This document shows, piece after piece, positions 1 through 64,000 of a stretch of 64,000 nt of DNA. The DNA lies in NCBI GenBank assembly GCA_965231095.1, contig OZ246416.1, positions 50,938 through 114,937 on the forward strand, read 5' to 3'. This DNA is from an uncultured Gammaproteobacteria bacterium. GTDB lineage: Bacteria > Patescibacteriota > Patescibacteriia > XYB2-FULL-38-15. Every line of letters starts with the position of its first letter. Position 1 is the stretch's first letter. The position numbers were made by a program, and so were the translations under genes. The notes under the pieces were generated by a model. That model did not search any database. It worked only from the letters and a program-made list of their open reading frames with translations, and was not told the origin of the DNA.

Positions 1-35
1 GCGCCGAGGAGCCTCGAATCTCACCCTCTCCGCCA
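1..35 (+). tRNA. 3' fragment of a tRNA (T-arm, acceptor 3' strand, CCA), probably a second tRNA-Ser; the 5' part lies upstream of the window
   Basis: Window starts inside ...ggagcctcgaatctcaccctctccgCCA. The acceptor 3' strand CCTCTCC plus G plus CCA is identical to that of the complete tRNA-Ser just downstream. Confidence 0.5.
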
Positions 36-46
36 TGCCGAAAAGT

Positions 47-137
47 GGAGAGGTGGCCGAGCGGCTGAAGGCAGCGGTTTGCTAAACCGTTATACGGTCG
101 AAAGTCCGTATCGCGAGTTCGAATCTCGCCCTCTCCG
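47..137 (+). tRNA. tRNA-Ser (anticodon GCU), class II tRNA with long variable arm
   Basis: Acceptor GGAGAGG pairs with CCTCTCC at 130-136 (discriminator G137). D-arm GGCCGAGCGG; anticodon loop uuGCUaa closed by a 5-bp stem; long variable arm; T-arm GAGTTCGAATCTC. ~91 nt. Confidence 0.8.
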
Positions 138-172
138 TTTTAATAAAACAATATTCATTAGCCCATAAAAAT

Positions 173-667
173 ATGTCTCCAGAAACAAAAGACATAGAAC
201 GCGGCGCGCTTTTGGCCGGGTGGAAAATTCCCGAATACACAAAACATGAGCGAGGCCGTTATTGGTACCTTTGGGCGGGAATAATTTTTGCGTTGCTTTT
301 GACGTACGCAATTTACACGCTGGATTTTCTTTTTGCGGTTATTTTAGTTTTAGCGGCGGTAATTATTTTTATTCGTTCGCGCGAGGAGCCGGCGGAAATT
401 GATTTTAATATTTTTGAAAGGGGAATTGGCGTGGGGGGAAAATTTCATACATGGAAAGAGATGGTTTGTTTTTACATAATTTATGAACCGCCGGAAGTTA
501 AAAATTTATATTTTGATTTAAAGGGTTTGAGGTCAAGATTATCTATTCCGCTCGGAAGTCAAAATCCAGTTAAAGTAAGGGAGGCATTGTTAAAATATCT
601 GACAGAAAATTTGAATGAGGAGAAGGAACCCCTATCCGAAGAGTATGAAAGATTTTTGAAAATTTAG
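173..667 (+). CDS. hypothetical small membrane protein (two predicted TM helices)
   Basis: 164-aa ORF with hydrophobic segments (WYLWAGIIFALLLTYAIY..LVLAAVIIFI); no recognisable domain. Confidence 0.5.
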   Translation: MSPETKDIERGALLAGWKIPEYTKHERGRYWYLWAGIIFALLLTYAIYTLDFLFAVILVLAAVIIFIRSREEPAEIDFNIFERGIGVGGKFHTWKEMVCFYIIYEPPEVKNLYFDLKGLRSRLSIPLGSQNPVKVREALLKYLTENLNEEKEPLSEEYERFLKI

Positions 668-679
668 TTTAAGATAATA

Positions 680-726
680 AAAATATTTTTTCCCGCGCCC
701 AGCCAGTAAAAAGCGTGGGTTTTTTA
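680..726 (+). terminator. putative intrinsic terminator after ORF 173..667 (imperfect GC stem then T-run gggttttttatt)
   Basis: cccgcgcccagccagtaaaaagcgtgggtttttt. Confidence 0.35.
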
Positions 727-806
727 TTGGATTTAGATATTTTGACGAGGAGTAGACAAAAATTTGATTTTTTGGTTAAATAGTAGAATATTCAGTTTAT
801 TTCCTT

Positions 807-878
807 GCGCCCGTAGCTCAACGGATAGAGTACGAGCTTGCGGAGCTTGTGATCGAGGTTCGATTCCTCGCGGGCGCA
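807..878 (+). tRNA. tRNA-Arg (anticodon loop uuGCGga; anticodon read as GCG/ICG-type)
   Basis: gcgcccg acceptor pairs with cgggcgc at 871-877; D-arm tagctcaacggatagagta is typical of tRNA-Arg; anticodon stem cgagc/gcttg; T-arm gaggttcgattcctc. Upstream TAGTAGAAT extended -10. Confidence 0.75.
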
Positions 879-907
879 GAGAATTAATCTGAATTAAAAA
901 TTTAAAA

Positions 908-2956
908 ATGGTTACCCGAGAAACACCGATAGAAAATCTTCTGCGGGTTGGAAAAGCAACGTCAAAAAAATTACAAAATTTAGGTCTCCGAACTGCCGAA
1001 GACCTTCTTTTTTATTTTCCCTTTAGATACGAAGATTGGAGTAAAATTTTGCCAATCGGCCAGATGACTTATGGATCAGTCGGAACTTGCCGCGGGCGAG
1101 TGGAATTGATTAAAAATACAAGAAGTTTTCATAGAAGAAAAAATATTACTGAAGCGTTAATTTCCGATAATTCCGGATCCATTAAGGCGGTATGGTTTAA
1201 TCAGCCGTTTTTGGTAAAAATTTTAAAAGTCGGCGATGAAATATTTTTATCGGGTAAGGTTGATTTTGACCGGTATGGCATACACCTTACATCTCCGTCT
1301 TATGAAAAAATCGGAGAGGAAGCGGAGACAACTCATACGGCGAGAATTGTTCCGGTTTACCGCACGACGGAGAATTTAACCAACAAACAAATAAGATTTT
1401 TAGTTAAGTTGGCCGCGCCATTGGCTCTGAAAATTTCCGAGTGGTTACCCCCGGGAATTAAAAAAGAGTTTGGTTTAATTGATTTAAATAAGGCCTTGGG
1501 GCAAATTCACTTTCCGGGGAATATTAATTTGCTTAAGGCGGCGCGCCATCGTTTGAAATTTGATGAATTATTTTTAGTTCAGCTGCGGAATTTATTGTTA
1601 AAAAATAATTTACAAAAAAGCGTCGCGCCCAAAATTATTTTCCGCGAAGAGGAAACAAAAAAATTTACCGCCGCGCTCCCTTTTAAATTAACCGACGGTC
1701 AGCGCCAGGCGGCTTGGGAAATTTTAAAGGATTTGGGGGCGGGCGTGCCAACAAATAGGCTCCTCGAGGGAGATGTCGGCTCGGGCAAAACAATTGTGGC
1801 GGCGATCGCGATTTTGAATATTTTTTTAAATGGCTACAAAACAATTTTAATGGCTCCGACAGAAATTTTGGCGCATCAACATTATGACACGTTTTGTAGG
1901 TTATTTCATAGCCTGGACGTGAAAGTTGGATTGGTCACGCGCAGCGAAAAAAAGATGAATGGAGAAAAAGATAAAAATGCGGAATTTGTTATTAGTAATT
2001 CAGATTTAGTTATCGGCACGCACGCCTTGATTCAAGATGGAATTATTTTTGATAAATTAGGGATGGCGATTGTTGACGAGCAACATCGTTTCGGCGTGAA
2101 ACAGCGGCAAGCCCTGAAAGGCAATAGGGAAAATCCGCATTTTCTTTCCATGACCGCGACGCCGATTCCGCGGACAATGTCTTTGGCTTTTTATGGCGAT
2201 TTAGACATTTCCGTCATAAAAGAATTACCAATCGGACGAAAGAAAATTTTGACTAAAGTTGTGCCGCCGGAAAAAAGAGACGCGGCTTATGAATTTGTAA
2301 AAAAGGAAATAAAGGACGGCCGGCAAGTTTTTGTGATTTGTCCGTTGATTGATCAATCAGACAAGCTCGGCGTTAAGTCGGCGAAAGAGGAATATAAAAA
2401 ATTAAGCCAAGAAATTTTTCCCGAATTAAAAATCGGACTTTTGCATGGAAAAATGAAATCGGAAGAAAAGGAAAAGGTGATGGGGGAGTTTTTGGAAAAT
2501 AAAATAAATATTTTAGTTTCTACTTCTGTTGTAGAAGTCGGCGTTGACGTGCCCAACGCGACAGTCATGATAATTGAGGGTGCGGAGCGGTTTGGTTTGG
2601 CGCAGCTGCATCAGTTCCGGGGGAGAGTGGGGCGCTCTGATTTCCAATCGTATTGTTTTTTGTTTTCCGATAGCGACAGCGAGGAAGCGGCGAAAAGGTT
2701 GTTTGTGCTGACAACTTGTAACGACGGATTTGCATTGGCGGAAAAAGATTTGGAATTCCGCGGGCCGGGGGAAATTTGGGGAGTGCGGCAGTCGGGAATG
2801 CCAGACTTACAAATCGCGACCCTTGCGGATTATGCGATTATTAAAGAAGCAAAAACAGCAGCGGAAAATTTAATAAGAAAAGACCCGGAACTTTTATCGT
2901 GGCCGGATCTCAAGGAGAGGTTGGGTGATCTTGAGAAAAAAGTACACCTGGAATAG
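908..2956 (+). CDS. recG: ATP-dependent DNA helicase RecG
   Basis: 682 aa; wedge domain then SF2 helicase motifs GDVGSGKT, DEQHRFG, TATPIPRT, QLHQFRGRVGR. Confidence 0.9.
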   Translation: MVTRETPIENLLRVGKATSKKLQNLGLRTAEDLLFYFPFRYEDWSKILPIGQMTYGSVGTCRGRVELIKNTRSFHRRKNITEALISDNSGSIKAVWFNQPFLVKILKVGDEIFLSGKVDFDRYGIHLTSPSYEKIGEEAETTHTARIVPVYRTTENLTNKQIRFLVKLAAPLALKISEWLPPGIKKEFGLIDLNKALGQIHFPGNINLLKAARHRLKFDELFLVQLRNLLLKNNLQKSVAPKIIFREEETKKFTAALPFKLTDGQRQAAWEILKDLGAGVPTNRLLEGDVGSGKTIVAAIAILNIFLNGYKTILMAPTEILAHQHYDTFCRLFHSLDVKVGLVTRSEKKMNGEKDKNAEFVISNSDLVIGTHALIQDGIIFDKLGMAIVDEQHRFGVKQRQALKGNRENPHFLSMTATPIPRTMSLAFYGDLDISVIKELPIGRKKILTKVVPPEKRDAAYEFVKKEIKDGRQVFVICPLIDQSDKLGVKSAKEEYKKLSQEIFPELKIGLLHGKMKSEEKEKVMGEFLENKINILVSTSVVEVGVDVPNATVMIIEGAERFGLAQLHQFRGRVGRSDFQSYCFLFSDSDSEEAAKRLFVLTTCNDGFALAEKDLEFRGPGEIWGVRQSGMPDLQIATLADYAIIKEAKTAAENLIRKDPELLSWPDLKERLGDLEKKVHLE

Positions 2957-2968
2957 TGGGTCAGAACT

Positions 2969-3592
2969 TTATTTTTTTGATATGAATTTATTTCCCTTAA
3001 TATAAAACCTCCAGGGTTTATTTTTGTATCGGCCGGCGTAATCCACCCCGACTCTTTTCGCGGCAACAATTTCCGACGATTTTATTTTTACGCCGCGATC
3101 TTCAACCCATAAAATATCAGAGGTGAGGTCGGTGGTATTTAAAGATTTATCTATTTTTAACGCCTGACAAAGTTTGCCCGGGCCGTTTGTGAGACTTCGT
3201 TCATCTTTCGGCGCGTGGCGTTCGTGGCGCATTAAGTCAGCTCCCTCGGCTGGTTCTAACGCGCGGATTAAAATTGCCGCCGGATAATTTTCTTTTTCCG
3301 TGACAATATTAAAACAATAATTCAGGCCGTAAATTAAATAAATATAAGCGTGGCCTGGAGGGCCAAACATCGGCGCGGTGCGGGCGGTTTTTCCGCGGGA
3401 GGCATGGCTAGCCTTGTCGCTCGGTCCGACATAGGCTTCAGTTTCTACAATTTTTCCAGCAAGAATTTTTTTACCAATTTTTTTGACTAAAAATTTACCC
3501 AGGATCTCCTGGGCAACTTTCAATGTTTCTCTATTATAAAATTTTTTTTTAATTTTCTTCTTCATTTTTTTCTTCGGTATGGCGTATGTCAA
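2969..3592 (-). CDS. DNA-3-methyladenine glycosylase (Mpg/AAG family); true start probably internal (overlaps radA 3' end)
   Basis: Motifs ETEAYVGPSDKASHA, GPPGHAYIYLIYGLNYCFNIV, LTNGPGKLCQALKI characteristic of PF02245. Confidence 0.8.
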   Translation of the reverse strand: MTYAIPKKKMKKKIKKKFYNRETLKVAQEILGKFLVKKIGKKILAGKIVETEAYVGPSDKASHASRGKTARTAPMFGPPGHAYIYLIYGLNYCFNIVTEKENYPAAILIRALEPAEGADLMRHERHAPKDERSLTNGPGKLCQALKIDKSLNTTDLTSDILWVEDRGVKIKSSEIVAAKRVGVDYAGRYKNKPWRFYIKGNKFISKK

Positions 3593-4937
3593 GTTGGAGA
3601 TATTTTATCGCTTCGGCGATATTTTTTATTTTTGTAATTTTTATATTTCCCTTAACTTGTTGTTTAAAGTTTGGCGCCAAAATTTCTTTGAATCCCATTT
3701 TTTCCGCCTCATTAATTCTTTTTTCAATTTGTCCCGCCGCGCGCACTTCGCCGCCCAAGCCGACTTCGCCAAAAGCGAGCATGGTCCGCGGCAGAGGTTT
3801 ATTTTTAAAAGCGGAGGCTACAGCCAAAACGACGGCAAGGTCGCAGGCCGGTTCTTGAATTTTATAACCGCCGGCGACGTTTAAATGGACATCGTGCGTT
3901 CCCAAATTTATTCCCGCCCTTTTTCCCAAAACCGCGAGAAGGAGCTGCAAGCGATTTAAATCAAAACCGCCGGAACGCCGTTGGGGATAGCCAAAATAAG
4001 TTCGGGAAACAAGCGATTGAATTTCAACGAGTAGCGGCCGGGAACCTTCAATCACGCAAGTCGTAGCCGAGCCGGCGATATCGCTATCGCGTTCTTCAAG
4101 AAAAATCGCCGAAGGATTTTTAACTTCTTCTAGGCCACTTGATTTCATTTCAAAAATTCCCACTTCATCGGTTCCGCCAAATCTATTTTTAACGGTGCGC
4201 AGCAGCCGGTAGGCGTGGAAGCGATCGCCTTCAAGATATAAAACCGTGTCCACTAAATGTTCCAGAGTTTTTGGTCCGGCGACTTGGCCTTCTTTTGTGA
4301 CATGGCCGATTATGAAAATCGGAATATTGTTTTTTTTGGCGACTTCCAAGAGTTTTACGGTGCAGGCGCGGACTTGGTTTACGCTGCCGGCTTCGGAGGG
4401 GAGTTCGGGCGTGGCCATGGTTTGGATTGAATCAATAATCGCCATGGCCGGTTTTAATTTTTCTATTGTCGAACAAATTATATTAATATTTGTTTCGCCC
4501 AAAAATTGAAGGGCGGTGGTTTTAAGCCCCAAGCGGTCCAGCCGCATTTTTATCTGTTCGGCGGATTCTTCTCCGGAAACGTAAAGAGTATTTCCGTTTT
4601 TTCCCGACGCGGCCATTTGCGCCACAAGAGTTGATTTTCCAATTCCCGGTTCGCCGCCCAAAAGTACAAGCGAGCCCGGAACAATTCCGCCGCCTAAAAC
4701 CTGATCAAGCTCATTAATGCCGGTTTTTATCCGCGCGAAATCTTTTCCTGTGACCTCATTAAAATTTACGACTTTACCCATGGGCATTTTTCCCGATTCT
4801 TGCATTTTTTGACTTTCAGATTTCATTACTTCCGAAAGTGTTCCCCACGCGCCGCATTCCAAGCACCGCCCCGCCCACTTGGTGGATTGAGCCCCGCACT
4901 TGGAACATTCATAAATTGTTTGTGGTGAATTGGGCAT
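3549..4937 (-). CDS. radA: DNA repair protein RadA/Sms
   Basis: N-terminal zinc ribbon CSKCGAQSTKWAGRCLECGAWGTL, Walker A GGEPGIGKSTL, KNRFG motif, C-terminal Lon-protease-like domain. Confidence 0.9.
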   Translation of the reverse strand: MPNSPQTIYECSKCGAQSTKWAGRCLECGAWGTLSEVMKSESQKMQESGKMPMGKVVNFNEVTGKDFARIKTGINELDQVLGGGIVPGSLVLLGGEPGIGKSTLVAQMAASGKNGNTLYVSGEESAEQIKMRLDRLGLKTTALQFLGETNINIICSTIEKLKPAMAIIDSIQTMATPELPSEAGSVNQVRACTVKLLEVAKKNNIPIFIIGHVTKEGQVAGPKTLEHLVDTVLYLEGDRFHAYRLLRTVKNRFGGTDEVGIFEMKSSGLEEVKNPSAIFLEERDSDIAGSATTCVIEGSRPLLVEIQSLVSRTYFGYPQRRSGGFDLNRLQLLLAVLGKRAGINLGTHDVHLNVAGGYKIQEPACDLAVVLAVASAFKNKPLPRTMLAFGEVGLGGEVRAAGQIEKRINEAEKMGFKEILAPNFKQQVKGNIKITKIKNIAEAIKYLQLDIRHTEEKNEEEN

Positions 4938-4942
4938 ATTTT

Positions 4943-6673
4943 TTACGGTTCTGGTTTATAGGTTGATGTGAGTGGGAAGGGGAGACCACAGGTGCTTTTT
5001 AGGCAAACAGTCCCTCTTTTGACAACTTTTCCCGGAGAACCCTGAACTACACTGGCTACTCCTGCTCGTGAGGTCCAGCCCATAAAAATCACGGCATGGC
5101 CACCTCGCGTAGACGAGTTGGCATTAAAAATCACAATGGAATCACCGGCCTGCAATTCGTCTGCCCAAGAATCCGGATAACCATCACCGATTCCGCTCCT
5201 TAATTTTTCATAAACCTTTCTTATTTGTTCTGCGGATTTGCAATCGGGTATACTTCCGTCGCAATTCATTGTATCTAAATATGCCCAAAGATCACTGTAT
5301 GAATAGACGGAGTGTCTCACTATGCCGCGGGTTGAGACTCCTAAACCATTTTTTAATGCCTCCTCAACGTTTCGTCCTCTTTGGCCAGCCGTAGCTTGCG
5401 GAACTCCGGCTAAGTAGTTAATTCTCAAATTTGATTCTCCGCAACTTCCCAGGATAACACAACAATTGGCAGCCGCATTTGCGACAGCTGTAACTTTAGC
5501 CCTTGTGCTTCCGCTACTAGGAATTAGTTTTTTCATAAATTCTAACGCACGAGTATTCCCCGGGCCAGTCCCAGTGTCCGCTTGTGCTTCTGCCGAAAAA
5601 GTCACAAAGCATCTTGACAAGCTCTCATCACATTTTTCAGAGGTCGCAATCGGTCTACTCCCTTCTGGAACCGAAGTATCCGATGCCGCGGCTTCACTGG
5701 CCGCAGCAGTATCAACGTTATTCCACGTTGCCTCCTCAATATACTTTACTTTTAATGAATCAAACTCCGTCAATTTGGGATTTATGGCAAAAAGAAGCAA
5801 ATATGAAGTTAAAGCAATAACCAAACCCACGAGTGACGATTCAATAAAACTTTTTGCCGTGGAAACTTTTCCTGCGTCTCCGCCGGCTGTGAGCCAGAGA
5901 AGTCCACCAATGACAATCATAATTCCCGCCAAGATTCCGACGACGCCGATGGCATATTTATAAATTGCCGCAATGTATTGCCCAAGCCAGGGGATTAAGA
6001 GATAACGGTTTGGTGCGTCGCCCTGGAGTGTCAAATCGGCAAATTGAGAAAGACTTGGGAGAGTGGGTAGAGGAATTTCAAGGGTAGGGGTGACAGATTC
6101 AAATTGATGCGGCGCCGGAGGTTCGGCAACGGGGCTCAGTTTTTCGCAAGTCGTTTTTGTTTCATCGCAGAGAAGAGATGATAATGAGGCACCTAAACAT
6201 TGCGCTTTGGCAAGACCGCAAAGATAATTGCAGGCGTCCTCGGTGGCAGTCAGAACTTCGAATCCTCCTACGATAACTTCCGACCCATCACTTTTTCTCG
6301 GAGTAAATTTACATTTTATCGTTAAAGTCGGAGTAGTTGTCTCGCCGCAAGTTGTGTAAGTCGCGTCGCAGTTTTCCGGATCGTGGGGGATGGCGTCAAG
6401 AATGCCGCCGCCTGAAGCGCATTGGGCCATCAGTCCGCCAGAAAATTCTCGGCTGCATTTTAGCAAACATTCTGCTTTTTCCAGTTCTCTGCTCCAAGGC
6501 CGGTGATCGGCGTCAGAGCCGGTATATATGATATTCCGGCTGCTATCGCGCGGGACGTATTCGCACTGAATTTTTTCCGCCAAAACCGGGCCGCCCATAA
6601 ATAAAAATAACACCGGTGATAAAAAAAATACTGACATCGCGGCGAAAAAATTTCGGCGGTTTGTTTTTTTCAT
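4943..6673 (-). CDS. secreted Cys-rich surface protein with a TrbC/VirB2-like two-helix membrane hairpin and a C-terminal CHAP/NlpC-P60-like putative hydrolase domain
   Basis: Signal peptide MKKTNRRNFFAAMSVFFLSPVLFLF; many Cys in the N-terminal region; hydrophobic hairpin IGGLLWLTAGGDAGKVSTAKSFIESSLVGLVIALTSYLLLF resembling conjugative pilins; C-terminal GDSIVIFNANSSTRGGHAVIF resembling the His motif of CHAP/NlpC-P60 hydrolases. Confidence 0.45.
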   Translation of the reverse strand: MKKTNRRNFFAAMSVFFLSPVLFLFMGGPVLAEKIQCEYVPRDSSRNIIYTGSDADHRPWSRELEKAECLLKCSREFSGGLMAQCASGGGILDAIPHDPENCDATYTTCGETTTPTLTIKCKFTPRKSDGSEVIVGGFEVLTATEDACNYLCGLAKAQCLGASLSSLLCDETKTTCEKLSPVAEPPAPHQFESVTPTLEIPLPTLPSLSQFADLTLQGDAPNRYLLIPWLGQYIAAIYKYAIGVVGILAGIMIVIGGLLWLTAGGDAGKVSTAKSFIESSLVGLVIALTSYLLLFAINPKLTEFDSLKVKYIEEATWNNVDTAAASEAAASDTSVPEGSRPIATSEKCDESLSRCFVTFSAEAQADTGTGPGNTRALEFMKKLIPSSGSTRAKVTAVANAAANCCVILGSCGESNLRINYLAGVPQATAGQRGRNVEEALKNGLGVSTRGIVRHSVYSYSDLWAYLDTMNCDGSIPDCKSAEQIRKVYEKLRSGIGDGYPDSWADELQAGDSIVIFNANSSTRGGHAVIFMGWTSRAGVASVVQGSPGKVVKRGTVCLKSTCGLPFPLTSTYKPEP

Positions 6674-6691
6674 AATATTTTAAAAATTTAT

Positions 6692-7939
6692 TTACTGCAA
6701 TCGCACTCGCTCTATCCGGCCCGTCTGGCTATTGGTAAAAGTTAAATATTGGCCGTCGGAAGTGATCGCGACATTTTCCGCGCTAAAAGATCCGTAAGGA
6801 ACGGCGACAAGACTTCTAAGTCCGGTTGTTAAATCAATTCTGTAAAATGAATCCGGGGTGGATCTGAAAAGTTCAGGTTGGAATCCGGCGCCGGTTTCCA
6901 TGGATTGAGGCACGGCGCAGTAAACGGTGTCATCGTCGGCAAAAGTGCATTTGTCGGCCCAAGTATTTACCGAGAGGCTTCTTCTTCCGGTTCCAATACT
7001 GTCTCCTTGCGCGCCCACAATCCAAAGGGTGGGTTTATATTCGGAAGCAGAGTTATAAACAGAATAAAGCAAGCGATCGCCGGTTTCCGACCATTCGGAT
7101 TGGAATCCTTGCCCTTCAACAGTTAACCCCGGAAAATTTTCATGATTTTTCCCGACGAAAAGAATTTGTTGGCGTTCAAAACCCATGGCCTGGCCGGTGC
7201 GCGAGGTGGCAATCACTTGATTGTTTGGCGACCAATTTACATCTACTTTATCCGCGTTATCGCCAAGGGGTTCAATGGCTTTTACTCCCGTGCCGTCGGG
7301 ATTGGAAGTAAAAAGCCAACGGTTATTTGGATCAATGCCAATGCTTTTACCGGCGATTTGGGCGCCGTCAGGAGAAAAACTAAAACCCTCCCAGTGTTTT
7401 GGCAGAGTGAATTGCTTGTCTGACGCGAAATCGTAGAGAACATTCGCCCCGTCGGGAAATTCCAAAATTGCCTTGTCGGTCGTGGGCGCCCAATTTACTT
7501 TTTCCACATTTTGAAAAGTTTTGTCGGAGAGTTTTAAAATATTTCCGTTTTCATCAACGCGATAGAATTTTCCATCGGTTGTGTCATAATAGGCAACATC
7601 TTTTCCGCTTGATGACATTAAAGCGTTAGCTACGGGTTTATCAACAAGCGTCCCCACCCAAGTTACGCCGCCCTTGGCAACAGTTGAAATTTCTTTAGGC
7701 AATTGTGGTGGAGGAGTAAGCGATGGCGCGAGAATTTGTGTCGGGGTCGCGGAAACTTCAACCGGCGTGGGCGGGCCCTCTAACGCTCGGCCAAGGCCGC
7801 CCGGCGTTACGGCTTCATTTGTGATTGGGGCGTTTACAATCGGAGCGGTGGGCCGGAAAAAAACATAATACATTAAATATCCGATGCCAAGCGTGACACC
7901 GATAAAAGCTGCAACAATTAATATTTTTTTCCAATCCAT
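6692..7939 (-). CDS. membrane-anchored TolB-like beta-propeller (PD40/WD40-like repeat) protein
   Basis: N-terminal TM anchor, Pro-rich linker, then repeated beta-propeller-like blades (NWAPTTD, FSFSPDGAQIAGKS, NWSPNNQVIATS, SPDGQYLTFT). Confidence 0.55.
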   Translation of the reverse strand: MDWKKILIVAAFIGVTLGIGYLMYYVFFRPTAPIVNAPITNEAVTPGGLGRALEGPPTPVEVSATPTQILAPSLTPPPQLPKEISTVAKGGVTWVGTLVDKPVANALMSSSGKDVAYYDTTDGKFYRVDENGNILKLSDKTFQNVEKVNWAPTTDKAILEFPDGANVLYDFASDKQFTLPKHWEGFSFSPDGAQIAGKSIGIDPNNRWLFTSNPDGTGVKAIEPLGDNADKVDVNWSPNNQVIATSRTGQAMGFERQQILFVGKNHENFPGLTVEGQGFQSEWSETGDRLLYSVYNSASEYKPTLWIVGAQGDSIGTGRRSLSVNTWADKCTFADDDTVYCAVPQSMETGAGFQPELFRSTPDSFYRIDLTTGLRSLVAVPYGSFSAENVAITSDGQYLTFTNSQTGRIERVRLQ

Positions 7940-7981
7940 ATTTTTAGTTATTAGTTAATAGTTATCAGTTAGCAGTTTTTA

Positions 7982-8878
7982 TTACGTCATACTGCGAAGA
8001 GATTTGATCCTTTCTTCCGCCGGGGGATGAGTCGAAAATAATTTATGAAAAAATTTTCCGGTTTTTGCGCCGAAAGGATTTGAAATATAAAGATGAGCCG
8101 TGGCGTCGTTGGCGCGTTTCATTGGTTCCCTATAAGCGGTAATTTTTTCGAGCGCTCGCGCCAATCCTTCGGGGTAGCGAGTTAAAAGCGCTCCGTCGGC
8201 GTCAGCTAAAAATTCTCGTTTTCGGGAAACCGCGAGTTGGATAAGTTTACCGATAAGCGGCGAGATTATTGCCAAAACAATGCCGGCTATAAGTAAAATC
8301 GCGCCAAGCTGTCCGCCGCCGTCGCGGTCATCGCGCCTTCCTCCAAAAAAACGAAAGCGTAAGAGCCAATCGGAAAGAAGCGCCACAACGCCGACTAAAA
8401 CAATCACCACCATCATTAACCGGATGTCATAATTTTTAATATGAGAAAGTTCGTGGGCAATAACTCCTTCCAGTTCCTCATTTTCCAGCCGTTCAATCAA
8501 GCCGGTAGTTATGGCGATTGAAGCGTGCTTCGGATCGCGGCCGGTGGCAAAGGCATTGGGCGCCGGATCAGTAATGATATAAACTTTAGGCGTGGGAAGG
8601 CCAGAGGTGATGCAGAGATTTTCCACCATTCGGTAGACGTAAGGATTATCATTTTTTTGGATCGGCCCTTTCGCGCCGGCAGTCCAAAGGGCGATTTTAT
8701 CTCCGCTATAAAAACTAAAGAGCGCCATCACAAGAGAAATAATAATGGCGAAAAAAAGCGAGCCGTATCCAAAATCCGAGATTTGGCTGAAAATCCAGCC
8801 GACAAAAATTACGAAAATAACAAAAATCGCGATTAACAAAAATGATTTTCGCTTATTAGAAGTGATTTGTTTATACAT
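7982..8878 (-). CDS. htpX: M48 family zinc metalloprotease HtpX
   Basis: HELSHIKNYD HExxH motif, two N-terminal TM segments, typical HtpX size; ATG at 8876-8878 preferred over the TTG at 8920. Confidence 0.85.
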   Translation of the reverse strand: MYKQITSNKRKSFLLIAIFVIFVIFVGWIFSQISDFGYGSLFFAIIISLVMALFSFYSGDKIALWTAGAKGPIQKNDNPYVYRMVENLCITSGLPTPKVYIITDPAPNAFATGRDPKHASIAITTGLIERLENEELEGVIAHELSHIKNYDIRLMMVVIVLVGVVALLSDWLLRFRFFGGRRDDRDGGGQLGAILLIAGIVLAIISPLIGKLIQLAVSRKREFLADADGALLTRYPEGLARALEKITAYREPMKRANDATAHLYISNPFGAKTGKFFHKLFSTHPPAEERIKSLRSMT

Positions 8879-8941
8879 AAACAGGTTTGAGACTTGAGAA
8901 TTGAGAAATTTTAATCTCAATTCTCATTTTCCAAATCCGTT

Positions 8942-9505
8942 TTAGAATTTCACGGCCGGGGCTTCTCTTTGTGCCGCTTCTTCTATTTCAAAAAATTCTT
9001 TTGACTTGAAGCCAAACATTCCGGCAATAGTGTTCGTCGGGAATTGTTCCGTTTTAGTGTTGAAGTCGCGGACGTTGCCGTTATAAAAGCGGCGGGCGGC
9101 TTGAACTTTATTTTCTGTGTCGGATAATTCATCTTGCAACTGCAAAAAATTTTGCGAAGCCTTGAGGTCGGGATAATTTTCCGCTACGGCAAAAAGGGAT
9201 TTTAGGGTTCCGGCGAGCATATTTTCCGTTTTGGCAATTTCGGCCGGATTTCCGCCTTTTTCCGCGTTAATAGCCGCGGCGCGGGCCAAAGTTACTTTTT
9301 CAAAAACTTCCTTTTCGTGGCCGGCGTAGCCTTTGACTGTTTCCACAAGATTTGGGATCAAGTCGTAGCGGCGTTTTAGTTGGACATCAATGTCAGACCA
9401 GGCTTCGTCCGTGCGGTTTCGGAGAGTAATTAATCCGTTGTAGGTGGCGATGAGCCAGATTACAATCAGGCCGACGGCACCTAAGAGTACCCAGAGAATA
9501 ATCAT
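8942..9505 (-). CDS. lemA: LemA family protein
   Basis: N-terminal TM then [51 protein letters not shown], characteristic LemA; conserved htpX-lemA pairing. Confidence 0.85.
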
Positions 9506-9647
9506 AAATTTAGACAGACGACTGACGACAAACGACTGACGACGCGGAGGTTGTTAGTTGTAAGTCGTTAGTTGTAAGTTGTAAGAATTCTTTTATTATT
9601 ATATAATGAAAAAATACAAAAGTCAAAGTTATCTTTGAAGTTGTTTT

Positions 9648-10997
9648 ATGTCCATAAATTCATCAATTTTTAAGGCTTACGATATCCGCGGGATTTACCC
9701 CGAAGATTTGAATGAAGAGGTAGTATACCGTATTGGCCGGGCGGCGGTTGTTATTACCGGCGCGAAAACCGTGGTGATTGGACGTGATGTCCGCGCTTCG
9801 TCGGACGCCCTTTTTGAATCATTGGCAAAAGGCGTAATGGAACAGGGGGCAAATGTGGTTGATATTGGAGTTGTGACCACTCCAATGTTGAATTTTGCGG
9901 TGGGTGAATATAAGGAGCATGAGGCGGGGATTATGGTGACCGCTTCGCATAATCCGAAAGAATATAATGGTTTAAAATTGTGTTATGAAAATACTTTGCC
10001 AATCGGTGAAAATACGGGCATGGCCGAGCTTGCACGGGCGGCCACGGAAGAGAATTTTCCCGCTGCGCCGACTGTTGGTAAATTGGTAAAAAAAGAAATC
10101 TTGAATGCTTATATAGAAAAAGTTTTAAGTTTGGTGGATGTTAAAAAAATCAAACCGTTAAAAGTTGTGGTGGATACGGCGAACGCGGTGGGGGCGGTTC
10201 CATTGCCCGAAATTTTTAAAAAAATTCCGTGTAAATTAATCCCGCTATATTTTGAACTTGACGGAAATTTTCCAAATCATGAAGCCAATCCGCTGAAAGA
10301 AGAAACTTTGGAAGATTTAAAAAAGAAAGTTTTAGAAGAAGGGGCGGATCTTGGCGTGGCAATTGACGGCGACGCCGACCGGATTGGTTTTGTTGATGAA
10401 AAAGGGAACACTGTGCGCGCTGATTTGATTTCAACTTTGATTGCCAAAGAGTTATTACGGGAAAAACCGGGAGAATTAATTTTATATGATGTGCGTTCAA
10501 GTCTGGTAGTTCGTGAAGAAGTTGAAAACGCTGGCGGCCGGGCGGAAATGTGCCGCGTCGGCCACGCCCCAATAAAAAAACAAATGTGGGATCATGGCGC
10601 GCTTTTTGCCGGGGAATTTTCTTCGCATTTTTATTATCGGGATTTTTATAACGTGGAATCCGGAGATCTGACCATGTTGAAATTATTGGAAATTATTAGC
10701 GAGTCCGGGAAAAATTTTAGAGATATTGTCGCGCCGCTTAATCGGTATTTTCATTCCGGAGAAATAAATTTTAAAGTGAGTGATAAGACGGGAAAAATGA
10801 AAGAATTAGAAAAAAAATATGGCGCCGCGGCAAAAGAAGTTTCTCATCTTGACGGAATTCGTTTGGATTTTTCTGATTGGTGGTTTAATGTCCGGCCGTC
10901 AAATACTGAACCGCTTTTAAGATTAAATTTGGAAGCAAAAACAAAAGAAATGATGGAGGAAAAGAAAAAAGAATTAACAGAGTTTATCAACAAATAA
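9648..10997 (+). CDS. phosphomannomutase/phosphoglucomutase family (alpha-D-phosphohexomutase)
   Basis: FKAYDIRG and TASHNPKEYNGLK active-site serine loop; GVAIDGDADR metal-binding loop. Confidence 0.85.
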   Translation: MSINSSIFKAYDIRGIYPEDLNEEVVYRIGRAAVVITGAKTVVIGRDVRASSDALFESLAKGVMEQGANVVDIGVVTTPMLNFAVGEYKEHEAGIMVTASHNPKEYNGLKLCYENTLPIGENTGMAELARAATEENFPAAPTVGKLVKKEILNAYIEKVLSLVDVKKIKPLKVVVDTANAVGAVPLPEIFKKIPCKLIPLYFELDGNFPNHEANPLKEETLEDLKKKVLEEGADLGVAIDGDADRIGFVDEKGNTVRADLISTLIAKELLREKPGELILYDVRSSLVVREEVENAGGRAEMCRVGHAPIKKQMWDHGALFAGEFSSHFYYRDFYNVESGDLTMLKLLEIISESGKNFRDIVAPLNRYFHSGEINFKVSDKTGKMKELEKKYGAAAKEVSHLDGIRLDFSDWWFNVRPSNTEPLLRLNLEAKTKEMMEEKKKELTEFINK

Positions 10998-10999
10998 TT

Positions 11000-11785
11000 A
11001 TGATTGGAGTTTTTGATTCGGGTGTTGGCGGCCTGACGGTGGTGCGCGAGATAATTAAAAAATTACCGGATTACAAAATTATTTATTTCGGCGACACGGC
11101 GCGAACTCCGTATGGCACTAAAAGCAAAGAGACAATTATAAAATACGCCCGCGAAGACGCTAAATTTTTATTGGATCACGGCGCGAAAATAATTGTTATC
11201 GCTTGTAATACCGCCTCGGCCGTGGCGGCGGAGGTTTTGCAGGAAGAATTAAATGTTCCAGTTTTTGAAGTGATTATCCCGGCCGTTTCGGCGGCAGTTT
11301 CCGCGACGCGCGGGAAAATCGGGGTGATTGGGACGCGAGCCACGATTAGAAGCGGCGTTTACGAGGAAATGATAAAAAAAGAAAATAAAAATATAGAGGT
11401 GGAAAGCCAAGCCTGTCCGCTTCTTGTGCCGCTCGTGGAAGAAGCTTGGTTAAACCAGCCGGAAACGAAAAAAATTGTTAGAAAATATCTTCAGCCGTTA
11501 AAAAATAAGCAGATTGATACGTTAATTTTGGGCTGTACGCATTATCCGGTTTTAAAAAATATTATTAAAACGCGGATCGGCCGGAAGGTTAAATTGGTGG
11601 ATTCGGCCGAAGAGGTGGTGGGTAATTTAGAAAAATTTTTGGCGAAAAATAGCGAGGTAGAAAAAAGTTTGGAGAAAGATGGTGAACATAAATTTTTTGT
11701 TTCCGACTTGACGGAGCAGGTGCCGAAAATCGCGGAGAAGTTACTTGGCAGAGCGGTAAAATTTGAAAAAGCGGAAGTGGGGTAA
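11000..11785 (+). CDS. murI: glutamate racemase
   Basis: VFDSGVGGLTV, IACNTAS, LGCTHYP motifs. Confidence 0.9.
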   Translation: MIGVFDSGVGGLTVVREIIKKLPDYKIIYFGDTARTPYGTKSKETIIKYAREDAKFLLDHGAKIIVIACNTASAVAAEVLQEELNVPVFEVIIPAVSAAVSATRGKIGVIGTRATIRSGVYEEMIKKENKNIEVESQACPLLVPLVEEAWLNQPETKKIVRKYLQPLKNKQIDTLILGCTHYPVLKNIIKTRIGRKVKLVDSAEEVVGNLEKFLAKNSEVEKSLEKDGEHKFFVSDLTEQVPKIAEKLLGRAVKFEKAEVG

Positions 11786-11832
11786 ATAATTTAAAGATGA
11801 TCATAAATCATAATTTTTAATAAAATAAAAAA

Positions 11833-12942
11833 ATGTTTCTTACTATAATCGTTTTTATCCTAATCCTCGGCCTTCTCGTTTTTGTCCACGAGCTTGGTCA
11901 TTTTGTCGCCGCGAGAAAAAACGGCGTAAAGGTTGAGGAATTTGGTTTTGGTTTTCCTCCGAGAATTTTTGGGATAAAAAGGGGAGACACAATTTATTCC
12001 TTAAATTGGATACCGCTCGGAGGTTTTGTAAAAATTAAAGGTGAAGGAGGAGAAAACAGGGAAGATGAGGACAGTTTTTCTCATAAAAAAATTTGGCGGC
12101 GCGCGGTAATTTTGGCGGCGGGAGTTTTGATGAATTTTATTTTGGCGGCCGTTCTTTTGTCCATCGGTTTTATGGTCGGCTTGCCTCAAGTGGTTGACGG
12201 AGAAAATGGTTATGCCAAAGTTAAAGACGCTAAAGTTCAAGTTGTCCAGATTTTAGAGGGGACGCCGGCCTCAGAGGCGGGGGTGGCGGTGGGAGATGCG
12301 ATTTTAGAAATTGATGGGCAAACCTTGGAAGAAGTTGAAACCATGCAAAATTATCTCGCGGGAAAAATTGACGCGCCGGTGAAATTTGTTTTGGAAAGAG
12401 ACGGGCAAAAAATTGAAAAGGAAATCAGTCCGACGTTTTTGATTGAAACCGGCCGCGGGGGAATTGGCGTGGGGCTTATAAAAACCGGAATAGTTTCTTA
12501 TCCTTGGTATTTATCTTTATGGAAAGGGGCGGAGAGCGCGGTTTTGTTCACCGGAGAAGTGGTGGTCGCTTTTTATGAATTAATTAAAAATTTAATTGTC
12601 ACGCAAAAAGTTTCCGTTGATCTCTCGGGTCCGGTCGGTATCGCGGTTTTGACCGGACAAGTGGCGAGAATGGGAATAATTTATCTTTTGCAATTTACAG
12701 CGCTGCTCTCTATAAATTTAGCAGTGATAAATTTTTTGCCGTTTCCGGCGTTGGATGGCGGAAGAATTTTATTTTTGATAATTGAAAAAATTCGCCGCAA
12801 GCCGGTCAGCCAAAAAATTGAAAATTTAGTTCATAATATTGGTTTTGGCCTTCTGATGCTTTTAGTGCTGCTCGTCACTTATCGCGATGTTATAAAATTT
12901 AGCGATAAATTTGTGGGATTGTGGGATAAAATCGTAAAATAA
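11833..12942 (+). CDS. rseP: RIP site-2 metalloprotease (M50, RseP family) with PDZ domain
   Basis: HELGHF HExxH in TM1, PDZ domain, LAVINFLPFPALDGG motif. Confidence 0.85.
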   Translation: MFLTIIVFILILGLLVFVHELGHFVAARKNGVKVEEFGFGFPPRIFGIKRGDTIYSLNWIPLGGFVKIKGEGGENREDEDSFSHKKIWRRAVILAAGVLMNFILAAVLLSIGFMVGLPQVVDGENGYAKVKDAKVQVVQILEGTPASEAGVAVGDAILEIDGQTLEEVETMQNYLAGKIDAPVKFVLERDGQKIEKEISPTFLIETGRGGIGVGLIKTGIVSYPWYLSLWKGAESAVLFTGEVVVAFYELIKNLIVTQKVSVDLSGPVGIAVLTGQVARMGIIYLLQFTALLSINLAVINFLPFPALDGGRILFLIIEKIRRKPVSQKIENLVHNIGFGLLMLLVLLVTYRDVIKFSDKFVGLWDKIVK

Positions 12943-12946
12943 TTAT

Positions 12947-13972
12947 ATGATGCAAGAAAACCTTCAACAATTAAAGGCGCGGGCATTGGATGAAATTAAA
13001 AAAATCGGCGACCAAAATCAGCTGCAAAGTTTGGAAATTAAGTATCTCGGCCGAAAAGGGGAGCTGACAAAAATTTTGCGGACGGTCGGCGAATTGCCGG
13101 CGGAAGAACGCGGAAAAATGGGAGATCTTGCAAATCAGGTGAAGCAAGTTTTGGCGAGCGAAATTGGGCGAGTAAAAAAATCTCTCGGCGAAAAAAGTGG
13201 CGGGGTGACAGATGAAAAAGAATGGATTGATGTGACTGCTTCAAAAACGAGCGACGGTTTTGGCCATTTAAATCCGGTTTCTAAAATTCAGTATGAATTA
13301 GAAGATATTTTTTCTTCTATGGGTTTTATGGTTTTGGACGGCCCGGAACTGGAATCGGAATATTATAATTTTGAGGCGCTGAATATTCCCTCCTGGCATC
13401 CGGCGCGGGAAATGCAAGATACTTTTTACGTTGAAGGTGATGGACTCCTGATGCGCACACAGACTTCGGCGATGCAAGTGCGGGCCATGGAAAAATATGG
13501 AGCGCCACTTCGGGCGATTGTGCCCGGCCGCTGTTTTAGAAATGAGGCGACTGATGCCCGTCATGAACATACATTTTATCAATTTGAAGGCTTTATGGTT
13601 GATAAAAATATTTCTTTTGCCAACTTAAAAGCAGTTTTGGAAGTGGTGGCAAGAAAATTATATGGTCCGGAAACAAAAATGCGCTTGCGGCCAAAATATT
13701 TTCCTTTTGTTGAGCCAGGAGTAAATGGTGAAGTGACCTGTTTTTTGTGCCACGGAAAAGGTTGCCGGCTTTGTAAAAATACCGGATGGTTGGAAATTTT
13801 TGGCGCGGGCTTAATTCATCCAAATGTTTTGAAAGCGGGCGGAATCAATCCGGAAAAATGGAGTGGGTTTGCTTTTGGTTTTGGGCTGACGCGGCTCGCA
13901 ATGCTAAAATATGGTATTGATGACGTTAGATTATTTTGTAGCGGAGATATTAGGTTTTTAAATCAATTTTAA
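12947..13972 (+). CDS. pheS: phenylalanine--tRNA ligase alpha subunit
   Basis: FRNEATDARHEHTFYQFEG and GAGLIHPNVL class II aaRS motifs. Confidence 0.9.
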   Translation: MMQENLQQLKARALDEIKKIGDQNQLQSLEIKYLGRKGELTKILRTVGELPAEERGKMGDLANQVKQVLASEIGRVKKSLGEKSGGVTDEKEWIDVTASKTSDGFGHLNPVSKIQYELEDIFSSMGFMVLDGPELESEYYNFEALNIPSWHPAREMQDTFYVEGDGLLMRTQTSAMQVRAMEKYGAPLRAIVPGRCFRNEATDARHEHTFYQFEGFMVDKNISFANLKAVLEVVARKLYGPETKMRLRPKYFPFVEPGVNGEVTCFLCHGKGCRLCKNTGWLEIFGAGLIHPNVLKAGGINPEKWSGFAFGFGLTRLAMLKYGIDDVRLFCSGDIRFLNQF

Positions 13973-13975
13973 TAT

Positions 13976-16408
13976 ATGAAAATATCTTTAAATTGGCTGA
14001 AAGATTTTGTAAGCGTTTCCAAAAATGTTACGCCGGAAATTTTGGCGTCAAAATTAATGCTCGTGACAACGGAAATTGAAGGAATGGAAAAACGCGGTGA
14101 GGTTTTGGATAAATTAATTGTGGGATATGTCGAAAGCCGAGAGAAACATCCGAATGCCGACCGGCTTTCCGTGACAAAAGTTGATGTTGGTGGCGGGAAA
14201 ATTTTGACGATTGTTTGCGGCGCACCAAACGTCGCGGCCGGACAAAAAGTAGTCGTGGCCTTGCCGGGAGTAACTTTGCCGAATGGTCTCACATTGGAAC
14301 GGCGGGAAGTTCGAGGAATCGTGTCAGAGGGTATGATCTGCTCAGCAGACGAAGTGGGCCTTGGCCCGTCGTCGCACTCCGGGATTTTGGTTTTAAATCC
14401 TTCGGCAAAAGTCGGGACAAAAGTGAGCGAAGTAATGCCCTCGAAAGATGTAATTTATGAAATTGACAATAAATCACTTTCTCATCGAAGCGATCTTTGG
14501 GGACATTATGGTTTGGCGCGGGAAGTGGCGGCGATTCTTGGGCAGAAATTTAAAGAATATAAAATTAAGAAAGCAAAAACGGCGGCGAAGTCCTCAATAA
14601 AATTTGATGTTAAAGTTCAAAATAAAAAATTGTGTCCAAGGTATCTCGGCGTTGTCGTGGAAAATATTAGCGTCGGTCCGTCGCCCGCGTGGCTTGCCGC
14701 GAGATTGGAGGCGGTTGGGGTTCGTTCTATTAATAATATTGTGGATATTACAAATTATGTAATGTTGGAATTTGGCCAGCCGATGCATGCATTTGATTTT
14801 GATAAAATTGGTGACGCGAAACAAAGAACAATTGTGGTTCGGGAAGCAAAAGAGGGAGAAAATTTGACCACGCTTGACGGCGCGCAAAGAAAATTAGATA
14901 AATCCATGCTCGTGATCGCCGATAATAAAAAGGCAGTGGCGATTGCCGGAGTGATGGGCGGGGCAAACAGTGAGGTTGATGAAAAAACCACGGCCATTAT
15001 TTTGGAAGCGGCAAATTTTGATTTTGTCAGTGTCAGAAAAGCTTCAATGAAATTGGGTTTGCGGTCCGAGGCTTCGATCCGTTTTGAAAAAGGACTGGAC
15101 CCGGATCTGGCGGAAATGGGAATGGCGCGGGCGATTGAGCTTATTTTGAAAGTTATGCCCGGAGCAAAACTCGGCGGAAAAATTATTGACGTGAAAAATT
15201 TTAAATTAAATCAGGGTCCGATAAAATTGAGCTTGGATTATTTGGATAAAAAAATCGGCGAAACAATTCCGCCGGCAAAAGTGGTAAGTATTTTAAAATC
15301 TCTAGGTTTTGGAGTGACAAAAGTTGGAAAAAATTTAAATGTTAAAATTCCGAGCTGGCGGGCGACGGGTGATATTAAAATTACCGAAGATTTGATTGAA
15401 GAAGTGGCGCGGGTTTATGGGTACGATAATATCCCGGGAAAAATGCCGGAAGTATCAATGTCGGCGCCGGAAGAAAATCGCGCGCGAAAAGCGGAACGGA
15501 TGGTAAAAAATATTTTGGCCGCTGGGCTCGGGATGACCGAAGTTTATAATTATTCTTTTACCGAGGAAAAGGTTGTAAGAAAATTTGGGCTTAATCCGGC
15601 CGAACATATTAAATTAAAAAATTCCATCAATAAAAATTTAACTCATCTGCGGCAGAGTTTGATTCCCGGGCTGGTGGAAAATATCTCTACCAACCAATAT
15701 TTTGCCGACGAAGTTAGAATTTTTGAAATGGGAAAAATTTTCTTCCGCGAATTGGGAGAATTAAAAAAAGACGGAAAAGGCGCCGAACGTCTGAGCCGGC
15801 AGGATGAATCTTTAGCCGGGATGATTTTGGCAAAAAATAATGAGACCCCGTTTTATGAAGCAAAAGCCGCAGCCGAAGAGATTTTAAACGCCTTGCACAT
15901 CGCGCATAAATTTGAAATTTGGCAAAAAGATTTGCCGACTTGGGCGAACGGGGCGAGAACCGCGAAGATTGTGGCCGGCGGAAGGACGCTGGGAGTTGTG
16001 AGCGAACTTGCGACGGGAGTGCAACAGAGCTCGGGCATCCGGCATCGGGTTGGAATTTTTGGCATGAATTGGTTGAATCTGGTAGAATTACATAAAGAGG
16101 CCGTGGTCTATAAGCCGATTCCTAAATATCCGGGCGTCGAGCTTGATTTGGCGATTTTAGTGCCAAGAAAAACGGTTTGGAATGATGTTTTGAAAAATAT
16201 TTTTGAAACGGAAAATAAATTAGTAAAAGAAGTTAAACTTTTTGATGTTTATGAGGGCAGGGGAATGGAGCCGGGGAAAAAGAGTTTGGCTTTCAGGGTT
16301 GTTTATCTCTCGGACGAGAGGACATTGAAACTTGAAGAGGTAAAAAATGTGGAACAAAAAATCATTAAAAAGTTGGAGCAGAAATTTGGCGCAAAGTTGA
16401 GAAGTTAA
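13976..16408 (+). CDS. pheT: phenylalanine--tRNA ligase beta subunit
   Basis: MKISLNWLKDFV N-terminus, tRNA-binding domain, B3/4, B5, FDX-ACB domains; 810 aa. Confidence 0.9.
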   Translation: MKISLNWLKDFVSVSKNVTPEILASKLMLVTTEIEGMEKRGEVLDKLIVGYVESREKHPNADRLSVTKVDVGGGKILTIVCGAPNVAAGQKVVVALPGVTLPNGLTLERREVRGIVSEGMICSADEVGLGPSSHSGILVLNPSAKVGTKVSEVMPSKDVIYEIDNKSLSHRSDLWGHYGLAREVAAILGQKFKEYKIKKAKTAAKSSIKFDVKVQNKKLCPRYLGVVVENISVGPSPAWLAARLEAVGVRSINNIVDITNYVMLEFGQPMHAFDFDKIGDAKQRTIVVREAKEGENLTTLDGAQRKLDKSMLVIADNKKAVAIAGVMGGANSEVDEKTTAIILEAANFDFVSVRKASMKLGLRSEASIRFEKGLDPDLAEMGMARAIELILKVMPGAKLGGKIIDVKNFKLNQGPIKLSLDYLDKKIGETIPPAKVVSILKSLGFGVTKVGKNLNVKIPSWRATGDIKITEDLIEEVARVYGYDNIPGKMPEVSMSAPEENRARKAERMVKNILAAGLGMTEVYNYSFTEEKVVRKFGLNPAEHIKLKNSINKNLTHLRQSLIPGLVENISTNQYFADEVRIFEMGKIFFRELGELKKDGKGAERLSRQDESLAGMILAKNNETPFYEAKAAAEEILNALHIAHKFEIWQKDLPTWANGARTAKIVAGGRTLGVVSELATGVQQSSGIRHRVGIFGMNWLNLVELHKEAVVYKPIPKYPGVELDLAILVPRKTVWNDVLKNIFETENKLVKEVKLFDVYEGRGMEPGKKSLAFRVVYLSDERTLKLEEVKNVEQKIIKKLEQKFGAKLRS

Positions 16409-16444
16409 TTATATAATTTAAATAATTAATTTGTAGGGGGAAAT

Positions 16445-16726
16445 ATGATTGAGACAAGTAAAGATTTACTTTACGTAGTTTTGGCTTTTTCGGTTTTGTG
16501 GCTGACGATTTTTCTTTCCTGGATGCTTTACTATGTTATAATGATGCTACGTCAGACAAACCAGGCGGTAAAACATTTCCGCGAAAAAATGGAAAAAGTT
16601 AGCCAGGCCGTGGAGAAAATCAAGGAGAAATTTGAAAACACCTCGGCGTATTTGGGGCTTATCGGCAAGGCCGTGGAGAAAATGGTTGAGTTTATTGGGG
16701 AGAGGAAGAAAAAATCCAGAAAGTAG
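16445..16726 (+). CDS. small membrane protein with coiled-coil tail (hypothetical)
   Basis: 93 aa, one TM helix, KE-rich C-terminus; AGGGGG Shine-Dalgarno-like upstream. Confidence 0.45.
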   Translation: MIETSKDLLYVVLAFSVLWLTIFLSWMLYYVIMMLRQTNQAVKHFREKMEKVSQAVEKIKEKFENTSAYLGLIGKAVEKMVEFIGERKKKSRK

Positions 16727-16819
16727 AAAGAGAATAAGAAGTAAGGGTTTTTAAAGTCAAAATTCCTATTTTAGTTTTTTATAATGTAAGGGGGATTTTG
16801 ACTTTTGAGTTTTATAAAT

Positions 16820-19800
16820 ATGTTTGTCCATCTCCACACCCACAGCCACTACTCTCTGCTTGACGGCTTGGCAAAACTTGATGATTTGATTGCCAAAGCC
16901 AAAGCAGAAAAGATGCCGGCGCTGGCCTTAACCGATCACGGCGTGATGTATGGTGTGGTTGAATTTTATCAAAAATGTCGGGCGGCCGGCGTAAAACCGA
17001 TTTTGGGAGTGGAGGCGTATCTCGCGAGAAACGGGCGGCAGAATAAACGGGCAAGAATTGACGAACGGCCATATCACCTCGTACTCCTCGCGAAAAATAA
17101 AACCGGTTATCAAAATCTTATCAAACTGACTTCCATTGCTCATTTGGAAGGTTTTTATTATAAACCAAGAATTGATTGGGAAATTTTGGAAAAATATCAC
17201 GAAGGATTGATTGCTCTCTCGGCTTGTCTTCAGGGGGAAATTCCCGCGTCGGTTTTAAACGGTGATTTAGAAAAAACTAAAGAATTAATTTTAAAATATC
17301 AAAATCTTTTTGGTCCGGAAAATTTTTATTTGGAAATACAGCACCATCCCTCAAGCGAAGAACAAAAAGTTGTAAATCGTGAGTTAATAAATTTTTCTAA
17401 AACCTTGGGCGTGCCGCTTGTCGCGACCAATGATATTCATTATTTAAACTCAGAAGACGCCGAAGCGCAGGATGTTTTGCTTTGCCTTCAGACTAAAAGA
17501 AAAATTAATGAAAAGGATAGAATGTGCATGTTGGGTGAAGATTATTCAATGCGACCGACAGAGCAGATGGAGAGAGATTTTAGCGCGACACCGGAGGCAA
17601 TCGCGAACACCGCAAAAGTTGCCGAGATGTGCAACGTGGAATTGGAGCTTGGGAAAATAATGTTGCCGCACTTTGAAGTGCCGGACGGGAAAACGGCGAA
17701 TGTTTACCTCCGTGAATTATGCGAGAAGGGTTTGGAAAAAAGATATGGGATTGTCCGTGATGGCGAAGAATTTATGGTGAAAGATGGCGCGGGAGAAGTG
17801 GATGTGAATAAAGTTATTGAAAGATTAAATTATGAATTGGGAGTAATTGATAAAACCGGATTTGCATCTTACTTTTTAATTGTTCAGGATTTTGTTAATT
17901 GGGCGAAAAATAATGGAATTGTTGTCGGGCCGGGACGTGGGTCGGCTGCCGGATCAATCGTGTCCTATTTAACAAACATTACAAACATTGATCCGTTGCT
18001 TTACAATTTGCTTTTTGAAAGATTTTTGAATCCGGAAAGAATCAGCATGCCTGATATTGATTTGGATTTTACCGACACCAGGCGCGACGAAGTTATCCGT
18101 TATGTGGAAGGAAAATACGGCCGTGATCATGTGGCGCAGATTATTACTTTTGGAACAATGGCCGCGCGCGCCGCGATCCGCGATGTCGGGCGCGTATTGG
18201 ATTTTCCGTATGGTTTTTGCGATCAGTTAGCAAAATTAATCCCCATGATGTTTACGCTTGATGAAGCTCTAAAAAATATTTTGGAATTTAAGGAAGTATA
18301 CGACAAAGATGTCGGCGCGAAAAAATTAATTGATACGGCGCGAAAATTGGAAGGAGTGGCACGCCACGCTTCAACTCATGCTTGTGGGGTTGTAATTACA
18401 AAAAATCCGCTGGATCACCACACGCCGCTGCAGTTCGCGAGTAGCGGCGACCAGACTATTGTTTCCCAATATTCTCTGCATCCGATTGAAGATTTGGGAC
18501 TTTTGAAAATGGACTTTTTGGGATTGAAAAATTTAACCATTTTGGAAAATACGCTGGGAATTATTGAAAAAATTCATGGTGAAAAAATTCACACGGAAAC
18601 AATTCCGCTGCAAGATGAAAAAACATTTGCGCTTTTGCGAAAAGGGGACACGACGGGTGTGTTCCAATTAGAATCCTCGGGCATGAAAAGATATTTGCGC
18701 GAGTTGAAACCGACAATTTTTGAAGACATCATTGCCATGGTTGCGCTCTATCGGCCGGGACCGATGGACTGGATACCGAGTTTTATTGCCGGGAAAAATT
18801 CAAATAAAAAAATAAAATATCTTCATCCAAAATTGGAGCCGATTTTGGCGACGACGCATGGCATCGCTGTTTATCAAGAACAAGTTTTGCAAATCGCCCG
18901 CGATCTCGCCGGCTTCACTCTTGGCGAAGCGGATATTTTGCGTAAAGCTGTCGGTAAAAAAATCGCCAAACTCCTGGCCGAACAAAAAGAAAAATTTATT
19001 AATGGTTGTATAAAAAATGGCATCAGTAAAGAAACGGCGGAAAATGTTTTTGCTTTTATTGAACCCTTCGCCGGTTATGGTTTTAATCGGTCGCACGCCG
19101 CCTGCTACGCGCGAATTGCTTATGAAACGGCATATTTCAAGGCAAATTATCCGGCCGAATTTATGGCCTCGCTTTTGACTTCAGACCAAGGGGACATTGA
19201 GCGCATCGCTGTTTTGGTTGAAGAATGCAAGCAGATGAAGTTGGAAGTTTTGCCGCCGGATATTAATGAAAGTTTTTCCACTTTTACGGTTGTGGCTGCA
19301 TCCCTCGCCGAAGGCCGGCCGCGCATCAGGTTTGGACTTTTGGCCGTGAAAAATGTTGGAGAAAATATTGTTAAAACGATAATTCATGAAAGAAAAGCAA
19401 ATGGGCCGTATAAAAATTTGGAAGATTTTCTGACGAGAGTCCAGACAAAAGATTTAAATAAAAAATCTTTGGAAAGTTTGATAAAATGCGGGGCGTTGGA
19501 TTTTTTTGGTGAGAGAAATCAGATGCTTCATAATTCGGACAGGCTACTTGATTTTACAAAAGATTTGGGGCGCGAAGCGGCGAGCCAGCAGACAAGTTTA
19601 TTTGGAATGATGGCGACGTCGTCGGGCGTTCCGACGCTACGGCTTGACCCCGCACCTGAGGCGACGAAAGAAGAAAAACTTTCTTGGGAAAAAGAACATC
19701 TTGGATTATACATCAGTGAGCATCCTTTAACCGAGTTTGCGCCCAGTCTCCGGGAAATTGTTGTGGCGTGTTCGGCGCTAAACCAATGTCCGCCCAATAC

Positions 19801-20413
19801 AAAAATAAAAATTGCCGGAGTGATCAATGATGTTAAAAAAGTAATTACGCGAAGCGGTGAGCCGATGATGTTTGCCAAAGTGGAAGATCTGGGCGGTTCC
19901 ACAGAACTTTTAATTTTTCCTAAAACGTTAAAAAATTTAAGCGACGTTTTTCATGTTGGAAAAATGATTCTGGCGGGCGGCCGGCTATCGGATAAAGACG
20001 GGGAGATGAAATTGATTTGTGAAGACGCGAAAGAAATAAATAAAAATAATATCACGGAAGTCGTAAGAAACGCAGGAAAAACAAACGGAAATTTTTATCA
20101 TACGGCTCGATCGGCCGAAGAAAACGGCGCGGCAAAAATTCAAAATGGCCTCGGCGCCCCGCCGGCTTCCGAAATTTTAAATTGTCCCAAGGCCGTGTGT
20201 ATTCGGATAAATTCTTTGGGCGCGGAAACAACGCAAAAATTAAAAGAGATATTTTTTCAATACAAGGGAGAACATAGGGTAGTGCTCTCGGTTTTAAGCC
20301 CTGACGGCAGAAAAAAAATTCAGACAGATTATGCCGTTTCTCCAAACGACGAATGCCGCGCGGCTCTTGAAGCGATAATCGGCAAGGGGAATTTACAGGT
20401 TTTGACAAGTTAG
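16820..20413 (+). CDS. dnaE: DNA polymerase III alpha subunit
   Basis: PHP domain MFVHLHTHSHYSLLDG, polymerase core, OB fold; start moved to the ATG at 16820 rather than the TTG at 16805. Confidence 0.9.
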   Translation: MFVHLHTHSHYSLLDGLAKLDDLIAKAKAEKMPALALTDHGVMYGVVEFYQKCRAAGVKPILGVEAYLARNGRQNKRARIDERPYHLVLLAKNKTGYQNLIKLTSIAHLEGFYYKPRIDWEILEKYHEGLIALSACLQGEIPASVLNGDLEKTKELILKYQNLFGPENFYLEIQHHPSSEEQKVVNRELINFSKTLGVPLVATNDIHYLNSEDAEAQDVLLCLQTKRKINEKDRMCMLGEDYSMRPTEQMERDFSATPEAIANTAKVAEMCNVELELGKIMLPHFEVPDGKTANVYLRELCEKGLEKRYGIVRDGEEFMVKDGAGEVDVNKVIERLNYELGVIDKTGFASYFLIVQDFVNWAKNNGIVVGPGRGSAAGSIVSYLTNITNIDPLLYNLLFERFLNPERISMPDIDLDFTDTRRDEVIRYVEGKYGRDHVAQIITFGTMAARAAIRDVGRVLDFPYGFCDQLAKLIPMMFTLDEALKNILEFKEVYDKDVGAKKLIDTARKLEGVARHASTHACGVVITKNPLDHHTPLQFASSGDQTIVSQYSLHPIEDLGLLKMDFLGLKNLTILENTLGIIEKIHGEKIHTETIPLQDEKTFALLRKGDTTGVFQLESSGMKRYLRELKPTIFEDIIAMVALYRPGPMDWIPSFIAGKNSNKKIKYLHPKLEPILATTHGIAVYQEQVLQIARDLAGFTLGEADILRKAVGKKIAKLLAEQKEKFINGCIKNGISKETAENVFAFIEPFAGYGFNRSHAACYARIAYETAYFKANYPAEFMASLLTSDQGDIERIAVLVEECKQMKLEVLPPDINESFSTFTVVAASLAEGRPRIRFGLLAVKNVGENIVKTIIHERKANGPYKNLEDFLTRVQTKDLNKKSLESLIKCGALDFFGERNQMLHNSDRLLDFTKDLGREAASQQTSLFGMMATSSGVPTLRLDPAPEATKEEKLSWEKEHLGLYISEHPLTEFAPSLREIVVACSALNQCPPNTKIKIAGVINDVKKVITRSGEPMMFAKVEDLGGSTELLIFPKTLKNLSDVFHVGKMILAGGRLSDKDGEMKLICEDAKEINKNNITEVVRNAGKTNGNFYHTARSAEENGAAKIQNGLGAPPASEILNCPKAVCIRINSLGAETTQKLKEIFFQYKGEHRVVLSVLSPDGRKKIQTDYAVSPNDECRAALEAIIGKGNLQVLTS

Positions 20414-20517
20414 TTTTGTTAGTGGAGTTTTACTAAAACCCCATTTTCGTGTATAATTGAATAATGTGTTTTGTTAATATTAGCTCCAAGCGGGGCTGTA
20501 ATATATTTTTTAAAAAT

Positions 20518-21969
20518 ATGAAAAAACTCATCGCGAAAAAAGTATTTTTTGGGGTGGCGATTTTTGTTGTCACCTTTTTGCCATTTGGCCTCGGCGCCCA
20601 ATCTTTAGAATACGATTTGGGCATAAGCGCGGGTGATATTTTCTTTTCAGAGGCAACTTTAATCGCGGGCAAGCCAATGAGGCTTTATGCCTCCATAAGA
20701 AATTATGGCACGAGAGATGTTTCGGGTTATGCCACTTTTTATTCGGGTCCAACCATTATTGGTTCATCGCAAGTCGTTTCAGTGCGCGCCGGCGGTTATA
20801 GCGACGAAGTTTTTGTTGACTGGACCATTCCCGAAGGAAGTTTCAATGTGAAAGTTGATATAAATGGCCAATTGCCTCAAGATCAAAATCCATCCAACGA
20901 TTCGGCCCTGACTGGAATGTTTTTTCCGGAAAAAGATACCGATGGCGATGGAGTGATTGATAAAAATGACAATTGCCCCAGCATGGCGAATTCCAACCAA
21001 ACAGATACCGACGGCGATGGAATAGGAAATGTTTGCGATGCCGACGATGATAATGACGGATTGACTGATGTAAAAGAACAAGAAATCGGGACAGATCAAC
21101 TTGATTCAGATACTGACAATGACGGAGTTTTAGACGGCCAAGATAATTGCCCAAAAGTTTCCAACGCGAACCAAGCCGATAAAGACAAAGATGGCGCGGG
21201 TGATGCTTGCGATTCAGTTGATAATAGCGGTCCGCCGCCAAGTTCTGGCGGTGGCTCCTCCTCTCCGGTTGATACAGATGGAGACGGAGTGGCCGACGGC
21301 CGTGATAATTGTAAAACAGTGGCTAACGCTTCCCAGGCAGACAACGATAAAGACGGGATCGGAGATGTTTGCGATTCTGATGATGATAATGACGGAGTGA
21401 GCGACGTCGACGAAGGAAAAACCGGGACTGATCCAAAAAATTCAGATACTGATAATGATGGGACAAAAGACGGCGATGATGCCGCGCCATTGAATCAAGA
21501 TGAAAGTGGTGTCTTAGGCGAAGAGGGTGGAGAGGGTGAGGATGTTTTAGTAGGCGGAGGAACTCTCAGGGGCGACGATTTTTCCGGACAAACCACGGGA
21601 CTAGAAAATATATTTATTGATTCATCCCAACTAAGTTGGAATACTTTTATTTTTAAAGTCAGAGATAATTCCGGAATGGAAAATTTAAGTTATGACTGGG
21701 ATTTAGGGGATAATACGGCCGCCTCCGGAAGCGAAGCCCAGCATTCCTACGGAAAGTCGGGGACGTACCTTGTAATTTTAAGCATTAATGACGGAGCGGG
21801 CGTTGTGAAAAAAGTTCCGACCACCGTGCGAGTAAGTTTCTTGTCAGTAAAAAATCCATACCTCTCTTTCCCGCTCGGAATTTTGTTTGGCTTGACAATT
21901 CTTTTCGGAACCAGAAAATGGTTAAAGAAGAAAAATGAATTGAACGAGATAGACGGAGAAATTAAATAG
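20518..21969 (+). CDS. secreted calcium-binding surface protein with thrombospondin type-3 repeats and a PKD-like domain, C-terminal TM anchor
   Basis: Signal peptide MKKLIAKKVFFGVAIFVVTFL; repeated DTDGDGVxDxxDNCPxxxNxxQxDxDxDGxGDxCD units; YDWDLGDNTAASGSEAQHSYGKSGTYLVILSINDGAG PKD signature; C-terminal hydrophobic helix. Confidence 0.7.
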   Translation: MKKLIAKKVFFGVAIFVVTFLPFGLGAQSLEYDLGISAGDIFFSEATLIAGKPMRLYASIRNYGTRDVSGYATFYSGPTIIGSSQVVSVRAGGYSDEVFVDWTIPEGSFNVKVDINGQLPQDQNPSNDSALTGMFFPEKDTDGDGVIDKNDNCPSMANSNQTDTDGDGIGNVCDADDDNDGLTDVKEQEIGTDQLDSDTDNDGVLDGQDNCPKVSNANQADKDKDGAGDACDSVDNSGPPPSSGGGSSSPVDTDGDGVADGRDNCKTVANASQADNDKDGIGDVCDSDDDNDGVSDVDEGKTGTDPKNSDTDNDGTKDGDDAAPLNQDESGVLGEEGGEGEDVLVGGGTLRGDDFSGQTTGLENIFIDSSQLSWNTFIFKVRDNSGMENLSYDWDLGDNTAASGSEAQHSYGKSGTYLVILSINDGAGVVKKVPTTVRVSFLSVKNPYLSFPLGILFGLTILFGTRKWLKKKNELNEIDGEIK

Positions 21970-21996
21970 ATTTAAAAATATTTTTAAGGAGGTACT

Positions 21997-23178
21997 ATGG
22001 CAAAAAACAAAACATCGCGAAAACATGAGGCGCCGGTCAGTTTTTATAGAAAAATCGCTTTTGTTTTCGTGGCGCTGACGAGTGTTTTAATAATTTTCGC
22101 GGCGTACTTTGTTTTGAGTAGGGCCGAGATAACCGTGACTATTGCCAAGGAATCGGTCAGTACGGATTTTATTGCCGACTTGAAGGAAGTGGCTGTGCAA
22201 AATCCGGCCGAGCCGTCGGTTGCCGTGCCCGGCGCGGCGACAATTTCGGGAAAAGTTACGGAAGCGACTGTTTCGGGAAGCGAAGAGTATCCGACTACCG
22301 GGAAGAAAACCGCGGAAGGGGAGGTGGGCGGGACGGTTACAATTTTTAACAATTACAGCAAAGACCAGCCGCTTGTGGCGACCACGCGATTGCTTTCTTC
22401 AGAAGGTATTTTATATCGTCTAAAAAACAGAGTTAACGTCCCAGCCGGCGGCAAAGTGGAAAATGTGGAAGTCTACGCCGACACGCCCTCGGAGGCGGCA
22501 TCAAAACTCGGGCCGACAAAATTTACCATTCCCGGACTTTGGGAAGGATTACAAGATAAAATTTATGCCCAGAGTTTTGGGGCGATGCACGGCGGAGAGC
22601 AAGAAGTTAAATTTGCCACACAAGCTGATCTGGATAATGCTTACGCCGATTTAACAAAAACTCTTTCGGAACAACTATTGAATGATTTAAAAAAGGAAAT
22701 GCCCTCGGCCGGAGAGATTTTTGGAAAAGTTGTAATAAAAGAAATTTCTGAAAAACGCAGTAGTCTTAAGGCAGACGCCGTGGGAGATAAATTTACCATC
22801 AACTTGAAAATGAAAGTTATTGGCATCGCTTTTTACAAGCGAGATTTGGAAAGTTTGGCATGGCAAGAATTGAGCGCGAAAATTCCGGCGGATAAAGAGT
22901 TAAAGAGCGTTGATTATGAAGGCATGACTTTCCTGGTGGAAAAATATGATGTGGAAAGCGGCGAGGCAAATATTTTAGTTCATCTTGCCGGAGAGATGGC
23001 TCTGAAAGTTGACAGCTCCATTTTTGACAAAGATAAATTTATCGGACTCTCCAAGGAAAAAATAATCCAGTATCTGTCTATTTATCCGGAGATTGAACGC
23101 ATCACCATAAAATTTTCTCCTTTCTGGGTGAAAAAAGTTCCGCAGATAAAAAATAATATCAGCATCATTGTTAAATAA
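21997..23178 (+). CDS. hypothetical membrane-anchored protein
   Basis: 393 aa, N-terminal TM (IAFVFVALTSVLIIFAAYFVL), no recognised domain. Confidence 0.5.
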   Translation: MAKNKTSRKHEAPVSFYRKIAFVFVALTSVLIIFAAYFVLSRAEITVTIAKESVSTDFIADLKEVAVQNPAEPSVAVPGAATISGKVTEATVSGSEEYPTTGKKTAEGEVGGTVTIFNNYSKDQPLVATTRLLSSEGILYRLKNRVNVPAGGKVENVEVYADTPSEAASKLGPTKFTIPGLWEGLQDKIYAQSFGAMHGGEQEVKFATQADLDNAYADLTKTLSEQLLNDLKKEMPSAGEIFGKVVIKEISEKRSSLKADAVGDKFTINLKMKVIGIAFYKRDLESLAWQELSAKIPADKELKSVDYEGMTFLVEKYDVESGEANILVHLAGEMALKVDSSIFDKDKFIGLSKEKIIQYLSIYPEIERITIKFSPFWVKKVPQIKNNISIIVK

Positions 23179-23302
23179 AGGGCTTCGCCCTGTGTTATCT
23201 GCACTCGCTCGGAAATGAATAAATTCATTTCTCTTACTCGCTTGATAATAAAAAATTTATATTTATAGAATCTTTGTAAATGGGGGAGACAAAGTTTTAT
23301 TT

Positions 23303-25087
23303 ATGAATAAAGAAAAATTGGAAATGATGAGACATTCCGCGGCACATGTTTTGGCAGCCGCTGTTTTGGAGTTATATCCGACCGCGAAATTCGGAGTGGG
23401 GCCGGTTGTGGAAAATGGATTTTATTATGATTTTGAATTGGGAAAAAATTTGACCGTGGCTGATTTGCCAAAAATTGAAAGTAAAATGCGCGAAATTATA
23501 AAAAGGAATTTGCCCTTTGAAAGACAAGAATTGTCGCGCGAAGAAGCAATCAAACTTTTTGAACAATATAAACAGCCGTATAAATTGGAATTGTTGCGCG
23601 AGGGAACGGTGGGCGTTGAAGGGAAAATGGAATCGCTTGGTGAACGCGTCACAATTTATAAAACCGGAAAATTTACCGATCTTTGCCGGGGGCCGCATAT
23701 CCCGACGACGCGGGGGATCGGCGTTTTTAAATTGACGACCGTGGCCGGCGCGTATTGGCGCGGCGATGAAAATAAGCCGATGCTCCAGCGGATTTATGGT
23801 GTGGCTTTTGAAACGCAGAAAGAATTGGATGAATATTTGAAAATGCGGGAAGAAGCAGAAAAACGAGATCATAGAAAGCTTGGAAAAGATCTGCAGATAT
23901 TTTCCTTCAGTGATTTTGTCGGTCCGGGTTTGCCGCTTTGGCTTCCGAACGGCGCAGTGGTTATTAATGAATTGGAAAAATTAGCGAAAGAAACGGAGCG
24001 CGAAGCCGGGTATCTTGAAGTCAGAACGCCGCATGTTGCCAAGGAAGAAATGTATTTAAAATCCGGGCATCTTCCGTACTATAAAGACAGCATGTTTCCT
24101 CCAATGATTATGATGGAAGAAAATGGCCAAAAGACGACGTATTACCTGAAAGCGATGAATTGTCCGCACCATCATCAAATTTTTGCGGCCGATCCCAAGA
24201 GTTATCGCGATATGCCGCTCCGACTCGCGGAATATGGAACTTGTTATCGTTATGAAAAAAGCGGTGAACTTTTTGGTTTGATGCGCGTTCGGATGCTCTC
24301 CATGAACGATGCCCATATTTATTGCACTGAAGAACAATTTGCTAATGAGTTTATGGGCGTGATAAAACTTTATTTGAAATATTTTAAAATTTTCGGAATC
24401 AAAAAATACGTGATGCGGTTAAGTTTGCACAGCAAAGAGGGTTTGGGCAAAAAATATATTGATAACCCCGAACTTTGGAAAAAAACAGAAGAGATGGTGC
24501 GAGCGGCGATGAAAAAAGGAAAAGTTTCTTTTGTGGAGGTGGCTGACGAGGCGGCATTTTACGGGCCGAAAATTGATGTGCAAATTTGGAGCGCGATCGG
24601 CCGGGAGTTTACGCTCGCCACCAATCAAGTTGATTTTGCCGTGCCGGAAAGATTCGGTCTGGCTTACAAAGATGCTGACGGAAAAGATAAAACGCCGATT
24701 TGCATTCATCGCGCGCCCCTCTCCACTCATGAACGAATGATCGGATTTTTGCTTGAGCATTATGCTGGGGCTTTTCCGACGTGGCTCGCGCCCGTGCAGG
24801 TAGCCGTGATTCCGGTTGGCAAGCGCCACGTTAAGGCATCGCAGAAGTTGGGAAAAGAATTACGTGCAGAGGGGATTAGAGTTCAGGTCGAAGACGCCAA
24901 CGAAACAGTTGGTTACAAGATCAGAAAAGCGGAAAAACAAAAAGCGCCGTATATGCTCGTGATCGGAGATAAGGAAATGGGTGGGAAGAAGTTAAACGTC
25001 CGCGTCCGCGGTAAACAAAAGACCGTAGCGATGACCGTGAAGAAATTTATTGAAAAAGTTAAGACGGAAATTGATAAGAGAAAATAA
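23303..25087 (+). CDS. thrS: threonine--tRNA ligase (lacks N-terminal TGS domain)
   Basis: Begins at second additional domain (HSAAHVLAAAV...GFYYDFEL), class II core, anticodon-binding domain; 594 aa. Confidence 0.9.
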   Translation: MNKEKLEMMRHSAAHVLAAAVLELYPTAKFGVGPVVENGFYYDFELGKNLTVADLPKIESKMREIIKRNLPFERQELSREEAIKLFEQYKQPYKLELLREGTVGVEGKMESLGERVTIYKTGKFTDLCRGPHIPTTRGIGVFKLTTVAGAYWRGDENKPMLQRIYGVAFETQKELDEYLKMREEAEKRDHRKLGKDLQIFSFSDFVGPGLPLWLPNGAVVINELEKLAKETEREAGYLEVRTPHVAKEEMYLKSGHLPYYKDSMFPPMIMMEENGQKTTYYLKAMNCPHHHQIFAADPKSYRDMPLRLAEYGTCYRYEKSGELFGLMRVRMLSMNDAHIYCTEEQFANEFMGVIKLYLKYFKIFGIKKYVMRLSLHSKEGLGKKYIDNPELWKKTEEMVRAAMKKGKVSFVEVADEAAFYGPKIDVQIWSAIGREFTLATNQVDFAVPERFGLAYKDADGKDKTPICIHRAPLSTHERMIGFLLEHYAGAFPTWLAPVQVAVIPVGKRHVKASQKLGKELRAEGIRVQVEDANETVGYKIRKAEKQKAPYMLVIGDKEMGGKKLNVRVRGKQKTVAMTVKKFIEKVKTEIDKRK

Positions 25088-25115
25088 TGGATCTAAATCT
25101 ACAAAATAACAAAAA

Positions 25116-25138
25116 CCCGCCGGCGAGGCGGGTTTTTT
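25116..25138 (+). terminator. bidirectional intrinsic terminator between thrS and the convergent PP2C gene
   Basis: aaaaacCCGCCggcgaGGCGGGtttttt. Confidence 0.7.
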
Positions 25139-25145
25139 AACATAT

Positions 25146-26522
25146 TTAAGCTACTTTGGATTTTATTCTATCAATGGTTTCTTGATCTCGCGCCTTAAGA
25201 TGTTTTTCTCTGGTTTCCCGGAGTTCGCGAAGCTGCTCAGTTATTTTTTGCATGTCCGCGATATTTCCTTGATGTTCCGCAAGGTTACGTTCCATTTGGA
25301 GAATTTCCGTTTGAGTTGTGTAAAGCGTGTCTTCCACACCGCGCGCTCCGCCCAATACCATAATTTCTTCCAATCTTTTTTTACTGGTCAGCGGCTTTAA
25401 TCCTTTTTCCATGGTTTTAGCCATAGGTAAAAGTTTTCCAAGATACTCGGACATTTCCCGGAGTTTTTGGAGATCAACCTCTATTTTAGCGGCTTGCTCG
25501 GGAGTGATAGTTGGTTCCTCGGCCGCTTCCATGGCTTCAATCTTTTCTGGAACCTCAATAACAAGCGCAGTTTTATCATCTTCTTTAGATCTTAAAACTT
25601 TTTTAGCAACACGTTTTCCTGCCGCCTCAACAAGCCGCGCGGAAATTTCCGCTGGCGTTCCGCCTTTTATCATTTCTAACTGAATTTCCTCATCGGTTAG
25701 ATTATCGTGGATACCATCAGAAGTAACAACTGTTAGGTCGCCCGGCTCAAGGTGTTCAATGCCTGTTTGAAATTCACATCCGTTAAGTCCAAGGGCGCTC
25801 TTTACGCCTCGTCGTAAATCTTTGTAAAGAAGGGCTACGGTTTTACCTCTTTCCGGTCCGAATTTTTGAATTATTTCCTCTTTGCTGGTCGCTTGGTCAA
25901 TAAAATCGGCCTCTTCTTTTGTAATGTATTTGTTTTGAACAGCTTCTTCTAGGGCGCCTTGATCTTTCGTTAGTCTTTTAAATTCCTTACCTCCCTTTAA
26001 AACATAAATTCTACTGTCGCCAGTGTGACCGAATACCAAGTCGGCGCCGCCGTCTGGTTGTTCAAGCATTTTTATGATAGAAGCTGTTGTTCCTGCAGGG
26101 GACATTCCCTTTTCCATAATTAATTCTTGGATTTTATCTTGGGGTTGGTCTTTATAGGCGGCTTCAGTAAAGGGGTCGTCTAATTGTTCAAAAAAAAGAT
26201 GGTTGCCTAATTTTATAACTTCTTCTTGAGTTTTTTCTAGGGCTCGTCTAATAGCAGTCTCCCATTTTTTGGCATCGACCCCCTCGGGGACTCGAGCTAG
26301 CTCTTCAGAAGAAATTTTGGCAGCTAATTCACTAGTTTGTTTTCCAGCCAAACCACCGCCCATGCCATCAAAAAGACCAGATAATTCTTTTTGGGCGTCT
26401 ACAAAAGTAGAGTCTTCATTGTCGGGATGGTTTTTTGATTTTTCAGAAGTTTTTGCGATATGGGCCGCAATTTTTTCTATTTCTGGCGCCGCAATTTTTT
26501 CTGCCCTTGAAGTTTGTGGCAT
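25146..26522 (-). CDS. PPM/PP2C-family Ser/Thr protein phosphatase with long C-terminal coiled-coil extension
   Basis: PP2C motifs LFDGMGG, TGDSRIYVL, VVTSDGIHDNL; C-terminal ~200 aa Glu/Lys-rich predicted coiled coil. Confidence 0.65.
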   Translation of the reverse strand: MPQTSRAEKIAAPEIEKIAAHIAKTSEKSKNHPDNEDSTFVDAQKELSGLFDGMGGGLAGKQTSELAAKISSEELARVPEGVDAKKWETAIRRALEKTQEEVIKLGNHLFFEQLDDPFTEAAYKDQPQDKIQELIMEKGMSPAGTTASIIKMLEQPDGGADLVFGHTGDSRIYVLKGGKEFKRLTKDQGALEEAVQNKYITKEEADFIDQATSKEEIIQKFGPERGKTVALLYKDLRRGVKSALGLNGCEFQTGIEHLEPGDLTVVTSDGIHDNLTDEEIQLEMIKGGTPAEISARLVEAAGKRVAKKVLRSKEDDKTALVIEVPEKIEAMEAAEEPTITPEQAAKIEVDLQKLREMSEYLGKLLPMAKTMEKGLKPLTSKKRLEEIMVLGGARGVEDTLYTTQTEILQMERNLAEHQGNIADMQKITEQLRELRETREKHLKARDQETIDRIKSKVA

Positions 26523-26650
26523 ATAAATTAATCAAGAATTATTCTTTTATTTTAACATAAAATCATAGCTTATTTAAGAGAAAAAGTCAACCCTACGTAA
26601 AAAATAAAAAAAAGGGGACCGAAGCGCTTTTTCGCGTCGATCCCATGCGG

Positions 26651-27055
26651 TCACGAGGTTTCCTTGACCTCGTGTATTTTGTCCTCCTTGGTGGCGACAA
26701 ACGACTTTTCTTGTTCACCAGCCACAAAGACGATTTCTAGCGTTTTCCACTCCCCGAGGGGTTCTTCGCGGCCCGTTTTCGGGTCGCGGAACTCAATCCT
26801 CGCATAATGGATGTTCTCTTCGTTCGAAAAATGATGGAGCCCCTGACAGCGTCCTCCATCAAGAGTCCGCTCGCCGCCGTTCACAATGAAGCGGAAAATC
26901 ACGTGGCTGGTGATCCAGTGGTAATTCACATCACCGGTTGCAGCCAAGCGAAGGTAAAGGCAGCCGTTCATGTAGTCGAGGTCAAGCCTCGTGATTCGGT
27001 CCAAGAGTTGCCGATGGAGTCTGCCATCGGCGAAGATACTTTTTACTTCACCCAT
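26651..27055 (-). CDS. GC-rich island A: hypothetical 134-aa protein, no recognisable domain
   Basis: ~58% GC versus ~38% for flanks; strong SD aaaGGAGtacgATG; upstream TTGACA-N17-TAAGAT promoter (27101-27129, minus); hairpin overlapping stop. Confidence 0.55.
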   Translation of the reverse strand: MGEVKSIFADGRLHRQLLDRITRLDLDYMNGCLYLRLAATGDVNYHWITSHVIFRFIVNGGERTLDGGRCQGLHHFSNEENIHYARIEFRDPKTGREEPLGEWKTLEIVFVAGEQEKSFVATKEDKIHEVKETS

Positions 27056-27100
27056 GGCGTACTCCTTTCTTTTGCCACGCGCTCCTTGTGGAGACCTCTT

Positions 27101-27129
27101 ATCTTATAATGATATCATAAATTTGTCAA
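27101..27129 (-). promoter_or_regulatory. sigma70-type promoter of island A (TTGACA-N17-TAAGAT, minus strand)
   Basis: Minus-strand reading cTTGACAaatttatgatatcattaTAAGATaag; contrasts with native extended -10 promoters. Confidence 0.5.
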
Positions 27130-27173
27130 GCCTTGAAGAAAGTAAGGTTTTTTGATAGAATAATTTTACGAGT

Positions 27174-28460
27174 ATGAAAAAATATTTTATTATTTCCTAC
27201 GGCTGCCAAATGAATAAGAGCGATTCCGAGCGAGTGGCGGCGGCGCTGGAAAAAATCGGTTATAAGCCCGCTCGGAGCGAAGCGCAGGCTGATTTGGTTG
27301 TGCTCGTAGCGTGCTCCGTGCGGCAGGCGGCGGTGGATCGGCTTTTTGGGAAAGCAAGAGAGTTGGCCAAACTTAAAACTCATAACTTAAAACTTAAAAC
27401 AGTTTTAACCGGTTGCGTTTTGCCGCAGGACAAGAAAAAATTTATAGGCAAATTTGATTTTATTTTAAATTTAGAAGATATCTCAAAATTAAAAAATCCA
27501 AAATCCAAGATACAAGATACTAAATACAAAATACTAAACACGGGCTATTTGCACCTTCAGCCGCGGCGTACGGAAAAATTTCGCGCTTACGTGCCGATTA
27601 TGACCGGCTGTAATAATTTTTGTTCATACTGCGCCGTGCCTTATGTCCGGGGAAGGGAAGCAAGCCGCCCAGCCGCCGAAGTCCTGGCCGAAATAAAAAA
27701 TTTAGCAAAAAATGGCTGCCTTGAGGTGACACTTCTTGGACAAAATGTAAATGCTTATCGGCCGAGTGACGTGAAAATTTTTTCCAAAAAAAATCCATAT
27801 AAGCATCCTTTTGCCGCGCTCTTATGGGAAGCAAATCAAACCCCGGGTATAGAGCGAATATTTTTTACCGCGCCGCATCCGCGCGATATGACGGACGATG
27901 TAATTCGCGCTCTGACTTTACCCAAAATGGTAAATTATTTGCATCTGCCGGTGCAGGCGGGCGATGATGAAGTTTTAAAACGGATGAATCGCCGTTATAC
28001 CGTGGCAGATTATTTAAAATTGGTGGCGAAAATAAAAAAGAAAAAACCGGGCATCGCGCTCGGCACGGATATTATTGTTGGATTTCCCGGCGAAACCAAA
28101 AAGGCGTTTCAAAATACTGTGGAACTTTATAAAAAAGCGGATTTTGATATCGCGTATCTGGCAATATACTCGCCACGGCAGGGGACAGCGGCAGCGAAAT
28201 TAGTTGATGATGTTCCGCGGCAAGAGAAAAAACGTCGGCGGGATATTTTGCAAAAGTTAATGGAGAAAATAGTTTTAGAAAAAAATCAAAAGTATGTCGG
28301 AAAGACAGTGTCAGTTTTGGTTGATAAATTTAAAAACGGCCAGTGTGTCGGTAATTCGCGGGAAATGAAAGTAGTACGATTTTCCGGAAAGAAAAATATG
28401 GTTGGGAAAATTTTTGAGGTTAAAGTTAAAAAAGCGTTGGAGTGGATTTTGGAAGGATAA
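27174..28460 (+). CDS. miaB: radical-SAM methylthiotransferase, MiaB/RimO family, with in-frame low-complexity insert
   Basis: MTTase N-domain YGCQMNKSDSE, radical SAM CNNFCSYC, C-terminal TRAM domain; tandem DNA repeats at 27375-27410 and 27490-27545 encode KLKTHNLKLKT and KSKIQDTKYKILNTG. Confidence 0.8.
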   Translation: MKKYFIISYGCQMNKSDSERVAAALEKIGYKPARSEAQADLVVLVACSVRQAAVDRLFGKARELAKLKTHNLKLKTVLTGCVLPQDKKKFIGKFDFILNLEDISKLKNPKSKIQDTKYKILNTGYLHLQPRRTEKFRAYVPIMTGCNNFCSYCAVPYVRGREASRPAAEVLAEIKNLAKNGCLEVTLLGQNVNAYRPSDVKIFSKKNPYKHPFAALLWEANQTPGIERIFFTAPHPRDMTDDVIRALTLPKMVNYLHLPVQAGDDEVLKRMNRRYTVADYLKLVAKIKKKKPGIALGTDIIVGFPGETKKAFQNTVELYKKADFDIAYLAIYSPRQGTAAAKLVDDVPRQEKKRRRDILQKLMEKIVLEKNQKYVGKTVSVLVDKFKNGQCVGNSREMKVVRFSGKKNMVGKIFEVKVKKALEWILEG

Positions 28461-28495
28461 AAAAAGGGCTCGCTTTGAGGTGGAGCCCGTACCAT
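28461..28495 (-). terminator. intrinsic terminator of island B operon (also downstream of miaB)
   Basis: Minus strand GGGCTCcacctcaaagcGAGCCCttttttt. Confidence 0.6.
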
Positions 28496-28505
28496 TTGCT
28501 GTCCG

Positions 28506-28754
28506 CTAGCCGATCCTTTGGACGACTTTGACATCGTGGATCTTCTGGACGTCGAACCAGTGAGTTGCTTCGCAGAGCGGTTTGTGGGGTTGATCGTACC
28601 CGCAGGGCAAGAGTTGGAAGATGTGACCATGGACCGTGATCACCTCGCCGATAAAAGCGTCCCATGGGTCGACCCACAATTGTTTTCCCTCTTTAGCCGT
28701 CTTCACAAAAGAGATCAACTTGCCGAGGTACCTTTCGGCCGATGCTTCAGCCAT
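28506..28754 (-). CDS. GC-rich island B gene 3: 83-aa soluble His/Cys-containing protein (hypothetical)
   Basis: MAEASAERYLGK...ITVHGHIFQLLPCGYDQPHKPLCEATHW; SD GAGGAGGAGG; start overlaps stop of upstream gene (gATGgcTGA). Confidence 0.55.
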   Translation of the reverse strand: MAEASAERYLGKLISFVKTAKEGKQLWVDPWDAFIGEVITVHGHIFQLLPCGYDQPHKPLCEATHWFDVQKIHDVKVVQRIG

Positions 28755-28980
28755 CGTCTTCCTCCTCCTCTTCTTCGCAGTTTTTCTTGCGGGCGCGGCG
28801 GAGAGATTCAGCCACGCAAATGACAAGGACGACGGTCATGCCGACAAGCACGGCGATCATGTAGGCCTTTCGCCAGAAGGTCAGTCCCTCGGCGGGAAGA
28901 ACCACAATGACGCCGATCACGCAGAGAATCGCGAGTAGGGCGAAGAACAGAGCGCGTAGCACGCTCCAGAGTTGTTTCAT
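28747..28980 (-). CDS. GC-rich island B gene 2: 77-aa two-TM membrane protein with poly-Glu/Asp C-terminal tail (holin-like topology)
   Basis: MKQLWSVLRALFFALLAILCVIGVIVVLPAEGLTFWRKAYMIAVLVGMTVVLVICVAESLRRARKKNCEEEEEEDDG; SD GGGGGGAG; ATGA start/stop overlap with gene 1. Confidence 0.55.
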   Translation of the reverse strand: MKQLWSVLRALFFALLAILCVIGVIVVLPAEGLTFWRKAYMIAVLVGMTVVLVICVAESLRRARKKNCEEEEEEDDG

Positions 28981-29210
28981 GGGCGTGACTCCCCCCAACG
29001 CCGCCGGGCGAAAAGCGATGCCACCGAGGTGCCGACAACCGAAAGAGCAATCCCGACGAAGCATCCAAGGATCACTTCCGTCTTCAGCTCTCCGAAGAGG
29101 TTGGTATGCGCCGCCAGGGGAATCGCCGCGGCCAGGGTGCATCCGATCAGGGCGAAGACGAGCAGACAACGGCCCGTCCTATCCTCACGTCGCGATTCTT
29201 CAAGAGTCAT
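28977..29210 (-). CDS. GC-rich island B gene 1: 77-aa two-TM membrane protein (holin/antiholin-like topology)
   Basis: MTLEESRREDRTGRCLLVFALIGCTLAAAIPLAAHTNLFGELKTEVILGCFVGIALSVVGTSVASLFARRRWGESRP; SD GGAGGAAG 2 nt before ATG. Confidence 0.55.
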   Translation of the reverse strand: MTLEESRREDRTGRCLLVFALIGCTLAAAIPLAAHTNLFGELKTEVILGCFVGIALSVVGTSVASLFARRRWGESRP

Positions 29211-29248
29211 GGCTTCCTCCTTTGCCACTTATAAGTTAATATAAAAAG

Positions 29249-30232
29249 ATGAAAGTGTCAAGAATTAAACCCCGCCTAAAGGCGGGACTCCGATCGGAGT
29301 ATAAATTGCCAAAACTAATTGTTATTTTAGGTCCGACGGCGTCGGGAAAGACGGGCTTGTCTTTGAAATTGGCAAAAAAATTTGGTGGAGAAATCGTGAA
29401 TGCCGACTCGCGGCAAGTTTATAAAAAAATGGATATTGGAACTGGAAAAGTTGAAAATAAAAAAGGAGTAAGGCATTATTTGTTGGACGTGGTCAATCCC
29501 GACGAAGAGTTTACTTTGGCAGGTTATAAAAAAAAAGCCGTGGCGGCGATTGACCATATTTTGAAACGTGGGAAAACCCCGTTTTTAGTCGGTGGCACTG
29601 GGTTATATATTCAAGCCATCGTGGACAACTTAACTATTCCCAGTGTTCCGCCGAATAAGAAACTTCGCACTGAATTCGAGCATGAACTGGCTAAAGCAAA
29701 AGAATTAGGAATTAAGAAGTATGAATTAAGAGTTTTGGAGAAGTGGTTTAAGAAATTATTAAAACTTGATCCTTGCGTAAAAGATGTAGTGGACGCTAAA
29801 AATCCGCGGAGAATAATTCGGGCGCTGGAAATTTGTCTTGCAACCGGCCGGCCGTTTTCAAAAATGCGGGGAAAGGGCGAGCCGTTGTTTCACGCGCTAC
29901 AACTTGGCATCACCATGCCGCGAGAAAAACTTTATAAAAATATTGATGATCGCGTAGACGAAATGATTAAAGACGGGTTAATAGAGGAGACAAAAAAATT
30001 ATTAAAAAAATATAATCCGAATATCCCATCAATGAGCGGGATTGGATATAAAGAAATAGGGGACTATCTGGGTGGAAGCTATGATTTAGATGAGGCGGCA
30101 GAGAAAATTAAATTTCGAACGCACGCGTACGCTCGGCGGCAGATGACGTGGTTCCGCCGTGGTAAAAGAATTAAGTGGATAAAAAATTATAAAGAAGCGG
30201 AACGAAAAATTGGTAAATGGCTAAATGGTTAA
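29249..30232 (+). CDS. miaA: tRNA dimethylallyltransferase; real start probably the SD-preceded TTG near 29309 (the first ~60 nt as tracked look like island B promoter/operator sequence)
   Basis: P-loop ILGPTASGKT, DSRQVYK motif; annotated N-terminal 20 aa are GC-rich and contain hairpins and the palindrome ACTCCGATCGGAGT. Confidence 0.8.
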   Translation: MKVSRIKPRLKAGLRSEYKLPKLIVILGPTASGKTGLSLKLAKKFGGEIVNADSRQVYKKMDIGTGKVENKKGVRHYLLDVVNPDEEFTLAGYKKKAVAAIDHILKRGKTPFLVGGTGLYIQAIVDNLTIPSVPPNKKLRTEFEHELAKAKELGIKKYELRVLEKWFKKLLKLDPCVKDVVDAKNPRRIIRALEICLATGRPFSKMRGKGEPLFHALQLGITMPREKLYKNIDDRVDEMIKDGLIEETKKLLKKYNPNIPSMSGIGYKEIGDYLGGSYDLDEAAEKIKFRTHAYARRQMTWFRRGKRIKWIKNYKEAERKIGKWLNG

Positions 30233-30284
30233 ATTGTTAAAACAAAAACGCCCCGGGATATAACCGAGGTGTTTTTTTATTTTT

Positions 30285-31850
30285 TTATGACAACTTCTTT
30301 TTAATAATTTCTTCGGCGACTTTTGGATTGGCCTTTCCTTGAGTTTTTTTCATTGTCTGGCCGATGAAGAATTGGAGAAGCGCTAGTTTACCTTGTTTAT
30401 ATTCCGCTACTTCCTCGGGATGTTCAGCGATCAGCGCGTCAATTATTTTTTCAAGTTCCCCGGTATCGCTAATTTGGCCAAGATTTTTACTTTCCATAAT
30501 CTGCGAAGGATCGCCGCCGGTCATCATCATTTCTTCAAGAATTTTTAAGGCCGTCGGACCGGAAATTTTATTTTGATAAATCATGGTGATAAATTCGGCA
30601 AAATTTTCCGGAGTGATTTTCAAGCGGCGAATATCAATTTTATTGTCCGCCATCAAACCGCCGAGTTTATTGATAAGCCATCCGGCGAGGAGGCGAACTA
30701 ATTTATGTTTATGCTTTTCCCAAATTTCTTTTTCCGTGCCTTCTACTTCTTCCAGCGACAAAAGCCATGACTGAAGTTCGGAAATAACGTTTTCCGCGTA
30801 GCTAGCTAATTTTTTATCTTCAACTAAAATTCGCGTTTCTTCTTCGGTAAATTCGTATTGAGTTATAAATCGGATTTTTTTGGCGCGCGGCAATTCGGGC
30901 AGATGGCCGATAACTTTATCGCGTAATTTACTTAAATCAAGTGGCGGCAAATCCGGTTCGGGAAAATAGCGATAATCATTTTCCGCTTCTTTGGTGCGCT
31001 GCGGAACGGTTTTCTGCCCCGCATCATCCCAGCCGCGAGTCGTCGTGACGGCCGGCGGTTTTCCGGCTTCCCAAAGTTCGGTTTGTCTTTTTATTTCATA
31101 CTCAAGCGCTCGCTCAACCGCCCGGAAAGAATTTAAATTTTTAATTTCCGTTTTCGCATTAAGTTTAAGAAGATTTTTTTCTTTAGCAGGATTATCCAAA
31201 GCTTCTCGAAGAGAAATATTGGCGTCGCAGCGGAGATGCCCCTTTTCCATATCGGCATCGGAAATTTCAAGATAGCGGGCAATGAGCCGCAATTCTTGCA
31301 TAAAAATTTTTGCTTCAAGTGGTGAATGCAAATCCGGTTCAGTGACAATCTCCAAAAGCGGCGTGCCGGAACGGTTGTAATCAATCAGGCTGTATTTTCC
31401 GTCTTCGCTATGGAAATTTTTAGCCGCGTCTTCTTCAAGATGGACGCGGTTGATTTTTATTTTTGCCCAAGGGCGTTGTTTTTTTTCATCCTTGGTCGGA
31501 ATATCAATTTCCAGAAATCCGCCCAGACAGACAGGTTTGTCGTATTGAGAAATTTGATAACCCTTTGGCAGATCAGGATAAAAATATTGTTTGCGGTCAA
31601 ATTTTGATTCATCTTGGATTTTACAATTCAAAGCCATGGCCAGAAGTCCCGCCCATTCGAGCGCCTGCTCATTTATGACTGGCAATGTGCCGGGATGGCC
31701 CATGCAGATCGGGCAGACGGTAGAGTTCGGCGGTTGGTCTTCGCCGGTATTGTCGCAACCGCAGAACATTTTTGATTTTGTTTTCAATTGGACATGGATT
31801 TCAAGCCCAATGACCGGGACGAGATGCATAAAAAATAATTCAAAAATCAA
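30285..31850 (-). CDS. gatB: aspartyl/glutamyl-tRNA amidotransferase subunit B
   Basis: VIGLEIHVQLKTKSKMFCGCDN...CPICMGHPGTLPV, GatB/YqeY C-terminal domain; start may be the internal Met (MHLVPVIGLE) at 31829. Confidence 0.9.
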   Translation of the reverse strand: MIFELFFMHLVPVIGLEIHVQLKTKSKMFCGCDNTGEDQPPNSTVCPICMGHPGTLPVINEQALEWAGLLAMALNCKIQDESKFDRKQYFYPDLPKGYQISQYDKPVCLGGFLEIDIPTKDEKKQRPWAKIKINRVHLEEDAAKNFHSEDGKYSLIDYNRSGTPLLEIVTEPDLHSPLEAKIFMQELRLIARYLEISDADMEKGHLRCDANISLREALDNPAKEKNLLKLNAKTEIKNLNSFRAVERALEYEIKRQTELWEAGKPPAVTTTRGWDDAGQKTVPQRTKEAENDYRYFPEPDLPPLDLSKLRDKVIGHLPELPRAKKIRFITQYEFTEEETRILVEDKKLASYAENVISELQSWLLSLEEVEGTEKEIWEKHKHKLVRLLAGWLINKLGGLMADNKIDIRRLKITPENFAEFITMIYQNKISGPTALKILEEMMMTGGDPSQIMESKNLGQISDTGELEKIIDALIAEHPEEVAEYKQGKLALLQFFIGQTMKKTQGKANPKVAEEIIKKKLS

Positions 31851-31885
31851 AAGTCAAAATGCAAAATTAATTTTGTAATAAAAAT

Positions 31886-32656
31886 TTATTGTTTAGCCGG
31901 CGTGGGCGCAATTTCTTTTTTAACGGAGTTGTAGAGGATTAAACCTAACGCGTAGAAAAGCGGAGCGGCTAAAACAGGAATGATGTTGGCGATAATCATT
32001 GACCACCAGGTTGAGGCGGCGGTAAAGCTTGCGCCGGGTCGGCCCGCGGCAAAATCAATTATGTAAATAGGAACCAAGATGATAATTAAAAGAATTATGC
32101 CGTAAACAAAATTTGGGGCAATCCACCGCCAGAGAAGCGGCCAAAATTTTCCCTTTACCAATTCGCGGCTCGCGGAAAGCGCCTCGGTTCCTTTTTTATT
32201 TTCCAGAACAAGAACATAAAGGCTGAAGGAAAACCAGACAGAAAAAATTATGCCGGGGATAATCAAAAGCAGCGTGCCAAAACCAACCGCAAGGGAAACC
32301 AAAATGGAAAGGATTATTCCGGAAAAAGTTTTTGAATAACTCAAATTATAAATATTTTTAAAATTGACTGGTTCTTTCTTAATTGTGGCGTCCATTACTA
32401 AAATCAAAGCGATTGTGACCAAAACGCTCAACACCCACGAGGCGAGGGAAAGGATGAAGTTCGTCGCCAAAAAGGCCACGGGACTTGAGATAAAGTAGGG
32501 GAGTAAAGACAAGATGACGGACGGAATAAGGAGCCAGGCAATAATTTTGGCGAAGAGGGCAAAATTATTTTTGTAAAGCGTCCAGCTCTCGCGCATTAGG
32601 GCGCCGACTTGAATAAGCATAAGATTACGAATTAAAGCGAATAAAAGCGAATACAA
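31886..32656 (-). CDS. polytopic integral membrane protein (hypothetical)
   Basis: 256 aa, ~6 predicted TM helices, no recognised motif. Confidence 0.5.
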   Translation of the reverse strand: MYSLLFALIRNLMLIQVGALMRESWTLYKNNFALFAKIIAWLLIPSVILSLLPYFISSPVAFLATNFILSLASWVLSVLVTIALILVMDATIKKEPVNFKNIYNLSYSKTFSGIILSILVSLAVGFGTLLLIIPGIIFSVWFSFSLYVLVLENKKGTEALSASRELVKGKFWPLLWRWIAPNFVYGIILLIIILVPIYIIDFAAGRPGASFTAASTWWSMIIANIIPVLAAPLFYALGLILYNSVKKEIAPTPAKQ

Positions 32657-32686
32657 ATAAATTTGTATTGATTCGCTATGATTTGC

Positions 32687-33418
32687 TTAAGATTCGCATT
32701 TATTTATTATAAAATTTTTCCAAATATTAACCGCTTCTTCCATTGTATCATAAACGGTTTTGTCTGTCTTTAAATAAACAAATTCACTGCCGCGCGATTC
32801 CATGAGTTTCCGAAACCACGGCGCGTCGTATCTTTTGGCTATTTTTTCCAAGAATGGCAATTTTTCAAAAATAGAATTATCTTTTTTATCACGTTCGGCA
32901 AGGCGCGCCATTGCTTCTTTGGGATCAACTTGGGCAATGATCAATAAATCCGGCCGGTACTCCAGCGCAAGTTTATTGCCGGGCAATTCCATAATTTTTT
33001 CAAGAGGCAACGCCTCCTCCTGAATCGGCTGATAAATTATTGAAGTTGTGACGCCGCGTTCTTGAAAAATAATTTTTCCTTGGGCAAGCGCCGGAATAAT
33101 TACGCGGCGGTATAAAATTTCCCGGTCGAGAGAAAAAGCTTGAGAGGTAGTCCAGGCAGAATAATGGCGATTATTTTCGCGGACAATTTCTTCGCGAATC
33201 GCCTGGCCAACCATGGCAAAAGTCGGTTCATTGGAAATGATAACGTCAAACTCGGCAATTTCTTCCGGCTCCGGGAAGGTGTGTTTTTCTTTCCAATAAT
33301 TTCTTATATCAAAAATCTTCATCTTTTCCGCCGCCGCCCAGTCGGCGAAAGTTTTCAAAATTACGCCTTTGCCGCTGCCGTCAATTCCATCAATCATGAC
33401 AAGGATACCCTTTTTCAT
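32687..33418 (-). CDS. deoxynucleoside / thymidylate kinase-like P-loop kinase
   Basis: VMIDGIDGSGKG P-loop resembling dNK/Tmk families; embedded in dTMP-synthesis gene block. Confidence 0.55.
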   Translation of the reverse strand: MKKGILVMIDGIDGSGKGVILKTFADWAAAEKMKIFDIRNYWKEKHTFPEPEEIAEFDVIISNEPTFAMVGQAIREEIVRENNRHYSAWTTSQAFSLDREILYRRVIIPALAQGKIIFQERGVTTSIIYQPIQEEALPLEKIMELPGNKLALEYRPDLLIIAQVDPKEAMARLAERDKKDNSIFEKLPFLEKIAKRYDAPWFRKLMESRGSEFVYLKTDKTVYDTMEEAVNIWKNFIINKCES

Positions 33419-33987
33419 ATTTTATTTAAAATATTTTCTATTTGGGTGTAAGCATTTTCCAGCGTGCTGGTATTTAAAATTGTATAATCAGCCATGGCGA
33501 TTGGCCCACCCTTTTCTATATTTTCAATTTCCGCATAATCACGATCCCTCGCCGCTTCGGGGGTAGAAGAGCGATATTTTAATTTTGAATCGTCTCCATG
33601 GCGCGCGGCGCGGCCGGACAATCTTTTGTATCTTAATTTCGGCGGGGCGTAAACCGCGATAACAATTAAATTTTCTCCGTATTTATCTTTTAAAATTTTA
33701 TATTCCGACCAACTGTAAAGTCCGTCGCCAACCACATCGCCGTTTTTCAAAGCCTCATCAAATTTTGGGATATTTAAAGTAGCAAAAGCGCCAGGGCCAT
33801 ATTGTTTTCGGAGTTCTTCGCGGATTGGCCGCTCGTTTTCTTCGGTCGGCGCGAGCCCTCGTTTTTTAACTTCGTCCAGGGTGATCTGGCCAAAACGAAT
33901 ATATTGATAACCTTGTTTTTTTAAAAAATCGGCCACCTCGGTTTTTCCCGCACCAGGCATCCCGACTAGGGCGACAAAGTTATTCAT
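33415..33987 (-). CDS. P-loop nucleotide kinase (adenylate/dNMP kinase-like)
   Basis: VALVGMPGAGKTEVADFL Walker A; 190 aa. Confidence 0.5.
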   Translation of the reverse strand: MNNFVALVGMPGAGKTEVADFLKKQGYQYIRFGQITLDEVKKRGLAPTEENERPIREELRKQYGPGAFATLNIPKFDEALKNGDVVGDGLYSWSEYKILKDKYGENLIVIAVYAPPKLRYKRLSGRAARHGDDSKLKYRSSTPEAARDRDYAEIENIEKGGPIAMADYTILNTSTLENAYTQIENILNKI

Positions 33988-33994
33988 AAATGTT

Positions 33995-34492
33995 TTATTT
34001 TACCAATTCAATAAATTTAAATTTCAATCCGTTGTGTTCCTGTGTTTCAGATTCATTTATAATTTTAAATTTAGAATAATCTGGGAAAAAAGTGTCAACT
34101 TCTGCGGGCTCATCATCAACAATTGTTAAATAAAGTTTTTCCACGCGCGGGAGAAGCTGCGTATAAATTGACGCGCCGCCGATGACAAAAATTTCTTTGT
34201 GATCGTTTGCCAATTTTTCTTCTTCAATTTTTGCGCGCTCCAAGGCTTCGTCCGGAGAAGAAACAATAATGCAACCTGGCGCGGTAAAATCTTTGTTTTT
34301 GGTGATAACAATATTTGTGCGGTTCGGAAGCGGGCGGCCGAGCGATATAAAAGTATTGCCACCCATAATAACCGTATGGCCGGAAGTAATTTTTTTGAAA
34401 TGTTCCAAATCAGGCGGAAGATTCCAAAGTAATTTATTTTTAAAACCGATGGCGCGGTTTTTGTTTGTAACCGCGATGGCTGAAATTGTCAT
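33995..34492 (-). CDS. folA: dihydrofolate reductase
   Basis: ISAIAVTNKNRAIGFKNKLLWNLPPDLEHFKKITSGHTVIMG, GGASIY motif. Confidence 0.85.
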   Translation of the reverse strand: MTISAIAVTNKNRAIGFKNKLLWNLPPDLEHFKKITSGHTVIMGGNTFISLGRPLPNRTNIVITKNKDFTAPGCIIVSSPDEALERAKIEEEKLANDHKEIFVIGGASIYTQLLPRVEKLYLTIVDDEPAEVDTFFPDYSKFKIINESETQEHNGLKFKFIELVK

Positions 34493-34495
34493 AAA

Positions 34496-35494
34496 TTAAA
34501 ATCCTCCGATGTTTGCGATTTCGGCTTTGATCGCCGGATGAGATTCGTAATTTTGTAATTCAAAATCTTCAAATTTAAAATCATCAATATTTTTTATCTC
34601 TGGATTTAATTTTAGAGCAGGGAAGGGGAATGGCTTGCGTGAGAATTGTTCTTTAACCGCGTCAAAATGATTTGAGTAAATATGAACGTCGCCAAAAGTA
34701 TGAACAAATTCTCCGGGTTTAAGCCCGGTGATTTGCGCGACCATAAGTAAAAGCATGGCGTAACTTGCGATATTAAACGGAACACCCAAAAATAAATCGG
34801 CGCTTCGCTGATAAAGTCCAAGATTTAATCGGCCGTCGGAGGTGGTTTGAAATTGAAAAGTCGTGTGGCAAAACGGGGGAACTTCGTTAGCGTTTCCCTT
34901 GCTCGCCATGGCGTAAATAAAATCCGGATTCCAGGCGGAAACAACATAAGATTTTCTGTAAGGTTTTTCTTTTAAACCTTGGATGCACCAACCGAGTTGA
35001 TCAATCTCGCGACCGTCGGAGGCCGGCCAGCGCCGCCACATTTTTCCATAAACCATAATCAAATCGCCCCATTTTTTTACGAATTCATCCGTCGCTGGCA
35101 GCGATTCCAGTTTCGCGATAAATTGTTCTTGGGTCAAATCTTCTGTCGGGGCGGAGGCGAGGCAATATTTATGATAACGTTTCCACGCCCATTCATCCCA
35201 AATATGGATTTTTTGATCAAGTAGAGGTTTGATGTTCGTGTCGCCGGATAAGAACCAAAGAAGTTCAACTAAAATTCCCCGGAAAAAAGTTTTTTTCGTG
35301 GTGAGGAGCGGAAAACCTTGCGACAAATCAAACCTAATCTGCCGGCCAAAAACCGAACGGATAAACGGCGGTTCTTCGCCTTTCTTTTTATATTCTTCCA
35401 AAACTTCGGGAGTAAAAAAAAGTTTTTTATCCGAGCCGTGATCTAAAATATCTTGCGCGAGGTCAAGATATTGGTATTCGGGATGTTTGTCCAT
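34496..35494 (-). CDS. thyA: thymidylate synthase ThyA
   Basis: LVELLWFLSGDTNIKPL, catalytic Cys region PFCHTTFQF; start set at MDKHPEYQYL. Confidence 0.85.
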   Translation of the reverse strand: MDKHPEYQYLDLAQDILDHGSDKKLFFTPEVLEEYKKKGEEPPFIRSVFGRQIRFDLSQGFPLLTTKKTFFRGILVELLWFLSGDTNIKPLLDQKIHIWDEWAWKRYHKYCLASAPTEDLTQEQFIAKLESLPATDEFVKKWGDLIMVYGKMWRRWPASDGREIDQLGWCIQGLKEKPYRKSYVVSAWNPDFIYAMASKGNANEVPPFCHTTFQFQTTSDGRLNLGLYQRSADLFLGVPFNIASYAMLLLMVAQITGLKPGEFVHTFGDVHIYSNHFDAVKEQFSRKPFPFPALKLNPEIKNIDDFKFEDFELQNYESHPAIKAEIANIGGF

Positions 35495-35498
35495 AAAA

Positions 35499-35996
35499 TT
35501 ATTTATTAAAAATTGCCATGGATAAAAAATCGTGATACTTACCTTTATAAAAAACTTCATCTTTCATTCTTCCTTCGATGACAAAACCCAGAGATTGATA
35601 TACTTTAATCGCATGGTTGTTGTCTTTGACGACACCAAGGTTGATTTTGTGGAGTTTCAGTTTTTTAAATCCGTAATTGATGAGCCATATTATGGCGATT
35701 TTTCCAATTCCCTTGCCACGATAATCATCTTCGCCGATAGCAATAAATAAATCAGCGTTTTTATTGGACTTGCTAATATTCGATAATCCCATAAAACCTA
35801 TTGGTTTGGAATTATCACAGATAGTAAAAAATTTCTTGTTTTTCGCTTTTTGATAATTAAAAAACCATTCTTTTTCTTTTTTTAGATTTGTCTTTTGTCC
35901 CATCTCGTCACCAATAAATTTGTTTACCTCGGGATTGTTTAACCATTTTACACGGTAGGGAATGTCTTTTTGTAAGTGTTTTCTAATTTTTATCAT
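35499..35996 (-). CDS. GNAT family N-acetyltransferase
   Basis: Acetyl-CoA binding motif IAIGEDDYRGKGIGKIAI; N-terminal Arg-rich extension in the track is out-of-frame overlap with dcd. Confidence 0.65.
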   Translation of the reverse strand: MIKIRKHLQKDIPYRVKWLNNPEVNKFIGDEMGQKTNLKKEKEWFFNYQKAKNKKFFTICDNSKPIGFMGLSNISKSNKNADLFIAIGEDDYRGKGIGKIAIIWLINYGFKKLKLHKINLGVVKDNNHAIKVYQSLGFVIEGRMKDEVFYKGKYHDFLSMAIFNK

Positions 35997-36541
35997 ATTT
36001 GCGTTTCTTTGCCGCCAGTCGCGACTCGGCCGCCTTGCCACTGGCCGCGGTATTGGTTGCCTTCGCCCAGCACTTCGTGAAAAGTGATATGGACAACCCG
36101 CGCGCCGAAAGAAATTTTGATATTTGATTTTCCAAGATTGCAAAGTCCAAAAGTCAGTTCGCCTTGATATCCCGGCTGGACAACGCCGTTAAAAAGGCCC
36201 AAGCCGGAGCGGAATAGCGTTGTGCGGGGGAAAATAATTCCGGAGACAGTGACCGGCAGATTTACTTTTTCCATTGTCTTTACCAAATAATATTTTCCCG
36301 GTTCAAAAATGAAAAAGTTTTCGCTTTCTGGTTTGCCTTCCTCATTTTTTGCCACGAGTTTGATGGTCGGCGTGTTTCGCTCTTCAACTCCCAAAAATCC
36401 GTCGCCTTCCAATTCATAAATTTCTCCCAGTCGCAAATCAAAACCCGCGCCTTCGGGATTATTTTTTTCCCGGTCACAGAGATTTTCCACTAAATTCATT
36501 TCCTTAACTAATTCGTGTAATTTTTTTATTCCAAGGATCAT
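35993..36541 (-). CDS. dcd: dCTP deaminase
   Basis: dUTPase-like fold motifs VTVSGIIFPRTTLFRSGL, GYQGELTFGLCN. Confidence 0.75.
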   Translation of the reverse strand: MILGIKKLHELVKEMNLVENLCDREKNNPEGAGFDLRLGEIYELEGDGFLGVEERNTPTIKLVAKNEEGKPESENFFIFEPGKYYLVKTMEKVNLPVTVSGIIFPRTTLFRSGLGLFNGVVQPGYQGELTFGLCNLGKSNIKISFGARVVHITFHEVLGEGNQYRGQWQGGRVATGGKETQI

Positions 36542-36662
36542 ATGATAATAGTGTCATTGCGAGCGGAACGTAGTGGAGCGAAGCAATCTCATGGGGTTTA
36601 GAAACAAGGGGATTGCCGCGTCGCTTCCTTCGGTCGCTCCTCGCAATGACATGTTGAGTGTG

Positions 36663-37193
36663 TTATTTAGTAAAATCAATATCGCAATAAACTTTGCCGT
36701 CGTATTTTCTGATAACAATACCTCGTTTGTCGGCCAACTCTTGCGCCTCGTTTTCTTCTTCTTTCCCTTCGCCGCCGGTTTTTATCCGTTCGTATTTTTC
36801 AAAATAAACAATTTCTTTCACTCCAACATTATTAAAAGCTTTCATGCAGTCGTAGCAGGGATAAAGGGCGGTGTAGACCGTCGCGCCGTTTAGGCGTCTT
36901 GTGTCCTGGGCGTTGATAATGCTGTTTATCTCGGCGTGCGCCCCGCGGCAGCGTTTTAATTTTCCCGTCACCGGATCGCCGTCAACTTTGGCGCAACCGA
37001 CTTCAAGGCAATGGTCGTCTCCGGCGGTCGGGCCGTTGTAACCGACAGAGACAATTCTCTTGTTTGCATCAACTACGACGACGCCGGCGGTATGAAATTT
37101 GCAGGCGGTGCGTTGCGCCGCTATCAGCGCCATGTTCATAAATGTCTCGTCCCAAGAGAGGCGGTTTTTTCTAGGATTTTGCAAATTACTCAT
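36663..37193 (-). CDS. dCMP deaminase (ComEB/cytidine-deoxycytidylate deaminase family)
   Basis: Zinc-binding HAEINSIINA...PCYDC motifs. Confidence 0.85.
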   Translation of the reverse strand: MSNLQNPRKNRLSWDETFMNMALIAAQRTACKFHTAGVVVVDANKRIVSVGYNGPTAGDDHCLEVGCAKVDGDPVTGKLKRCRGAHAEINSIINAQDTRRLNGATVYTALYPCYDCMKAFNNVGVKEIVYFEKYERIKTGGEGKEEENEAQELADKRGIVIRKYDGKVYCDIDFTK

Positions 37194-37296
37194 ATAAGTT
37201 TAGATCAAATTATTTATTAGTCAGTCTTTATATTTTAGCAAAATGAAAAAGAATAGGCAATTAAAAATCAAGGGGGATAAATGGCGCCAAAATAAG

Positions 37297-37329
37297 CAAA
37301 AAAACACCCCGATTAGAGGGTGTTTTTTA
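37297..37329 (-). terminator. intrinsic terminator downstream of rplA
   Basis: aaaaaaACACCCcgattagaGGGTGTtttttat. Confidence 0.65.
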
Positions 37330-37342
37330 TGTAAAATTTTAA

Positions 37343-38020
37343 TTATACGCTAAGTTTTATTCCCGGGCCCATGGTGGTGCAAAGTACCGCGGTTTGGATG
37401 TAGACACCCTTGGATGCCGCCGGTTTGGCTTTTTTCACCACTTCAATAAACATGGTCAAATTTTCCAAAAGCTTTTCTTTATCGTAGGAAACTTTGCCGA
37501 GTAATTGATGAATATTCCCGCCATCATCATTTTTGAAATTGATTTTTCCTTTTTTTAATTCACCAATTATTTTTTTGATGTTTGGGTTAACAGTTTCTGT
37601 TTTTGGATTTGGCATCAAACCCTTTGGACCCAAAATTTTCGCGATCTGGGCCAATTTAGGCATCATGGAGGGCGTTGCCACGGCGATTTCAAAGTTTGCT
37701 CTTTCTGTGGATTTGATTTCTTTAATCAAGTCCTCACCGCCGACAATTTCCGCTCCGGCTTCTTTCGCTTCTTTTTCCAAGGCCGGTTCAACGAAAGCGG
37801 CAATTTTTTTGGTCTTGCCGATTCCGTGCGGTAAAACTAAAGTGCCGCGCACGAGCTGGTCGCCTTTTTTAGGATCAATACCAAGTTTGATGTGGACTTC
37901 CACGCCGGCATCAAATTTTTCTTTTGGTCCGTTTTTTATTAAGTCCAAAGCCTCGGCGAGCGAATAGCTCTTTTTCGGGTCAATGGATTTTTTTGTTTCT
38001 TCGTAGCGTTTTCCGCGCAT
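37343..38020 (-). CDS. rplA: 50S ribosomal protein L1
   Basis: 225 aa; GKTKKIAAFV, L1 fold motifs. Confidence 0.9.
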   Translation of the reverse strand: MRGKRYEETKKSIDPKKSYSLAEALDLIKNGPKEKFDAGVEVHIKLGIDPKKGDQLVRGTLVLPHGIGKTKKIAAFVEPALEKEAKEAGAEIVGGEDLIKEIKSTERANFEIAVATPSMMPKLAQIAKILGPKGLMPNPKTETVNPNIKKIIGELKKGKINFKNDDGGNIHQLLGKVSYDKEKLLENLTMFIEVVKKAKPAASKGVYIQTAVLCTTMGPGIKLSV

Positions 38021-38044
38021 AAGTTTTTGGTGGTAATAACGTCC

Positions 38045-38190
38045 CCCACTAATTTTGCCATCGATAGATAAAAGTAATTTTGAGTGATTAATTTATTTTC
38101 TAAATTTGTGGCGCCGCTTGCCCGAATAGGGCAGGGCTATTCGCCCTCGCGGCGCCCCCGGGATCGGGAGCAAAATTAGTGGGGGACTCC
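38045..38190 (-). promoter_or_regulatory. large structured leader upstream of rplA: 17-bp outer inverted repeat enclosing GC-rich hairpins (possible L1-binding autoregulatory mRNA mimic or inserted GC-rich element)
   Basis: tcccccactaattttgc (38046-38062) pairs with gcaaaattagtggggga (38166-38184); inner ggcgccgc...gcggcgcc and cgaatag..ctattcg stems. Confidence 0.45.
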
Positions 38191-38203
38191 CACAAATTAT
38201 TTT

Positions 38204-38641
38204 TTAAACTTCTTTATTGTTTTCTTTCGACTCTTTTGTTTCTTTGCTAATCATTTTCCAGTGCCACAAGAACAGGGGAATAGCAACAACGAGCATGGAA
38301 ATATCGCGAACAGCGTTTTTCTGTTTTCTCGCAACTTTCATAATTCCTTGCTGATCCTGCCAATTTTTATAATCAACCAACCAATTTTGAATCTGCAATT
38401 TTTCGTCGGCAGTCAGGTCGCATTTTTCCGCGCAACGCTCGGCCGTTTCACCCTGCGCCCGCTCATTAATCATGTAAGGAACCGGCGGCGCCCATTCATC
38501 GGCGCGATCAGCGTTTTTAAAGACCCAAGTTTTGAGGCCGAGATTTGCGAGATCAACCGTTCCCCAAACAATCATCATTAAAGCAATCAAGGCAATCAGG
38601 TAGAAATAAACCGTTCGGATTGAGTTTAGTTTGATGGCCAT
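38204..38641 (-). CDS. hypothetical membrane protein inserted between rplK and rplA
   Basis: Start set at MAIKLNSIRTVYFYLIALIALMMIVW (TM helix); upstream track extension is GC-rich overlap with island G. Confidence 0.5.
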   Translation of the reverse strand: MAIKLNSIRTVYFYLIALIALMMIVWGTVDLANLGLKTWVFKNADRADEWAPPVPYMINERAQGETAERCAEKCDLTADEKLQIQNWLVDYKNWQDQQGIMKVARKQKNAVRDISMLVVAIPLFLWHWKMISKETKESKENNKEV

Positions 38642-38724
38642 ACATTGTAAATTAAGAGAAATAATTTTTTGTTCGCATAAAATTAGGTGGGGGAGTACTT
38701 GCGGAAGCACGCCCCCAACCTGGT

Positions 38725-38940
38725 CTACTTGGTCGCTGGTGGTGTTACGGCGTCGCCGTGATGGACGGGACAATTGGGGTCGTCTCGCTTAATCACATTC
38801 AGCTTTATCCCCATGCCAGTGCGCAAATGTCCGCAGGTGCATCTTGGGTCTACTCTGCCCAATCCGAAGCACGAGCAAACGGCAAAGTTGCAGTCGTCAT
38901 AGAATACGGCGCCGCACTTGTCACACCGGAATTCATGCAT
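38725..38940 (-). CDS. GC-rich island G: 71-aa Cys-rich putative metal-binding protein
   Basis: MHEFRCDKCGAVFYDDCNFAVCSCFGLGRVDPRCTCGHLRTG...NCPVHHGD (8 Cys, 4 His); SD GGAGG 7 nt before ATG; hairpin tgggggagtacttgcggaagcacgccccca at 38691-38722. Confidence 0.5.
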   Translation of the reverse strand: MHEFRCDKCGAVFYDDCNFAVCSCFGLGRVDPRCTCGHLRTGMGIKLNVIKRDDPNCPVHHGDAVTPPATK

Positions 38941-39008
38941 CTCTTTCCTCCTTCTCTTTACGGGAACAAAAAATTATTTCTCAAAATTTTTAATGAACTT
39001 TTATTATT

Positions 39009-39434
39009 TTATCCAACGACTTCCAAACCCATCTGCCGCGCCGTGCCTTCAATAGTTCTCATCGCCGCGTCAATATCATGAGCATTCAAGTCCGGCATTT
39101 TTTTCTCGGCGATTTCCCGGATTTGCGCTTTTGTCACTTTGCCAACTTTTTCCTGAAGCGGTTTTCCTGAACCCTTGGCGATTCCCGCTGCTTTTTTCAA
39201 AAGTTCAGCCGCCGGAGGAGTTTTTAAAATGAAAGTATAGGTGCGGTCTTCGTAAACCGTGATTTCCGCCGGAATAACATCGCCGGCCATTTTTGCAGTC
39301 GCGGCATTGAACTTCGTGCAGAACTCAGCGATATTCAAACCATGCTGACCCAAGGCCGGGCCGATTGGCGGCGCGGGGTTTGCTTTAGCAGCCTCAATTT
39401 GTAATTTTATTACTGTCTTAATTTTTTTTGCCAT
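39009..39434 (-). CDS. rplK: 50S ribosomal protein L11
   Basis: [35 protein letters not shown]. Confidence 0.9.
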
Positions 39435-39501
39435 AATTCTTATGTTACATAGTTAAGAGCTAAACTAGAAGCCTTTAGCGCTTAATAATGTAATTTTTAT
39501 T

Positions 39502-40047
39502 TTATATTTTTTTAACTTGTAAAAAATCCAGTTCTACCGGAGTTTCGCGGCCAAACATACTCACTAATACTTTAACTTTTCCGCGAGCTTCGTCAATCGC
39601 CGAAATTTTTCCTTCAAAGCCCTTAAACGGCCCGTCATTAATTTTAACCGGCGCGCCGACCGTGACATCAATTTTATATTGCGGTTCTTCTTCACCCATT
39701 CTTTTTTGTAAAACTTTTATTTCCGCTTCGGAAAGGGGAGTCGGGATTGTGCCCGTGCCGATAAAACCGGTGACATTCGGCGTATTTCGGACAACATACC
39801 ACGAATCATCAGTGACAAGCATTTCCACTAAAACATATCCCGGAAAAATTTTTTCAATGACTGTCCGGCGTTTGCCGTTTTTTATTTTTATCTTTTTTTC
39901 GGTGGGAATCAAGACATTGAAAATTTTGTCCTGCATTGCCATTGATTCAATTCTTTGTTTTAAATTGTGGGCGACATTTTCTTCATAACCGGAATAAGTG
40001 TGAATCGCGTACCAGAGCCGGCCTCTTTGGGCTATTTGTTTAGGCAT
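39502..40047 (-). CDS. nusG: transcription termination/antitermination factor NusG
   Basis: WYAIHTYSGYEENV NGN domain, KOW domain GPFKGFEG. Confidence 0.9.
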   Translation of the reverse strand: MPKQIAQRGRLWYAIHTYSGYEENVAHNLKQRIESMAMQDKIFNVLIPTEKKIKIKNGKRRTVIEKIFPGYVLVEMLVTDDSWYVVRNTPNVTGFIGTGTIPTPLSEAEIKVLQKRMGEEEPQYKIDVTVGAPVKINDGPFKGFEGKISAIDEARGKVKVLVSMFGRETPVELDFLQVKKI

Positions 40048-40094
40048 AAATAAAATTCAAAAGTCAAAATTCAAAAGTCAAAAGTTTTGTAAAA

Positions 40095-40295
40095 TTACTT
40101 TATATATTTTTCCAAGAGCCAAGTAAAAAGAAAATCAAGCGCTCCAAGAAAAACAGCCACGCCCAAACTTATGCCGATCACGGCCAGAGTGTGGTTTGTG
40201 GTTTCGCGTCTTGTCGGCCAGACAACTTTCTTTAATTCCCGATAAGAATCGCGAAAGTAGTTTGTTAATTTGTTGTTGGGAATGGATAGTTGCAT
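40095..40295 (-). CDS. secE: preprotein translocase subunit SecE
   Basis: 66 aa, single C-terminal TM; conserved position upstream of nusG. Confidence 0.8.
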   Translation of the reverse strand: MQLSIPNNKLTNYFRDSYRELKKVVWPTRRETTNHTLAVIGISLGVAVFLGALDFLFTWLLEKYIK

Positions 40296-40448
40296 GTTTT
40301 TATGTATTTTAAGCGGTTTTTAGCAAAATTTATGGTATTTAAAACAGCCCTGGGGGCTATTTAAATAAAGTATAGCACAGGGTGGAAAAAGCGCAAGGGC
40401 TGGGGGGTGATATAAATAAAAATGCGCCAAATTTGATAACAATTTTAG

Positions 40449-42506
<2,058 letters not shown>

Positions 42507-42717
42507 TTAAACCTCTCCGCCCACGGCGGAAAATGAGGTGAAATTGGCTAATATTTATTAAGTTATTATAGCATAGATTATTTTGTAAAACAAGGGTTTA
42601 ATGTTTGACTTTTTATAATAAAAAAAGATAGGATAAAAGCGCTTCTCATGGCGAGAAGACCCGGGCCACGGGCAGTGGCAAATTACCTTCGGGCTTACAG
42701 TCCGGAAGGAGACAGAA

Positions 42718-43632
42718 ATGGCGAAGTATGAAAAGCTGAACCTGGGTCAGATTGAAGCGCTCGTGAACATCTTGGGTGGCATGGAGGTCGTGAAGAAGAT
42801 TCTTCGCGGGACGAAGAAGCCTCTTCCCCCGGACAAAGGCTTTCGGTCCCTTTTTGACAACTACGGCCGCCGCGTTGCGCCTCCTACGATGAGCGACAAG
42901 GGAGGAGCCGATCCGGAGGTGTGTTTGGCTCAGCCGGCGATGCATCTTCCACCGGGACCGGGAACAAGGTTCAAGGGTTTGTGCGAACGCCTTGGCTGGC
43001 AGAACCAGATGACTCCGGAAGAATTTCGCGCGCGGGTGGACAAGGCGGTAGAGAAGATCAACTTCGGCAGCATCAGAGAAGAGGTGAGGGGAATTTTGGG
43101 TGGTGTGTATCTGCCCTTTGGTCTTCCGCAGGTGACCTCCAGCGATTGCGGGGAGATCCTTGACGAACTCGGCTTGATCAATGCGGTTGAGCGTGTTTTC
43201 AAGGAAAGATTTCCCGAGGGGCAGTTTTTCGGACAAGAAAAATCCCTGAAGGGAGGCTTCCGCTTGATCGAAGGAAGTCGCCACGAGCGATTTTTGGAGG
43301 CCTTGACAAAGGAGCCGGTCGTTGCCATCTACTTCCCATTGGCGCTCCAAGGGTATTTGCCCGATAAGGCCGTCGAGCAGATGGAGAGCCTGCCGGAAGA
43401 GTTTCTGCTTTCCGGTGTGGTTGATACAGCGGCGGCGATCATGATGTATCCGGAAGTTCTACTTCGGGACACCTGCGTGCCGCAGCTCGGATGTTCGGCA
43501 GTGAAGCGCTGGGTGACCGGAGTTTCCTCATTCGATGTCAGTGACGGCAGCGACAAGATCACGCTCGCCTTCGGGGGGTGCCAGATCTTTGGGCGCGGCA
43601 AGTTTACTTCCGGCCTCACCGTCATCGCGTAG
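42718..43632 (+). CDS. GC-rich island C: hypothetical 304-aa protein, no recognisable domain
   Basis: ~60% GC; SD GGAAGGAGA 6 nt before ATG; TTGACT promoter-like element at 42605; downstream terminator 43695-43728. Confidence 0.6.
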   Translation: MAKYEKLNLGQIEALVNILGGMEVVKKILRGTKKPLPPDKGFRSLFDNYGRRVAPPTMSDKGGADPEVCLAQPAMHLPPGPGTRFKGLCERLGWQNQMTPEEFRARVDKAVEKINFGSIREEVRGILGGVYLPFGLPQVTSSDCGEILDELGLINAVERVFKERFPEGQFFGQEKSLKGGFRLIEGSRHERFLEALTKEPVVAIYFPLALQGYLPDKAVEQMESLPEEFLLSGVVDTAAAIMMYPEVLLRDTCVPQLGCSAVKRWVTGVSSFDVSDGSDKITLAFGGCQIFGRGKFTSGLTVIA

Positions 43633-43694
43633 TGCAGAGTCGTTGTGCCTTGAGTTAAACCCGATAAGGGTTTGATTCTTGGACGCTAGTCGTC

Positions 43695-43728
43695 TGAGCG
43701 GATCCCGTGCGGTCCGCTCTTTTTTATA
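43695..43728 (+). terminator. intrinsic terminator of island C
   Basis: GAGCGGAtcccgtgcggTCCGCTCtttttt. Confidence 0.65.
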
Positions 43729-43783
43729 TTCGCCCAGATTTCATTTTTTTGGTATAATATAAATGTAATTAAAATTATTTTTT

Positions 43784-44653
43784 ATGGCAGTAGGAGTTGA
43801 GGGCCGAATGGCCGCACAATTGGACCGTGAACGGGTTTGGGGCTTTACTGATGATGAGAAATTTAACCGTGAGATTGCGCGGCCATGGAAAGACTCCGCT
43901 TTTAATCCGGAAGATTTTGTCGGCCGGCCGTACGCGCGCGCGGAAATTGCCGCGGATTTAGAGAGAGTTTCGGAAATAAAAAAATCTCCGGAGTTTGTGC
44001 ACGAACGAAGGAGCGAGGCGGTTGCTCTGGAATATGTTTTGATGGAAGGAATAAAAGTTCATGGTTGGTTTGGGGACAACGTGGAGTCGGTTCAAAAAAC
44101 TTCAGAATACGACGATGTGATGAATGGCGCGGATTTTGTCGTGACATTTCACGATGAGGATACGGATAGATTTATCCATTTGGCAGTTGATGCTACGACT
44201 TCTTCGGACGAAATGGTTCTTTGGCGTAAGGCGGAAAAAAATTTTGAAAAATTGGCCGGAGGGAAAATGGCAAAAATAAAATATTTTGAAGATCCGGATG
44301 AAACAGCGGGCGAGGTTCAAATGCCGCGAGTTGTTTTGGCCTTAAGCCCGGAAAAAACCGTGGCGTTACAAAAATTAATGTCCAATCCCAAAAACGCGGT
44401 AGGGGACGCGGCGGAAAAATATGAGTTTCTCGCTTCAGTGGAAAATCAATTATTAAAATTTATAAATTATATTTTGATTCGCGGAAAATTTCTCGGTGAA
44501 GGAAGAGACCTTAAAAGTTACGGCGAAGTTTTGGAGTTTATGTCGCGCCATGATGGAGATTTGGATGAAAAAACAAAAAATTTAATTTCAGCGCACATGG
44601 ATGTCTTGCAGTTTGTGTATGCCTCCGCGCCAAGACCGAAATCCTTGCATTAA
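43784..44653 (+). CDS. hypothetical protein (intermediate GC ~48%)
   Basis: 289 aa, no recognised motif; TATAAT -10 upstream. Confidence 0.45.
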   Translation: MAVGVEGRMAAQLDRERVWGFTDDEKFNREIARPWKDSAFNPEDFVGRPYARAEIAADLERVSEIKKSPEFVHERRSEAVALEYVLMEGIKVHGWFGDNVESVQKTSEYDDVMNGADFVVTFHDEDTDRFIHLAVDATTSSDEMVLWRKAEKNFEKLAGGKMAKIKYFEDPDETAGEVQMPRVVLALSPEKTVALQKLMSNPKNAVGDAAEKYEFLASVENQLLKFINYILIRGKFLGEGRDLKSYGEVLEFMSRHDGDLDEKTKNLISAHMDVLQFVYASAPRPKSLH

Positions 44654-44670
44654 ATTAATCATACAAAAAT

Positions 44671-45537
44671 ATGGACAACCAAAATCAGCCGGCGGATTTT
44701 ACCGAAAGCCAATTAAAAGTCGCTTCATGGTATGTCTCCCATAAAATTTTGTTGAAGAAAATTTTTATAGGTTTTTTGATTTTTTTGTGCGCGATTTTTT
44801 GGGGATTTGGGCTTTATGGTTTGATAAATTATTATTTTATTGAAGGTCCGAGTTTTAATTTGGCGATCAGAGAATTGAGCCGCGGAACGGATTATTCCAT
44901 TATCAATCAAAAAATTCAGCCAAAAGGCTTAGATATTGGAACAACGACAATTTTTTCTTCGGGAAAGGGGAGATATGATTTTGTGGGAAAGATTTTTAAT
45001 TCCTCCGCCGATTGGCGCGCGGAATTTACTTATGATTTTTTAGTGGATGGGGTGGCGCGAGCGGGGAAGAGCGGATTTATTTTGCCCGGCGAGGAAAAAT
45101 ATATTTTTGAACTTGGCGTGGAGGCGCCGGCAAAACCGCGTTCCGCGACTTTAGAAATTAAAGAGATAAAATGGCAGAGAATTGACGCCCACGAAATTTC
45201 CGATTACGCCGCCTGGCAGGACGAGCGCTTGAATTTTCCCGTGGCCGACGTGAAATTTACTCCGGCGGCGGTCGGAGAAAATATTCCGATAAGCCGAGCG
45301 TCTTTTACGGCGCGAAACGCGACAGCTTTCAGTTTTTGGGATGTGGGTTTTGCTATTTTTCTTTATCGCGGAAGTTCGGTTGCCAGCGTAAATTACGTGA
45401 CACTTGAGGAATTTCGTTCTGGACAAACCCGCCCGGTTGAAGTAAGTTGGTTTGAAACATTGCCAAGCATTACGCAAGTAAAAGTCGTACCGGAAGTGAA
45501 TATTTTTGATCCAAAAGTTTTCATGCCGGTGAATTAA
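44671..45537 (+). CDS. hypothetical membrane-anchored protein
   Basis: 288 aa, N-terminal TM region ILLKKIFIGFLIFLCAIFWGFGLYGLINYYF. Confidence 0.45.
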   Translation: MDNQNQPADFTESQLKVASWYVSHKILLKKIFIGFLIFLCAIFWGFGLYGLINYYFIEGPSFNLAIRELSRGTDYSIINQKIQPKGLDIGTTTIFSSGKGRYDFVGKIFNSSADWRAEFTYDFLVDGVARAGKSGFILPGEEKYIFELGVEAPAKPRSATLEIKEIKWQRIDAHEISDYAAWQDERLNFPVADVKFTPAAVGENIPISRASFTARNATAFSFWDVGFAIFLYRGSSVASVNYVTLEEFRSGQTRPVEVSWFETLPSITQVKVVPEVNIFDPKVFMPVN

Positions 45538-45621
45538 TTTAAAAGTCAAAGGTCAAAAATCAAAGGTCAAAAATTAAAGTCGAAATCCGAAATTTTGTCT
45601 TTTGAATTTTGACTTTTTGTT

Positions 45622-46716
45622 ATGCTCTCAAAATATTTTTCATTTTTAAAACGTTTTGACTGGGTGCTCGTCGTTGCAGTTTTTTTGCTTTTGGTTTTAA
45701 GTTTGGTCGCGCTCTACAGCGTTTCTTTAAGCAAAACAAATCCTGATTTTTTAAATTTGAAAAAGCAGATGATTTTCATTTTGGTCGGGTTGGTCGGATT
45801 TTTCGCCTTGTGCGCCATTGATTACAAGTGGTTGAAGTTTTACAGCATTCCCATTTATGGTTTGGCCGCCGCGCTCCTCCTCGCCGTTTTGATTTTTGGC
45901 CGGGTTATTCGCGGAACTCAAGGATGGTTTGGATTTGGGTGGTTTAATTTTCAGCCGGTGGAATTTGCCAAGCTCGCGATGATTATTTTTTTGGCAAAAT
46001 ATTTTTCCCGCGGGGCGCATGAAATTTTTCGCTTTCGGCATATTATGGTTAGCGGAATTTTTTCGGCAATTTTAATTGGCCTTGTTTTACTTCAACCCGA
46101 TTTTGGTTCCGCGCTTGTGCTCTTTTTTTTGTGGCTTCTGATGTTATTTTTAATTGGAATAAAGCGATCGCATTTGGTTGTTCTTTTACTTTTAGTTGCG
46201 ACGTTTTTGGCCGGTTCGTGGCTTTTTATTTTCCAAGATTATCAGAAAGAAAGAATTTTGGGATTTTTTGATCCTTCGCGCGATCCACTCGGCCGCGGTT
46301 ACAACATTACTCAAGCGCAAATCGCCGTTGGTTCCGGCCAAATACTCGGCCGCGGAATCGGTTTTGGGCCGCAAAGCCAATTGCGTTTTGTGCCGGAAAA
46401 TCAGACGGATTTTATTTTCGCCGTTTTGGCCGAAGAACTCGGATTTTTGGGAGCGGCGTTGATTCTTGCGCTTTGGGGAATTATTTTTTGGCGGATTCTT
46501 CGGATTGCCCGGCGGGCGCGAGATGATTTCAGTTTATTTTTTGCGGCCGGGTCGGCGATTGTTTTTTTGATTCAGATTTTTATTAATATCGGAATGACGG
46601 TCGGTGTGGCGCCGGTGACGGGCATTTCTCTGCCCTTTGTAAGTTATGGGGGAAGCGCGCTAGTTGTAAATTTGGCCATGGTCGGGATTTTGGAAAGTAT
46701 CGCGGCGAGAAGTTAA
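45622..46716 (+). CDS. SEDS family peptidoglycan glycosyltransferase (FtsW/RodA)
   Basis: 10 TM helices, NFQPVEFAKL, GISLPFVSYGGSALV motifs. Confidence 0.85.
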   Translation: MLSKYFSFLKRFDWVLVVAVFLLLVLSLVALYSVSLSKTNPDFLNLKKQMIFILVGLVGFFALCAIDYKWLKFYSIPIYGLAAALLLAVLIFGRVIRGTQGWFGFGWFNFQPVEFAKLAMIIFLAKYFSRGAHEIFRFRHIMVSGIFSAILIGLVLLQPDFGSALVLFFLWLLMLFLIGIKRSHLVVLLLLVATFLAGSWLFIFQDYQKERILGFFDPSRDPLGRGYNITQAQIAVGSGQILGRGIGFGPQSQLRFVPENQTDFIFAVLAEELGFLGAALILALWGIIFWRILRIARRARDDFSLFFAAGSAIVFLIQIFINIGMTVGVAPVTGISLPFVSYGGSALVVNLAMVGILESIAARS

Positions 46717-46812
46717 ATTGTTAGCCATTTAGCCATGGTTCATCTTGACTATTTTTATCTTTACTGCTAACATCTAATTATCGTATTTTAATTTAATTAA
46801 GCAGAGAATCTT

Positions 46813-47514
46813 ATGACCTTGAGTCTAAATGTCAAAAAACGAGAAGTGACTGGGAAGGGAGTAAAGAATCTCCGTAAGCAAAATTTGATTCCGGCCGTTA
46901 TCTATGGAAAAGACGTGCCGTCCCAAAATTTGGCTGTGGAGTATCTTCCCTTCAATAAACTTTACAGGGAAGCCGGAGAAAGTACGCTCATTGATTTAAA
47001 AGTTGATGACGCCGCGCCGGTAAAAGTTTTGGTGCAGGAAGTGCAATCGGATCCACTGACGGGAAAATTCGCGCACGTTGATTTTCGCCAAATTAAGATG
47101 ACGGAGAAACTCAAGGTGGACGCGCTCTTGAAATTTATTAATGAATCGCCGGCGGTTAAAGAACTTGGCGGAACTTTTGTCCACAGCATGGATAAAGTGG
47201 AAATTGAATGTTTACCGAGCGATTTGGTTCACGAAATTGAAGTTGATATTTCCGGGCTTAAAACTTTTGAAGACAGGATTCATATTAGAGATTTGAAAGT
47301 TTCTTCCGGTGTTAAAATTTTATCTGATATGAACGCGACGATTGCCGCGGTTGAAGCGCCTTTGACTGAAGAAGAATTGAAGGCAGAACTTGAAACGCCG
47401 GTCGTCGAGAAAGTTGAAGAAGTTGGCGTGGTGGAAAAAGAAAAGAAAGAAGGCGAAGAAGAGGCTGCTGCCGCTCCGGAAGCTCAAGGCGAGAAAAAGG
47501 AAGAGAAAAAATAA
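46813..47514 (+). CDS. rplY: 50S ribosomal protein L25 / general stress protein Ctc with Lys/Glu-rich C-terminal tail
   Basis: MTLSLNVKKREVTGKGVKNLRKQNLIPAVIYGK; two-domain Ctc form. Confidence 0.85.
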   Translation: MTLSLNVKKREVTGKGVKNLRKQNLIPAVIYGKDVPSQNLAVEYLPFNKLYREAGESTLIDLKVDDAAPVKVLVQEVQSDPLTGKFAHVDFRQIKMTEKLKVDALLKFINESPAVKELGGTFVHSMDKVEIECLPSDLVHEIEVDISGLKTFEDRIHIRDLKVSSGVKILSDMNATIAAVEAPLTEEELKAELETPVVEKVEEVGVVEKEKKEGEEEAAAAPEAQGEKKEEKK

Positions 47515-47536
47515 AAAAATTATCAGAATTATTTTG

Positions 47537-48628
47537 ATGGAGAAATTATTCAAAAAAATAATTGCTTTTGTAAAGAAACAACCGTCGATCTGGCTGGTTG
47601 TTTCTTTGTTATTAATTTCAGTTTTTGTTGTGGCCGGCGGAGGTTATCTACTTTTATCCCGAACTTCTTTTTTGGATTTTTTTTCACGGGCGGGAGCCGA
47701 GCAGAGAAATGAAGAAAACGAAACAGCGCCAGCCGCGGAATTTCGCCGGTTGATTGACGGGGTGAAAGTTGACGACGAAGCAAAAATAAATCCCGCGCTT
47801 TTTGCCGTGCAGATTGAAAATATGGTCGACGCTCGTCCGCTCTCGGGGGTGTCTCGCGCAAATTTAGTTTATGAAACTTTGGCCGAGGCCGGGATCACAA
47901 GATTTCTCGCGATTTATGCCGCAGACAGCGATGTTTCGGAAATCGGACCGGTTCGAAGCGCCCGGCCGTATTTTCTGGATTGGGTTTCTGAATTTGGCGC
48001 GCTCTACGCCCATTCCGGCGGCAGTCCGGAAGCGCTGCGCTTGATTCCCCAGTACGATATTTTGGATTTGAACGAATTTGCTTACGGAAGATTTTTTTGG
48101 CGAGCAAAGTCAAGATATATGCCGCATAATCTTTACACTTCAACTGAATTGCTGAACGAAGCTTTTGCGGCAAAAGAAGGCGAGATAAAAAATTTTCGCG
48201 GCTGGCAGTTTAAAGATGAAGCCTTATTGGAGGCGCGCCCGGAAGAAGAGAAAAGAATTAAAATTTATTTTTCCACAAAAACCTACGAAGCTGGATGGCA
48301 GTATAGTCGCGAGACAAATGATTATTTGAGATATCAAGCTGGATTGATCCAGCAAGACAGAGATGGCGGCGAAGTTCGGGCAAAAAATATTGTAGTGCAG
48401 TTTACGCGCGTGGTGGTTTTGGATGAAATTGGGAGAAAAGATATTGATACAGTTGGAGGGGGCGAGGCAATTGTTTTTCAGGATGGAGTCCGGATTGAAG
48501 GAACTTGGAAAAAAGAGGCGCGCGGGGAGCGGACAAGTTTTTATGATACAGTCGGAGTAGAAATAAAATTCAACCCAGGAGTGACTTGGGTTGAAGTGGT
48601 GCCAAACGGAACGGAAATTGAATTTTAA
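47537..48628 (+). CDS. DUF3048-like secreted/membrane-anchored protein
   Basis: N-terminal TM then conserved GVSRANLVYETLAEAGITRFLAIYAADS...SARPYFLDW; track start 47390 is out-of-frame readthrough of rplY tail. Confidence 0.55.
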   Translation: MEKLFKKIIAFVKKQPSIWLVVSLLLISVFVVAGGGYLLLSRTSFLDFFSRAGAEQRNEENETAPAAEFRRLIDGVKVDDEAKINPALFAVQIENMVDARPLSGVSRANLVYETLAEAGITRFLAIYAADSDVSEIGPVRSARPYFLDWVSEFGALYAHSGGSPEALRLIPQYDILDLNEFAYGRFFWRAKSRYMPHNLYTSTELLNEAFAAKEGEIKNFRGWQFKDEALLEARPEEEKRIKIYFSTKTYEAGWQYSRETNDYLRYQAGLIQQDRDGGEVRAKNIVVQFTRVVVLDEIGRKDIDTVGGGEAIVFQDGVRIEGTWKKEARGERTSFYDTVGVEIKFNPGVTWVEVVPNGTEIEF

Positions 48629-48738
48629 TTTTATATTTTAAAAATAACCAAACGATCTCGGCCGGCGAGGTCTTTTTTTACCCTCACACCAATGCATTGG
48701 TGTGAGGGTTTATTTCTCTTTGGGCTGGGGGTATAATT

Positions 48739-49623
48739 TTAAATTTCAAAAATAGCAATTCTATTTCTTCCCGAAAGATCTTGTTTAATCTTAATTTTTG
48801 CGGAAGGGAAGCGGCGTTTGATTAATTTTGTGATGGATTTTTTTTGAGAAGGGTCGATTTCAAAGATTGAAGTAATGGGTGACGAGTAATGGGTAACGAG
48901 GAATTCTATTTGTTGGAGGAGCTCGCGGTAATAATTTAAGCCATCGGTACCGCCGTCAAGCGCCGTTCGTGGTTCGTATTTTTTTATTTCCGGCTGGGTT
49001 TTTTGCCATTGGCGGGTTGTGAGATACGGAAGGTTGGCGACAATTAATAAATTTTCAATTTTCAATTTACAATTTTCAATTTTGCGAATTACAGGTTTTA
49101 GTAAGTCGCCATGGATTAGGGTGACGGCCGCCTCGTGGTGTTTAATATTTTTTCTTGCCACCTCCATGGCGCCGGAGGAAATTTCCGTGGCGAAGATTTT
49201 GGCATTGGGCAGACGGCGGGCAAGTGCGATGGCGATGGCCCCGCTTCCGGTTCCGACATCGACGATTGATGTATCTTGTATCTTGTATTTTGTATTTTGT
49301 ATTTTTCTCAAAACTTCCTCCACTAAAATTTCCGTTTCGGGGCGGGGGATTAAAACATTTTTGTTTACAAAAAAATCCAGGCCAAAAAATTCTTTGAGGC
49401 CAGTGATGTAGGCGATTGGTTCATGTTTGGCGCGGCGGGCGATAAGTTTTTTAAATTTTAACAATTGTGCCGCCGTCAATTTTTTTTCAGAATGCGCGTA
49501 TAAAAATTCTCGCGGTTTTTTTATGACAAAAGATAAAAGAATCTCGGCGTCCAAAGACGGGGAGAGAGTTTTTGATTTTTTTAAAATTTTTATCGCCCAG
49601 ACGATGGATTGTTTGATGGTCAT
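48739..49623 (-). CDS. prmC: release factor glutamine N5-methyltransferase PrmC/HemK with several in-frame tandem-repeat inserts
   Basis: SAM motif VDVGTGSGAIAIALA, NLPY substrate motif; in-frame repeats at 48860-48895, 49040-49090, 49265-49300. Confidence 0.85.
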   Translation of the reverse strand: MTIKQSIVWAIKILKKSKTLSPSLDAEILLSFVIKKPREFLYAHSEKKLTAAQLLKFKKLIARRAKHEPIAYITGLKEFFGLDFFVNKNVLIPRPETEILVEEVLRKIQNTKYKIQDTSIVDVGTGSGAIAIALARRLPNAKIFATEISSGAMEVARKNIKHHEAAVTLIHGDLLKPVIRKIENCKLKIENLLIVANLPYLTTRQWQKTQPEIKKYEPRTALDGGTDGLNYYRELLQQIEFLVTHYSSPITSIFEIDPSQKKSITKLIKRRFPSAKIKIKQDLSGRNRIAIFEI

Positions 49624-49650
49624 ATAAATATTTAAATATTATAACATAAA

Positions 49651-49692
49651 AAATCACCCGAGCGTTGCGTGCGATTGGGCGCGCAAAACTCG
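49651..49692 (-). terminator. intrinsic terminator of island D 197-aa gene
   Basis: Minus strand CACCCGAGttttgcgcgcccaatcgcacgcaacgCTCGGGTGattttttat. Confidence 0.6.
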
Positions 49693-49706
49693 GGTGTGAC
49701 GGTCGG

Positions 49707-50297
49707 TTACGGGGAAGTGATGTCCTTCGTCCCGTCGTAGGGATCGCCGGAGTCGGCGGAATCGTCGGCGGGCGGCGCAGCGGGCGAGACGACCTCGACT
49801 TCCTCCTCGATGTCCTCGGCCACCACGACCGTGGTTTCCGGCGCGTCTTCGAGGATCTCGACCATCTTCATCGCCTGGCGCACACAGGCCGACAGCTCGG
49901 CGGTGGAGAAGGCGTAGGAGAGTTGTTCGAAGGTAACCCGGCGTCCTGGTTCCGTGTCCTTCGACATCCAGTGTTCGATCAGCTTGGCGAGATCATCGTC
50001 GGAGACGCGTTTCAGGATCTCCTCGATCGCGGATTTTGCGCCGTTCTCGATACCGCCGAGCATCGCCTGGCGCATGATGGGCACGGTGTCTTTCTTGTCA
50101 CCGGGCCAGATCCCGAGTAGATCGCCAACGATCTTCTCGAAGGTGTGCACTTGGGCAATGTGAGCCAGGCCGCTGGCCCGGCTCAAATTGATGTGGTGCA
50201 AGATGATCCAGATGTTCAGGACGCCGAGATCCACGAAGTGCTGGAGCATCGCCGCTAGCGTCAACTTCTTGTCTCTTTCCTTCTTGGATTCCGCCAT
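49707..50297 (-). CDS. GC-rich island D gene 2: hypothetical ~197-aa protein (helical, acidic C-terminal tail)
   Basis: MAESKKERDKKLTLAAMLQHFVDLGVLNIWIILHH...; ~62% GC; minus-strand promoter cTTGACAa-N17-TAAGGT at 50342-50370; 5' UTR palindrome CTCCGATTAATCGGAG. Confidence 0.55.
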   Translation of the reverse strand: MAESKKERDKKLTLAAMLQHFVDLGVLNIWIILHHINLSRASGLAHIAQVHTFEKIVGDLLGIWPGDKKDTVPIMRQAMLGGIENGAKSAIEEILKRVSDDDLAKLIEHWMSKDTEPGRRVTFEQLSYAFSTAELSACVRQAMKMVEILEDAPETTVVVAEDIEEEVEVVSPAAPPADDSADSGDPYDGTKDITSP

Positions 50298-50382
50298 TGT
50301 CTTCCACTCGCTCCGATTAATCGGAGTCCTTTCTATCCGCACCTTAGTTTAAAAAATAAAATTTGTCAAGATAAAAAAAGAG

Positions 50383-50445
50383 CCCGTGGATTGCTTGGAG
50401 TTGGGGCACGGGACGTGTCTCCAAAGCAATCCACGGGCTGGGTGA
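50383..50445 (-). terminator. long-stem intrinsic terminator after island D zinc-ribbon gene
   Basis: agcccgtggattgcttggag...ctccaaagcaatccacgggct ~20-bp stem followed on minus strand by ctcttttttt. Confidence 0.6.
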
Positions 50446-50608
50446 TGCCCAGCGGGTGCCGTGAGGCTGGCCGGCTGGGCTCAGTCGCGTGACCCGCCCG
50501 GGGGGTAGGAGGGCACCGGGGAGCCGACGCGAGCTTGGGGAACGGAGAGTTCTCGAGCGAACTCGCAAACTCTCACGTTATTGGTGGGTAAGTTACAGGC
50601 GGGTCTTG

Positions 50609-50881
50609 TCAGGGTCGGGGGCAGTTCCGGACGACATGCATTCGCTTGCGCCTGGCGCGGGCGACGCCGTCCGTGTACTTCTTGCCCTTGCGTTCGGCGA
50701 AAGTGTGCATCGAGCAGTAGTGCCCGGTATTCCCGCTACGGAGAATCGTTCCACAGTCGGGTTCCTGGCATCGCCGCGGCTTGCCATCGTCGGTGCTCCG
50801 ACCGCTGTCGTGCACGTCGCCGAGCGAATTGGCGCCGACCGTGCCGGTACCCTGATCCATTCCGAGCGCGCTCCAGTCCAT
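50609..50881 (-). CDS. GC-rich island D gene 1: 90-aa Cys/His-cluster (zinc-ribbon-like) protein, possibly nucleic-acid binding
   Basis: ...RRCQEPDCGTILRSGNTGHYCSMHTF...; SD GGAGGAGGAAGG before ATG; 5' UTR hairpin ccttgcgt..acgcaagg. Confidence 0.55.
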   Translation of the reverse strand: MDWSALGMDQGTGTVGANSLGDVHDSGRSTDDGKPRRCQEPDCGTILRSGNTGHYCSMHTFAERKGKKYTDGVARARRKRMHVVRNCPRP

Positions 50882-51004
50882 CCTTCCTCCTCCTCAACCT
50901 TCCCTATTATCAACTCGTCCTGTCCACCAGGCCGAGGCTTAGGGCCACCTTCCTTGCGTTTTGACGCGTGCCAATAACGCAAGGCCACCCTGTTTGTTGA
51001 TTTT

Positions 51005-51065
51005 AGAATATAATAAAAAGCTTAATTTGTCAACCCCTTGACAAATTTTAAGATTGTGGTAGAGT
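51005..51065. promoter_or_regulatory. divergent sigma70-type promoter pair with palindromic overlapping -35 boxes (TTGTCAAccccTTGACAA)
   Basis: Plus: TTGACA(51038-43)-N16-TAGAGT(51060-65). Minus: TTGACA-N16-TATTCT (plus agaata 51005-10). Perfect inverted repeat ttgtcaa/ttgacaa around cccc. Confidence 0.55.
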
Positions 51066-51071
51066 GTTCTG

Positions 51072-51388
51072 TAGGGTAATGGGGAGTCCTGTTTGGTTGA
51101 TGCCGGCAGCGCACCGGCGTCGTGGGCAGTCATTTTTTGCTTCACTCTGAATCCGGAACCCTTGGCTGGTGAACAGCGCGTTGTAGCGCGGCTGGCCTTG
51201 TGGCGAAGGACCCACGGAGTGGCCCGACAGGAACCCGGTTCGCGAGCTGCCCGTTAAGCAGACGTGGGCTGAAATCTCCCCAGCGCATCTGATCCTCCAA
51301 GTCCGCTTCGGCGGGCACGGAGGTCACCATTCTTTGCACACCGCTGCATTTCGCGTTGTGCCCGTCGGTCGAACACCCTGTTCGACCG
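51072..51388 (+). ncRNA. candidate ~320-nt GC-rich structured non-coding RNA of unknown class, driven by the island D plus-strand promoter and ending in a strong intrinsic terminator
   Basis: No plus-strand ORF with SD; CCGCuucgGCGG UUCG tetraloop hairpin, several GC stems; terminator GTCGGTCGAACaccctGTTCGACCGACtctttttt at 51354-51388. Confidence 0.45.
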
Positions 51389-51394
51389 ACTCTT

Positions 51395-51418
51395 TTTTAT
51401 ATAAAAAACCGGCCTTGC
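51395..51418 (-). terminator. intrinsic terminator of prfA
   Basis: Minus strand CCGGCCgcaaGGCCGGtttttt, preceded by cccgactaaagtcggg hairpin. Confidence 0.6.
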
Positions 51419-51489
51419 GGCCGGAGGGAACGGAGTCCCGACTTTAGTCGGGTTATACATTGCCCACCCTGAAGAGTGGACTCCAAAAT

Positions 51490-52530
51490 TTAGTTTATAT
51501 CTTTTTTCAATACCTCAATAATTCCGTCCAATTCGCCGTCCATTACGTTATTAATATTGTGCCAACTTTCTTTTACCCGATGATCGGAAACGCGGTCTTG
51601 GGGAAAATTGTAAGTTCTGATTTTTTCCGCGCGCATGGCCGAACCGATTTGCGAACGCCGCGACGCAACTTCTGCCGCCTGGCGTTTTTCTTGTTCCATG
51701 GCAAAAAGACGGGCGCGCAAAACCTGCATGGCTTTTTCCCGGTTTTGCTGCTGCGATCGTTCGTCTTGGCAGGCGACAACAAGCCCGGTTGGAAGATGCG
51801 TAATTCTTACGGCCGAATATGTTGTTTGCACGCTTTGTCCGCCGTGGCCGCCGGATAAAAATGTATCAATGCGCAAATCCTTTGGTTCAATTTTTATATC
51901 AATTTCTTCGGCTTCGGGAAGTACGGCGACCGAGGCGGTTGAGGTATGAACCCGTCCGCTTTTTTCCGTGTCCGGAACGCGCTGAACGCGGTGCACGCCG
52001 CTTTCAAATTTTAAATTTCCCCAGGCGCCTTTTCCAATGACGGAAAAAATAATTTCTTTAAAACCGCCGAGGTCAGTGCGGCTTGAGGATATTAATCTTG
52101 TCTGCCAACCTTTCCATTCGGCAAACATGGAATACATTCTGAATAATTGCGCGGCAAAAAGCGCGGCCTCGTCTCCGCCCGCGCCGGCCCGGATTTCCAC
52201 AATAATATTTCTTTTGTCCAGCGGATCTTTTGGCGTCAGCTCTTCTTTGATTTCTATTTCAAGCGCTGCCTTATCTTGCCGAATTTTTTCCAACTCATCT
52301 TTCGCGATGGCGACCAGTTCCGGAACATTTTGTTTTGCGACTGTTTCTGTGTCGGCTTCTTCTTTTTCCCATTTATGAAATTTTTTTATTTTTTCCATCA
52401 CGTCTTTTATCTCGCTGTATTCACGGGAAACGGTTTTTAATTTTTCCGGATTAGAAACCACCTCGGGGCGGGCAAGTTCCGCTTCGAGTTCGGCAAAACG
52501 TTTTTCAGCTTTTTGGATTTCCGGGAGCAT
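51490..52530 (-). CDS. prfA: peptide chain release factor 1
   Basis: GGQ motif [12 protein letters not shown], PxT-type recognition motif RVPDTE, RF-1 size 346 aa; normally directly upstream of prmC. Confidence 0.85.
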
Positions 52531-52605
52531 AATTTAAATATTAGTTTATTCTAACATAAAAACATGATAACAAAAACGTCACCATGTTTTTTATGATTGG
52601 AATAG

Positions 52606-52863
52606 CTACTTTGTTTTTTTCGCTCTCGGTTTCTTTTCTTTTTTTGTTGCCGCCATAGACGCCTTCTTTTCCATTTTTTCTTTGAATTTTTCCACGCGTC
52701 TGGCCGAATCAACTAATTTCTGTTTGCCGGTGTAGAACGGATGGCAGGCAGAACACAACTCAACCTTTATTTCTTTTAAGGTTGAGCCGACGGTAAAAGC
52801 GTTGCCGCAGGCGCAAGTCACTTTTGCTTTTGGATAATATTCTGGGTGAATTTCTTTTTTCAT
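52606..52863 (-). CDS. rpmE: 50S ribosomal protein L31
   Basis: [23 protein letters not shown]...[10 protein letters not shown]. Confidence 0.9.
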
Positions 52864-52925
52864 AAAATAGATTATTTATTTACATTAATCTTAATTTAAC
52901 ATAAGGCCGTGAGTTTGGCAAGGGG

Positions 52926-52956
52926 TTGACAAAATTACGGGGTGGAGTAATAAGAT
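52926..52956 (+). promoter_or_regulatory. sigma70-type promoter of island E (TTGACA ... TAAGAT)
   Basis: ggggTTGACAaaattacggggtggagtaaTAAGATgag. Confidence 0.5.
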
Positions 52957-52987
52957 GAGTAGGGGTTGCCACAAAAGGAGGTGTTCT

Positions 52988-53224
52988 ATGGCAAGAAGAA
53001 GTTGGAGTTTCGAGCATCGGGGTACGGAAGGCGTCATCAAGACGCCTGACGGGGAGCACGTCGTCCATTCCAAAGAGGAGGCCAAGCGGCACTTGCAAGA
53101 GGGTGCACACCTGAAATATATCAGCTCTTCGATTGCCGGCCCTACCCTCGCGGAGCGGGACGAGGCCAGGGAATGGAGAGAGGCGGTGAGGCAGGTCAAT
53201 GAGTCCAGCCTTCCCGACAAGTAG
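52988..53224 (+). CDS. GC-rich island E: hypothetical 78-aa protein
   Basis: MARRSWSFEHRGTEGVIKTPDGEHVVHSKEEAKRHLQEG...; SD aaaGGAGGtgttctATG; terminator 53233-53285 with nested tccga-gaaa-tcgga hairpin. Confidence 0.55.
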   Translation: MARRSWSFEHRGTEGVIKTPDGEHVVHSKEEAKRHLQEGAHLKYISSSIAGPTLAERDEAREWREAVRQVNESSLPDK

Positions 53225-53232
53225 TCGGACAT

Positions 53233-53285
53233 CGGTTGTGTTGGTCGGCAGGAAATCCGAGAAATCGGAGAGTACTGCCGGCCGT
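53233..53285 (+). terminator. intrinsic terminator of island E with nested GAAA-tetraloop hairpin
   Basis: GTCGGCAGgaaaTCCGAgaaaTCGGAgagtaCTGCCGGCcgttttttt. Confidence 0.6.
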
Positions 53286-53621
53286 TTTTTTATTTTCAAA
53301 AATCTCTCCCCCTCCTTTCGAAGGAGGGGTTAGGGGTGGTTTTTAAAAACTCCCACCCCACCTAACCTCCCCTCGGGCAGGGGAGGAATATTGAGCATTT
53401 GCCCTTGCCCCCACACCAATTTCAGCGAGGCCATTTTTATCCGAGTTTAAAATAAAAAAATTGGTGTGGGGGCTTGCATTATTTTTGCTTTTGTGTAAAA
53501 ATAGATGAAAGTCATTTATTAATAGTAATCCCACATGTTTTGCCTTTAAAACTTGTTCCTGATCCCCGCCACTGCGGGGACCCGCAAGTTTTGGCAAAAC
53601 AGAGGTTAAAAAGGAAAATTT

Positions 53622-54407
53622 ATGCCAGAGATCCCAACAATGTTGGAAATGCTCCAGGCCGGTGTTCATTTTGGACACAAGGCCTCAAAGTGGCATCCGA
53701 AAATGAAGCCGTTTATTTTTGGAGAACGGAGCGAGGTCCACATCATCAACTTAGAAGAAACGGCGAAAAAATTAAAAGAAGCGTTAGAATTTGTCAGAAA
53801 AACAACAGCCGCGGGCGGAGTTGTTCTTTTTGTCGGTTCAAAAGAGCAAGCCAAAGAAATTGTGAAGCGCCACGCAAAAGACGCCGGCATGCCTTATGTT
53901 ACGACTCGTTGGCTCGGCGGAACTTTTACAAATTTTAAAACTATCAAGAGTGTGACTGATCGGTTTACTGATTTAAAAAACAAAACAGCGACCGGCGGAC
54001 TCGCGAAGTACACCAAAAAAGAGCAGTTGAATTTCCAAAAAGAAATTGTGAAATTGGAAGAATTGGTTGGCGGCATTGAAACTTTAAAGAAATTGCCGGA
54101 AGCGATTTTTGTCGTTGACGTCAGGGCGGAAAAAACCGCGGTGGCCGAAGCGAGAAATAGAAAAGTTCCGGTGGTCGCTCTTTGCGATACAAATATTAAT
54201 CCGGAAGATGTTGATTATCCGGTTCCTTCAAACGATGACGCGGTAAAAGCGATTGAAATGATGGTGGGACTTTTCGCCGCGGTCGCGAAAGAGGGAAAAG
54301 CGGAGTTTGAATCAAAAAGAGGCGCGGCTCCGGCTGCGGAAAAACCGGCGGCTCCAACTCCAACTCCGGCTCCGGTTACGGAGGTGAAAGAGGAAGAGAA
54401 AAAATAA
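53622..54407 (+). CDS. rpsB: 30S ribosomal protein S2
   Basis: MLEMLQAGVHFGHKASKWHPKM...; Pro/Ala-rich C-terminal tail. Confidence 0.9.
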   Translation: MPEIPTMLEMLQAGVHFGHKASKWHPKMKPFIFGERSEVHIINLEETAKKLKEALEFVRKTTAAGGVVLFVGSKEQAKEIVKRHAKDAGMPYVTTRWLGGTFTNFKTIKSVTDRFTDLKNKTATGGLAKYTKKEQLNFQKEIVKLEELVGGIETLKKLPEAIFVVDVRAEKTAVAEARNRKVPVVALCDTNINPEDVDYPVPSNDDAVKAIEMMVGLFAAVAKEGKAEFESKRGAAPAAEKPAAPTPTPAPVTEVKEEEKK

Positions 54408-54536
54408 TTCAATTGAAGTAATTAGTAATTGGTAATTAGTGCAGAACCACCCCCAACCCCCTCCTTCTAAAGGAGGGGAAAATGGTGGTTGAAATTACTC
54501 GTTGCCCGTTACGCGTTACTCGTTACTTATAAACAT

Positions 54537-55127
54537 ATGGGGGTAGATTCAAAATTAGTCATGCAACTTCGAGAACAAACCGGCGCGGGAATTGTTGAAT
54601 GTAAAAATGCCTTAGATGAGGCGGGCGGAGATATTCTAAAAGCGATTGAAGTTTTAAGAAAAAAAGGTGAAATAAAAGCGGCGAAAAAATCGGCGGAACG
54701 GACAGCCAAGGAAGGTTTAATCCATGCTTACGTCCACGCCAATGGAAAAGTCGGAGCAATGGTTGAAATAAGTTGTGAAACAGATTTTGTGGCGCGCACC
54801 GAAGAATTCCAAGCGTTGGTTCATGATATTGCCATGCAAGTCGCGGCGACGAATCCATTGTATGTAAAACCGGAAGACGTGCCGGAAGAAGTGGTTGCCA
54901 AAGAAAAAGAAATGTATCTTGAAGAAGTGCAGGGACAGGAAAAACCGCCAGCGGTCATAGAAAAAATTTTAGAGGGAAAATTGGAAAAATATTTTGAAGA
55001 CATTTGTCTTACCAAACAGCCGTTCGTGAAAGACGAAGATACTACGATTGAAGAATTGGTAAATCAAAAAATCGCCAAGATCGGAGAGAAGATTGAAATA
55101 AAAAGATTTGTAAGATTCCAAATATAA
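54537..55127 (+). CDS. tsf: elongation factor Ts (start at internal Met; track ORF begins earlier in a GC-rich repeat)
   Basis: LVMQLREQTGAGIVECKNAL UBA-like N-terminus typical of EF-Ts. Confidence 0.85.
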   Translation: MGVDSKLVMQLREQTGAGIVECKNALDEAGGDILKAIEVLRKKGEIKAAKKSAERTAKEGLIHAYVHANGKVGAMVEISCETDFVARTEEFQALVHDIAMQVAATNPLYVKPEDVPEEVVAKEKEMYLEEVQGQEKPPAVIEKILEGKLEKYFEDICLTKQPFVKDEDTTIEELVNQKIAKIGEKIEIKRFVRFQI

Positions 55128-55133
55128 GCCGCT

Positions 55134-55925
55134 ATGAAAATTGTTGAAGTCCAATTCACGCCCTGGGGGAGAATTTACGATTTTGACGCCGGGGAGATTA
55201 ATTTCTCAGTGGGTGATTTTGTGGTGGTGAAAACCGATTTGGGAGTGGAGATAGGAAAGGTGGTTGGCACGAAAGAATTTAACGCGAAAGAAATTGAAGC
55301 GGCGAAAATTGAAATCAAACCGATTTTCAGAAAAGCCAGCACGGCCGACATGATAAAATTTAAAGAAAAAGAAGATCAGAAAAAAGAGGCGCTCGCGGTT
55401 TGCAAACAATTAGTTAAAAAATATAATTTGCCGATAAAATTAATTGACGCTCACTTTTCTTTTGACGGTGGGCGTCTTACTTTTGCTTTTGTGGCCGACG
55501 GGCGAGTTGATTTCCGCGACTTGGTAAAAGATTTAACCAAAAATTTTCAAAAATCAATCAGGCTTCAGCAATTGGGAATTCGTGATGAAGCGAAAATTTC
55601 CGGCGACGTCGGAGCTTGCGGCAGAAATCTTTGCTGCCAAAAATTTAAAAAAGATTTGGGAAATATTTCTTCGGATTTGGCCGATCTCCAGCAAATCGCC
55701 CATCGCGGGAGCGATCGGCTGACCGGAGTTTGTGGCCGGCTGATGTGCTGTTTGGCCTACGAGCAAAAAAATTATGAAGAAGCGGTGAAAAAACTTCCGC
55801 CGATTGGCACAAGTGTCCGGACCGACCGCGGCCGGGGAAAAATAATCGGCTGGCATACCCTAAAACAGTCAGTTGTAGTAAAATTAGATGAAGGGACGAT
55901 AATTGAGGTGCAGATAAAAAAATAA
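55134..55925 (+). CDS. PSP1 C-terminal domain protein (RicT/YaaT-like)
   Basis: MKIVEVQFTPWGRIYDFDAGEINFSVGDFVVVKTDLGVEIGKVVG; Cys cluster CGRNLCCQ...CGRLMCC. Confidence 0.7.
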   Translation: MKIVEVQFTPWGRIYDFDAGEINFSVGDFVVVKTDLGVEIGKVVGTKEFNAKEIEAAKIEIKPIFRKASTADMIKFKEKEDQKKEALAVCKQLVKKYNLPIKLIDAHFSFDGGRLTFAFVADGRVDFRDLVKDLTKNFQKSIRLQQLGIRDEAKISGDVGACGRNLCCQKFKKDLGNISSDLADLQQIAHRGSDRLTGVCGRLMCCLAYEQKNYEEAVKKLPPIGTSVRTDRGRGKIIGWHTLKQSVVVKLDEGTIIEVQIKK

Positions 55926-56000
55926 GAGAATAGTTTCGTTTCGTGATTTTAATAGATTTTAATATTATATTTTGAAGACATAACCTGTTTTCAAAAATAG

Positions 56001-57020
<1,020 letters not shown>

Positions 57021-57042
57021 GATTTTTGATTTAAGATTTTAG

Positions 57043-57078
57043 ATTAAAATATAGAGCCAGCCCCGCCATGGCGGGGCT
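57043..57078 (+). terminator. intrinsic terminator after gap
   Basis: GCCAGCCCCGCCatgGCGGGGCTGGCttttattt. Confidence 0.7.
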
Positions 57079-57139
57079 GGCTTTTATTTATAATGCCTTC
57101 ATGTTAAAATGTTATAATGATTAAATGTTTTAATAGGGT

Positions 57140-57754
57140 ATGTTTTATCGCGCGATGAGAATTATTTTTTGGTTGGCCTTTTGCGTGGCTTTGGCGGCGG
57201 CGGCGTTTTATGGCTGGCAAGGAAATATTTTTTTGTTAAATAGTTTTGTTCTGGGAGCCTTGGCCTTACTTTTCCTTTATTTTTTACAAAAATCGGCGTT
57301 CGTTAGAAAATATTATAATGATAATTTTGGGGATACTTTGCTCGGGCTTGGCGGTTTGATTTTTTTAACAACCTCGCTTGGCACTTTTTATTTTTATCAT
57401 TACATAAAATTTTTTGAATACGATTTAATCGCCCACACGGTTATTCCGGCTTCTTTTGTAATTATGGGGGCGATGGCGTACGAAATCTTAAAAATAAAAA
57501 ATGGCGCGCCGAAAAAAATTGAAGCAATTTTGATCAGCGGAATTTTGGTTTTGTTGTTATCATTTTTTTGGGAACTTTTTCAGGAGCAGGGGGATATTTG
57601 GTGGGGGACGCGGATGTTTTTTGATTCCAACCAGCCGATCGCCGTTGACGTGGCAAATGATTTAGCGGCTGATACCTTTGGAGTTTTTGTCGGTTGTGTT
57701 TTGATTTTTAAAAATTGGGAGGGGTGGAATAAAAAGTGGCTCAAAAATAGTTAG
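57140..57754 (+). CDS. hypothetical integral membrane protein
   Basis: 204 aa, ~6 TM helices. Confidence 0.5.
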   Translation: MFYRAMRIIFWLAFCVALAAAAFYGWQGNIFLLNSFVLGALALLFLYFLQKSAFVRKYYNDNFGDTLLGLGGLIFLTTSLGTFYFYHYIKFFEYDLIAHTVIPASFVIMGAMAYEILKIKNGAPKKIEAILISGILVLLLSFFWELFQEQGDIWWGTRMFFDSNQPIAVDVANDLAADTFGVFVGCVLIFKNWEGWNKKWLKNS

Positions 57755-57847
57755 CGGGCGACGGTCAACAGTTAACAGTAATAAATATAGAGCGGGTTTT
57801 ATGCCCGCCTTTTTTGTGTTATAATGTTTTAATGTTAAAACGATTTT

Positions 57848-58813
57848 ATGACTCATAGCGAGTTGCAAAAATTTGTCGGATTTTTGATGAAGCGCGGTTA
57901 TATTGTGTGGGCGCCGGAAAAACGGCCGGAGGAAGTGGTCTACGCGAAAGTGGAAGACGCTACAAAAGTGAAATTGATTTCCGAGCCGCCGCTGCATTCG
58001 TTCAAGAGATTTTTAGTTCCGCCCGAGGAAACGCTTTTTGAATATAAAAAAGATAAAATGAGTGAAGCGCGGGAGAAGGGAGGGCAGGTAATTTTTGGTA
58101 TTAATCCGGTGGATTTAAAAGCGGTGGTAATGCTGAATCAAATTTTTGAGCGCGATCCGTGGTACCAAGAAAGAATGCGGCGGACGTTAATTATCGGCCA
58201 GAGTTTGATTCCGGAAGATGCCGAGCAAAATCTTTTCCAAATTAAATACGAAGAAGATATTTTGGAACATTTGCAATTTGATATTTTTTTGGAGGTGCAG
58301 AAAAATAAATATTTTGTTTTTACCGGTTCGGAAGAAGGGCAGAAAATTTTGGAAAAATTCGGGTACAAAGATTATGAGCATGTTGCCTACGCCGGCCCGA
58401 TTAAAGAAAGTGGGTTGGATCCCATGATGGTGAAATATCGCGACGCACTCCGGAAAAATTATAAAAAAGAAATTTGGGAGGAAGATGTTGGCGCGCGTTG
58501 CATTGAATGCGGGAAATGTACTTTAATTTGTCCGACTTGTTTTTGTTTTGATATGAAAGATCAGCCGGATCTCGTGGGCGACGGGGGAACGAGAAAACGG
58601 ACGTGGGGCGCCTGTTTTTATAATGATTTCTCAGAAGTCGCTGGCGGACATAAATTTTTGAAGACGACGGCGGAGAGAATTCATTTTTGGTATTATCATA
58701 AATTTGTTCGGATTCCCGACCAGATTCAGATTATGGGTTGCGTCGGCTGCGGGCGATGCGCGAAAGTTTGCCCCGTGAATATTAATATTTTTAAAGTGCT
58801 GGCGGCGTTATGA
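57848..58813 (+). CDS. sulfhydrogenase (group 3b [NiFe]-hydrogenase) beta subunit-like 4Fe-4S protein
   Basis: CIECGKCTLICPTCFC and CVGCGRCAKVCPVNI ferredoxin-type cluster motifs; operon context with gamma, delta, alpha subunits. Confidence 0.7.
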   Translation: MTHSELQKFVGFLMKRGYIVWAPEKRPEEVVYAKVEDATKVKLISEPPLHSFKRFLVPPEETLFEYKKDKMSEAREKGGQVIFGINPVDLKAVVMLNQIFERDPWYQERMRRTLIIGQSLIPEDAEQNLFQIKYEEDILEHLQFDIFLEVQKNKYFVFTGSEEGQKILEKFGYKDYEHVAYAGPIKESGLDPMMVKYRDALRKNYKKEIWEEDVGARCIECGKCTLICPTCFCFDMKDQPDLVGDGGTRKRTWGACFYNDFSEVAGGHKFLKTTAERIHFWYYHKFVRIPDQIQIMGCVGCGRCAKVCPVNINIFKVLAAL

Positions 58814-59622
58814 AAAATCCATATCAAACAGAGTCCGTAAAAATTTTAAAGATTGAGGACGAAGGTTCGCGTTCTCGGCTTTTTACGCTCGCCGCGCCGC
58901 GCGGATTTAAGGTTAAAAGTGGACAGTTCGTGGAAATTTCTTTGCCGGGATTTGGCGAGGCGCCGATTTCACTTTGTTCTGATCCGTTGGAAAAAAATAA
59001 ATTTGAATTGTGCGTCCGAAAAGCGGGAATGGTGACGGGCGCTCTGCACAAAATGAAAGTTGGCGACAAAGTCGGAGTGCGCGGCCCGTACGGCCGGCCG
59101 TTTCCGGTGGAACTTGGAAAAAAAAGAAATTTACTTTTGGTGGCCGGCGGATTGGGTTTGGAACCATTACGTCCAGCGATTTGGGAAATTATGAAAAACC
59201 GCGAGCAGTTTCAAAAAGTCCAAATTTTTTACGGCGCTTGCGACGAGAATGATTTGCTTTTTGCGAAAAATTACGACGAGTGGAAGAAAAAAATTGATTT
59301 ACATATTACCCTTGATAAACCAAGGGGCGGCAAAACTCCGGTGGCTTGCGGCACGGGCGTTGTCACCACACTTTTTGATCACGTAAAACTTTATAAAAAA
59401 CCGGTGGCGTTTTTGTGCGGTCCGCCCGTGATGTATAGATTTGTCATTAAAAAATTAAAAGAATTAAATTTTGAAGATAGCGATATATATTTATCGCTCG
59501 AGCGGCGGATGCATTGCGGCATCGGCGTTTGTAATCACTGCGCCGTCGGGAGTTTTTTTGTCTGCCAGGACGGTCCGGTTTTTTCTTGGGCGGAATTGAA
59601 AGATATTCGCGGCGCGATATAA
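58810..59622 (+). CDS. sulfhydrogenase gamma subunit-like FAD/NAD(P)-binding oxidoreductase with C-terminal 2Fe-2S motif
   Basis: Ferredoxin-NADP reductase-like fold, C-terminal CGIGVCNHCAV. Confidence 0.7.
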   Translation: MKNPYQTESVKILKIEDEGSRSRLFTLAAPRGFKVKSGQFVEISLPGFGEAPISLCSDPLEKNKFELCVRKAGMVTGALHKMKVGDKVGVRGPYGRPFPVELGKKRNLLLVAGGLGLEPLRPAIWEIMKNREQFQKVQIFYGACDENDLLFAKNYDEWKKKIDLHITLDKPRGGKTPVACGTGVVTTLFDHVKLYKKPVAFLCGPPVMYRFVIKKLKELNFEDSDIYLSLERRMHCGIGVCNHCAVGSFFVCQDGPVFSWAELKDIRGAI

Positions 59623-59659
59623 ACCTGACAATTAACAGTTGACAATTAACAATTAACAG

Positions 59660-60565
59660 TTGACTATGAAAAATAAAGGATATTTTTTGGTTTTAGGAAC
59701 GGCGATAATTTCCGGCGTTTCTATTTTTGTAAATCAGTTTGGCGTTAAAGTTATCAATTCGGATATTTTTACCGGTTTGAAAAATATAGTGGTGGCCGTA
59801 ATTTTGTTGTGTCTTATTTTTTGGTTTAAAGAATGGAAGTTATTGGCAAAATTAAAAATCAAGGAATGGCTGACTTTGGTTTTAATCGGTTTGGTCGGCG
59901 GCAGCATTCCGTTTTTACTTTTCTTCAAGGGCCTGGCCGCGACAAGCGGAGCGAGCACGTCTTTTATTCATAAAACTTTATTTATTTATGTAATAATTTT
60001 GGCGGCGCTGTTTTTGAAAGAAAAAATAAGTAAAAATTTAGCGATCGGCGCGGCCTTGCTTTTGCTCGGCAATGTGGCGCTCTTGAAAATTTTTAATGGA
60101 TTTCAATTCGGTTATGGCGAGTTATTGGTTTTGTTTGCTACGCTGTTTTGGGCGGCGGAACAAATTATTTCTAAGCGGGCGCTTCAAGATATTTCTCCGA
60201 AAATTGTCGCTTGGGGCAGAATGTTTTTCGGATTTTTATTTATTTTTATTTTTTGGGCGGCGACGGGTCAGTTGAAATTGCTGGGCGGGGTGGGAGCGGC
60301 GGAATTAAGTTGGGTTTGGATTACAGCCGTTTTTCTTTTAGGCTATGTTTTAACTTGGTATTCTGGCTTGAAATATATAAAAGTTTCAACCGCGGCGTGT
60401 ATTTTATCTTTAGGCGCGCCAATTACCAGCTTGCTTGAAATGGCGCAAAAAGGAATTTTTGATTGGCAGATTTTTCTCGGGAGTTTGTTGATGTTTGCGG
60501 GAGTAATTTTAGCGGTAGATTTATTTTCACGGATTAAAATGGCGGCAACAAACGCGATCCGTTAA
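59660..60565 (+). CDS. EamA/DMT superfamily transporter, flanked by ~35-bp inverted repeats
   Basis: 10 TM helices in two EamA-like halves; flanking caattaacagttgacaattaac (59629-59663) and its reverse complement (60561-60597). Confidence 0.65.
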   Translation: MTMKNKGYFLVLGTAIISGVSIFVNQFGVKVINSDIFTGLKNIVVAVILLCLIFWFKEWKLLAKLKIKEWLTLVLIGLVGGSIPFLLFFKGLAATSGASTSFIHKTLFIYVIILAALFLKEKISKNLAIGAALLLLGNVALLKIFNGFQFGYGELLVLFATLFWAAEQIISKRALQDISPKIVAWGRMFFGFLFIFIFWAATGQLKLLGGVGAAELSWVWITAVFLLGYVLTWYSGLKYIKVSTAACILSLGAPITSLLEMAQKGIFDWQIFLGSLLMFAGVILAVDLFSRIKMAATNAIR

Positions 60566-60599
60566 CTGTCAACTGTTAATTGTTAACTGTTTATTTACC

Positions 60600-60833
60600 A
60601 TGTGTTTTGGTGTCCCTTGTAAAATTGAAAAAGTAAATAAAAATAAAGCCACCATAAAAAATGGCGGCAAAGTTTTTGATATAGACACCTCGCTCTTGCC
60701 AAAAATAAAAAAAAATGATTGGATATTGGTGCAGGGCAATATTGGAATGAAGCAAATATCGGAGGATGAAGCAAAAAGTTGCCTTGCCGTTTTGGACGAA
60801 TTCCAAAGTAAAGAGGGGAAGGGAGGACTGTGA
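60600..60833 (+). CDS. hypC: [NiFe]-hydrogenase maturation chaperone HypC/HupF family
   Basis: N-terminal MCFGVPCKI (MCxxxP signature), ~77 aa. Confidence 0.75.
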   Translation: MCFGVPCKIEKVNKNKATIKNGGKVFDIDTSLLPKIKKNDWILVQGNIGMKQISEDEAKSCLAVLDEFQSKEGKGGL

Positions 60834-61567
60834 TGGAGAGAACATACGCAAGAGCGGCGCGCTACGCGCTCTATCCGAACATGCTCGGGCTTTGCGGGCC
60901 GCGCGGAAGGGGCAAGGAAAAACTCTACGAGTATTTGACTCTCAAGACCAAGGTGGACGACCAAGAGGCGAGGGAATTACTCGAGCAATTCACCGCGGCC
61001 ACGGCCTACATGAAACTGATTGCCGCGGCAAACGAGATTCCGGACTGGCTGGATCCGAGGGTGGTTGACGCCTACTGGATTGGAAACGACCTTTTGAACC
61101 TTGTCCGCGCCGAGGATCTGAAGGAATTGATCCATGGTCTCGTTCTAGCAGGAAAGCTTGCCGAGTCCGCGGCGGAAGAAGCGATTGCCCGTGTCCACCG
61201 CGATCATCGTCCGCACCATAGCTTCCATGTTTTTGTGATCGGCGGACTTTCCGGCCAAGTGGAGCGCGGGTCAATCGGCTGGGAACTTTGCCGTATCGGC
61301 TGGGGGACGGTCGCCCGCGTCAAGCATGACGGCAACCTCACAGTTTTGGCAGAGTCTTTGTTGCAAAAGGGCGGCAAGATTTTTCCTGAACTTGAGGGAG
61401 TGGAAAGAGAGCGGCTCATCAGGCGCGACCGGGAACTTTTCCCACGCGTTTCCTCTGGTGACCTCGTTGCTTTCCACTGGGGCAGAGTGGTTGAAATTAT
61501 TGACCACGACGCAGCACGGCGGCTGGACTATTGGACCGAACGGACGCTCCGGCACTGCAGACTGTAG
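60833..61567 (+). CDS. GC-rich island F: hypothetical 244-aa protein inserted in the hydrogenase cluster directly after hypC
   Basis: ~60% GC; SD AAGGGAGG; start overlaps hypC stop (gtgATGg); terminator 61593-61625 AGACTAGCttttaggGGCTAGTCttttttt. Confidence 0.55.
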   Translation: MERTYARAARYALYPNMLGLCGPRGRGKEKLYEYLTLKTKVDDQEARELLEQFTAATAYMKLIAAANEIPDWLDPRVVDAYWIGNDLLNLVRAEDLKELIHGLVLAGKLAESAAEEAIARVHRDHRPHHSFHVFVIGGLSGQVERGSIGWELCRIGWGTVARVKHDGNLTVLAESLLQKGGKIFPELEGVERERLIRRDRELFPRVSSGDLVAFHWGRVVEIIDHDAARRLDYWTERTLRHCRL

Positions 61568-61592
61568 AAAAAATCCATCGCAAACGTTTTCG

Positions 61593-61625
61593 GAGACTAG
61601 CTTTTAGGGGCTAGTCTTTTTTTGT
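61593..61625 (+). terminator. intrinsic terminator of island F
   Basis: GAGACTAGCttttagggGCTAGTCTttttttgtg. Confidence 0.65.
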
Positions 61626-61676
61626 GAATAAAAAATTCCGCCGAAGCGGATTTTTATTTTTGATATTTAATTTTTT

Positions 61677-62309
61677 TTAAAGTTTTTTTATAAGATTAAT
61701 TACTTCATCGTCGGTCGTCTGGCCAAATTCTTCGTAAAAAGATCCGACGGCGCCGAAAAAGGCCGGAGCTTCAAGATAAATTATTTCGTGAACTTCTTTT
61801 TTTATCAATTCCGCCGCTTCCGGCGAAGTGATAGGAGTGGCGACAATAATTTTTGCCGCGCCCATTTTTTCCACAGATTTTATTGCCGCGCGCATCGTAA
61901 GCCCGGTTGCCAGGCCGTCGTCAACAATAATGGCGGTTTTATTTTTCAGATCAAACGGCGAACGCGAACCTCGGTATAATTTTAACCGTCGCCCTGCTTC
62001 GACTTTTTCTTTTTCAATTTCATTTTGTAAATAAGATTCAGTTATTCCGTAAGCGCCGACTGTCATTTCGTCAAAAACTCCTTCGCCAGTCTCGGTAATG
62101 GCGCCGATCGCAAATTCGGGATTTCCCGGCGCGCCGATTTTTCGGGGGACAACAATATCCATCGGCAAGTTCAATTTTTTTGCCACTTCATACCCGACAA
62201 CAACTCCGCCTCTTGGCAAGGCCATGATTACGGTATTTGCCGCGTTTTTAAATTTTTCCAGCGCTTCAGCCAATTTTTGGCCTGCTTCCACGCGATTTTT
62301 GAATAACAT
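61677..62309 (-). CDS. type I phosphoribosyltransferase domain protein
   Basis: PRPP-binding motif TAIIVDDGLATGLTMRAA; start set at MLFKNRVEAG. Confidence 0.7.
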   Translation of the reverse strand: MLFKNRVEAGQKLAEALEKFKNAANTVIMALPRGGVVVGYEVAKKLNLPMDIVVPRKIGAPGNPEFAIGAITETGEGVFDEMTVGAYGITESYLQNEIEKEKVEAGRRLKLYRGSRSPFDLKNKTAIIVDDGLATGLTMRAAIKSVEKMGAAKIIVATPITSPEAAELIKKEVHEIIYLEAPAFFGAVGSFYEEFGQTTDDEVINLIKKL

Positions 62310-62357
62310 ATTAATAAATAATAGCAGTTTTAAACATTCCGTAAAAGTGCTATAATA

Positions 62358-63125
62358 ATGAAACATATGCCGAAGCCAACATTAGCCATTGCCAGCATGA
62401 CTTGTTGTGAAGGTTGTCAGGTGGAAATTTTGAATTTAGGGAAAAGGTTATTGGACATTTTCCAGGTTTTTGATTTAGGAAATTTTTCCTGGGCAGAAGA
62501 AAAGCGCGAACGGCCAAGTTATGACATCGCTGTGGTTGAGGGCACGCCGCTTACGGAAGAGGATATAAAATATTTAAAAGAATTAAGAAAAAAATCAAAA
62601 ATTTTGGTGGCGATTGGGAGTTGCGCCCATTTGGGCGGAGTTCAGGAAATAAAAAATTACGCCGAAAAAAATAAAGATGAAAAAGTAAAATACGTTTATC
62701 CAAAATATCAGCGGATACAAAATCCGACGGTCGTGCCGGTTTGGAAAGTGGTGAAAGTTGATTATACCGTGCCGTGCTGTCCGATTGATAAAGATGAATT
62801 TTTTCGGGTGATTTCAGATATTGCTTTTGGGCGCGCGCCGCGGATTCCTCTTCGACCGGTGTGTTTTGAGTGCCAGACACAAGGATATGAGTGTCTTTTG
62901 CAAAAAGGGGAGCCGTGTCTTGGGCCAATTACGATCGGCGGTTGCAAAGCGATTTGTTTACGCAGTAAAAGATTTTGCTACGGTTGCCGCGGACCGCTCG
63001 CTGGAGCCGGATCGCAAATTAAAAAACATCTGCGGAATTTAGAAAAATTAGTTGGGAAAAAATATCTCGCCGAAATTATGGAAACCTACGGCGCGGAAGA
63101 CGATTTTTTACGAATTGAAAAATAA
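62358..63125 (+). CDS. [NiFe]-hydrogenase small subunit (sulfhydrogenase delta-like)
   Basis: TCCEGCQV proximal cluster motif, GSCAHLGG, CPIDKDEF, C-terminal Cys cluster. Confidence 0.75.
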   Translation: MKHMPKPTLAIASMTCCEGCQVEILNLGKRLLDIFQVFDLGNFSWAEEKRERPSYDIAVVEGTPLTEEDIKYLKELRKKSKILVAIGSCAHLGGVQEIKNYAEKNKDEKVKYVYPKYQRIQNPTVVPVWKVVKVDYTVPCCPIDKDEFFRVISDIAFGRAPRIPLRPVCFECQTQGYECLLQKGEPCLGPITIGGCKAICLRSKRFCYGCRGPLAGAGSQIKKHLRNLEKLVGKKYLAEIMETYGAEDDFLRIEK

Positions 63126-63126
63126 T

Positions 63127-64000
63127 ATGAAAATCAAAATAAGCCATCTTGCCAAAATTGAAGGGCACGCCAGTTTTTTTGCTGATATGCTCGCCGGTGA
63201 TATTCGTAACGCCAAATTAAAAATTACGATTGGTGCGCGGTTGATTGAGTCAATAATTTTAAATCGGAATTATATTGAAACGCCGATTGTGACGTCGCGA
63301 ATTTGCGGCATATGTTCCGTGGCGCACAATATCACGAGTATCAAGGCGATTGAAAACGCCCTTGGCGTGAAAATTAATCCGCAAATTGAACGGCTCCGAA
63401 AAGTTTTGGTCCTCGCCGAGCCGATTCAAAGTCATGCGGCTCATCTTTTCTTTTTGTCCTTGTCTGATTTTTTTAAATATGAAAGCGACGTTGATTTGAT
63501 AAAAAAATATCCTGACCTCGCCAAAAAAATAATTTTAATTCGTGATTTTGGGAATAAAATAAAAGATGTGGTCGGCGGGCGGGATATGCACATGATTGTG
63601 ACGGAAATTGGGGGATTTAGAAGAGTGCTCGATGATAAAATTATTCAAGGATTAATTAATGAAACTGAAGGCGTGCTTGAAGCAGCGATTGGTGCGGCGA
63701 AATTTTTTCGGGCGCTTAATTATCCAAAATATGAAAGAAAAGTTGAATTTGCCGGATTGGTTGCGTCGCGGGAGTACGCGTTTTATGATGGCATGGTTGG
63801 ATCAAATATGGGATCAGCTCGCCCCGTGAAGAAATTTTATAAAGAACTTGCGGAAAAACAAACGACCAATGATCCGACCAAGCGCGCGAGCCATCTTGGA
63901 AAAAGTTTTATGCCCGGGGCGATTGCGCGGCTGAATTTGAGCCATAAATTTTTAAATCCCGAGGCAAAAAAGTTTTTGTCATTTTTTGAAAAACCAAACG
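63127..64000 (+). CDS. [NiFe]-hydrogenase large subunit (sulfhydrogenase alpha-like), 3' truncated by window end
   Basis: N-terminal Ni-binding RICGICSVAH (RxCGxCxxxH) motif. Confidence 0.8.
   Translation, partial: MKIKISHLAKIEGHASFFADMLAGDIRNAKLKITIGARLIESIILNRNYIETPIVTSRICGICSVAHNITSIKAIENALGVKINPQIERLRKVLVLAEPIQSHAAHLFFLSLSDFFKYESDVDLIKKYPDLAKKIILIRDFGNKIKDVVGGRDMHMIVTEIGGFRRVLDDKIIQGLINETEGVLEAAIGAAKFFRALNYPKYERKVEFAGLVASREYAFYDGMVGSNMGSARPVKKFYKELAEKQTTNDPTKRASHLGKSFMPGAIARLNLSHKFLNPEAKKFLSFFEKPN

What the first reader, a model, noticed from the sequence alone, without database searches (positions are those of the whole stretch)
52920..53285. Island E: single-gene GC-rich cassette (78 aa) between rpmE and rpsB
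Complete promoter/SD/ORF/terminator unit. The terminator loop contains the TCCGA-GAAA-TCGGA hairpin shared with other islands.
Basis: seen in the sequence. Interest (0 to 1): 0.5.

Follow-up and report, generated by a model that had tools for sequence, protein, structure and literature searches.

The report
Swappable GC-rich small-gene cassette
Between two ribosomal-protein genes of an uncultured Patescibacteria (CPR) bacterium sits a self-contained, GC-rich mini-gene for a 78-residue protein of unknown function, which occupies the same spot in all sampled relatives but is swapped between lineages as two very different versions.

Summary
Window 52926-53291 is a compact unit: a TTGACA -35 box, an AAGGAGG ribosome-binding site, a 78-codon ORF (52988-53224) and a 41-nt hairpin followed by T7. 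Its GC3 is 0.71, against 0.43±0.04 for core genes.

It is protein-coding. All inferred indels are in frame, and only frame +1 shows pN/pS of about 0.5. The mRNA body has no excess structure and there is no Rfam hit.

It is not a private insertion. The same cassette lies upstream of rpsB in at least 10 related lineages, and nowhere else in 5.8 billion proteins, phages, plasmids or IMG/VR.

It exists as two allele classes that differ by 35-39% in nucleotides. Both are GC-rich, and both are scattered across the host tree. Class A copies are far younger (dS 0.04-0.34) than the flanking genes (dS 0.4-2.9). The cassette is therefore exchanged between lineages.

The 41-nt terminator hairpin is unique within the window, so "shared with other islands" fails here. 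In relatives, however, it also ends an unrelated GC-rich 134-aa cassette. It is 100% identical between alleles whose coding sequence is 38% diverged.

Relatives carry a variable G7-G10 tract in the promoter spacer. The window's tract is interrupted.

The protein's function is unknown. The closest analogue is a phage "moron", but this one sits in a chromosomal core region.

The parts
52926..52931 (+). -35 box TTGACA of the cassette promoter
   Evidence: Read directly and located by script. Conserved as TTGAC[AG]/CTGACG in 11 of 13 related copies. It lies back to back with the divergent rpmE promoter on the minus strand at 52921-52893.
52932..52950 (+). Promoter spacer (19 nt) holding the interrupted remnant (GGGGTGGAG, 52939-52947) of a poly-G tract
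   Evidence: Relatives carry G7-G10 here, giving spacers of 14-19 nt with a mode of 16. Tract length differs between near-identical strains: L002 has G8 and L003/L004 G9; L024 has G9 and L025 G7. Across all loci examined, only one G/C run of 7 or more lies outside this promoter (G7 at L002:4375), and the 64-kb window has none.
52951..52956 (+). -10-like hexamer TAAGAT
   Evidence: Conserved as TAAG[ACT]T in relatives. The consensus scan accepts it in L021 at 16-nt spacing, 10 of 12 matches. In the window the spacing is 19 nt and the scan rejects it.
52957..52987 (+). 5' leader with Shine-Dalgarno AAGGAGG (52975-52981)
   Evidence: The promoter-to-ATG stretch (-35 box through leader) is 83% identical to allele class B (L024), whereas the CDS is 63% identical. 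The SD is invariant in all copies. A weak hairpin pairs GCCA with the start codon region (-7 to -12 kcal/mol, z -0.6 to -2.3). It is not significant.
52988..53224 (+). CDS of the 78-aa orphan protein (stop TAG included)
   Evidence: Searches give the ORF. Gene callers called it in public assemblies. Within-class pN/pS is 0.52-0.53 in frame +1, against 0.84-1.15 in frames +2 and +3. Fisher p = 0.006 (W-L002) and 0.0007 (L024-L028). All five inferred indels are in frame: 21, 6, 3, 3 and 3 nt. GC1/2/3 = 0.58/0.49/0.68 on a 9-nt-offset reading; GC3 of the correct 52988-53224 CDS is 0.709.
53225..53242 (+). Short 3' UTR spacer between stop codon and terminator hairpin
   Evidence: Partly conserved (CGGACATCGG...) in copies that carry the type-1 terminator. 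The whole 3' UTR is 91% identical to L024.
53243..53283 (+). 41-nt terminator hairpin: 9-bp outer stem, internal loop GAAA/GAGUA, 5-bp inner stem TCCGA/TCGGA, GAAA loop
   Evidence: Fold. It matches L024 at 41 of 41 positions although the CDS is 38% diverged. Covariance model R1 finds it once in the window. The relatives scanned gave eight further copies, two of them behind the unrelated 134-aa gene (L005 and L023); L029 carries a similar hairpin read by eye and was not scanned. 98% of cells pair, with one compensatory U-A to C-G pair.
53285..53291 (+). T7 run completing the intrinsic terminator
   Evidence: Read directly. A T-run follows the hairpin in all copies except L022, where further hairpins and a later T-run follow.

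Best explanation
Island E is a stand-alone expression cassette, "moron-like" in design, for a small soluble orphan protein restricted to one clade. The proposed working is as follows.

1. Transcription starts from the cassette's own sigma-70-type promoter.
2. The mRNA has a strong SD, a 78-codon ORF, and a 41-nt hairpin plus T-run that ends it. It is therefore expressed independently of rpmE and rpsB.
3. The product is predicted as a three-stranded beta-sheet followed by two helices. The N-terminal sheet is conserved (FE-RGT-G...TP-G...SK-EA) and the C-terminal helical half evolves quickly.
4. The locus is fixed in the rpmE-rpsB gap of one Patescibacteria clade, but its content circulates. Two deeply diverged allele classes replace one another between lineages. 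The most likely route is homologous recombination through the conserved leader and the flanking sequences after DNA uptake. No recombinase, target-site duplication or terminal repeats are present.
5. In relatives, a hypermutable poly-G tract in the promoter spacer probably switches or tunes expression. In this window the tract is interrupted, so the promoter is locked in one state.

Shown: the anatomy, coding status, synteny, allele dimorphism, the incongruence with the host tree, and the conservation and reuse of the hairpin.

Inferred: promoter activity, recombination as the route of exchange, and phase variation.

My guess at a role is a binding or recognition protein engaged in some conflict or contingency function, such as phage, host or kin interaction. 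I hold that guess only weakly, at about 0.25.
For: **Anatomy.**

**Coding.**
- Frame-specific purifying selection and Fisher tests.
- In-frame indels.
- SD and start codon conserved, with ATG replaced by GTG in two copies.
- No excess mRNA structure: z = 0.04 and -0.68.
- No Rfam hit.

**Clade-wide synteny.**. NCBI names one homologue's source "Patescibacteria group bacterium".

**Restricted distribution.**
- 4 clusters, then 7 with a broader profile, out of 5.8 billion proteins.
- Among the 1.84 billion representatives, two real family members (the class A representative and one class B homologue) and three spurious repeat-protein hits.
- Nothing in GTDB representatives beyond one known copy.
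- One true hit in the metagenome contigs.
- Nothing in IMG/VR, phages or plasmids.

**Exchange between lineages.**
- Class A dS is 0.04-0.34, against 0.4-2.9 in rpsB, rpmE, prfA and psp1.
- L002-L022: island 97.9% identical, rpsB 84.8%. W-L022: island 88.2%, rpsB 91.4%.
- Classes A and B are interspersed on the rpsB tree.
- The near-identical tract runs from about -30 (L002-L022) or -110 (L002-L021) to about +245 relative to the ATG. That is the leader plus the CDS.
- 3' modules are shuffled: terminator types 1, 2 and 3, with or without the 134-aa cassette.

**Fast protein evolution.** Between-class dN is about 0.48 and omega 0.66-0.88 (0.47-0.63 in the N half, 0.84-1.17 in the C half). Within-class omega is about 0.5.

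**Poly-G tract.**

**Fold.** AF2 model with pLDDT 76.7 and pTM 0.62.
Against: - There is no expression data. In the window the -10 box is weak or mis-spaced, so this particular copy may be poorly transcribed.
- Poly-G length differences between assemblies could be homopolymer assembly errors.
- Only about 10 distinct copies exist, so the selection and recombination tests have little power. The W-L024 test for omega below 1 is not significant (p = 0.24).
- Recombination is inferred from incongruence, not from mapped breakpoints in a proper test.
- A GC-rich donor, which the composition implies, was never found.
Confidence: 0.6

Rival explanations
1. A recently acquired foreign gene: a single-gene genomic islet that came by horizontal transfer from a GC-rich donor outside this clade (a phage, a plasmid or the host organism of the episymbiont) and has not yet drifted to the host's composition.
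For: GC3 is 0.71 against 0.43±0.04. The design is moron-like. It is an orphan. Recent substitutions lean towards AT: class A has 29 S>W against 17 W>S, and 15 against 4 at third positions. That is what amelioration predicts.
Against: It is present at the same locus in every sampled relative. It occurs as two allele classes with dS of about 0.6-0.7 between them, and both are GC-rich. The promoter, leader and terminator are shared. No homologue exists outside the clade in any collection searched. There is no tRNA, integrase, direct repeat or inverted repeat at the borders. The rpsB control shows a similar AT-ward excess (51 against 34), so the directional test does not discriminate.
Confidence: 0.12
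2. It is not a protein gene but a GC-rich structured non-coding RNA, and the ORF is incidental.
For: Within class A the variable columns are almost evenly spread over codon positions, 17/16/22. dS is very low. The antisense frame is also open. GC-rich intergenic units in AT-richer genomes are often RNAs. The neighbouring unit at 51038-51400 does look non-coding.
Against: Frame +1 alone shows purifying selection. All five inferred indels are in frame. The ORF, SD, start and stop survive 38% nucleotide divergence. Folding energy equals that of shuffles, z = 0.04 and -0.68. No Rfam match appears even at E up to 10.
Confidence: 0.04
3. An integron-like or otherwise site-specific cassette system. 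Here the 41-nt imperfect hairpin is a recombination site (analogous to attC) at which unrelated GC-rich ORFs are inserted, excised and arrayed.
For: The same hairpin ends two unrelated cassettes, arranged in tandem in L023 (983-1023 and 1575-1615). The 134-aa cassette is present in some relatives and absent in others. The hairpin is far more conserved than a terminator needs to be: 41 of 41 positions against a CDS that is 38% diverged. The 3' ends are modular.
Against: No integrase or other recombinase lies within ±10 kb. Each cassette has its own promoter, unlike integron cassettes. In most copies the hairpin is followed by a T-run, and a terminator role explains that. The window holds one copy only. 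The near-identical exchanged tract ends before the hairpin.
Confidence: 0.08
4. A lineage-specific accessory factor of the translation apparatus, such as a small ribosome-associated protein, placed among translation genes (prmC, prfA, rpmE, rpsB, tsf).
Confidence: 0.08

Closest known systems
Phage 'morons' (for example HK97 gene 15): independent transcription units inserted between two genes
   Same: It has its own promoter, one small ORF and its own factor-independent terminator. Its GC content differs from that of the neighbours. It is wedged between two conserved genes and spreads horizontally. This matches the definition in PMC3594210.
   Different: It is not in a phage or prophage. The flanks are rpmE and rpsB, and there are no viral homologues. 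It is present in all sampled relatives rather than being "more DNA" in one of them. It exists as two alleles that replace each other at a fixed chromosomal site.
Contingency loci with homopolymeric tracts in the promoter spacer (Neisseria, Campylobacter and others; e.g. PMC6389960, PMC8355987, titles and abstracts seen)
   Same: In relatives, a G7-G10 tract lies between the -35 and -10 boxes. It changes the spacer from 14 to 19 nt and differs between near-identical strains. Only one G/C run of 7 or more (G7 at L002:4375) lies outside this promoter in the loci examined.
   Different: In this window the tract is interrupted (GGGGTGGAG), so switching is not expected. Switching has not been shown in any copy. 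The product is a small cytoplasmic protein, not a surface structure.
Integron gene cassettes with attC hairpins
   Same: A single ORF is followed by a conserved imperfect hairpin. That hairpin is reused behind unrelated ORFs in tandem.
   Different: The cassettes carry their own promoters. There is no intI or attI. The hairpin also serves as a terminator stem followed by a T-run. There is no array in the window.
Dimorphic or idiomorphic loci maintained across species by allelic replacement (known to me from pherotype, immunity and mating-type style loci; general knowledge, not tested here)
   Same: Two allele classes differing by 35-39% in nucleotides sit at one fixed locus. Their flanks are conserved and they are interspersed on the host tree.
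   Different: No partner gene, signal peptide or receptor is evident, so what the dimorphism discriminates is unknown.

Membership tests
Phage moron | Own promoter and own factor-independent terminator around one ORF | tested here: met
   TTGACA plus TAAGAT, consensus-like in relatives and weak in the window. Hairpin plus T7, z = -3.4. Activity was not measured.
Phage moron | Nucleotide composition unlike the neighbouring genes | tested here: met
   GC3 0.709 against 0.431±0.038, z = 7.4.
Phage moron | Lies inside a phage or prophage genome, between phage genes | tested here: not met
   The flanks are rpmE and rpsB, and ±10 kb is housekeeping genes. No hits in phages, IMG/VR or BFVD.
Phage moron | Extra DNA that is absent from related genomes | tested here: not met
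   Every sampled relative has the cassette at this locus. Only the adjacent 134-aa cassette shows presence/absence variation.
Recently acquired genomic island | Mobility signatures at the borders (tRNA, integrase, direct or inverted repeats) | tested here: not met
   The only tRNAs are at 46-879. No integrase within ±10 kb. No meaningful flanking repeats.
Recently acquired genomic island | Homologues in a plausible donor outside the clade | tested here: not met
   All true homologues lie at the same locus of related Patescibacteria contigs.
SSR-mediated phase-variable (contingency) locus | Uninterrupted homopolymeric tract (about 7 or more) in the promoter spacer or ORF | tested here: not met
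   The longest G run in the window's spacer is 4, and the whole window has no G/C run of 7 or more. Relatives do meet it, with G7-G10.
SSR-mediated phase-variable (contingency) locus | Tract length polymorphism among closely related strains | tested here: inconclusive
   L002 G8 against L003/L004 G9; L024 G9 against L025 G7. These come from assemblies only, so homopolymer errors are not excluded.
SSR-mediated phase-variable (contingency) locus | Reversible ON/OFF expression | not testable with these tools
   Needs reads from single populations or an expression assay.
Integron gene cassette | Promoterless ORF with a 3' attC site, next to intI/attI | tested here: not met
   The cassette has its own promoter. 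No integrase nearby. attC core sites were not assessed.
Structured non-coding RNA | Match to a known family, or folding or covariation beyond chance across the unit | tested here: not met
   No Rfam hit. Body z = 0.04 and -0.68. Only the terminator hairpin is structured.
Diversity-generating retroelement target | Template repeat matching the variable 3' part of the ORF, plus a reverse transcriptase | tested here: not met
   No second copy of any part of the cassette in the window beyond a 14-nt promoter match. No RT among the called genes within ±10 kb.

The most novel reading that the evidence does not exclude
The GC-rich orphan units of this Patescibacteria clade would form one dedicated, integrase-less cassette system: island E, the 134-aa cassette, and perhaps the 304-aa, 196-aa and 90-aa units, whose UTRs are also better conserved than their coding sequences. 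In this reading they are contingency genes that circulate between lineages at fixed chromosomal slots. The invariant 41-nt hairpin, whose internal loop resembles a bulged-G module, would be a recognition element rather than a plain terminator. It could be recognised by a cassette-encoded RNA-binding protein, or by a processing or recombination machinery. The GC-richness would be actively maintained.
Probability: 0.12. Interest if true: 0.75.

Novelty: new variant of a known kind. Interest (0 to 1): 0.5.

Why it matters
CPR/Patescibacteria genomes are small and streamlined, and most of their accessory biology is unknown. This locus shows a compact way of carrying and exchanging accessory genes inside the most conserved part of the chromosome, with no visible mobility gene.

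- The slot is fixed and the expression signals are conserved.
- The coding sequence is replaceable and exists in two very different versions.
- In relatives, a hypermutable promoter tract sits in front of it.

If the several GC-rich units of these genomes follow the same rules, they would mark the genes through which these episymbionts adapt quickly to phage, host or kin. They would also give a sequence signature for finding such genes in other CPR genomes: GC3 outliers with conserved UTRs and the R1 hairpin.

The unsolved origin of the GC-richness is itself a testable question about amelioration versus maintenance of composition.

Tried and rejected
**Family and fold searches that gave nothing usable for the 78-aa protein.**
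- Sequence libraries: Pfam, PHROGs, PADLOC and NCBIfam.
- Other island proteins: Pfam and PHROGs, again without result.
- PDB by sequence profile: best E = 1.1.
- Foldseek: PDB best E = 1.2; BFVD best E = 0.16, TM 0.49, to an uncharacterised 78-aa Aeromonas phage protein.
- afdb50 was not available.

**Spurious profile hits.** The exhaustive HMM search also returned three long repeat proteins (P0009-P0011). I regard them as spurious low-complexity or beta-hairpin matches.

**Collection scans.**
- The metagenome pattern scan returned 13 loci, of which only L015 is real.

**Hypotheses rejected.**
- *Non-coding RNA.* See the rival explanations.
- *DGR target.* There is no template repeat.
- *Transposon or MITE borders.* There are no target-site duplications or terminal repeats.
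- *Regulatory leader hairpin sequestering the start codon.* It is weak, not significant, and not conserved in L029.

**Claim given up.** I first read the persistence of GC3 across alleles with dS of about 0.7 as proof that GC is actively maintained. The directional substitution test does not support that claim. The counts are 29:17 for class A, 30:21 for class B and 51:34 for the rpsB control, which is inconclusive. I have downgraded the claim to an open question.

**Untested lead.** The internal loop GAAA/GAGUA resembles a sarcin-ricin or loop E module. That resemblance comes from memory only and was not tested.

Full report
**1. What is there**

The window has 43.8% GC. From its gene content it is a small-genome bacterium, and NCBI labels the source of one homologue "Patescibacteria group bacterium".

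rpmE (52606-52863, minus strand) and rpsB (53622-54407, plus strand) are called by ORF listing and by Pfam hits on the public contig. Between them lies a 366-bp unit with these parts:

- TTGACA at 52926-52931.
- A 19-nt spacer.
- TAAGAT at 52951-52956.
- A 31-nt leader with AAGGAGG at 52975-52981.
- An ORF at 52988-53224 (78 aa).
- An 18-nt spacer.
- A 41-nt hairpin at 53243-53283.
- A T7 run at 53285-53291.

The hairpin region folds at -28.1 kcal/mol, z = -3.4.

The ORF has GC 0.586 and GC3 0.709. The 49 core ORFs of the window have GC3 of 0.431±0.038 with a maximum of 0.53, so the ORF sits at z = 7.4.

- In this genome the -10 element is weak or mis-spaced, and the consensus scan does not call a + strand promoter.
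- The hairpin is not shared with other islands of the window.

**2. Coding or RNA?**

A GC-rich unit in an AT-richer genome could be a structured RNA, and some first results pointed that way. Within the closest relatives, variable columns are spread 17/16/22 over codon positions. Synonymous divergence is very low.

The balance of evidence is nevertheless clearly for a protein:

- Treating each frame as coding, only frame +1 shows purifying selection within allele classes. pN/pS is 0.53 and 0.52 in frame +1, against 0.84-1.15 in frames +2 and +3. Fisher p is 0.006 for W-L002 and 0.0007 for L024-L028.
- All five inferred indels are multiples of three: 21, 6, 3, 3 and 3 nt.
- The SD, the start codon (ATG or GTG) and the TAG stop are kept in all copies. 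These include alleles whose CDS is 38% diverged.
- The mRNA body folds no better than shuffled sequence, z = 0.04 and -0.68.
- There is no Rfam match even at E up to 10.

**3. Distribution**

- A search of 5.8 billion proteins found four clusters with 78-100% identity.
- An exhaustive profile search of 1.84 billion representatives added one distant relative.
- A broader profile added two more.

Every copy whose context could be read lies directly upstream of rpsB. In all but L022 it also lies next to rpmE, or next to a 141-144-aa membrane-protein gene that relatives have beside rpmE and the window lacks.

Nothing was found in GTDB species representatives beyond one known contig. Nothing was found in IMG/VR, GenBank phages or plasmids. 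A metagenome pattern scan found one true copy.

So this is a clade-restricted orphan at a fixed locus, not an insertion private to this genome. All copies are GC-rich (GC 0.59-0.62, GC3 0.68-0.82) in genomes of 41-49% GC.

**4. Evolutionary behaviour**

The copies fall into two classes:

- Class A: W, L002-L006, L021-L023.
- Class B: L024/L025, L028, L029.

The classes differ at 35-39% of CDS nucleotides and at about 50% of residues.

On an rpsB tree the classes are interspersed. W(A), L022(A) and L024(B) are mutual nearest relatives, and L021(A) pairs with L029(B).

Within class A, dS is 0.04-0.34, whereas rpsB, rpmE, prfA and psp1 of the same genome pairs have dS of 0.4-2.9. Two examples:

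| Pair | Island identity | rpsB identity |
|---|---|---|
| L002-L022 | 97.9% | 84.8% |
| W-L022 | 88.2% | 91.4% |

Low dS is not a general constraint on synonymous sites, because A-versus-B dS (0.56-0.73) equals that of the flanks. The simplest reading is that cassette alleles have moved between lineages after those lineages diverged.

The near-identical tract runs from about -30 or -110 to about +245 relative to the ATG. That is the leader plus the CDS.

The 3' ends are modular. There are three terminator types, with or without a second cassette.

No integrase, tRNA, target-site duplication or terminal repeat is present. I therefore infer homologous recombination through the conserved leader and flanks as the route of exchange. 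This is inference, not demonstration.

The protein evolves quickly. Within classes omega is about 0.5. Between classes it is 0.66-0.88, with 0.47-0.63 in the N half and 0.84-1.17 in the C half. The neighbouring genes have omega of 0.04-0.13.

**5. The hairpin**

The 41-nt hairpin matches at 41 of 41 positions between W and L024, although their CDS is 38% diverged. The 3' UTR as a whole is 91% identical, and the promoter-plus-leader stretch 83%.

A covariance model built from six copies finds it once in the window. Scans of the relatives gave eight further copies; L029 has a similar hairpin read by eye. Two of the scanned copies follow an unrelated Cys-rich GC-rich 134-aa gene (GC3 0.87) that sits just downstream of the 78-aa cassette in L005 and L023. 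L023 thus has the hairpin twice, in tandem cassettes.

98% of cells pair, and one inner-stem pair covaries from U-A to C-G.

The hairpin is a reusable cassette end-piece, and it is conserved beyond what a terminator needs. What reads it is unknown.

From memory, the internal loop GAAA/GAGUA resembles a bulged-G (sarcin-ricin or loop E) module. That is an untested lead. Copies behind the 134-aa gene have AAGUA and AAGUG instead.

**6. The promoter**

Relatives have TTGAC[AG]/CTGACG, then a spacer ending in G7-G10, then TAAG[ACT]T. Spacers are 14-19 nt, most often 16.

Tract length differs between near-identical strains: G8 against G9 in L002 and L003/L004, and G9 against G7 in L024 and L025.

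Across all loci examined, only one G/C run of 7 or more lies outside this promoter (G7 at L002:4375). The 64-kb window has none.

This is the classic layout of a promoter-spacer contingency tract, but switching is not shown and assembly error is not excluded. In the window the tract is interrupted (GGGGTGGAG plus TAA). This copy should therefore be locked, and possibly weakly expressed.

**7. Composition**

Several other units in the window are GC3 outliers (0.66-0.82):

- 28506-29228
- 42718-43632
- 49707-50297
- 50609-50881

The 304-aa unit behaves like island E. It belongs to a small orphan family. Homologues with 41-54% identity sit at syntenic sites, are still GC-rich, and have 5' and 3' UTRs visibly better conserved than the CDS.

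I first took this persistence as proof of active maintenance of GC. The directional test does not decide the question. Counts of S>W against W>S are:

| Set | All positions | Third positions |
|---|---|---|
| Class A | 29:17 | 15:4 |
| Class B | 30:21 | 15:8 |
| rpsB control | 51:34 | 41:22 |

Two readings remain open. One is repeated import from an unsampled GC-rich reservoir that shares the same UTRs. The other is maintenance by selection or biased conversion.

**8. Function**

There is no signal peptide or membrane segment by inspection.

AlphaFold with seven sequences gives a three-stranded sheet (residues 7-26) followed by two helices (29-44 and 54-72), with pLDDT 76.7 and pTM 0.62.

The following features together make a conflict or contingency role the best guess, held at roughly 0.25:

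- A conserved N-terminal sheet with a fast-changing C-terminal half.
- Allelic dimorphism.
- Horizontal replacement.
- A probable switchable promoter in relatives.

**9. Comparison and verdict**

In design the unit works like a phage moron: its own promoter and terminator, deviant GC and horizontal spread (PMC3594210). It fails two membership criteria. It is not in a phage, and it is not extra DNA relative to relatives.

It is not an integron cassette, because it has its own promoter and there is no integrase. It is not a DGR target. It is not a known RNA.

I class it as a new variant of a known kind: a chromosomal, core-embedded, moron-like cassette with replaceable alleles.

Interest is moderate (0.5). 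The phenomenon is real and somewhat unusual, but the function is unknown and the sample is small.

Noticed in passing
window 51038-51400 (+): A GC-rich unit (about 0.6) with a TTGACAAAT promoter and a hairpin plus T terminator, but no called gene. It is 89.5% identical to L005:7604-7993 and L015, more than the adjacent prfA (81%). Fold z = -2.46. No Rfam hit. It is a candidate non-coding RNA of about 340 nt.
   Followed up: partly
window 53306-53387 and 53407-53473; similar unit at about 54440-54480: Two small imperfect palindromic inserts lie between the cassette terminator and the rpsB leader. One is CCCCTCCTT..AAGGAGGGG with GGTTAGGGGTGG/CCACCCCACCTAACC arms; the other is GCCCCCACACCAATTT/AAATTGGTGTGGGGGC. 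The first type recurs in L005:10941-11045 and L029:490-569, and the second type lies upstream of the cassette in L024. They look like MITE-like elements.
   Followed up: partly
window 53476-53621 (+): The rpsB 5' leader is 82-87% conserved in all relatives and contains the hairpin 53556-53587. It is probably an S2 autoregulatory leader. No Rfam family matched.
   Followed up: no
window 28506-29228 (-), 42640-43725 (+), 49650-50375 (-), 50380-51030 (-): Other GC-rich orphan units (GC3 0.66-0.82) with TTGACAAAT-type promoters and their own terminators. They comprise three small ORFs (two of them membrane proteins), a 304-aa ORF, a 196-aa ORF, and a 90-aa CxxC...CxxH ORF. The 304-aa family is syntenic and GC-rich in relatives, and its UTRs look better conserved than its CDS.
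   Followed up: partly
L005:10472-10924 and L023:1163-1615: A second GC-rich cassette lies directly downstream of the 78-aa cassette in some relatives and is absent from the window. It encodes a 134-aa Cys-rich protein (GC3 0.87), has its own promoter, and ends in the same 41-nt terminator hairpin.
   Followed up: yes
L002:7837-8271, L005:9458-9883, L006:908-1342, L024:1704-2129: Relatives carry a native-GC 141-144-aa membrane-protein gene between rpmE and the cassette. The window lacks it.
   Followed up: no
L007/L002 (CAYZNO010000013.1): The public record is titled "uncultured Gammaproteobacteria bacterium", although its gene order and sequences match the Patescibacteria-labelled relatives. 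This is probably a taxonomic mislabel of the MAG.
   Followed up: no
window 50312-50325: The palindrome GACTCCGATTAATCGGAGTC lies in the 5' UTR of the 196-aa island gene, and a related ACTCCGATCGGAGT lies at about 29287-29300. They share only the TCCGA/TCGGA core with the island E hairpin, and the covariance model does not detect them.
   Followed up: partly

What the first reader, a model, noticed from the sequence alone, without database searches (positions are those of the whole stretch)
57848..64000. Group 3b-type [NiFe] sulfhydrogenase operon (beta-gamma-delta-alpha) in a reduced AT-rich genome, interrupted by four inserted genes
Subunit order and motifs match sulfhydrogenase-type (group 3b) hydrogenases: the 4Fe-4S beta subunit, the FAD/2Fe-2S gamma subunit, TCCEGCQV in the small subunit, and RICGICSVAH in the large subunit. 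The operon is split by an EamA transporter, hypC, GC-rich island F and an antisense PRTase. Hydrogen metabolism in a symbiont-like genome and the operon's apparent permissiveness to insertions are both notable.
Basis: partly seen in the sequence, partly recalled or inferred. Interest (0 to 1): 0.5.

Follow-up and report, generated by a model that had tools for sequence, protein, structure and literature searches.

The report
Split hydrogenase locus with unstudied helper genes
This is a real NAD(P)-linked nickel-iron hydrogenase gene cluster in a tiny-genome (Patescibacteria) bacterium. Three of the four genes that seem to interrupt it are a conserved helper cassette that travels with such hydrogenases across bacteria and archaea, and it includes an unstudied HypC-like protein (DUF6390) paired with a membrane transporter.

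Summary
Window 57848-64000 encodes beta, gamma, EamA, HypC, a GC-rich 244-aa protein, an antisense PRTase, delta and alpha, with the quoted motifs. An identical public contig completes alpha (421 aa). It ends at DPCMTCATH, and its best matches are the solved group 3b enzymes.

EamA, HypC and "island F" (Pfam DUF6390) are not insertions. In 81 DUF6390 loci from Patescibacteria, DPANN, Thermoplasmata, Chloroflexota and Actinobacteria, EamA lies directly upstream in 60. Among 42 loci with full flanks, 39 have a [NiFe] large subunit within 10 kb. Other Patescibacteria show beta-gamma-HypC-EamA-DUF6390-delta-alpha-HypA.

DUF6390 combines a helical domain with no known fold and a HypC-like OB domain. 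The OB domain keeps the Cys and His that bind iron in HypC. The family also occurs fused to EamA and to five kinds of HTH domain, and next to three kinds of ABC importer. I infer a transporter-coupled metal (Ni or Fe) chaperone or sensor for hydrogenase maturation; this is untested.

The GC-rich island is an allelic replacement, because a close relative carries a native-GC allele only 51% identical. Only the PRTase junction is truly variable. No hypB/D/E/F lies in the 73 kb seen.

The parts
57848..58813 (+). Hydrogenase beta subunit (321-aa ORF; gene callers start at 57887, giving 308 aa). It is a 4Fe-4S dicluster protein of the ShyB/HydB/AsrA type.
   Evidence: Pfam Fer4_22 at 5.8e-32. NCBIfam ShyB 7e-39, AsrA 4e-37, HydB 4e-35. 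90% aa identity to L003 and L090.
58810..59622 (+). Hydrogenase gamma subunit (270 aa) with FAD, NAD(P) and [2Fe-2S] domains. Its start overlaps the beta stop.
   Evidence: Pfam FAD_binding_6, NAD_binding_1 and DHODB_Fe-S_bind. NCBIfam PRK08345 5e-74 and ShyC 4e-65.
59660..60565 (+). EamA/DMT-family transporter (301-aa ORF; gene callers start at 59687). It belongs to a specific subfamily that lies directly upstream of DUF6390 in most loci.
   Evidence: Pfam EamA 2e-34, two repeats. phmmer E 1e-30 to 1e-85 to EamA genes adjacent to DUF6390 in 60 of 81 loci, including archaea. Conserved S18 G19 K41 N42 G80 G81 P84 F85 H104 K105 E121 W164 E167 K172 R187. dN/dS about 0.1.
60600..60833 (+). HypC (77 aa), the Fe(CN)2CO chaperone. 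Cys2 is present, and Gln stands at the position of E. coli His51.
   Evidence: Pfam HupF_HypC 2.8e-14. TIGR00074 scores 48.6 bits against a cut-off of 48. Motif tabulation.
60833..61567 (+). Its ATG overlaps the hypC stop by 1 nt. It has a novel helical N-domain (about residues 7-154) and a HypC-like OB domain with a C-terminal helix (about 155-244).
61592..61650 (.). Two terminator-like hairpins with T-runs between the convergent DUF6390 and PRTase genes. The second (61637-61650) reads as a terminator on both strands.
   Evidence: Pattern scan and sequence. This is consensus-level evidence only.
61677..62273 (-). Antisense phosphoribosyltransferase-family gene (198 aa as called; the ORF extends to 62366). 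It is the only lineage-specific gene in the locus.
   Evidence: Pfam Pribosyltran 7e-21. Present at this position only in L001, L002, L003 and L090. dN/dS 0.13-0.21.
62329..62356 (+). Promoter-like site (TTTAAA-16-TG-TATAAT) just before delta. It implies a separate delta-alpha-hypA transcript.
   Evidence: Scan (10 of 12 matches). The total number of promoter-like sites is not above the shuffled controls, so this is weak evidence.
62358..63125 (+). Hydrogenase delta (small) subunit, 255 aa, containing TCCEGCQV.
   Evidence: Pfam Oxidored_q6 1.5e-24. NCBIfam ShyD 2e-52. JGI names cluster members 'sulfhydrogenase subunit delta'.
63127..64000 (+). Hydrogenase alpha (large) subunit. The first 291 of 421 codons lie in the window, and the gene ends at window-equivalent position 64392. 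It carries RICGICSVAH and ends at DPCMTCATH with no C-terminal extension.
   Evidence: PDB best hits are the 3b enzymes 5yxy (6e-53) and 9e1j (7e-52), aligned end to end. NCBIfam ShyA 2e-47 on the partial sequence.

Best explanation
The region is a functional group-3b (NAD(P)-coupled, 'sulfhydrogenase'-type) [NiFe]-hydrogenase locus of a Patescibacteria bacterium.

Organisation. It forms two units, beta-gamma-EamA-HypC-DUF6390 and delta-alpha-HypA, separated by a convergent/divergent PRTase gene. Alpha-delta is the H2-activating dimer. Beta-gamma is the FeS/flavin module that couples it to NAD(P)(H), most likely to dispose of fermentative reductant as H2. This role is inferred from homology.

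The 'interrupting' genes. EamA, HypC and DUF6390 are a conserved accessory cassette, not insertions. HypC is the Fe(CN)2CO chaperone.

DUF6390. It is a two-domain protein: a novel helical domain plus a HypC-like OB domain. Invariant Cys22, His130, Cys154 and His216 are spread across both domains. Cys154 and His216 sit at the positions of the iron ligands Cys2 and His51 of HypC.

Inferred mechanism (not shown). DUF6390 binds a metal or metal complex (Ni or Fe) brought in by the adjacent transporter. It then passes the metal, through its HypC-like docking domain, to HypC/HypA and the large-subunit precursor. In HTH-fused relatives the same domain reports metal availability to transcription.

Other points. 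The large subunit ends at the Ni-binding His, so it needs no maturation protease. The high GC content of DUF6390 reflects allelic (xenologous) replacement of a resident gene.
For: Shown:
- Domains, motifs and 3b affinity.
- Purifying selection on all genes.
- Cassette conservation. EamA lies directly upstream of DUF6390 in 60 of 81 loci. In the 42 loci with full flanks, 39 have a [NiFe] large subunit within 10 kb and 34 have EamA. HypC is adjacent in at least 33 loci.
- The same gamma|delta position of the cassette in L036, L081, L008, L037 and L011. HypC>EamA>DUF6390>beta>gamma>delta>alpha>HycI in L085.
- The roles of C2 and H51 in iron coordination are taken from PMC12134894.
- Invariant C22, H130, C154 and H216, also kept in the fusion proteins.
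- Fusions: EamA-DUF6390 and PadR-, XRE-, GntR-, ArsR- and MarR-DUF6390.
- Where EamA is absent, DUF6390 directly precedes an ABC importer: SBP_bac_5 type in Chloroflexia, Peripla_BP_2/FecCD type in Nocardioides, and SBP_bac_1/11 type after a GntR fusion.
- Only 6 of 33 neighbouring HypC proteins keep the His51-equivalent, whereas DUF6390 always does.
- GC island: relative L090 has flanks 83-93% identical, but its DUF6390 is 51% identical with native GC3 of 0.41.
Against: - No experiment or publication exists on DUF6390.
- I could not inspect model coordinates, so spatial clustering of the four invariant residues is not verified.
- Which metal is involved is unresolved. Fbp- and FecCD-type partners suggest Fe. 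Nik- and Niu-type partners and a Cys/His site suggest Ni.
- The EamA subfamily has no Cys/His motif. Its conserved residues are Lys, Arg, Glu and His, which fits an organic or chelated substrate better than a bare cation.
- L008 and L037 carry a CbiM/PDGLE Ni/Co uptake system as well as EamA, which argues against EamA being simply the Ni importer.
- Cys154 is internal, not N-terminal as in HypC.
- The 81 loci are the best 80 of at least 563, chosen by similarity, and many sit on short MAG contigs.
- The transcription-unit boundaries rest on consensus scans that are not enriched over shuffles.
Confidence: 0.72

Rival explanations
1. The beta-gamma-delta-alpha operon has been passively interrupted by four unrelated genes, because this reduced genome tolerates insertions into operons.
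For: The PRTase is confined to the closest relatives. L002 has three further unrelated genes (a 202-aa ORF with no Pfam match, an SPP-type peptidase and a DJ-1/PfpI-like protein) at the same DUF6390|delta junction. DUF6390 has foreign base composition.
Against: EamA, HypC and DUF6390 co-occur with hydrogenases across phyla and domains, often with overlapping start and stop codons. A close relative has a native-GC DUF6390 in the same slot. All these genes are under purifying selection.
Confidence: 0.07
2. DUF6390 is mainly a ligand sensor or regulator rather than a metal donor. It would sense a metal, a metabolite or the maturation state. The stand-alone form would gate the partner transporter or sequester HypC, and the HTH-fused forms would act as one-component transcription factors.
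For: Independent fusions to five HTH families (PadR, XRE, GntR, ArsR, MarR) are the signature of an effector-binding domain. The GntR fusion sits at the head of an ABC importer operon. A fusion to EamA exists.
Against: Most family members (about 95% of the best 150) have no DNA-binding domain. Retention of the HypC Cys/His pair and tight coupling to hypC point to the cofactor pathway itself. The two roles are not mutually exclusive.
Confidence: 0.25
3. DUF6390, with EamA supplying a precursor, is an alternative scaffold or enzyme for building the Fe(CN)2CO unit. It would replace HypD/E/F, or supply the still-unknown anaerobic CO source, in minimal genomes.
For: HypC-type Cys and His are kept, and extra invariant Cys and His come from a second domain, much as HypD C41 complements HypC C2. 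No hypD/E/F was seen in 73 kb around this locus or within 10 kb of DUF6390 in the other loci examined. [quoted passage not shown]
Against: Whole genomes could not be searched, so absence of hypDEF is unproven. The family also occurs in Chloroflexota and Actinobacteria, which have large genomes and, I expect, full hyp sets. The protein has no FeS-cluster motif or nucleotide-binding fold, and no similarity to HypD, HypE, HypF or HypX.
Confidence: 0.08
4. The EamA-DUF6390 pair is a general metal or metabolite homeostasis module with no specific role in hydrogenase biogenesis. It lies near hydrogenases only because Ni/Fe transport genes tend to cluster there.
For: Three full-flank loci show no hydrogenase within 10 kb (L059, L073, L074). 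L074 shows only DUF6390 plus an ABC importer.
Against: 39 of 42 full-flank loci have a large subunit nearby. L059 has a NifU-Rieske hydrogenase-accessory-type gene at its edge. The HypC-like fold and the direct hypC coupling are specific to hydrogenase maturation.
Confidence: 0.1
5. Beta-gamma are an AsrAB-like sulfite or polysulfide reductase module that works independently of delta-alpha, so the locus holds two enzymes rather than one heterotetramer.
For: AsrA and AsrB score almost as well as ShyB and ShyC. The two gene pairs appear to be separate transcripts. Many Patescibacteria have alpha-delta next to the cassette without beta-gamma nearby.
Against: No AsrC-like catalytic subunit is present. 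Beta-gamma-delta-alpha are contiguous in DPANN, Thermoplasmata and L085 loci that carry the same cassette. The beta-gamma-(cassette)-delta-alpha order recurs in Patescibacteria.
Confidence: 0.05

Closest known systems
Group 3b [NiFe] hydrogenases: Pyrococcus furiosus SHI/SHII (HydBGDA, ShyBCDA) and Thermococcus kodakarensis Hyh
   Same: The same four subunit types are present. The large subunit aligns end to end with 5yxy and 9e1j (E 6e-53 and 7e-52), and both Ni-binding motifs are present.
   Different: Scores are far below the NCBIfam equivalog cut-offs (134-220 bits against 460-700), so these are not orthologues of the Thermococcales enzymes. The genes are split into beta-gamma and delta-alpha units by accessory genes. 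Alpha lacks the short C-terminal extension that T. kodakarensis HyhL has (428 aa against an end at residue 424). S0/polysulfide reduction is not testable here.
CPR/Patescibacteria 3b hydrogenases (Wrighton et al. 2012 and later metagenomic surveys; my knowledge)
   Same: The same enzyme type in the same kind of organism. Public pipelines already call relatives 'sulfhydrogenase'.
   Different: I found no description of the HypC-EamA-DUF6390 cassette or of the split architecture.
HypC/HybG/HupF chaperone family (PF01455)
   Same: The C-terminal half of DUF6390 has the HypC OB fold plus a C-terminal helix. Cys and His sit at the positions of HypC C2 and H51.
   Different: The Cys is internal (residue 154), not at a free N-terminus. 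A novel helical domain of about 150 residues precedes it. The Pfam HypC model does not match. A separate canonical HypC is encoded next to it.
HupF/HoxL: HypC paralogues with an added segment that specialise maturation for particular conditions
   Same: A HypC-type module with an extra part, encoded inside a hydrogenase cluster alongside a normal HypC (PMC12134894).
   Different: HupF has a C-terminal extension and keeps the N-terminal Cys. DUF6390 has an N-terminal domain and is linked to a transporter.
Metallochaperone or sensor domains that occur alone, fused to transporters, or fused to regulators, such as the CopZ/HMA domain and the NikR metal-binding domain (my knowledge), together with the Ni importers found in hydrogenase clusters (NikABCDE, NiuBDE, CbiMNQO)
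   Same: The same pattern of domain deployment: stand-alone, an EamA fusion and HTH fusions. The same adjacency to importers beside hydrogenase genes.
   Different: There is no sequence or fold relationship. Metal binding by DUF6390 is unproven. An EamA/DMT partner has no precedent that I know of as a Ni or Fe importer.

Membership tests
Group 3b [NiFe] hydrogenase | Large subunit with the N-terminal RxCGxCxxxH (L1) Ni-binding motif | tested here: met
   SRICGICSVAHN at residues 57-68.
Group 3b [NiFe] hydrogenase | Large subunit with the C-terminal DPCxxCxxH (L2) motif | tested here: met
   The protein ends ...RAYDPCMTCATH*, read from contig L001, which is identical to the window over 11,643 nt.
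Group 3b [NiFe] hydrogenase | Closer to characterised 3b large subunits than to groups 3a, 3c, 3d, 1, 2 or 4 | tested here: met
   Against PDB: 3b enzymes 5yxy, 9e1j and 9nez at 6e-53 to 7e-52. Others: 7t2r 5e-49, Mvh 6e-45, Frh 1e-37, SH 3e-35, group 1 at 1e-20 or weaker. NCBIfam ShyA scores better than HydA, VhuA and FrhA. The margin over 7t2r is modest.
Group 3b [NiFe] hydrogenase | Four subunits: alpha, delta, beta (2x[4Fe-4S]) and gamma (FAD, NAD(P), [2Fe-2S]) | tested here: met
Group 3b [NiFe] hydrogenase | Formal HydDB or phylogenetic classification | not testable with these tools
   No HydDB classifier or reference tree was available.
Thermococcales sulfhydrogenase I/II equivalogs (NCBIfam NF0408xx) | Score above the curated equivalog cut-off | tested here: not met
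   134, 220, 178 and 162 bits (the last on the partial alpha) against cut-offs of 690, 600, 460 and 700. The enzyme is the same kind but not an orthologue.
Sulfhydrogenase (functional sense) | S0 or polysulfide reduction to H2S | not testable with these tools
   This needs an enzyme assay.
HypC/HupF/HybG (window 60600-60833) | Pfam/TIGRFAM match and N-terminal Met-Cys | tested here: met
   PF01455 scores 53.4 bits against a cut-off of 28.5. TIGR00074 scores 48.6 against 48. The protein starts MCFGVP.
HypC/HupF/HybG (window 60600-60833) | Conserved His at the E. coli H51 position | tested here: not met
   Gln in GDWILVQG. Only 6 of 33 HypC proteins next to DUF6390 have His at this position.
HypC family (DUF6390 C-terminal domain) | OB-fold barrel plus C-terminal helix, with Cys and His at the Fe-ligand positions | tested here: met
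HypC family (DUF6390 C-terminal domain) | The Cys is residue 2, at a free N-terminus, and the protein matches PF01455 | tested here: not met
   The Cys is residue 154. There is no PF01455 hit at E up to 0.01. I therefore call the domain HypC-like and do not file the protein as a HypC family member.
DUF6390 (PF19927) | Full-length match above the gathering score | tested here: met
   139.4 bits against a cut-off of 25, covering model positions 9-236 of 244.
EamA/DMT transporters | Two EamA repeats | tested here: met
   PF00892 at 2e-34, two matched stretches.
HypA (gene just beyond the window) | N-terminal MHE-type Ni site plus a Zn site made of two CxxC pairs | tested here: not met
   PF01155 is on record and the protein starts MHD, but the 85-aa sequence has no Cys. 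It is a truncated HypA-like protein.

The most novel reading that the evidence does not exclude
EamA and DUF6390 define a previously unrecognised, widespread branch of [NiFe]-hydrogenase biogenesis that is coupled to a transporter. The family has at least 1,700 clusters at 50% identity, across Bacteria and Archaea. In this reading, a HypC-like protein with a Cys2His2 site receives an imported metal or metal complex and feeds it to the large subunit. In ultra-small genomes (CPR, DPANN) it may stand in for missing maturation factors such as HypB/SlyD or part of the HypD function.
Probability: 0.3. Interest if true: 0.8.

Novelty: new variant of a known kind. Interest (0 to 1): 0.58.

Why it matters
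The hydrogenase itself is ordinary for Patescibacteria. The accessory cassette is what matters.

[NiFe]-cofactor assembly is thought to need six Hyp proteins. Open questions remain about where the iron comes from and where the CO ligand comes from in anaerobes (PMC12134894). An uncharacterised protein that keeps the two iron-ligand residues of HypC, is co-translated with a strongly conserved transporter, and tracks hydrogenase genes from CPR bacteria to DPANN archaea, Chloroflexota and Actinobacteria is a concrete candidate for a missing step or a regulatory layer. It can be tested.

It would also help explain how organisms with genomes under 1 Mb mature a complex metalloenzyme. Culturable carriers such as Nitrolancea hollandica (L034) and Nocardioides make genetics feasible.

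The finding also corrects an annotation habit: genes lying between hydrogenase subunit genes should not be dismissed as insertions.

Tried and rejected
- Literature. No paper in the library contains 'DUF6390' or 'PF19927'. 'EamA'+'hypC' and 'HypC-like' gave nothing relevant. CPR/Patescibacteria hydrogenase-maturation searches gave no information on hyp gene content.
- RNA. Rfam at gathering thresholds on the window and four loci found only tRNAs, so no metal riboswitch identifies the transporter's substrate.
Two look-ups failed because gene starts differed, and one look-up duplicated earlier information.
- EamA as a bare Ni2+ importer was considered and downgraded. It has no Cys/His motif, and it co-occurs with CbiM/PDGLE in L008 and L037.
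- The ~125-aa ORF that follows DUF6390 in about 29 loci (FGN..D, D and HD motifs) looks like a minimal maturation protease. However, Pfam finds nothing and hhalign to HycI gives only 8% probability, so this is inconclusive.
- Promoter and terminator scans are consensus matches only. Promoter counts are not above the shuffled controls.
- A donor for the GC-rich allele could not be named. The window clade is about equally distant (33-39% identity) from all other DUF6390 lineages.

Full report
**1. Observation.**
- beta, 57848-58813: Fer4_22.
- gamma, 58810-59622: FAD, NAD and 2Fe-2S domains.
- An EamA transporter, 59660-60565.
- HypC, 60600-60833.
- A GC-rich ORF, 60830/60833-61567.
- An antisense PRTase, 61677-62273 (the ORF runs to 62366).
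- delta, 62358-63125, containing TCCEGCQV.
- alpha, from 63127, containing RICGICSVAH.

GC rises to 54-58% across 60750-61500, against about 40-43% on either side.

**2. Source and extension.** Exact-protein look-ups found the locus on public contigs. One is a Logan contig of 84.8 kb, and another is an NCBI/ENA contig of 886,192 nt. Relatives are labelled 'Patescibacteria group bacterium'. Locus L001 is identical to the window over the 11,643 nt they share, and it extends 9 kb beyond the window. The complete alpha is 421 aa and ends ...RAYDPCMTCATH*. The next gene is an 85-aa HypA-like protein (PF01155 on record) that starts MHD and has no cysteine. After it come PGK and other housekeeping genes.

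**3. Hydrogenase class.** All four subunits score best against the Thermococcales sulfhydrogenase II/I models: ShyB 7e-39, ShyC 4e-65, ShyD 2e-52 and ShyA 2e-47 on the partial alpha. These scores are far below the equivalog cut-offs. The enzyme is therefore of the same kind but is not an orthologue. Full-length alpha aligns end to end with the solved 3b enzymes, T. kodakarensis HyhL 5yxy (6e-53) and P. furiosus SHI (7e-52). Other group 3 enzymes score lower, at 5e-49 to 3e-35, and group 1 enzymes score 1e-20 or weaker. Unlike HyhL (428 aa, aligned through residue 424), this alpha stops at the motif His. It therefore has no C-terminal peptide to cleave, and no HycI-type gene lies in the locus. 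HydDB itself could not be run.

**4. The 'inserted' genes are mostly a conserved cassette.**
- The GC-rich ORF is a full-length member of Pfam DUF6390 (1.8e-40).
- A profile of its homologues retrieved at least 563 loci from species-representative genomes. I kept the best 80 with 10-kb flanks. By record title they come from many Patescibacteria lineages, DPANN archaea, Thermoplasmata, Chloroflexota and Acidimicrobiales.
- I searched all ORFs of these loci with the window's proteins. An EamA homologue (E 1e-30 to 1e-85) lies immediately upstream of DUF6390 in 60 of 81 loci. A [NiFe] large subunit is found in 59, a small subunit in 51, and beta/gamma in 22-23.
- Among the 42 loci with at least 8 kb on both sides, 39 have a large subunit and 34 have EamA. 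Clustering found HypC in 33 loci.
- Gene maps show recurrent arrangements. One is HypC>EamA>DUF6390>(~125-aa ORF)> followed by alpha<delta<. Another is beta>gamma>HypC>EamA>DUF6390>delta>alpha>HypA, in L036, L081, L008, L037 and L011. A third, in archaea, is beta gamma delta alpha (~125-aa ORF) EamA DUF6390.
- A high-GC contig (L085) has HypC>EamA>DUF6390>beta>gamma>delta>alpha>HycI, with Pfam annotation on record.

The gamma|delta position of the cassette is therefore a conserved architecture, not an accident of this genome. The window differs only in gene order, EamA-HypC-DUF6390 instead of HypC-EamA-DUF6390.

**5. Anatomy of DUF6390.**
- AlphaFold2 with the family alignment gives a confident model (pLDDT 93.5, pTM 0.91). 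It has an all-helical N-domain (about residues 7-154), a beta-barrel (157-224) and a C-terminal helix.
- Profile-profile comparison with the HypC proteins of the same loci gives 92% probability (E 6e-7), aligning DUF6390 157-239 with HypC 7-71. Extending that alignment without gaps puts the invariant Cys154 on HypC Cys2.
- A profile search of PDB sequences again puts HypC on top. It aligns GDlvsfHWg with GDWVIVHTG, placing His216 on the conserved HypC histidine.
- According to PMC12134894, C2 and H51 of HypC, together with C41 of HypD, coordinate the iron of the Fe(CN)2CO precursor.
- Family-invariant residues are P16, C22, G23, the AYWIGN block, H129/H130/S131/F132/H133, C154, R155 and H216/W217. 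Across the more divergent fusion proteins, C22, H130, C154 and H216 remain. This suggests an inter-domain Cys2His2 site, but I could not inspect coordinates to confirm proximity.
- Only 6 of 33 HypC proteins encoded next to DUF6390 keep the H51-equivalent His. Thirteen have Gln there, and the window's own HypC also has Gln.

**6. Links to transport and to DNA binding.**
- An exhaustive profile search finds 1,702 50%-identity clusters at E up to 1e-3, of which 1,176 are at 1e-10 or better.
- Most are stand-alone proteins of about 240 aa. Among the best 150 there is an EamA-DUF6390 fusion (P0129, 563 aa, the L029 Kerfeldbacteria gene). There are also fusions to PadR, XRE (two), GntR, ArsR-type and MarR DNA-binding domains.
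- Where EamA is missing, DUF6390 directly precedes an ABC importer. In Chloroflexia this is SBP_bac_5 plus two permeases, after HypA and HypC. In a Nocardioides it is Peripla_BP_2/FecCD/ABC, beside HypC, HypA, HycI and a long-form hydrogenase. After a GntR-DUF6390 fusion it is an SBP_bac_1/11 protein, a double permease and a TOBE-type ATPase, near another long-form hydrogenase.
- HypC>DUF6390-MarR occurs with overlapping genes.
- The EamA subfamily is more conserved than DUF6390 across the two domains of life. Its invariant residues are Ser/Gly, Lys, Asn, His, Glu and Arg, not a Cys/His cluster.
- L008 and L037 carry CbiM and a PDGLE protein in the same cluster as EamA.

**7. The GC-rich island.**
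- In L001, L002 and L003 the DUF6390 gene has GC 57-59% and GC3 0.66-0.70, while the neighbouring genes have GC3 0.36-0.52. In L036 and L081 it matches its neighbours.
- In L090 (GCA_040961035.1) the whole locus, including the antisense PRTase, is syntenic. Its flanking proteins are 83-93% identical to the window's (HypC 77%), apart from a DUF2238 membrane protein upstream of beta at 53%. But its DUF6390 is only 51% identical and has native composition (GC 0.43, GC3 0.41).
- dS between the two DUF6390 alleles is saturated (2.7) against about 0.8 for the flanks.
- The slot is therefore ancestral and the allele has been exchanged. The direction of exchange and the donor are unresolved.
- Among the GC-rich alleles, dS (about 1.2) is like that of the flanks, and dN/dS is 0.15-0.19. 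The gene is functional but evolves 4-5 times faster at the protein level than alpha and delta.

**8. The PRTase and the junction.** The PRTase (Pribosyltran, 7e-21) is antisense. It is found at this position only in L001, L002, L003 and L090, and it is under purifying selection. L002 has three more unrelated genes at the same junction. Two hairpin/T-run terminator-like sites follow DUF6390 (61592-61619 and 61637-61650). A TTTAAA-16-TG-TATAAT site precedes delta. This suggests two transcripts, but these are consensus matches only.

**9. Hyp census.** Pfam annotation of essentially all sizeable ORFs in window 1-57000 found only housekeeping genes. Within the 73 kb visible, the only maturation genes are hypC and the truncated hypA. 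No HypB, HypD, HypE or HypF family appears in any annotated DUF6390 context or as a recurrent cluster in the 81 loci. Whole genomes could not be searched, so absence from the genome is not established.

**10. Mechanism.**
- Shown: a complete, selectively maintained 3b hydrogenase gene set; a conserved HypC-EamA-DUF6390 cassette; a HypC-like domain with the ligand residues retained; and a repeated physical and genetic link to transporters and to HTH domains.
- Inferred: DUF6390 binds a metal or metal complex delivered by its partner transporter. It then hands this to the maturation pathway through its HypC-like docking domain. The HTH fusions would use the same binding event for regulation. This deployment pattern (stand-alone, fused to a transporter, fused to a regulator) resembles that of known metallochaperone and sensor domains (my knowledge).
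- Ni or Fe: the evidence does not decide. FecCD- and Fbp-type partners and the HypC ligands favour Fe. Nik- and Niu-type partners and a Cys/His site favour Ni. The charged residues of EamA suggest a chelate or an organic substrate.
- Rivals: a pure sensor role, a role in diatomic-ligand or scaffold chemistry, and a general homeostasis role. They are listed separately with their tests.

**11. Novelty.** The hydrogenase is a new member of a known kind in a lineage where it is already known. The cassette, and especially DUF6390 as a HypC-domain protein tied to a DMT transporter, is not described in any paper I could search. I therefore rate the whole finding as a new variant of a known system. 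Its interest is moderate to high because it offers a testable candidate for unexplained steps in [NiFe] maturation.

Noticed in passing
L001:10770-12035 (window 63127 to window-equivalent 64392): The large subunit ends exactly at the His of DPCMTCATH, with no C-terminal extension. No HycI-type protease gene lies in this locus. About 29 other DUF6390 loci instead carry a ~125-aa ORF (FGN..D, D and HD motifs) directly after DUF6390. It may be a minimal maturation protease, but Pfam finds nothing and hhalign to HycI gives only 8% probability.
   Followed up: partly
L001:12037-12294 (just beyond the window end): An 85-aa HypA-like protein starts MHD but has no cysteine, so it lacks the zinc site. 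The same short form follows alpha in 8 loci, all Patescibacteria-type 3b loci (L001-L003, L008, L011, L036, L037, L081).
   Followed up: partly
window 60833-61567; L002, L003, L090: DUF6390 evolves much faster than its operon neighbours: 51-71% aa identity between relatives whose alpha and delta are 82-93% identical. It exists as GC-rich and native-GC alleles in equally close relatives. This looks like repeated allele exchange or diversifying pressure on this one gene.
   Followed up: partly
window 58810-59622 (gamma) compared with L002 and L003: Gamma is 86% identical between L002 and L003 but only 70% identical between L001 and L003. Most other genes in the locus are 83-94% identical between L001 and L003 (HypC 72%, DUF6390 71%). 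The locus therefore appears to be a recombination mosaic.
   Followed up: no
window 60600-60833 and HypC genes of 33 loci: Most HypC proteins encoded next to DUF6390 lack the conserved His (E. coli H51): 13 have Gln, 4 have Asn and only 6 have His. The window's HypC also has Gln there. DUF6390 always keeps the aligned His.
   Followed up: partly
L029:9026-10717 (Ca. Kerfeldbacteria, JACRFN010000042); P0129: EamA and DUF6390 are encoded as one 563-aa ORF joined by a linker of about 30 residues. This would place DUF6390 at the cytoplasmic C-terminus of the transporter. A sequencing frameshift has not been excluded.
   Followed up: partly
window 42646-43632 and 49700-51000: Two further GC-rich stretches (50-52% and 59% GC, against about 42% background). 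They hold ORFs of 304, 196/211 and 90 aa with no Pfam match.
   Followed up: no
L002:10932-13807: Between DUF6390 and delta, this relative carries three genes besides the PRTase: a 202-aa ORF without a Pfam match, an SPP/presenilin-type peptidase (PF06550), and a 167-aa ORF that looks DJ-1/PfpI-like (not scanned against Pfam).
   Followed up: partly
L008, L011, L016, L037, L038, L041, L052, L069 (record titles): Several TPA co-assembly MAGs are titled 'uncultured Gammaproteobacteria' or 'uncultured Pseudomonadales', yet they carry loci of the Patescibacteria type (small genes, the same cassette, short HypA). The taxonomic labels may be unreliable.
   Followed up: no
L084 (Nocardioides, JAFMQY010000005) and L019/L021/L056/L059 (Thermomicrobiales/Chloroflexia): In these larger genomes DUF6390 sits in clusters with long-form hydrogenases and with NifU, NifU-Rieske, DUF5947 and DUF6084 genes. 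It is often followed by a conserved 396-aa protein with no Pfam match (cluster c15).
   Followed up: no

What the first reader, a model, noticed from the sequence alone, without database searches (positions are those of the whole stretch)
60833..61625. Island F: GC-rich unknown gene inserted directly after hypC inside a group-3b [NiFe]-hydrogenase operon
The 244-aa ORF overlaps the hypC stop codon (co-transcription likely) and carries its own terminator. It interrupts the beta-gamma...delta-alpha subunit order together with an EamA transporter and an opposite-strand PRTase. It could be a captured hydrogenase accessory/maturation factor from a high-GC donor, or a member of the island family exploiting the operon's transcription.
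Basis: partly seen in the sequence, partly recalled or inferred. Interest (0 to 1): 0.6.

Follow-up and report, generated by a model that had tools for sequence, protein, structure and literature searches.

The report
Conserved HypC-like hydrogenase accessory gene
The GC-rich gene after hypC is not a foreign insert but a native member of a widespread, unstudied protein family (DUF6390) that sits beside [NiFe]-hydrogenase assembly genes and metal-type transporters, contains a HypC-like domain, and probably binds nickel or iron for enzyme assembly.

Summary
A 244-aa ORF (60833-61567, +) overlaps the hypC stop by 1 nt, is 57% GC in a 44% GC window, and is followed by a terminator-like hairpin. 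It is not an unknown insert. It is a full-length DUF6390 (PF19927) protein, and relatives down to 47% identity keep the same operon position, one sublineage with host-like GC. Across more than 160 loci from Patescibacteria, DPANN, Chloroflexota, Thermoplasmata and Actinomycetota, DUF6390 lies next to HypC, [NiFe]-hydrogenase genes and a transporter (EamA, NikA-like ABC or other ABC systems), sometimes HypB.

Best reading: a metal-binding (nickel favoured) accessory protein linking metal supply to HypC-dependent maturation. The clade-wide GC excess is real but unexplained. Old acquisition with slow amelioration fits only partly.

The parts
60833..61567 (+). DUF6390 coding sequence (244 aa plus stop TAG)
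   Evidence: ORF; PF19927 E 1.8e-40, 139.4 bits, covering residues 9-242; identical to database protein P0001
60833..61282 (+). N-terminal all-helical domain (aa 1-150) with invariant P15, C21-G22, AYWIGN (80-85) and HHSFHV (128-133)
61289..61564 (+). HypC-like OB-fold domain plus C-terminal helix (aa 153-244); invariant C153 aligns with HypC Cys2, invariant H215-W216 with the HypC His position
60820..60827 (+). Shine-Dalgarno AGGGAGGA, 5 nt before the ATG and inside the 3' end of hypC
   Evidence: Sequence; a GGAGG-type Shine-Dalgarno is kept in the closer orthologs (L090, L093, L001) and is weaker in L003, L005 and L170
60600..60833 (+). hypC (77 aa; Cys2 present; Gln at the usual His position); its stop overlaps the DUF6390 start by 1 nt
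   Evidence: PF01455 53.4 bits, TIGR00074 48.6 bits
59660..60565 (+). EamA/DMT-family membrane transporter, the commonest neighbour of DUF6390 family-wide
   Evidence: PF00892 119 bits; EamA within 4 kb in 80 of 164 loci; an EamA-DUF6390 fusion protein exists, P0113
61592..61626 (+). Terminator-like hairpin (12 pairs) followed by a T-run, downstream of DUF6390
   Evidence: consensus scan only
61637..61650 (.). Short GC hairpin with T-runs on both strands (bidirectional terminator-like), between DUF6390 and the convergent PRTase gene
57848..59622 (+). Hydrogenase beta (57848-58813) and gamma (58810-59622) subunits
62358..64000 (+). Hydrogenase delta/small subunit (62358-63125) and large subunit (from 63127, cut by the window end). 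The full large subunit has RICGIC...H and ends DPCMTCATH.
61677..62366 (-). Phosphoribosyltransferase on the opposite strand, conserved at this spot within the clade only

Best explanation
The gene encodes a native DUF6390 protein that is a conserved accessory component of [NiFe]-hydrogenase gene clusters. It is not a recent insertion. The protein has two domains. The first is a helical N-domain of a fold not seen in solved structures. The second is a C-domain homologous to the Fe(CN)2CO-carrying chaperone HypC. I propose that six invariant residues, C21, H128, H129, H132, C153 (the HypC Cys2 position) and H215 (the HypC conserved-His position), form a binding site for a metal ion or metal-containing ligand, with nickel favoured over iron. 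I further propose that the free-standing protein, translated in step with HypC, links metal supply through the adjacent transporter (EamA here; NikA-like or other ABC importers elsewhere) to HypC/HypA-dependent assembly of the hydrogenase active site. In some Actinomycetota the same module is fused to DNA-binding domains, where it would act as the sensing half of a regulator of those transporter or hydrogenase genes. SHOWN: family membership, conserved position, cross-phylum neighbourhood, HypC-like fold and residue correspondence, fusion architectures. INFERRED: that the Cys/His residues bind a ligand, which ligand, and chaperone versus regulatory action. Sub-confidences: native conserved hydrogenase-linked accessory gene about 0.9; HypC-derived domain about 0.9; ligand or metal binding about 0.6; nickel specifically about 0.4.
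For: Family and position. PF19927 scores 139 bits. All syntenic relatives examined (47-88% identity) keep beta-gamma-(EamA)-HypC-DUF6390-(PRTase, minus strand)-delta-alpha-HypA. Other Patescibacteria at about 35% identity have beta-gamma-HypC-EamA-DUF6390-delta-alpha-HypA.

Cross-phylum linkage. A Chloroflexota MAG has HypA-HypC-EamA-DUF6390-...-beta-gamma-delta-alpha-HycI. An unassigned contig is similar. In a Nocardioides MAG the gene sits beside an ABC importer and a HypC/HypA/HycI/NifU cluster. Among 85 distinct loci, HypC lies within 3 kb in 56, EamA in 62, the large subunit within 10 kb in 65, and any hyd/hyp gene in 77. Among 164 loci within 4 kb: EamA 80, large subunit 76, small subunit 57, SBP_bac_5 14. 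Many of these loci are short contigs, so the counts are minima.

Scale. At least 565 loci in GTDB species-representative genomes and 1,777 clusters at 50% identity.

Invariant residues. C21, HHSFH, C153 and H215-W216 across 52 sequences. They are kept in the fused forms, apart from one substitution each in P0132 and P0198 and the truncated P0241.

Fusions. EamA+DUF6390, PadR+, GntR+, XRE+ (twice), and DUF6390+MarR. The GntR fusion recurs in 8 clusters at 61-100% identity from independent sources. It is encoded right after HypC and right before an ABC importer.

Nickel lean. The SBP_bac_5 neighbours hit nickel NikA best (129-137 bits, below the cut-off). A bona fide HypB (242 bits against a cut-off of 121) directly follows DUF6390 in 3 loci.

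Need for maturation. The large subunit has all four Cys ligands.

Complementarity hint. All 82 HypC genes in DUF6390 loci keep Cys2, but only 13 keep the His, which DUF6390 always has.
Against: There are no experimental data, and no paper in the searchable library mentions DUF6390. The HypC-equivalent Cys is internal, not N-terminal, so HypC-type chemistry may not apply. I could not obtain model coordinates, so the spatial clustering of the six Cys/His residues is unverified. The flanking transporters are heterogeneous. EamA/DMT proteins usually move organic metabolites. The binding protein next to the GntR fusions hits 2-aminoethylphosphonate-type models best. NikA hits are below the curated cut-off. 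HTH fusions point to sensing and not necessarily to metal delivery. The full Hyp complement of the window's genome could not be examined. The GC excess of the gene is not explained by this model.
Confidence: 0.6

Rival explanations
1. The GC-rich allele was acquired from a GC-rich donor, but anciently. It replaced or founded the gene in the ancestor of this Patescibacteria clade and has been drifting toward host composition since. This concerns the gene's composition and origin and is compatible with the functional model above.
For: The GC excess of +0.12 to +0.20 is shared by the crown group, L095 and basal L171. GC1, GC3 and Gly/Ala/Arg/Pro content are all raised. Third-position changes run S>W 90 to W>S 43 in three independent triplets, while HypC, EamA, gamma and PRTase are balanced or reversed. 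Synonymous sites are not saturated. Jaffe et al. 2020 (PMC7304191) infer lateral transfer of CPR hydrogenase genes.
Against: No donor is identifiable. All non-clade homologs are at most 39% identical, and the nearest outgroups in the NJ tree are Patescibacteria. Only this gene of the operon is GC-rich, and the GC step matches the gene ends. A stationary simulation shows that parsimony alone yields a ratio of about 1.5, so the observed 2.09 is only at about the 5% tail. L005/L170 are host-like at a similar synonymous distance. A second, unrelated gene also stays GC-rich in a 43%-identical ortholog, which hints at a lineage-wide process.
Confidence: 0.35
2. A recent horizontally acquired gene or selfish 'island' element that inserted behind hypC and borrows the operon's transcription.
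For: Atypical composition with sharp edges, its own terminator-like hairpin, and other GC-rich patches in the window.
Against: Same position in all syntenic relatives examined. The SD and stop/start junction are conserved. No flanking direct or inverted repeats around the gene. No tRNA nearby. No similarity to the other GC-rich patches. No PADLOC or PHROG match. The family is linked to hydrogenase genes across phyla.
Confidence: 0.03
3. DUF6390 is purely a sensor or regulatory protein. It binds a small molecule or metal and controls the adjacent transporter or a partner regulator, with no direct part in building the active site.
For: Fusions to four unrelated HTH families and to EamA. GntR fusions sit directly upstream of ABC importer genes. 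Ligand-site residues are conserved in the fused forms.
Against: The window protein has no DNA-binding domain. The gene is translationally coupled to hypC and retains the HypC fold with its key Cys and His. HTH fusions are about 5 of the 150 best-scoring cluster representatives. HypB adjacency suggests a place in the delivery chain.
Confidence: 0.25
4. DUF6390 is an enzyme or scaffold for the Fe(CN)2CO moiety, for example an alternative partner of HypC that does part of HypD's job, or a source of the CO ligand under anoxic conditions.
For: HypC-like domain with the Fe-binding Cys and His positions conserved. Partner HypC proteins mostly lack the His. The anaerobic CO source and the iron source are open questions (PMC12134894). 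The family is common in reduced genomes.
Against: No [4Fe-4S] motif or nucleotide-binding motif was detected. No similarity to HypD or HypX. Association with importers and HypB, and use as an HTH-fused sensor, fit ligand binding better than catalysis.
Confidence: 0.1
5. It is an extra structural subunit of the group 3b hydrogenase.
For: It lies between the subunit genes.
Against: It is also found with group 1/2-type clusters that have a NiFe_hyd_SSU_C small subunit, next to HypC, HycI or HypB rather than next to subunit genes. It also occurs fused to HTH domains.
Confidence: 0.04

Closest known systems
HypC / HybG / HupF / HoxL family of [NiFe]-hydrogenase chaperones (PF01455, TIGR00074)
   Different: It is 244 aa with a 150-aa N-terminal domain, so the Cys is internal and not the free N-terminal residue that defines HypC. 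It scores below the family thresholds (no PF01455 hit; TIGR00074 16.7 bits against 48). It always co-occurs with a separate HypC rather than replacing it. It is also used as a module fused to HTH domains or to EamA, which is not described for HypC.
HupF (Rhizobium) and HoxL/HoxV-type ancillary maturation proteins
   Same: Extra, lineage-specific helpers encoded in hydrogenase clusters. HupF is a HypC paralogue with an added segment (PMC12134894).
   Different: HupF keeps the N-terminal Cys and adds a C-terminal tail tied to O2 protection. DUF6390 adds a large N-terminal Cys/His-bearing domain and occurs mainly in anaerobic or reduced-genome lineages and in Chloroflexota and Actinomycetota.
Nickel delivery and sensing proteins (HypA, HypB, SlyD; NikR). 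This comparison rests on general knowledge.
   Same: Cys/His-rich conserved positions. Genomic coupling to hydrogenase genes, NikA-like importers and HypB. The same binding module appears in a regulator form, as NikR couples a Ni-binding domain to a DNA-binding domain.
   Different: No sequence or fold similarity to any of them. No GTPase domain. Metal binding is untested.
Pfam DUF6390 (PF19927); NCBI 'DUF6390 family protein'
   Same: The window protein is a typical full-length member.
   Different: The family entry carries no function. The HypC-like domain, the hydrogenase/transporter linkage and the HTH/EamA fusions were not found in any paper in the searchable library.

Membership tests
DUF6390 (PF19927) | Scores above Pfam's gathering threshold over the full model | tested here: met
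   139.4 bits against 25; residues 9-242 match model positions 9-236 of 244
DUF6390 (PF19927) | Carries the family's invariant motifs (PN.LG.CG, AYWIGN, HHSFHV, CR..WG, GD.V..HW) | tested here: met
   Alignment of 52 members: P15, C21, G22, Y81, W82, G84, H128, H129, H132, C153, H215 and W216 are invariant and present in the window protein
HypC/HupF chaperones (PF01455/TIGR00074) | Scores above the curated family thresholds | tested here: not met
   No PF01455 hit at E<=0.01; TIGR00074 16.7 bits against a cut-off of 48, residues 200-232 only
HypC/HupF chaperones (PF01455/TIGR00074) | OB-fold beta-barrel followed by a C-terminal helix | tested here: met
HypC/HupF chaperones (PF01455/TIGR00074) | Essential Cys at position 2 that becomes the N-terminal residue (PMC12134894) | tested here: not met
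   The equivalent Cys is invariant but lies at residue 153, preceded by a folded 150-aa domain
HypC/HupF chaperones (PF01455/TIGR00074) | Small single-domain protein of about 70-110 aa | tested here: not met
   244 aa with two domains
HypC/HupF chaperones (PF01455/TIGR00074) | Binds HypD and carries Fe(CN)2CO to the large-subunit precursor | not testable with these tools
   Needs biochemistry or native mass spectrometry
Sensor module of one-component transcription regulators | The same domain recurs fused to several unrelated DNA-binding domains | tested here: met
   PadR, GntR, HTH_3/XRE (twice) and MarR fusions; the GntR fusion is present in 8 clusters at 61-100% identity
Sensor module of one-component transcription regulators | This particular protein carries a DNA-binding domain | tested here: not met
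   The window protein is DUF6390 only
Recently acquired genomic island or foreign gene | Atypical base composition | tested here: met
   0.574 against 0.438, z 3.3
Recently acquired genomic island or foreign gene | Absent from the same site in related genomes | tested here: not met
   Present at the same site in every syntenic relative examined
Recently acquired genomic island or foreign gene | Insertion hallmarks: flanking repeats, tRNA target, integrase or transposase | tested here: not met
   No repeats bracket the gene; the only tRNAs are at 47-878; the neighbours are operon genes
Recently acquired genomic island or foreign gene | Protein nests phylogenetically within a donor lineage of matching composition | tested here: inconclusive
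   The NJ tree places the clade next to other Patescibacteria, but the tree is shallow evidence at 30-39% identity
Group 3b [NiFe]-hydrogenase operon (the context claimed) | Large, small (delta), beta (Fe-S) and gamma (FAD/NAD) subunits present, with Ni-binding Cys motifs in the large subunit | tested here: met
   RICGIC...H and a C-terminal DPCMTCATH. Formal HydDB classification was not run.
Nickel metallochaperone | Demonstrated Ni(II) binding and transfer | not testable with these tools
   Indirect support only: invariant Cys/His residues, NikA-like and HypB neighbours

The most novel reading that the evidence does not exclude
DUF6390 is an unrecognised, widespread component of [NiFe]-hydrogenase biogenesis. 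It would be a HypC-derived metal-binding protein that receives nickel, or the iron unit, from a dedicated membrane transporter and hands it to the HypC/HypA machinery. The same module, fused to DNA-binding domains, would form a new class of hydrogenase-linked metal-responsive regulators. In reduced genomes such as Patescibacteria and DPANN it might stand in for Hyp functions that are missing.
Probability: 0.3. Interest if true: 0.8.

Novelty: new variant of a known kind. Interest (0 to 1): 0.55.

Why it matters
Six Hyp proteins are held to be sufficient for anaerobic [NiFe]-cofactor assembly. Even so, how iron and nickel reach that machinery, and where the CO ligand comes from, remain open questions (PMC12134894). 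This family has at least 1,777 clusters at 50% identity and occurs in at least 565 species-level genomes. It carries a HypC-derived domain and invariant Cys/His residues, and it is genomically tied to HypC, HypB, hydrogenase genes and several transporter types, but no paper in the searchable library mentions it. That makes it a concrete, testable candidate for the missing link between metal import, or metal sensing, and hydrogenase maturation. A cultured carrier, Nitrolancea hollandica, is available for experiments. It is especially relevant to CPR and DPANN organisms, whose hydrogenases are central to their inferred fermentative metabolism. For the genome scan, the result shows that a compositional 'island' can be an old, native operon gene. 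It also flags an unexplained tendency of some genes in this lineage to stay GC-rich.

Tried and rejected
1. Literature. 'DUF6390' returned 0 papers. 'HypC + EamA + hydrogenase' returned 0. A search for hypD/E/F in Patescibacteria or DPANN returned only word-start artefacts. An HGT paper on Patescibacteria had nothing on hydrogenases or GC-rich genes.

2. The afdb50 structure library was unavailable, so annotated AlphaFold relatives of the N-domain could not be searched.

4. Similarity between this gene and the other GC-rich patches: none by blastn or tblastx.

5. Defence-system and phage libraries: no hits.

6. Rfam on the whole window found only two tRNAs at the far end.

7. Selection for mRNA structure as the cause of high GC: z -1.4 and -1.7, not significant.

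8. Flanking repeats as an insertion scar: none around the gene.

9. The polarised-substitution test for amelioration is suggestive, but a stationary simulation shows a parsimony artefact of about 1.5-fold, so I do not treat it as decisive.

11. Model coordinates are not returned by the tool, so distances between the invariant residues could not be measured.
Full report
OBSERVATION. The ORF is real. It runs from ATG 60833 (an in-frame GTG lies at 60830) to TAG 61567 on the + strand. The identical database protein is 244 aa, which fixes the ATG start. The hypC stop TGA (60831-60833) shares one base with that ATG, and a strong Shine-Dalgarno AGGGAGGA sits at 60820-60827. The gene is 57.4% GC with GC3 0.66, against 43.8% for the window. 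That is z = 3.3 among all 735-nt windows, and only 1.7% of them reach this value. The GC step coincides with the gene ends within about 60 nt. A 12-pair hairpin followed by a T-run lies at 61592-61626, and a short bidirectional hairpin at 61637-61650. Both are consensus matches, not proof of termination. The large subunit begins at 63127 and runs off the window end. In full it carries RICGIC...H and ends exactly at DPCMTCATH, so all four Cys ligands are present and there is no C-terminal extension to cleave.

WHAT IT IS. The protein is not an orphan. It matches Pfam DUF6390 (PF19927) over its whole length at 139 bits against a cut-off of 25. A word-indexed search found 109 relatives, all DUF6390. 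An exhaustive profile search found 1,777 clusters at 50% identity. These came from many Patescibacteria classes, DPANN archaea, Chloroflexota (including the cultured Nitrolancea hollandica), Thermoplasmata, Actinomycetota and Dormibacterota. No paper in the searchable library mentions the family.

NOT AN INSERTION. Six relatives were looked up as proteins, at 47%, 50%, 51%, 65%, 67% and 100% identity. Each carries the gene in the same slot: S2-Tsf-PSP1-GAPDH-beta-gamma-(EamA)-HypC-DUF6390-(PRTase, minus strand)-delta-alpha-HypA-PGK. Shorter contigs from orthologs at 57-84% identity are consistent with this. The Shine-Dalgarno sequence and the stop/start junction are conserved. No repeats bracket the gene. 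More distant Patescibacteria, at about 35% identity, place HypC-EamA-DUF6390 between gamma and delta too. So the 'interrupted' subunit order is an old feature of these operons. It corresponds to the CPR 'hyd1' clusters of Jaffe et al. 2020, who noted only a HypC-like family in the context (PMC7304191).

CROSS-PHYLUM LINKAGE. A Chloroflexota MAG has HypA-HypC-EamA-DUF6390 ahead of beta-gamma-delta-alpha-HycI, and an unassigned high-GC contig has the same core. In a Nocardioides MAG, DUF6390 precedes a Peripla_BP_2/FecCD/ABC importer and lies beside HypC-HypA-HycI-...-NifU and a large subunit. I built small HMMs from session sequences to count neighbours. In 85 distinct loci, HypC lies within 3 kb in 56, EamA in 62, a large subunit within 10 kb in 65, and some hyd/hyp gene in 77. 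A family census within 4 kb in 164 loci gave EamA 80, large subunit 76, small subunit 57, gamma 26, beta 20, SBP_bac_5 14 (with BPD_transp_1 permeases) and HycI 12. Many loci are short contigs, so these counts are minima. The hydrogenases involved are not only group 3b. Several Chloroflexota clusters have small subunits with the NiFe_hyd_SSU_C domain. That argues for a general maturation-linked role and against a 3b-specific subunit.

THE PARTNER HypC. Among 82 HypC genes found in DUF6390 loci, all have Cys2. Only 13 have His at the usual position; the others include Gln (37), Tyr (9), Asn (7) and Asp (6). DUF6390 always keeps that His. This could mean a division of labour between the two proteins. 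I did not survey HypC in general, so this stays a lead.

FUSIONS. Ten over-length family members were scanned against Pfam. One is EamA fused to DUF6390. Five carry DNA-binding HTH domains from four unrelated families: PadR, GntR, HTH_3/XRE (twice) and MarR, with the MarR domain at the C-terminus. The GntR fusion is not a gene-calling artefact. It recurs in eight 90%-identity clusters spanning 61-100% identity, from NCBI, JGI and Logan assemblies. It is encoded directly after HypC in a HycI/NifU maturation cluster. It lies directly before an ABC importer made of a binding protein, a double-length permease and an ATPase with a TOBE domain. The fused forms keep C21, HHSFH, C153 and H215-W216, apart from one substitution each in P0132 and P0198 and the truncated P0241. 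By established precedent for one-component regulators (my knowledge), a domain that recurs on different HTH scaffolds is the ligand-sensing module.

WHICH LIGAND. Four or five transporter types flank the gene: EamA/DMT, SBP_bac_5 ABC, Peripla_BP_2/FecCD ABC, an SBP_bac_1/11-type ABC, and the direct EamA fusion. The SBP_bac_5 neighbours hit the nickel NikA model first (129-137 bits, well below the equivalog cut-off of 393) and also the opine-metallophore CntA model. In three loci a bona fide HypB (242 bits against 121) directly follows DUF6390. The binding protein next to the GntR fusions hits phosphonate-type models weakly, and the EamA model match is generic. Nickel importers are the transporters classically encoded in hydrogenase clusters (my knowledge). 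I therefore favour nickel or a nickel chelate at about 0.4. Iron or the Fe(CN)2CO unit comes next, given the HypC ancestry. I leave room for a non-metal ligand.

MECHANISM I COMMIT TO (confidence about 0.6 overall). DUF6390 is a cytoplasmic ligand-binding accessory protein of [NiFe]-hydrogenase biogenesis. In the window it is made together with HypC by translational coupling. It binds its ligand at a Cys/His site built from both domains. It links supply through EamA to HypC/HypA-dependent active-site assembly. Shown: family membership, position, neighbourhood, fold, residue correspondence and fusions. Inferred: ligand binding, ligand identity and direction of transfer. The main functional rival, at about 0.25, is that the free-standing protein is purely regulatory. 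A role as an alternative Fe(CN)2CO scaffold or CO-ligand enzyme is possible but less supported, at about 0.1.

THE GC EXCESS. The family has no intrinsic GC bias. Over 89 loci the gene-minus-flank offset has a median of +0.002, with gene GC ranging from 0.26 to 0.745. The excess is confined to the window's syntenic clade. The crown group (63-100% identity) is +0.13 to +0.20, L095 is +0.12, basal L171 is +0.13, and L005 and L170 are about 0. GC1, GC3, Gly/Ala/Arg/Pro content and the Arg:Lys ratio are all shifted. Four-fold sites are not saturated, at 0.42-0.54 identical against 0.27-0.30 expected.

Polarised third-position changes run S>W 90 to W>S 43 in three independent triplets, while four neighbouring genes are balanced or reversed. 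A stationary simulation shows that parsimony alone gives about 1.5 (95% range 0.96-2.3), so the observed 2.09 is only suggestive of ongoing GC loss. The mRNA is not unusually structured (z -1.4 and -1.7). A second GC-rich gene of the window, 42718-43632, belongs to an 8-member orphan family. Its 43%-identical ortholog in a related genome is also GC-rich, at 0.60 against about 0.45 for its neighbours, with equally unsaturated synonymous sites.

So genes that stay GC-rich at conserved positions are a trait of this lineage. Old acquisitions still ameliorating is the leading idea, at about 0.35. It does not explain the host-like L005/L170 at a similar synonymous distance, or the absence of any identifiable donor. 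I leave this unexplained.

THE 'ISLAND FAMILY' IDEA. The gene shares no detectable DNA or protein similarity with the other GC-rich patches. Their ORFs have no Pfam family. There is no defence-system or phage match. I reject this reading.

COMPARISON AND NOVELTY. The protein is a member of DUF6390, with every membership test met. It is homologous to HypC in its C-domain but is not a HypC. It fails the family thresholds, it is not a small single-domain protein, and its Cys is not N-terminal. [quoted passage not shown] I rate it a new variant of a known kind: a HypC-derived accessory or sensor protein. As a genome-scan 'island' the finding is ordinary, because this is a native operon gene. As a protein family it is a good, testable candidate for an unrecognised step in hydrogenase metal supply. 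Interest 0.55.

Noticed in passing
window 57764-57775, 59632-59643, 59653-59664, 60568-60579; inverted repeats 59630-59664 / 60561-60595: The 12-mer TTAACAGTTGAC occurs 4 times (one copy with a mismatch) against 0.21 expected. All copies lie in intergenic spacers of the hydrogenase operon: before beta, twice before EamA, and before hypC. Together they form 35-nt inverted repeats that bracket the EamA gene. The motif is absent from all other fetched loci except L172, a second assembly of the same genome. It could be an operator motif or a scar of an EamA cassette; EamA is missing in relatives L001 and L002.
   Followed up: partly
window 60600-60833 and HypC genes in 82 related loci: HypC proteins encoded next to DUF6390 all keep Cys2, but only 13 of 82 keep the conserved His (Gln in 37, including the window's HypC). 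DUF6390 always has His at the equivalent position. No general HypC background was surveyed.
   Followed up: partly
window 42718-43632; L175 1022-1909 and 204-797: Another GC-rich gene (304 aa, GC 0.57, no Pfam family, only 8 homologs) is also GC-rich in its 43%-identical ortholog in a related genome (0.60 against about 0.45 for its neighbours). The gene upstream of that ortholog is GC-rich too (0.625). Persistently GC-rich genes therefore look like a trait of this lineage.
   Followed up: partly
window 49600-51450: Three adjacent GC-rich blocks (up to 0.67 GC) lie between prmC (48739-49623, -) and prfA (51490-52530, -). They contain overlapping ORFs on both strands, none with a Pfam family. 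There is weak tblastx similarity between blocks 49.64-50.34 kb and 51.05-51.45 kb.
   Followed up: no
L101 6711-7118 and 35 other loci: A roughly 137-aa ORF family with no Pfam or NCBIfam match lies directly downstream of DUF6390 in 36 loci, mostly Patescibacteria with a divergently oriented large/small subunit pair. It is not present in the window.
   Followed up: partly
L126 6802-8064, L027 5676-6977, L042 4817-5428 (Nitrolancea hollandica) and others: A roughly 420-440-aa family with only a weak sub-threshold ThuA match follows DUF6390 in 12 Chloroflexota-type loci. It is another uncharacterised companion.
   Followed up: no
L172 12295-13560 (window 63127 onward): The large subunit ends exactly at DPCMTCATH with no C-terminal extension, and no HycI protease gene is present in the clade's loci. 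Chloroflexota, Thermoplasmata and Actinomycetota loci do carry HycI.
   Followed up: partly
window 56010-57020 and L172 13832-19098: The hydrogenase operon is embedded between glycolytic genes (GAPDH upstream; PGK and two iPGM paralogues downstream) in every clade member. This is consistent with a redox-balancing role.
   Followed up: no
L001 6418-6837; L170 574-999: Relatives show small variable inserts inside or beside the operon. A DUF559 (endonuclease-like) ORF lies between beta and gamma in L001. A weak reverse-transcriptase (RVT_1) ORF lies just upstream of beta in L170.
   Followed up: no
L173 7210-11893; L174 1468-6119: GntR-DUF6390 fusion regulators in Actinomycetota lie immediately upstream of a three-gene ABC importer and nearly abut or overlap it. 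The binding protein hits 2-aminoethylphosphonate-type models best, below the cut-off. Small CbiA/ParA-like ATPase genes lie nearby.
   Followed up: partly
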